From Nitrospirota bacterium (GTDB lineage: Bacteria; Nitrospirota; UBA9217), in the NCBI GenBank assembly GCA_029858565.1, contig JAOUEV010000070.1, positions 1 through 15,787 of the forward strand: 15,787 nucleotides of DNA. Reading direction: 5' to 3'. Below the pieces are notes generated by a model. It did no database searches. It saw only the letters and a program-made list of their open reading frames with translations, and was not told the DNA's origin. Positions within the stretch are counted from its first letter, which is position 1. Each line of letters begins with the position of its first letter. Positions 1 to 15,787 of this stretch are shown piece by piece. The position numbers and the translations under genes are program-made.

Positions 1-75
1 GGGAAGATCTTTGTGACCCCGGTGGACGAGGTCATCCGGATCAGGACGGGCGAACGGGGAGAATCGGCCATATAA
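1..75 (+). CDS. glnB: 3' end of nitrogen regulatory protein P-II (GlnB/GlnK family), partial
   Basis: Frame 1 reads GKIFVTPVDEVIRIRTGERGESAI*, the conserved P-II C-terminus. It lies directly upstream of glnA. glnB and glnK cannot be distinguished from this fragment. Confidence 0.9.
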   Translation, partial: GKIFVTPVDEVIRIRTGERGESAI

Positions 76-161
76 GAACAGAATACGGGGGCGAGAGGGA
101 ACGGGAAACCTTTTGCCTCCTGACTCTTGACTGCTAAATCTTCATTTGAGGAGGAAGCACC

Positions 162-1577
162 ATGGCGACACCGAAAGAAGTTATCAAGCTGGCAAAAGAG
201 AACAAAACGGCAATGGTGGACTTCAAGTTCATGGACTATCCGGGATTGTGGCAGCACTTCTCGGTCCCCGTGGACGAACTGACCGAAGGCATTTTCGAGG
301 AAGGACTGGGTTTTGACGGATCGAGCATCCGCGGCTGGCAGTCGATCCATACCTCGGACATGCTGGTGGTGCCGGATCCTGAGACCGCGGTGATGGACCC
401 CTTCACCCAGTATCCGACGCTGTCGCTCATCTGCAATATCGTGGACCCGATCACCAAGGAGCGCTATTCCCGCGACCCGCGGTACATCGCCCAGAAGGCC
501 GAGTCCTACCTTAAGTCCACGGGCATCGGCGACACCTGCTACATGGGTCCGGAGCCGGAATTCTTCATCTTTGACGACGTTCGCTTTGACCAGAACTCCC
601 ACGAAGGCTACTACCACATCGACAGCTCCGAAGGTATCTGGAACTCGGGCCGCGTTGAAAACCCGAACCTGGGCTACAAGCCCCGCCACAAGGAAGGTTA
701 TTTCCCGGTTCCCCCCATCGACTCGCAGGAGGACATCCGGAGCGAGATGGTGATGGAGATGCAGAAGGTCGGCATCTACGTCGAGCGGCAGCACCATGAA
801 GTGGCCACCGCGGGCCAGGCTGAGATTGATATCCGCTTCAACCCCCTGGTCAAGTGCGCGGATCAGGTCATGTATTTCAAGTACATCATCAAGAACGTTG
901 CAAAGCGCCACAACAAGACCGTGACCTTCATGCCCAAGCCGCTTTTCGGTGACAATGGCTCCGGTATGCACTGCCATCAGTCCATCTGGAAGGGCGGCAA
1001 GCCTCTGTTCCACGGTGACATGTACGCGGGCATGTCCCAGATGGCATTGTGGTACATCGGCGGCATCCTGAAGCACGCAAAGGTGATTGCGGCGTTCACG
1101 AACCCGACCATGAACTCGTACAAGCGTCTGACCCCGGGCTTCGAAGCGCCGGTGAACCTGGCGTATTCCAGCCGGAACCGCTCGGCATCCATCCGCATCC
1201 CCATGTACAGCGCCAATCCCAAAGCCAAGCGCGTCGAGGTTCGCTTCCCCGACCCGTCATGCAACCCGTACCTGGCGTTCGCTGCCATGCTGATGGCGGG
1301 CCTCGACGGCATCGAGAACAAGATCGATCCGGGCCAGCCGCTGGACAAGGACATCTACGACATGGCGCCCGAGGAGCTGGCGGGCGTGCCGTCCATGCCG
1401 GGCTCGCTCGAAGAGGCGCTGGACAACCTCGAAGCAGACCACGACTTCCTGATGAAGGGCGACGTGTTCACCAAGGACGCAATCGAGATGTGGATCCACT
1501 ACAAACGGACGAAGGAAGTGGACGCTCTCCGGCTGCGGCCTCATCCTTATGAGTTCTTCCTGTATTACGACATCTAG
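162..1577 (+). CDS. glnA: Glutamine synthetase type I (GSI-beta-like)
   Basis: 471 aa with motifs [54 protein letters not shown] and EVRFPD. Adenylylation-site-like DKDIYDM. SD GAGGAGG upstream. Confidence 0.98.
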
Positions 1578-1605
1578 ACTATCCACCCATAACCAGGTGA
1601 ATGCG

Positions 1606-1641
1606 ACCGGAATCCTCACGATGAGGGTTCCGGTTTTCTTT
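1606..1641 (+). terminator. Intrinsic terminator of glnB-glnA
   Basis: Hairpin ACCGGAATCCTCA-cga-TGAGGGTTCCGGT followed by TTTCTTT, about 30 nt after the glnA stop. Confidence 0.8.
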
Positions 1642-1686
1642 CGATGATAGCAGAGTTCCTCAAACCTGGCATAACTATCAATTATC

Positions 1687-1715
1687 TTGCCATTTATTTT
1701 TCATTATAGTATTCT
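1687..1715 (+). promoter_or_regulatory. Putative sigma70 promoter of the restriction-modification gene
   Basis: TTGCCA-17 bp-TATTCT in an AT-rich stretch, ending 43 nt before the ATG at 1759. Confidence 0.4.
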
Positions 1716-1758
1716 CATCCCATATTAGAAATGATACGAACGGGAACGAGGATGCACG

Positions 1759-4341
1759 ATGCCGATAAACTCGGACAAGACGCATTTGTGGAAAGCCGAT
1801 GTTGAAGAGTCAATCGATTTTTACAATGACTGGTTCCTCCGCTTCGCCCCAGGCACCTACCGCAAGCAGCGCGTCATCCGCACAAAAGAGGTCCTCACCG
1901 CATTTGATAAGACCGGCAACCTGCTTCAGATCACGCCTAACGTCCTGAAGGATAACCCTGGAATTTTACCTATTCTCCGCATGGCCACTACGCCGCCACT
2001 CGCCAGGGACCGAATCATCGGGCTCGCTCACCTTAATAAGGCAATGGTTGGCGCGATGGAAGGCAGCGAAGACAAGCCGCCGCGTCTGCCTGTTCGCATG
2101 GGGAAAACCGAACTCGAAGAGGGTTTGCAGCGAATTTGTGAGATCGTGACGGAGCTTGCAGACCGCGATCTGCTTCCCTGGCTTGCGCTGGGAGAAGAAC
2201 CGTCGGAAATCGAAAAAGATAGGGCAGCCACCGTCATAGCGGACCGTCTTTGCGGTGCGACAACGGACCCCATCATCAGAAATGCACAGGAGAAAAGACA
2301 GCTTGCCGCGCTCAAACGGTGGCTCGAACGCAACGGGTATGAACAGATCGAAACCGAGGACGTGCGGAACCTCGATGAGATGCCCCGCGGCACGTTTACC
2401 TTCCGTCTGAATGTGCCTGTTGGAAAGAAAAAGACCCCTGTCAATATACCCATCGATTGCGTTGTAAAGCCTCTCCATGCCGGCGAACGGGACCTTCCTA
2501 TTTTGATCGAGGCGAAGTCGGCGGGTGACGCGACGAACACCAACAAGCGACGAAAAGAAGAAGCTCAGAAGTTCACGCAGCTTAAAGAGCGCTATGGAAA
2601 GAACGTCGAGTTTGTTTTGCTTCTATGCGGTTACTTCGAGCCAGGCTATCTCGGGTACGAGGCGTCAGAGGGGATTGACTGGATTTGGGAGCATCGGCTG
2701 GATGATTTAAGAGCGCTTCTGATCAAGGTTAAAAAAAAAGCCCGCAGAATCGAAGAAGCCGTAGAACCTTATGAATTGCCGAAGCAGAGTATTACTGAAC
2801 AAGAACGGTTCAAGCTGCAAATATCCGTTGACGGAACGAAAACCCAGGAAGAAAGAAATATTCATGGCCAGTTTTCAACGCCTTATGTCCTGGCTCGCCA
2901 AATAGTAGCAAGATCGCTTGCGGAGCTGCCCTTATCGGAACCAGTCTCTTTTCTTGAGCCCGCCCTTGGCTCAGGGGTGTTTTATTCCGCCTTGATGCAG
3001 GAGATTGGGGACCATGCCATTCTGGAAGCTGTGGGTGTGGAGCAGGATGAGGCATATGCAAAGATAGCGTCTAAGCTTTTCAGTGACAAAGATTTCAACG
3101 TTATCATTCAGGATTTCTTCGTGTTTGCGCGCGCAGCTGAGAATAGCGCTCGCTTTAATCTGCTCTGTACAAACCCGCCCTATGTCAGGCATCATCACAT
3201 TGAATCATCACTAAAGCAGGAATTGCAGAGCCTCGTGCGAGATGCTCTCGGTCTGAAGATCAGCGGCCTTTCGGGATTATATATGTATTTCGTATTATTA
3301 TCGGATGCTCTTCTTGCACCTGGCGGCATTGCGTCCTGGCTCATCCCTTCAGAATTTCTCTATGTAAATTACGGCCAGCCCTTGCGGGATTACTTGAGCA
3401 AACAAGTAACCCTCTTAAGCATTCATCAATTCGATCCAGCTACTGTCCAGTTCGACGACGCGCTCGTCTCTTCCTGCGTCGTTACCTATAAGAAGACACG
3501 CCCGACTGGAAAAGCATCGTTTAGCTTCACTTTCGGCGGCAGCATAGTTCACCCCTCTGAAACGAGGACGGTAGATCTTTTCAACCGGGACAGTGCGCAG
3601 AAGTGGAGCTTGCTTCATTTTGACCAGGACGCGGTACTGCATGGCGAAAGGGATATTCTTTCCGATTTCTTTGACATCCGGCGCGGTGTTGCAACTGGTG
3701 CGAATGAATTTTTCATCATCAGTCCTGAAATTATAAGGGAATATTCGATACCGCGTAAATTCCTGAAGCCTATTCTTCCCAGTCCGCGTTATTTGACTCA
3801 GGACGTGATCGAAGCGAATTCCGACGGAACACCGAAGATTGAAAACATGAAATTCCTCTTGGACTGCAATCTCCCACCTGATGTTGTAAAAGAACGCTAT
3901 TCCGGTCTCTGGCAGTACTTCCAAACCGGCAAGAAACAAGGGCTGCATGAGCGGTACCTCTGCGCAAGCAAAGAAGTCTGGTATTTCCAGGAAAAGCGCG
4001 CCCCATCGCACTATATGGCAACGTACATGGGCCGATCAAATGGCAATGACCAGGCCCCGATCCGATTTTATCTCAATCACTCCCAGGCGATCGCTACAAA
4101 CGTTTTTCTGCATCTTTATCCGAAGTCGTCTATGATGAACTTACTCAAGGAGCATCCGGATCGAATGAAAGAGCTACTCGACCTAATGAATGCCATTCCA
4201 TTGCAGGAATTCATGCGCGTTGGTCGGGCATACGGCGGGGGCCTGCATAAAGTAGAGCCGGGGGAGTTAAAGAATCTTGCATTTGGTCACTTGCCGGAGT
4301 GGATGACGGGGATAACGGAGAAGCAAATGCAATTGATTTGA
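1759..4341 (+). CDS. Fused restriction-modification protein: N-terminal XamI-like PD-(D/E)xK endonuclease and C-terminal gamma-class N6-adenine DNA methyltransferase
   Basis: The first ~320 aa resemble XamI-family REases (WKADVEESIDFYNDWF; IDCV...IEAKSAGDATNTNKRRKEE; GIDWIWEH). The C-terminal part has GQFSTP, motif I FLEPALGSG and motif IV NPPY in gamma order. It is visibly more AT-rich than glnA. Confidence 0.85.
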   Translation: MPINSDKTHLWKADVEESIDFYNDWFLRFAPGTYRKQRVIRTKEVLTAFDKTGNLLQITPNVLKDNPGILPILRMATTPPLARDRIIGLAHLNKAMVGAMEGSEDKPPRLPVRMGKTELEEGLQRICEIVTELADRDLLPWLALGEEPSEIEKDRAATVIADRLCGATTDPIIRNAQEKRQLAALKRWLERNGYEQIETEDVRNLDEMPRGTFTFRLNVPVGKKKTPVNIPIDCVVKPLHAGERDLPILIEAKSAGDATNTNKRRKEEAQKFTQLKERYGKNVEFVLLLCGYFEPGYLGYEASEGIDWIWEHRLDDLRALLIKVKKKARRIEEAVEPYELPKQSITEQERFKLQISVDGTKTQEERNIHGQFSTPYVLARQIVARSLAELPLSEPVSFLEPALGSGVFYSALMQEIGDHAILEAVGVEQDEAYAKIASKLFSDKDFNVIIQDFFVFARAAENSARFNLLCTNPPYVRHHHIESSLKQELQSLVRDALGLKISGLSGLYMYFVLLSDALLAPGGIASWLIPSEFLYVNYGQPLRDYLSKQVTLLSIHQFDPATVQFDDALVSSCVVTYKKTRPTGKASFSFTFGGSIVHPSETRTVDLFNRDSAQKWSLLHFDQDAVLHGERDILSDFFDIRRGVATGANEFFIISPEIIREYSIPRKFLKPILPSPRYLTQDVIEANSDGTPKIENMKFLLDCNLPPDVVKERYSGLWQYFQTGKKQGLHERYLCASKEVWYFQEKRAPSHYMATYMGRSNGNDQAPIRFYLNHSQAIATNVFLHLYPKSSMMNLLKEHPDRMKELLDLMNAIPLQEFMRVGRAYGGGLHKVEPGELKNLAFGHLPEWMTGITEKQMQLI
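2731..2739 (+). repeat. A9 homopolymer at the endonuclease/methyltransferase junction
   Basis: GTT AAA AAA AAA GCC: nine A's, in frame as KKK, about 12 codons after the IWEH motif that ends the REase domain. Confidence 0.95.
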
Positions 4342-4422
4342 ACAGCAATAGTTGAGAAGTGACTCCGAGGTTTGCACAGATATCTTGAGCGATTCAATAT
4401 TCAGATATCCGACCAGGTGGGC

Positions 4423-4469
4423 AAAACAGAACCGGGGCTCTTCAAGAAGAGTGCCCCGGTTTTTTGTTT
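4423..4469. terminator. Likely bidirectional terminator between the convergent RM gene and higA
   Basis: AAAACAGAACCGGGGC-TCTTC-aa-GAAGA-gt-GCCCCGGTTTTTTGTTT: a long stem with A-rich and T-rich flanks. Confidence 0.75.
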
Positions 4470-4532
4470 CTCAATGTCAGCATCGTCATGCGATAAGAAA
4501 ATCTCCGGGACGTAGTGACCGAAATGGACTTT

Positions 4533-4841
4533 CTATGCCGCTTTTTCCCCCTGCAGCGGTTTAATCCCATCAATTGTCTTTTTTGATTTGACCATTGCCC
4601 AGTACAGATCGTAATCCGCCTGGAGGCCGAGCCAGACATCCGGCGTGGTCCCGAAATACCGGGACAGACGAAGCGCCATGTCCGGGCTTATACTCCGCCT
4701 CTCGTTCAGGATTTCGTTGATGGTCCGAAAGGAAGTCTTGAGCGCCTTCGCAAGCTCGGTCTGCGTGGTCCCGAGAGGTGACAGGAAATCTTCTTTCAAT
4801 ATTACGCCGGGATGCGTCGGGCGTCTCTTTACTTGAAGCAT
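4533..4841 (-). CDS. higA: HigA-family (XRE HTH) addiction-module antitoxin
   Basis: 102 aa with HPGVILKEDFL, INEILNERRSISPDMALRLSRYFGTTPDVWLGLQADYDL. SD AAGGAG at 4851-4856. Confidence 0.92.
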   Translation of the reverse strand: MLQVKRRPTHPGVILKEDFLSPLGTTQTELAKALKTSFRTINEILNERRSISPDMALRLSRYFGTTPDVWLGLQADYDLYWAMVKSKKTIDGIKPLQGEKAA

Positions 4842-4858
4842 CGTGATACTCTCCTTAA

Positions 4859-4918
4859 ATATGCTCCTTTGAAGCCGCCTTTCAGCGTTTCCAAACGATT
4901 GCCAGGCGGGGCCTCAAG
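4859..4918 (-). pseudogene. higB: 20-codon remnant of a HigB (RelE-superfamily) toxin gene
   Basis: The minus strand reads LEAPPGNRLETLKGGFKGAY, matching the HigB PPGNRLExLKG...G signature. It has no ATG and no C-terminal part, and sits immediately upstream of the higA SD. Confidence 0.75.
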
Positions 4919-4922
4919 CGAC

Positions 4923-4950
4923 AGTGTAACACATAGTGCTATAATCGCAA
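4923..4950 (-). promoter_or_regulatory. Putative higBA promoter with overlapping operator-like inverted repeat
   Basis: Minus strand TTGCGA-16 bp-TACACT. Imperfect inverted repeat TGTAACAC-ata-GTGCTATA (4925-4943, 6/8 match) overlaps the spacer and -10. Confidence 0.5.
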
Positions 4951-5010
4951 GAGCAATTTCAATAGGCGCTGTCGATGTGTATCACGATCAAGACGCGGGA
5001 GAATGGCAAC

Positions 5011-5040
5011 AAAAAGGAGCCCGGTTTCGGGCTCCTTTTT
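5011..5040 (-). terminator. Intrinsic terminator of the GSIII gene (symmetric)
   Basis: Perfect hairpin AAAAAGGAGCCCG-gttt-CGGGCTCCTTTTT, 26 nt past the GSIII stop. Confidence 0.9.
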
Positions 5041-5066
5041 ATTTCGCATCTTTTTGTTGAAGGCCT

Positions 5067-7154
5067 TTAGAGGTTGAACAGCATTTCCGCATAAGTCGGC
5101 AAAGGCCACTGGTCAGCGGAAACGATCTTTTCCAGGGCATCGCCGTCCGCCCGCAATGCGAGCATCCGGGCGAACACGTTCTTTCTGAAAGCAGCGGCTT
5201 GTTCAGCGACGTCAGAGATCTTCAGCGTGGCATCGAGGGTCTGCTCCAGCGCCTTGACGTTCTTGTTCATCGAGGACAGCGAATTGGAGATGTTTTCCAG
5301 CAGCTCTCTCTGGGCCGACACATCGAGCTTGTCGGATACGGCGGCGACTGCAGAAAGAGACTGGGCGACCTCTGCTGCAAAGGAAGCGGCAGCCGGCATG
5401 ATTTTGTGCTTGGCCATGTCGATCATGGTCCGGGCTTCTATGTTGAGCGTCTTGTTATACTGCTCGACCATGATGTCGTAGCGCGAATGCACTTCCTTTT
5501 CCGTAAAGACCTTGTGGGTAACGAACAGCTCGACCGCTTCCTTCGTTACCAGTTCCTTCAGCGCTTCAGGGGTGTTCGGGATGTTCTTCAGGCCGCGCTT
5601 CTCAGCTTCCTTGACCCATGCATCGGAATAGTTATTGCCGTTGAAGACGATGCGTTTGTGCTTCCTGGCGGTCTCCTGAAGGATCTTCTGCAGGTCGCCG
5701 GAGAAATCCTTCGACTTTTCCAGTTTGTCCGCGAACTGCTTCAGCGCATCAGCAATGATGGTGTTGATAACGACGTTCGGGCCCGCGATGGAGAAGGAGG
5801 ATCCGACCATGCGGAACTCGAACTTGTTGCCCGTAAAGGCAAAGGGAGATGTCCTGTTCCGGTCGGTCGTGTCCTTCGGTAGTGCGGGGAGCGTCGTCAC
5901 GCCGATCTGCATGTCCCCGCTCTTGGTGGAGGATTTTGCCCCGCCTTTTTCGATCTGGTCGACGATGTCGGCAAGTTGGTCGCCCAGGAATATGGAGATG
6001 ATGGCCGGAGGCGCCTCGTTCGCGCCAAGACGGTGGTCGTTGCCTGCATTGGCGCAGGACGCGCGCAGAAGACCGGCATGCTCGTCAACAGCCTTGATGA
6101 CGGCCATCAGGAAGGTCAGGAACTGAATATTATCGTGCGGGGTGTGGCCCGGCTCAAGCAGATTCTGTCCGTCGTTGGAGCTCATGGACCAGTTGTTGTG
6201 CTTGCCCGAGCCGTTCACGCCGGCAAAGGGTTTTTCATGGAGCAGGCAGACCATGTCATGCCTGATCGCGATGCGCTTCAGCACATCCATGATCATCTGA
6301 TTGTGGTCGGTCGCGATGTTGGTCGTTTCGAAGATCGGGGCGAGCTCGAACTGCCCGGGGGCGACCTCGTTGTGCTGGGTCTTTGCGGTAACGCCGAGCT
6401 TCCAAAGTTCGGTATTTACTTCCTTCATGTAGGAAATGACCCGTTCCTTGATGCTGCCGAAATAGTGGTCTTCCATTTCCTGCCCCTTGGGGGGCATGGC
6501 GCCGAACAGTGTCCTGCCGGCCATCAGCAGATCGAGCCGGTCGAGGAAGTAGGATTTGTCGATCAGGAAATATTCCTGCTCAGGACCGACGGTCGACGTT
6601 ACCCGTGTGGCGGTTGTGTTCCCGAAGAGTTTGAGTATTCTCGTTGCCTGGGTTGAAAGCGCCTCCATGGAGCGAAGCAGAGGGGTCTTCTTGTCCAGGG
6701 CCTCGCCGGTATAGGAACAGAAGGCGGTCGGGATGCAGAGGGTGATGACATCCGCTTCTTCCCTGAGGAATGCGGGAGACGTGCAGTCCCAGGCGGTATA
6801 GCCCCTTGCTTCGAAGGTGGACCTCAGACCGCCGCTCGGGAAGGAAGAAGCATCGGGCTCGCCCTTGATCAGTTCCTTGCCGGAAAATTCCATCAAAATG
6901 CCGTTGTCGGTCGGTGTGATGAAGGAGTCATGCTTTTCCGCGGTGACGCCGGTCATCGGCTGGAACCAATGGGTGAAATGTGTTGCGCCTCTTTCAATGG
7001 CCCAATCTCTCATGACGGTAGCAACCACATCGGCAATGGATGGGTCCAGCGGCAAACCTTCATCAATGGTTTTTTTCAGATTTTTGTAAACAGCCTTTGG
7101 CAGTTTCTCTCTCATTACATCTTGATTGAATACATTCTTGCCGAAAATCTCCAT
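5067..7154 (-). CDS. glnN: Glutamine synthetase type III
   Basis: 695 aa with GSIII motifs [80 protein letters not shown] and WPLPTY. Confidence 0.96.
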
Positions 7155-7210
7155 TTTGTTCTCGCTCCTTACTCATTGTGTTATTGCTTCAAAGACAACT
7201 TCCATATAAG

Positions 7211-7227
7211 AGCAAGATATGTGCCCA
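7211..7227 (-). promoter_or_regulatory. Sigma54 (-24/-12) promoter of glnN
   Basis: Minus strand TGGGCACATATCTTGCT gives GG-N10-GC with GGCAC and TTGC, about 57 nt upstream of the glnN ATG. Confidence 0.8.
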
Positions 7228-7355
7228 TTTTCTAAAAATGCATTGTGTAAGTGGAAGGTAAAGTTAACTTTTTGTATTATTAGACGTTTTTTTTTACTAA
7301 AACGAAAAAAATCAGCTGATCATGAGTGGAAAAAAGTCATATTTAAAATAAAAAG

Positions 7356-7391
7356 TGATAATAAAATAGGCACATGCTTAAAAAATAATCA
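7356..7391. promoter_or_regulatory. Two tandem NtrC-like enhancer sites for the glnN sigma54 promoter
   Basis: The 17-bp imperfect palindromes TGATAATAAAATAGGCA (7356-7372) and TGCTTAAAAAATAATCA (7375-7391) each approximate TGC-N11-GCA with an AT-rich core. They lie 130-165 bp upstream of the -24 box, across an AT-rich spacer. Confidence 0.5.
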
Positions 7392-7410
7392 AATGTTTTT
7401 CCCGAACAGG

Positions 7411-7476
7411 CTCGGAGAGGTGCTGGACAACCTCGAGGCAAATCACGACTTCCTGCTGAAGGGTGATGTGTTCACT
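7411..7476 (+). pseudogene. Diverged 66-bp duplicate of a glnA 3' segment (direct repeat of 1407-1472)
   Basis: 57/66 nt identical by manual alignment. It encodes LGEVLDNLEANHDFLLKGDVFT versus gln[23 protein letters not shown]. Confidence 0.9.
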
Positions 7477-7497
7477 GGTGCAGCGGGTATGAGCGTT

Positions 7498-7551
7498 CGG
7501 CTCGTGCGTATGGGAAGTGAGCTCGTGACATTTTGTCATGAGCTGACGTTA
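7498..7551 (+). pseudogene. Possible short remnant of a Bro-N/antirepressor-like gene, containing a 25-bp palindrome
   Basis: Reads RLVRMGSELVTFCHELTL, resembling the 'RLxxEGSExVTxCHxLK' segment I recall from Bro-N-domain proteins. Inverted repeat AGCTCGTGACA-ttt-TGTCATGAGCT at 7520-7544. Confidence 0.4.
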
Positions 7552-7563
7552 CTGAAATTCCGG

Positions 7564-7596
7564 AAAAAGGGTGGGGGCAAATTGCCACACCCCCTT
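7564..7596 (-). terminator. Putative terminator of hicBA
   Basis: Minus-strand imperfect hairpin GGGTGTGGCAA-t-TTGCCCCCACCC followed by TTTTT, about 70 nt past the hicA stop. Confidence 0.45.
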
Positions 7597-7668
7597 GATC
7601 GAACCGTCCGGAAAAATCGGACAACTGCAATTTGTTTCGACGACCATAGTGGGCAGACATGGAGAGTT

Positions 7669-7914
7669 TTATTCGCTGTAAAAATGTGGTTTCAGCTCTG
7701 TCTCGGGGATATACCGCGACGCTTGACGGAAAATGGCTTTGAGAGTTCCTTTATCCAATTCGGGATGGGCGGGAATTGTAAGAGGCTGTTTCGAACCATC
7801 CGGAAGACTACGAACAAGCTTGACATGGCTGCCCTTTTGACCTGCTATGACGAAGCCGAACAGCGCAAGTATTTTGATGACGTCTTGACCGGAGAGTCTT
7901 TTCAGCTTAGGCAT
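7669..7914 (-). CDS. hicA: HicA-family mRNA interferase toxin
   Basis: 81 aa with LSGQDVIKIL...GF...QKGSHVKL...TIPAH-ELDKGTLKAIFRQA; the catalytic GSH is intact. It overlaps the upstream hicB by 8 nt. Confidence 0.92.
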   Translation of the reverse strand: MPKLKRLSGQDVIKILALFGFVIAGQKGSHVKLVRSLPDGSKQPLTIPAHPELDKGTLKAIFRQASRYIPETELKPHFYSE

Positions 7915-8134
7915 GGACGAGGGTATCGATTTCGAGGTTGGCGATGATTGTCGGCTGTGGGACGAGGTCGTAATCAGTGAGGTTTTCTCCCTCTAAATGC
8001 AGTTCAACAGCTTCTCTGAGGTTTGCCACAACTTCATCCAGGGTTTTCCCCTGGGTAACGACGGGCAGGTCGATACATTCGGCAACGTAAAATTGTTCGC
8101 CTTTGTATATATGGACTTGAATGATTTTTTTCAT
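7907..8134 (-). CDS. hicB: Short HicB-family antitoxin (no C-terminal DNA-binding domain)
   Basis: 75 aa from ATG 8134 with YVAECIDLPVVTQGKTLDEVVANLREAVELHLE, the HicB-like partial RNase H fold signature. Gene order is hicB then hicA. Confidence 0.88.
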   Translation of the reverse strand: MKKIIQVHIYKGEQFYVAECIDLPVVTQGKTLDEVVANLREAVELHLEGENLTDYDLVPQPTIIANLEIDTLVHA

Positions 8135-8140
8135 GAACAA

Positions 8141-8169
8141 TTTATAGCAGTTATGCGGGGCAAAGTCAA
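8141..8169 (-). promoter_or_regulatory. Sigma70 promoter of hicBA, probably yielding a leaderless mRNA
   Basis: Minus strand TTGACT-17 bp-TATAAA. The hicB ATG begins 7 nt after the -10 box and no SD is visible. Confidence 0.7.
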
Positions 8170-8172
8170 TGC

Positions 8173-8200
8173 TCGAAAGGGCTGTATCGAAAGGGCTGTA
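8173..8200 (+). repeat. Perfect 14-bp tandem duplication (TCGAAAGGGCTGTA x2)
   Basis: 8173-8186 is identical to 8187-8200, in the hicB/cas1 divergent intergenic region. Confidence 0.95.
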
Positions 8201-8247
8201 GGTGTTAAACAGCCTGAACGGTTAATACGTTCCTGCGAGGTATCGTC

Positions 8248-9469
<1,222 letters not shown>

Positions 9470-9545
9470 GTGATATTACGGTGTTTTACTCGGTAGATTG
9501 TTGATCCTCGAAATTGTTCAATGATTTTGGGGAAGTAGAGGAAGT
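9470..9545 (+). promoter_or_regulatory. CRISPR leader
   Basis: 76-nt AT-rich stretch between cas2 and repeat 1. It contains GGTAGATTGT, as in E. coli-like I-E leaders, and a partial IHF-like TTCAATGATTTT. Confidence 0.75.
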
Positions 9546-10428
9546 ATGTTCCCCGCACGTGCGGGGATGAACCGGAGCTTACCCTGTCCGGAGCTGGAGG
9601 CGATGAATGTTCCCCGCACGTGCGGGGATGAACCGAGCCGCGTCCCCGACAGAGGACGATCCCGTGCATGTTCCCCGCACGTGCGGGGATGAACCGATCG
9701 TATAGGAATCGAAACGGTCTTCGTCCACATGTTCCCCGCACGTGCGGGGATGAACCGAACGAGTGCAGTCCGTTCACTATGTTCCGCTGATGTTCCCCGC
9801 ACGTGCGGGGATGAACCGAGAGCGCCCCTGATACAGCCTGCACTGCGTCGATGTTCCCCGCACGTGCGGGGATGAACCGGTGGACCGGCTGTTCCGAGAC
9901 GCTCAGGACGGATGTTCCCCGCACGTGCGGGGATGAACCGTTCGTCTGCGCGTACGTCGAGCCCGGCTTCGAATGTTCCCCGCACGTGCGGGGATGAACC
10001 GATACGCAGGTGCGTTGCCGTGCTGCGACGCATATGTTCCCCGCACGTGCGGGGATGAACCGAAAGATTTAATATCATTTGAATTAACTTCATTATGTTC
10101 CCCGCACGTGCGGGGATGAACCGATCCACCTCCTTCTTAGTATTCCGCAGGCCATATGTTCCCCGCACGTGCGGGGATGAACCGGTTTAATGGGTTCGCC
10201 CTCTCGGTCCAGGTGAATGTTCCCCGCACGTGCGGGGATGAACCGTCAAAAGTGCTTGACTTGCTTTATCGCTTTGAATGTTCCCCGCACGTGCGGGGAT
10301 GAACCGAACGAGTGCAGTCCGTTCACTATGTTCCGCTGATGTTCCCCGCACGTGCGGGGATGAACCGATCAAGGCGGATATCAAGGCCCGCGGACGGCTA
10401 TGTTCCCCGCACGTGCGGGGATGAACCG
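9546..10428 (+). CRISPR. Type I-E CRISPR array: 15 identical 29-bp repeats and 14 spacers of 32 bp
   Basis: The repeat ATGTTCCCCGCACGTGCGGGGATGAACCG occurs at a strict 61-bp period from 9546 to 10400. Spacers 4 and 13 are identical. Confidence 0.99.
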
Positions 10429-10532
10429 GCCGTAAAGTGACTGTTTTTCGCTGAGAGGGACTTATTCCTTCCGCCTGTCGCGTCCTTTTCCCGTTGACCC
10501 CGTCAGTTCCGCCCGGTTAGTATTCATTCATT

Positions 10533-12362
10533 ATGGTCCCTGTACGCATACAGACCAAATTCCTGGTCCTGGTCCTGGGTATCCTGATCGTCCTGCTGAG
10601 CATTTTCTCCGCGATCATCATCCGGCGCGAGAACGCGCTGCTGGCTCGCAAGAACATCGAGCAGGAGCATCTGCTCGCGACCATCCTTGTGGCGAGCCTG
10701 AAGGACGACATGCTTGCGGGCAGGGCGCGAAGCACGGTGAAGCTGATGGAGGGCATGCAGGGCACCTACGGCCTCATCCACCTCATGGTCCTCCGGGAGA
10801 ACGGGACCCCGGCCTTTGGCGCGCCGGGCGATGTTGTCACGCTTCCCGAAGCGCGCGAAGCCTTCCGCACCGGACGCATCATCGAGATCACCGGCGCCGA
10901 CCGGCACACGAACTTTTTTCCGCTCAAGAACGAAAGCGAGTGCCGGCGCTGTCATGCGAAAGCGGGGGATGTGCTCGGGGTGATCATGATCTCCCATTCG
11001 CTGGGGGATTCCTTCGCGGAACTGCGCACGAACAAGTACCAGCTCGTGCTCCTCTTCTCCCTCCTGATCGCGGTGATCGGCGTCGCGATCTACATTGCGG
11101 TGCAGCGGGTCGTGCTGCAGCCCCTGCGTCAGCTTCACACCGGGGCGGAGATCATCGGCAAGGGGGATTTTACCCGTCCCATAGTCATCGAAAGCCGCGA
11201 CGAGTTCCAGGACCTGGCCTCCACATTCAATGACATGGCGGGAATGCTGAAAGAAACCTACGCGGGCCTCGAGAACATGGTCAAGGTCCGGACCGCGGAA
11301 TTGAATGAGAGCGTGCGGCTCATGAGGGGAATCCTTACGAGCATGTCGAGCGGCGTGGCGCTGCTGACCTCGGAGGGGCTGGTAAAACTTATGAACCGGC
11401 AGGGCGCCTGGATCCTCGGCCGCGGACACGAGGACCTGGTGGGCCGTAAGCTTGCCGAAGTGGCGCCGGAGACGGCCGCATTCATGAAGGCCCGGGTGGG
11501 TTCGTACGAGGAGATCTCGGTCACGACTCCTGACCGGGTCACGGTCCCGATCGGATTCACCTCATCCTATTATACCGGCAGCGAAGGGGAGCAGGAAGGT
11601 CTGCTCATCGTGTTCCAGGACCTGACGGAACTGAAGATGCTCCAGTCCGCTTTGGTTGACCGCGAGCGGTTCGCGGCCATGGGCCGCGTGGTCGCGGGTG
11701 TCGCTCATGAGATCCGGAATCCCCTGTTCGGTATCAGCGCGATCGGCCAGATCCTGGAGCGGGACCTGCAAAGCCCGGAGCACCAGGAGCTGTCCCGCGC
11801 CCTCATTGCCGAGACGAAGCGCTTGAACCAGCTGGTCGAGGAACTGCTGATCTACGGCAGGCCCATGAAGCTGAAGCTCGAGGAGGCTGACCTCCGGGTG
11901 CTGTGGGAAGAGGTCCTGGACATGCACCGCGAGGAGCTCAAGAAAAAGAACATCACCATGACCGGCGACTACGCGGTGCGCCATCCCTACGCGCTCTTCG
12001 ATCCCCATCAGATCCGGCAGGTCTTTCTGAACCTGCTGCGCAATGCCATGGAGGCCACGCCCGATGGCGGCCTGATCGCGATCACCATGCTCCTGGAGGA
12101 CGACTTCATCCTCTTCCGCGTCACTGACACGGGCACGGGGATCCCGAAACAGCACCTGGACCACGTCTTCGACCTCTTCTTTACCACCAAACCCAAGGGC
12201 ACAGGTCTGGGTCTTGCCATCTGCCGCAAGATCATGCAGGACCACGGCGGGGACATCGCCATCGAGAGCGAGGCACGCAAGGGCACGACCGTGACCATCA
12301 AGCTGCCTTTCCGCATGGTCGCCTGGCCCGGTCCGCGATCGGCCTCCGGCCTCAAGGTTTGA
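10533..12362 (+). CDS. Membrane sensor histidine kinase (extracytoplasmic CxxCH domain, HAMP, PAS, HisKA, HATPase)
   Basis: 609 aa with two hydrophobic segments flanking CRRCH. HAMP DEFQDLASTFNDM, H-box AHEIRNPL, N-box NLLRNAMEA, DTGTGI, FFTTKPKGTGLGL. Confidence 0.93.
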   Translation: MVPVRIQTKFLVLVLGILIVLLSIFSAIIIRRENALLARKNIEQEHLLATILVASLKDDMLAGRARSTVKLMEGMQGTYGLIHLMVLRENGTPAFGAPGDVVTLPEAREAFRTGRIIEITGADRHTNFFPLKNESECRRCHAKAGDVLGVIMISHSLGDSFAELRTNKYQLVLLFSLLIAVIGVAIYIAVQRVVLQPLRQLHTGAEIIGKGDFTRPIVIESRDEFQDLASTFNDMAGMLKETYAGLENMVKVRTAELNESVRLMRGILTSMSSGVALLTSEGLVKLMNRQGAWILGRGHEDLVGRKLAEVAPETAAFMKARVGSYEEISVTTPDRVTVPIGFTSSYYTGSEGEQEGLLIVFQDLTELKMLQSALVDRERFAAMGRVVAGVAHEIRNPLFGISAIGQILERDLQSPEHQELSRALIAETKRLNQLVEELLIYGRPMKLKLEEADLRVLWEEVLDMHREELKKKNITMTGDYAVRHPYALFDPHQIRQVFLNLLRNAMEATPDGGLIAITMLLEDDFILFRVTDTGTGIPKQHLDHVFDLFFTTKPKGTGLGLAICRKIMQDHGGDIAIESEARKGTTVTIKLPFRMVAWPGPRSASGLKV

Positions 12363-12447
12363 CGATTTTTCTTGATTTTTTCGGTCAATCGGACAATAAT
12401 GCCCCGCTTGTCAAACAAGTTCCCCTAATTCCAAGGAGGTTTCTCTC

Positions 12448-13098
12448 ATGCGTATCATTCTGTTGGGCGCGCCGGGCGCGGGCAAAGGCACGGTGGCCAA
12501 GCTGTTGACTGCTTTGGACGGTTCGGTTCAGATCTCGACGGGCGATATCCTGCGCGGCGCGGTAAAGGCCGGCACGGCTTTGGGCAAGGAAGCAAAAGGC
12601 TACATGGACAGCGGCGGCTTGGTGCCCGATTCCCTGATCATGGGCATCATGGAGCAGCGGCTCCAGGAGAAGGACTGCCAGCAGGGCTTCCTGCTCGACG
12701 GGTTCCCGCGCACCATCCCCCAGGCCGACGAGCTGGGCACGCTGCTCACGAAGCTGAACATCAAGCTCGACCTCGTGGCGAACATCGATGTTCCCCGCGA
12801 CGTGATCCTGGACCGCCTGACCACGCGGCGCACCTGCTCCAACACCTCGTGCCAGGAGATCTACAACATAAAGAGCAATCCCCCGGCAGCCGGCGACAAG
12901 TGCAAGAAGTGCGGCAGCCCGACGATCCAGCGTGCCGACGAGACCGTGGAGGCCATCTCCAAGCGGCTCGACGTGTACAACGAGAAGACCGCGCCGCTGA
13001 TCGGCTACTATGACAAGAAGGGCCTGCTGCTCACGATCAAGGAAGCTTCGAGCGACGGTGTTGTGAACGCGATCAAGAACGGTATTGCGAAGAAGTAA
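12448..13098 (+). CDS. adk: Adenylate kinase with zinc-binding lid
   Basis: 216 aa with P-loop GAPGAGKGT, ISTGDILR, LLDGFPRT, and lid CSNTSC...CKKC. SD AAGGAGG. Confidence 0.97.
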   Translation: MRIILLGAPGAGKGTVAKLLTALDGSVQISTGDILRGAVKAGTALGKEAKGYMDSGGLVPDSLIMGIMEQRLQEKDCQQGFLLDGFPRTIPQADELGTLLTKLNIKLDLVANIDVPRDVILDRLTTRRTCSNTSCQEIYNIKSNPPAAGDKCKKCGSPTIQRADETVEAISKRLDVYNEKTAPLIGYYDKKGLLLTIKEASSDGVVNAIKNGIAKK

Positions 13099-13120
13099 GA
13101 ACACTGTTGGCAGGTAGTTC

Positions 13121-13174
13121 GTCATCCCTGTGAAGCTTGTCCTCGAATGATGTAATCGGGGCGCGGGGATCCAG
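13121..13174. repeat. REP-like palindromic element (GTCATCCC...GGGGATCCAG type)
   Basis: GTCATCCCTGTGAAG-CTTGTCCTCGA...TCGGGG-CGCGGGGATCCAG has nested stems. Its antisense translation WIPAPR...FTGMT is typical of this repeat class. Confidence 0.6.
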
Positions 13175-13186
13175 TGAACACCCACG

Positions 13187-13215
13187 GCGGGATGGAATTC
13201 CATCCCGCTTTTTTT
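13187..13215 (+). terminator. Intrinsic terminator of adk
   Basis: Perfect palindrome GCGGGATGGAATTCCATCCCGC followed by T7. Confidence 0.9.
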
Positions 13216-13230
13216 ACGCTGAGAATCCTT

Positions 13231-13259
13231 TTGACAGGATCCACCTATTCTGATATCCT
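13231..13259 (+). promoter_or_regulatory. Sigma70 promoter upstream of the Imm40-like gene
   Basis: TTGACA-17 bp-TATCCT with an extended TGn, just after the adk terminator. Confidence 0.6.
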
Positions 13260-13350
13260 CGCCGCATTGTTCGCCTTAAAAAATCGCTGACTTATAGAGT
13301 TGTTTTGCAAGAGCCGATGTTCTTGAAGATATTACATTGAGGGTATTCAA

Positions 13351-13689
13351 GTGAGTTGCAAAAGGGATTATGAGAAATTTGTAAAACATCATGGAATTAC
13401 CCTGCCTGAGGTCGCTGATATCGCTTTAATTCTTGAAGATGCGCTTGCCGCAATAAAGTTGGCAAGGGATGCCGGGATTCCGATTCTGGGCGGCGACGTC
13501 TATATGCGTCGGGGCGGCAGGATAACACTAGCTAATGCGAACTGGCATACTGATCCGCAACAAGGGGAGAGCTTAGAAGTATACGCACATCGCACGTGGG
13601 CAGAAAGTGATGCCTATCTGCGCCGGTACCCTAAAACCGCCGGTGCAGACTCACTCTTCGTGCTTGTCATCAGTGACTTGGTCTTATAA
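13351..13689 (+). CDS. Imm40-like polymorphic-toxin immunity protein (orphan)
   Basis: 112 aa, GTG start with GAGGG upstream. The motif pattern IPILGGDVY...NW...YL..Y...LFVLV resembles Imm40-family proteins. Confidence 0.65.
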   Translation: MSCKRDYEKFVKHHGITLPEVADIALILEDALAAIKLARDAGIPILGGDVYMRRGGRITLANANWHTDPQQGESLEVYAHRTWAESDAYLRRYPKTAGADSLFVLVISDLVL

Positions 13690-13878
13690 ATGTGGTTCTT
13701 AATGGCAGCCGGTAGGCCGTGCAGTTTTTTTGCCCAACATTTTTGTAGTTCTGTTAATGGAACATGTTGTGTTTCACATTGTTCAGTCAAGCCCACGAAT
13801 TGTTCCATTCCACCCATTTTGTTCCCAATATTGTTGTACGCTGGATAATCACTGACACTTTAATAACTACATTCATTA

Positions 13879-13908
13879 TTGCCTCCCGCCCGACCGGTCA
13901 ACTATAAT
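13879..13908 (+). promoter_or_regulatory. Sigma70 promoter of the fadL-like gene with palindrome in the spacer
   Basis: TTGCCT-18 bp-TATAAT. The spacer contains the palindrome GACCGGTC. SD GGAGGA precedes ATG 13944. Confidence 0.6.
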
Positions 13909-13943
13909 AGAACCAATCTCGCGAAAAGATCCGGGGAGGACCT

Positions 13944-15260
13944 ATGATTATAAGTGCGGAGTGTGGAGTGCGGAGTGCGGAATGTGCGGCAAAAACAAGG
14001 AACAGCAAATTAGCATGCATATCCTTGATGGTGATTGTCGTCGCAGTTCTTTGTGCTTCAACGAGTTTTGCAGCGGGATTCCGGCTTCCTGACCAGGATG
14101 CTGCTGCCATGGGTATGGCGGGCGCGTTCAGCGGCCAGGCGGACAATGCGTCAGCTGTCTGGTACAATCCTGCTGCCATGACCGGTCTTGATGGCACGAG
14201 TGTCTCTGCCGGGGTTGTCGCCATTTACCCGGTGCTTACTCATGAGAACAACACGGTCAATCCCGGAAGCACGGACGTGTCCGAGCGGAAGATCCATCTG
14301 CCTGCCAATTTCTACGCAACGCACAGGTTGAATGAACGCGCTGCCATCGGCATCGGCCTGAACAGCCCCTTCGGCCTTTCCACGAACTGGGATCCGAACA
14401 GCAGCAGCACAAGATACGTGACCACCTTCACCAAGGTCGTTTCCATGGAGGCGAATCCGAATGTGGCGTATAAGTTGAACGACAACACGTCATTGGCCTT
14501 TGGCCTTGCTTACGTGCAGCTTCGCGCCACCATGGAGAAGACCGTGAACGTAATACTTCCCGGGCCAACGCTGCTGGGGGATCATAATTTCCGCTTGAGC
14601 GGTGACGGCGAGGGGTGGGGATTCAATGCCGCGGTCATGCGGAAGTTTTCCGACAAGGTGAACGCAGGGCTTTCGTATCGCAGCAGGGTCAAGGTGGACC
14701 TGGAGGGCGACGCGTCCTTGACCGGCGGACCTGCTGCAACGGCAGGGACGGGGAAAACAACGATCACCCTTCCGGACCTTATCCAGCTTGGCGTTTCCTA
14801 TAAGGCCTCTGATCGCCTGACCGTGAACACTGATCTCGACTATACCCTGTGGTCGACCTACGACAGGATCGTGGTCACTTCGGACAATCTCTTGTTCAAC
14901 GCGACCGAGGAAAAGCAGTGGCATGATGTCTGGTGCCTCAGGATCGGGGGCCAGTATCTGCTGTCTGACCAGTGGAAACTGCGGGCAGGCTATGTTTATG
15001 ACAAGAGCCCCATCGGCAGTTCGCGCTTTGACACCAGCACCCCTGACGCGGACCGCCAGGGCATTACGATCGGGACGGGGTATGGAGCAGGCAATATGAC
15101 CGTTGACCTGGCCTACATGTACCTGCGGTTCAACAAACGGACCATTGACAGCAGTCTGGCGGACAATGATATAAATCCTCTGACACCCGACGATTCCCTG
15201 AACGGCGCCTATAAATCCATGGCGCATCTTGCAGCGATCACTATTGGGTATAAGTTCTAG
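13944..15260 (+). CDS. OmpP1/FadL/TodX-family outer-membrane transporter
   Basis: 438 aa with a signal peptide ending SFA-AGF, motifs ADNASAVWYNPAAM and SPFGLST-W, amphipathic beta strands and C-terminal GYKF. Confidence 0.93.
   Translation: MIISAECGVRSAECAAKTRNSKLACISLMVIVVAVLCASTSFAAGFRLPDQDAAAMGMAGAFSGQADNASAVWYNPAAMTGLDGTSVSAGVVAIYPVLTHENNTVNPGSTDVSERKIHLPANFYATHRLNERAAIGIGLNSPFGLSTNWDPNSSSTRYVTTFTKVVSMEANPNVAYKLNDNTSLAFGLAYVQLRATMEKTVNVILPGPTLLGDHNFRLSGDGEGWGFNAAVMRKFSDKVNAGLSYRSRVKVDLEGDASLTGGPAATAGTGKTTITLPDLIQLGVSYKASDRLTVNTDLDYTLWSTYDRIVVTSDNLLFNATEEKQWHDVWCLRIGGQYLLSDQWKLRAGYVYDKSPIGSSRFDTSTPDADRQGITIGTGYGAGNMTVDLAYMYLRFNKRTIDSSLADNDINPLTPDDSLNGAYKSMAHLAAITIGYKF
13953..13980 (+). 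repeat. Four tandem 7-bp units (AGTGYGG) in the 5' coding region of the FadL-like gene
   Basis: AGTGCGG AGTGTGG AGTGCGG AGTGCGG followed by a degenerate AATGTGCGG. Confidence 0.9.
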
Positions 15261-15286
15261 TGTTTTGCTGAAAAAGGCCCGGTATT

Positions 15287-15324
15287 GTCATTGCGAGAAG
15301 CGATCCCGTAGTATGGGATCGCTT
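15287..15324. other. Stem-loop after the FadL-like gene, preceded by a REP-like GTCATTGCGAG head
   Basis: AAGCGATCCC-gtagtat-GGGATCGCTT (15298-15324) with no strong U-tract. It may be a terminator, a stability element or a decayed REP. Confidence 0.45.
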
Positions 15325-15410
15325 GTAAAGAAACTGAAAATTATTGAAAAACCGCCTTTTTTTATTTGCCTCCGGCGGCCTGAGGTGCTAAACTTGGTTC
15401 GTAAGATACC

Positions 15411-15787
15411 ATGCCCTTTAATCTTTACGACAAGAAGATCCTCCTGACCGACGACTCGACCATCATGCGGATGGTCATCTCTCTTCATCTCAAACGATTC
15501 ACCGGAGCGCAGATCACCGAGGCCGTGAACGGACGGGAAGCGCTCGCCAAGCTCACCCAGGAACCCTTCGATCTCCTGATCACGGATATCAATATGCCGG
15601 AAATGAACGGCATCGAGCTGGTGCGGCATCTCCGGACCGGTCTGAACAATCCCATTCCCATCATCATCATCACCACCAAGGGCGAGGTCAAGGACCGGGA
15701 GCTCGGCATGCAGCTCGGCGCGAACCGCTACCTCACCAAACCGGTGGATCCCAAATCCCTCATCATGACCGTGCTGGACCTGCTCCC
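15411..15787 (+). CDS. Response-regulator receiver domain protein (CheY-like), truncated by window end
   Basis: Absent from the ORF track because it has no stop in the window. It reads MPFNLYDKKILLTDDS...DLLITDINMPEMNG...IIITT...YLTKPVD, with DD, the phospho-Asp, T and KP conserved. Confidence 0.92.
   Translation, partial: MPFNLYDKKILLTDDSTIMRMVISLHLKRFTGAQITEAVNGREALAKLTQEPFDLLITDINMPEMNGIELVRHLRTGLNNPIPIIIITTKGEVKDRELGMQLGANRYLTKPVDPKSLIMTVLDLL

Follow-up and report, generated by a model that had tools for sequence, protein, structure and literature searches.

An A9 run at the nuclease-methylase joint of a XamI-type restriction-modification fusion: a candidate programmed slippage site

Introduction

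Restriction-modification (R-M) systems must stop the nuclease (R) from outrunning the methylase (M), and the known means of doing so are controller proteins, promoter timing, and translational coupling. The locus discussed here lies in a 15,787-nucleotide stretch of DNA from a Nitrospirota bacterium (contig JAOUEV010000070.1), to which we refer as the window. The two activities are fused in a single open reading frame (ORF), and nine consecutive adenines stand at the joint between them, with stop codons close by in both other frames. This raises the question of what the adenines represent: an assembly error, the by-product of a run of lysines, a mutable tract that switches the gene, an obstacle for the ribosome, or a signal by which one gene would yield two proteins.

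Domain organization of the fusion gene

The gene occupies positions 1759..4341 of the forward strand, on which all its features lie, and encodes 860 residues plus a stop: a XamI-family endonuclease, a linker, and an N6-adenine methyltransferase with a C-terminal recognition domain. An earlier note on this DNA had described a XamI-like endonuclease and a gamma-class methyltransferase in one frame, and the Pfam and PADLOC matches bear this out. The endonuclease domain (residues 3-319, 1765..2715) matches the PADLOC model REase_II over model positions 2-312 of 315 (E 2.4e-104, 347 bits), and residues 54-310 match Pfam RE_XamI (PF09572) over profile positions 2-256 of 256, with 323.6 bits against a cut-off of 25. 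Residues D233 (2455-2457) and E251-A-K253 (2509-2517) include three positions, D233, E251, and K253, that are invariant in 53 aligned homologues and probably form the catalytic triad of a PD-(D/E)XK nuclease, among whose families XamI has been placed (PMC3424549).

The methyltransferase and recognition domain (residues 346-840, 2794..4278) matches PADLOC MTase_II (E 8.7e-122, 405 bits), and residues 450-561 match the Pfam Eco57I methylase family (PF07669) with 49.2 bits against a cut-off of 25.3. Motif I, at about residues 400-408 (E400, P401, G406, and F408 invariant), precedes the NPPY motif at residues 472-475 (3172-3183), all four residues of which, N472, P473, P474, and Y475, are invariant; the recognition domain PF22837 is annotated in homologues as the C-terminal part of the architecture PF09572+PF07669+PF22837. 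Profile, motif order, and C-terminal recognition domain together identify a predicted gamma-class N6-adenine methyltransferase of the Eco57I type, and the predicted product, with nuclease and methylase in one polypeptide, is a single-chain (Type IIC) R-M enzyme. Sequence matches in the PDB (7lni/8cxz and 7qw5) cover the methyltransferase part only, the NCBIfam profiles gave only sub-threshold methylase matches, all far under their cut-offs, and an Rfam search of the whole window returned no match.

With single-chain Type IIG/IIC enzymes of the Eco57I/MmeI kind the fusion shares the placing of a nuclease N-terminal to a gamma-type N6-adenine methyltransferase and recognition domain. We nevertheless rejected a Type IIG identity: the REase_MTase_IIG models match residues 465-656 only, with at most 53 bits, so that the weak match is confined to the methylase core, whereas the best PADLOC models are the separate REase_II and MTase_II, and the nuclease is, unlike that of Type IIG enzymes, a complete XamI-type, Type IIP-like enzyme that stands alone in relatives.

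Flanking the ORF are a weak sigma-70-like promoter match on its 5' side (1687..1715, 9 of 12 positions, a match to consensus only, in an upstream region where the consensus scan gave five such matches against 3.0 expected) and, on its 3' side, a terminator-like G+C-rich inverted repeat followed by T6 (4432..4465), which was read by eye and is absent from the scan's list. An HTH_3 gene on the reverse strand (4536-4841) was considered as a controller protein and rejected, a relative being present in 1 of 80 related loci and not adjoining the R-M gene. The recognition site of XamI is GTCGAC; the window holds exactly three such sites (5958, 6592, and 14852), the positions listed in the earlier note, but their number carries no signal of avoidance in the window, since shuffled sequences average 4.5 sites and 163 of 200 shuffles have at least three.

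Between the two domains lies a linker of 26 residues (320-345, 2716..2793), which holds the adenine run and residues E333 and Y338. The run (2731..2739) forms codons 325-327 (AAA AAA AAA) and is read in frame as GTT AAA AAA AAA GCC, in agreement with the earlier note. Loss of one A, or a +1 shift, leads to TAG at 2762..2764 and a predicted product of 334 residues; gain of one A, or a -1 shift, leads to TGA at 2772..2774 and a predicted product of 338 residues, which confirms the stops previously named and the approximate size of the free endonuclease. An internal start for a free methylase was also considered and found no support: in the window there is, as had been remarked, no in-frame ATG from the run to motif I. 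The in-frame TTG at 2776-2778 (L340) has no Shine-Dalgarno-like purine run before it by eye, and no conserved start codon past the run was seen by eye in the aligned junctions.

Origin of the fusion from two-gene systems

The architecture PF09572+PF07669+PF22837 is common to 119 of the 120 best database matches, which are 837-910 residues long, and 27 related genome loci are fused, giving 28 fused loci with the window; these loci were drawn from the best 80 of more than 584 matches, a sample in which split alleles may be under-represented. Such counts bear directly on the worry, voiced in the earlier note as well, that a homopolymer miscall joined two separate genes in the contig. Homopolymers are error-prone in some sequencing chemistries, and the protein database holds a 448-residue piece of the window protein, not the 860-residue ORF; against this stand the same in-frame fusion in those 119 matches and 27 other loci and a linker that is conserved in the zero frame past the run (E333 in 113 of 120 sequences, Y338 in 106 of 120) and is absent from the two-gene relatives. 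An artefact is, on these counts, improbable in the extreme, and the earlier worry can be dismissed.

Two-gene XamI-family Type II systems offer the natural comparison. They have homologous full-length R and M (42-48% identity), the same gene order, R then M, and the same retained catalytic motifs, with R about 320 residues long and the Eco57I-type M behind it about 505-530. Unlike in the window gene, however, their R comes to its stop after ...FGL and M starts from an ATG of its own, which overlaps the R stop or lies within a few bases of it; the window fusion in turn has the linker and the A-run, which they lack. A branch with 100% SH-aLRT support separates 46 split from 25 fused rows in a quick tree from which 10 of 81 rows were left out.

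The R stop of the two-gene relatives aligns in 44 of 45 cases with window codon 323, two codons 5' of the run, at a distance of 12 codons past the E conserved in EHR; A/T runs of seven or more are absent from the R end in all 45. The linker is restricted to the fused clade, the two-gene relatives being without any. The alignment thus shows the run to occupy the position of what would be the ancestral R stop, and the claim in the earlier note that it stands exactly at the domain boundary holds to within those two codons. A two-gene XamI-type system may accordingly be pictured as having lost its R stop and gained a linker of about 26 residues, to become a single-chain Type II enzyme.

Conservation of the adenine run as DNA

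At the homologous spot, 20 of the 28 fused loci carry a run of seven to ten adenines (A9 in ten, A10 in seven, A8 in two, and A7 in one), so that its length is 9-10 in 17 of the 20 run-bearing loci. The remaining eight (L005, L008, L012, L013, L020, L022, L028, and L029) have none, and the run is therefore not obligatory for fusion; since KKK and KK are both missing, in addition, from 31 of 119 fused proteins, the fusion evidently works without it. The earlier note had suggested checking whether homologues keep the tract, and they do in these 20 loci, which represent 15 lineages with saturated synonymous sites.

The simplest account of such a tract would be that three lysines are wanted in the protein, for example as a basic patch touching DNA, and that the adenines are incidental. 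KKK does occur in 80 of the 119 fused proteins, and the linker has other residues conserved in the zero frame, E333 and Y338. The choice of codons is nevertheless hard to reconcile with this account and comes near to refuting it: all 56 junction lysines are encoded by AAA, against 336 AAA and 472 AAG (42% AAA) elsewhere in the same genes, and 13 other conserved lysine columns have 93 AAA against 151 AAG. Lack of a tRNA reading AAG, which would revive the lysine reading, is argued against by those same 472 AAG codons. The run is moreover retained where the residues are not KKK (RKK, IKK, KKN, QKKS) and in alleles whose translation ends a few codons further on. We regard a purely protein-level explanation as highly improbable.

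The run-bearing loci are only partly independent, five of them forming one close group. Four-fold-site identity is below 0.45 in 179 of their 190 pairs, and with one locus per lineage, 15 lineages in all, the probability of finding only AAA by chance is 10^-15.8. The run appears in three codon registers among varying residues (VKKKA, NIKKI, SKKN, AQKKSP, TKKKSP). The window and the 80 related loci, 710,675 bases together, contain 21 A/T runs of nine or more; 17 of these fall at the homologous junction site, and the run is present there beyond chance. Taken together, these comparisons show that the run is conserved at the nucleotide level, kept as DNA beyond any need for lysines, and its conservation over many bacterial phyla suggests that slippage at this site may be used on purpose.

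Stops, signals, and the level of slippage

A run kept as DNA could act on the polymerase, on the ribosome, or on both. The A9 at 2731-2739 is of the kind by which sites of transcriptional slippage are recognized, an A/T homopolymer of about nine or more in the coding strand. A run length of 9-10 is, according to Baranov 2005 (PMC1088944), where both selection against runs and efficient slippage have been reported, and Antonov 2013 (PMC3711429) gives reporter frameshifting of 40% at nine As and 10% at seven. Counting against slippage is the report that T runs make E. coli RNA polymerase slip more readily than A runs do, and that more than seven As are needed (Koscielniak 2018, PMC6260861).

The stops past the run are found 2-29 codons on with one A fewer and 2-39 codons on with one A more. 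The earlier note had also suggested checking whether nearby out-of-frame stops are conserved. The stop reached by losing an A comes earlier than background (mean percentile 0.26, Wilcoxon p 1.5e-4, with kinship among loci ignored), but the stop reached by gaining one is no nearer than background (mean percentile 0.45, p 0.095).

These figures also bear on a reading in which the effect is on translation alone, the ribosome pausing, sliding, or shifting by -1 on the AAA codons and so pacing synthesis between the domains, attenuating it, or releasing free R, with the polymerase playing no part. Iterated AAA codons, and not AAG codons, have been reported to cut output and to let ribosomes slide (Koutmou 2015, PMC4363877; Arthur 2015, PMC4552401), a specificity that would account for the exclusive use of AAA, and a heptamer of the form X_XXY_YYZ (A_AAA_AAN) stands in register at all 20 run-bearing loci. 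Seven bases, however, are enough for a -1 shift, yet the runs have nine or ten in 17 of 20 loci; the -1 frame stop is the one that lies no nearer than background; and a Shine-Dalgarno-like 4-mer within 18 nucleotides 5' of the run is present at just 10 of the 20 loci. Folding of the 60 nucleotides past the run at the 20 loci revealed no downstream RNA structure (mean z +0.17, range -2.22 to +1.96), which counts against classical stimulated -1 frameshifting. An effect confined to the ribosome appears quite unlikely.

Alleles encoding R or M alone

The family also includes alleles in which the two parts are separate. Twelve R-only protein clusters, 329-377 residues long, end 1-13 residues past KKK or KK; their nearest fused relatives are 66-88% identical to them, and R-only forms occur at no fewer than six places on the R tree. 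One clade of that tree (support 0.98) unites eight R-only members with one fused member at 63-88% mutual identity, and KKK is kept in all eight. Conversely, the M-only ORFs P0119 and P0244 start just past the position of the run. The run lengths of R-only and M-only alleles are deduced from their protein tails. Six R-only clusters could be paired with an M-only ORF through a shared source and an equal longest contig, not through DNA, and in four of the six pairs the called M ORF opens at an internal Met and is without part or all of the conserved N-terminal region. The comparison shows that both frame configurations exist and persist, at least as far as protein tails reveal the frame. R-only alleles are found on assembled contigs of up to 235 kb, so the R-only state is evidently viable, and the suicide switch suggested in the earlier note finds no support. 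Since out-of-frame alleles that retain the run persist, the site seems to work in both configurations.

Two frame states in public sequences, with at least six changes of state on the R tree, are also what one would expect if replication slippage toggled the gene between A9 (fusion, ON) and A8 or A10 (R alone, M off) and such heritable switching were selected. Homopolymer tracts in R-M genes are a known device (Antonov 2013, PMC3711429; Bhatti and Saikrishnan 2026 preprint), and long runs are described as hypermutable in replication too (Baranov 2005, PMC1088944). We consider DNA-level phase variation unlikely all the same. Of the 20 genome loci with a run, every one is in frame and 17 have nine or ten adenines, although these come from the best 80 of more than 584 matches, among which split alleles may be too few. 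Next to the 12 R-only clusters stand at least 88 fused ones with KKK or KK. In the OFF state the endonuclease would stay intact while its methylase was lost, a condition expected to be lethal and not a useful phase. The R-only alleles, moreover, retain run and intact ORFs across 63-88% identity, so that they look stable and show no flickering.

Proposed model of slippage at the junction

The reading we lean towards, though lightly, is that the A9 run is a selected recoding signal for programmed slippage like that of dnaX, yielding both the R-M fusion and free R. Under this model of slippage at the junction, RNA polymerase would most likely add or drop an A while transcribing the run, in a fraction of transcripts, and ribosome slippage on the A9 might contribute further. 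The unslipped message would give the 860-residue R-M fusion; a slipped message would run into a stop 8-11 codons on, and its product would be free endonuclease, 334 or 338 residues long, which apart from a short tail is essentially the separate R protein of the two-gene relatives. Where related alleles are one base off, R alone would be the default and slippage would produce the R-M fusion. The logic would be that of tau and gamma in dnaX, and a possible purpose is to hold free R and M-bearing protein at a fixed ratio with no controller protein involved. That slippage occurs in these organisms, chiefly in transcription, and that both products are made and used is what we infer from comparing sequences; the 'two products at a set ratio' of the earlier note would follow the same reasoning.

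More tentatively, and as something that may or may not hold throughout, we extend the model to a family-wide recoding switch, in which one A9/A10 tract at one locus would give free endonuclease and fusion whichever frame the DNA is in, the methylase would never be made without passing through R, and the ratio would depend on polymerase slippage in place of a controller protein or separate promoters.

Relation to known slippage and phase-variation systems

The closest parallel is dnaX of Thermus thermophilus, where the long product lies in one ORF with a 9-base run and stops in the other frames and the two products are made at about 1:1 (Atkins 2016, PMC5009743; PMC1088944). Like the window gene, it has nine As in the coding strand, nearby stops in both frames, and a shorter protein (gamma beside tau) with a common N-terminus. 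Relatives of dnaX whose halves lie in different frames joined at an A10 are also described (PMC3711429), and these match the R-only alleles of the fusion family. Unlike dnaX, the window gene belongs to another family with another function, the cut falling between a nuclease and its protective methylase, that is, between opposing activities; only part of the clade has the run (20 of 28 fused loci); and the case is known here from sequence, whereas slippage has been shown for dnaX. In Shigella mxiE and the transposases of IS elements, two ORFs are joined through RNA polymerase slippage on a 9-base run (PMC1088944). Such joining is the likely logic of the R-only alleles, whereas in the window the fusion would be the default and the short product would require a slip.

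Phase-variable R-M genes (Type III mod, Type I hsdS, and Type IIG, in Helicobacter, Campylobacter, and Mycoplasma) resemble the window in having a slippery tract in the coding region and natural frame changes. Tract length in those genes usually varies widely, and what is switched is the enzyme as a whole or its specificity, whereas in the window family the length is held at 9-10, the tract stands at the R-M joint, a shift removes the methylase only, and the hosts belong to environmental phyla and are not host-adapted pathogens. For mod genes, 'OFF' frames are reported still to yield some product through frameshift suppression (Bhatti and Saikrishnan 2026 preprint).

Full-text literature searches found no published report of the junction run. 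Term searches did not find the site in the first 300,000 characters of the Atkins 2016 review or in the text of Antonov 2013, whose supplementary tables, outside that search, may list related clusters.

Implications

Genome-wide surveys have left out slippage that gives a shorter product, on purpose, as being hard to recognize (Baranov 2005, PMC1088944). The fused family is an example of how conservation at the level of codons can bring them to light. Annotation pipelines and defence-system finders, for their part, will label the out-of-frame alleles as an orphan nuclease and a truncated methylase. If the model is true, R-M systems would have in the junction run their first described site of conserved programmed slippage; the site would be a dnaX-like case over at least six phyla and a cellular addition, outside mobile elements, to the short list of such conserved sites. 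For R-M biology, dividing one message between a fusion and a free nuclease through a slippery run would then offer a further, and very compact, way of keeping nuclease and methylase in step.

Organization of the fused gene and its shifted frames

The R-M gene of the window is a single uninterrupted open reading frame (ORF) of 860 codons (1759-4341, + strand), which carries, as the earlier note had it, both a complete XamI-type endonuclease domain (R; residues 54-310, 323.6 bits against a Pfam cut-off of 25) and an Eco57I-type N6-adenine methylase core (M; residues 450-561, 49.2 bits against 25.3). Sharper borders are provided by PADLOC, with REase_II covering residues 3-319 (model positions 2-312 of 315) and MTase_II covering residues 346-840, so that residues 320-345 constitute a linker. 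Nuclease residues D233, E251, and K253 and the methylase N472-P-P-Y475 are unchanged across 53 aligned homologues, and both halves appear to be active; relatives with solved structures cover the methylase part only (7lni/8cxz and 7qw5).

At the joint, codons 325-327 form an A9 run (GTT AAA AAA AAA GCC, 2731-2739, + strand). Loss of one A leads to a TAG at 2762-2764 (+ strand) and a 334-aa product, and gain of one A leads to a TGA at 2772-2774 (+ strand) and a 338-aa product, both as previously described. Equally borne out is the absence of an in-frame ATG between the run and motif I in the window gene; the TTG at 2776 is in frame with the fusion, with no obvious ribosome-binding site seen ahead of it. 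The window holds exactly three GTCGAC sites, where the earlier note counted at least three, against 4.5 in shuffled sequences, a number that says nothing either way.

Extent of the fused clade and origin of the joint

A search of a large protein collection returned 4373 significant matches among 8000 scored candidates, and PF09572, PF07669, and PF22837 occur together in 119 of the 120 best (837-910 aa, identity down to 52%). A genome scan with one genome per species picked out at least 584 relatives from 600 pattern matches, and their best 80 loci (L001-L080) were analysed; in 27 of these, R and M share one stop-free frame by tblastn, as in the window, and their hosts belong to the Nitrospirota, Verrucomicrobiota, Kiritimatiellota, Lentisphaerota, Planctomycetota, Chloroflexota, and Thermodesulfobacteriota, with one gammaproteobacterial symbiont. 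In four of the 80 (L018, L019, L027, L030), the junction lies outside the locus. A homopolymer error joining two separate genes, the concern raised in the earlier note, is not what was found: 119 of the 120 best protein matches are fused, and on the 3' side of the run the zero-frame linker residues E333 (113/120) and Y338 (106/120) are kept, which indicates that the fused reading is translated and under selection. This linker conservation rules out an assembly artefact as the source of the fusion, and we give that explanation very little weight.

L032-L080 are two-gene systems with 42-48% identity, many of them from cyanobacteria and Chloroflexota. Among the 45 that cover the junction, 44 have the R stop exactly 12 codons past the E of an invariant EHR, with the M start overlapping it or lying within a few bases, and a stretch of seven or more A's or T's is present in none (0/45) within 90 nt of the junction. 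The equivalent of this R stop in the window is codon 323, two codons ahead of the run. Stand-alone R proteins in the collection are 316-321 aa long and end in ...FGL or similar, and stand-alone M proteins begin 21-29 residues ahead of the RN..GQF motif. In a quick maximum-likelihood tree built on the M part (71 rows), 25 fused rows are set apart from 46 other rows by a branch with 100% SH-aLRT support; ten loci lacking a single alignment piece across residues 350-800 were omitted (L018, L019, L022, L025, L026, L027, L030, L045, L062, L071), and for three rows classed as split (L035, L041, L075) the R part was not detected nearby. On these comparisons the two-gene arrangement is ancestral, and the run lies at the old gene border. 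One Rivularia locus (L070, 3799-7501) has about 1.6 kb inserted between an R part ending at 4368 and an M part starting at 6011, and its R reading frame continues beyond the usual stop position.

The protein collection also contains a 448-aa protein (P0242; P-numbers denote clusters) that is 100% identical to window residues 413-860 and lies on a 15,787-base contig; the 860-aa ORF of the window is absent from the full-length matches, and no R piece is present among the shorter-protein matches. Eight fused-clade proteins (P0250, P0251, P0252, P0255, P0260, P0267, P0272, P0283) join R residues 1 to 15-100 straight to the methylase, the bulk of the nuclease being removed by in-frame deletion. These look like recurrent, independent nuclease losses with the methylase kept under the original start, and hint at a fusion whose nuclease domain is active and carries a cost.

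Nucleotide-level conservation of the run

The expectation that the run would be conserved in homologues holds for 20 of the 28 fused sequences (the window and the 27 loci), which have at least seven A's at the same spot: A9 in ten (the window, L001, L003, L010, L011, L014, L021, L023, L025, L031), A10 in seven (L002, L006, L007, L015, L017, L024, L026), A8 in two (L009, L016), and A7 in one (L004). It fails for the other eight (L005, L008, L012, L013, L020, L022, L028, L029). Run-bearing rows are scattered through the entire fused clade of the M-part tree, including its deep branches, a spread suggesting that the run was probably present in the ancestor of the clade, with several later losses.

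The junction lysine codons are AAA in 56 of 56 cases; elsewhere these 20 genes use 336 AAA and 472 AAG (42% AAA), with 93 AAA and 151 AAG in 13 other conserved-lysine columns. Synonymous sites between run-bearing loci are saturated: four-fold degenerate third positions of the window and the other loci are 0.19-0.45 identical, with 179 of 190 pairs falling under 0.45. When pairs at or above 0.45 are merged into 15 lineages, the probability that all 41 junction codons are AAA, taking one locus per lineage, is 10^-15.8 (10^-22.6 for all loci). Runs of at least nine A's or T's number 21 in the 710,675 bases of the window and loci, and 17 of them are the junction site. At the protein level, KKK stands within 28 residues after WEHR in 80 of 119 fused homologues, KK in 8 more, and neither in 31. 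The first A of the run falls at codon position 1 in 15 loci, 3 in four, and 2 in one, and the encoded residues vary (VKKKA, DRKKV, NIKKI, SKKN, AQKKSP, TKKKSP, and others). A lysine patch selected as such would account for lysines at the joint, but it earns very little credence against exclusive AAA usage and residues that differ between loci; as far as these comparisons go, the constraint is at the nucleotide level.

The four bases 3' of the run (window 2740-2743) read G, C/T, C, C in 14-15 of the 20 loci, kept in either reading (Ala-x or Ser-Pro); in 12 of 20 the base just 5' of the run is a T, and the flanks beyond the four 3' bases are variable. A context effect of these conserved bases on slippage is possible. 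Two loci have a second A8 run 40-100 nt 3' of the first (L017 at 5019, L002 at 5076), in the linker or where the methylase begins.

Predicted shifted products and out-of-frame alleles

In the 18 full-length run-bearing genes, a slip is predicted to give products of 329-356 aa, comprising the entire nuclease domain and a short tail. After loss of one A, the stop comes 2-29 codons past the run, nearer than at other sites in these genes (mean percentile 0.26; p 1.5e-4 by a Wilcoxon test that makes no correction for relatedness). After gain of one A, the distance is 2-39 codons and cannot be told from background (percentile 0.45, p 0.095).

A search of shorter proteins with the R part found 12 clusters (P0123, P0125, P0128, P0129, P0131-P0134, P0136, P0138-P0140) of 329-377 aa, with a full nuclease domain followed by KKK (KK in one) and an end 1-13 residues later; a thirteenth, P0130, has the same end region without KKK. 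Several come from long contigs (KKK-bearing clusters from 235 kb, 48 kb, and 12 kb, P0130 from 98 kb), and therefore these R-only proteins are not clipped at contig ends. Over the R part they share 66-88% identity with their closest fused relatives, and they occupy at least six places in an R-part FastTree of 120 fused, 13 R-only, and 20 two-gene proteins. One clade (support 0.98) unites eight of them with the single fused P0117; these eight are 63-88% identical to one another, all have KKK, and four stop five residues past it, which is where L026 would stop with one A fewer.

A shortened M query, used with a length range that shut out the 860-aa forms, recovered M-only ORFs belonging to the fused clade, which start 14 residues past the run position (P0119) or within the linker (P0244, 18 contigs listed). 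Six R-only clusters match an M-only ORF in source and in size of longest contig; going by the equally long contigs alone, our guess is that each pair is one locus. In four of the six, the called M start is an internal Met, with the N-terminal region, invariant in 120/120 fused homologues, partly or wholly gone, and the other two start inside the linker. With the state of the run read from protein tails, out-of-frame alleles appear to exist and persist, and frame switching at the DNA level clearly seems to happen over evolutionary time. Such switching is what phase variation as the selected function of the run would entail, but we regard that function as unlikely, given that run length is narrowly held, that all 20 run-bearing loci (the window and 19 of the best 80) are in frame, and that the 'off' state would be a nuclease without its methylase.

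Genomic neighbourhood

The gene sits between a type I (162-1577) and a type III glutamine synthetase gene (5067-7154, - strand), with a small HTH_3 gene alongside (4536-4841, - strand), which suggests insertion into a housekeeping neighbourhood. The HTH_3 gene was rejected as the system's controller because relatives do not keep it together with the R-M gene: its single weak match in the best 80 loci is not beside that gene. Further along (8248-10430) are Cas1 (subtype I-E, PADLOC Cas1e, E 2.7e-121), Cas2 (Cas_Cas2CT1978), and a CRISPR array of 15 copies of a 29-nt repeat at 61-nt spacing (9546 to about 10429), in which one spacer sequence is present twice (about 9758-9789 and 10307-10338); the window has no effector cas genes, and the repeat has no Rfam match. 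A second 9-base homopolymer, T9 on the + strand (7287-7295), lies in a very AT-rich stretch (7150-7400) directly upstream of cas1, within an ORF (7219-7947) that was listed mechanically and is matched by neither Pfam nor PADLOC; the site is probably in a non-coding, leader-like region.

Mechanism and significance

The anatomy of the window gene resembles almost point for point that of Thermus thermophilus dnaX, which has a long product encoded in one ORF, a 9-base run on the coding strand, stops in both other frames, and slipped transcripts that yield the short product at about 1:1 (Atkins 2016, PMC5009743; Baranov 2005, PMC1088944). The R-only alleles likewise resemble dnaX relatives whose halves occupy two separate frames that an A10 run joins (Antonov 2013, PMC3711429). 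Frameshifting in E. coli reporters reached 63%, 40%, and 10% at 11, 9, and 7 A's (PMC3711429), and selection against runs is evident from nine bases in many genomes (Baranov 2005, PMC1088944). On the other side, the polymerase of E. coli is reported to slip more readily on runs of T than on runs of A (PMC6260861).

We therefore lean, somewhat better than evenly, towards a programmed slippage site that would yield the R-M fusion together with free R. In an in-frame allele, unslipped messages would give the fusion and slipped ones free R; in an out-of-frame allele, R would be the default and a slip would restore the fusion. The site could also act purely in translation, as an X_XXY_YYZ heptamer is in register in 20/20 run-bearing loci. 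An SD-like 4-mer within 18 nt 5' of the run is present in only 10/20. Also set against this reading are the lack of conserved structure in the 60 nt 3' of the run (mean z +0.17), hence of a downstream stimulator, and the holding of the run at 9-10 bases where a heptamer would do for the ribosome; these favour polymerase slippage over ribosomal shifting and make a purely translational effect quite improbable.

There is precedent for R-M fusions, for phase-variable R-M genes, and for programmed slippage, each taken separately. What appears to be new is a conserved slippery run at the R-M joint of a widespread XamI-type fusion clade: full-text searches turned up none, and neither did term searches of the first 300,000 characters of the Atkins review and of the main text of Antonov 2013. 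The survey of Baranov 2005 (PMC1088944) omitted slippage cases with truncated products as hard to recognise. Purely by inference, the free R released at such a site may fix how much free nuclease is made relative to protein that bears the methylase, with no controller gene.
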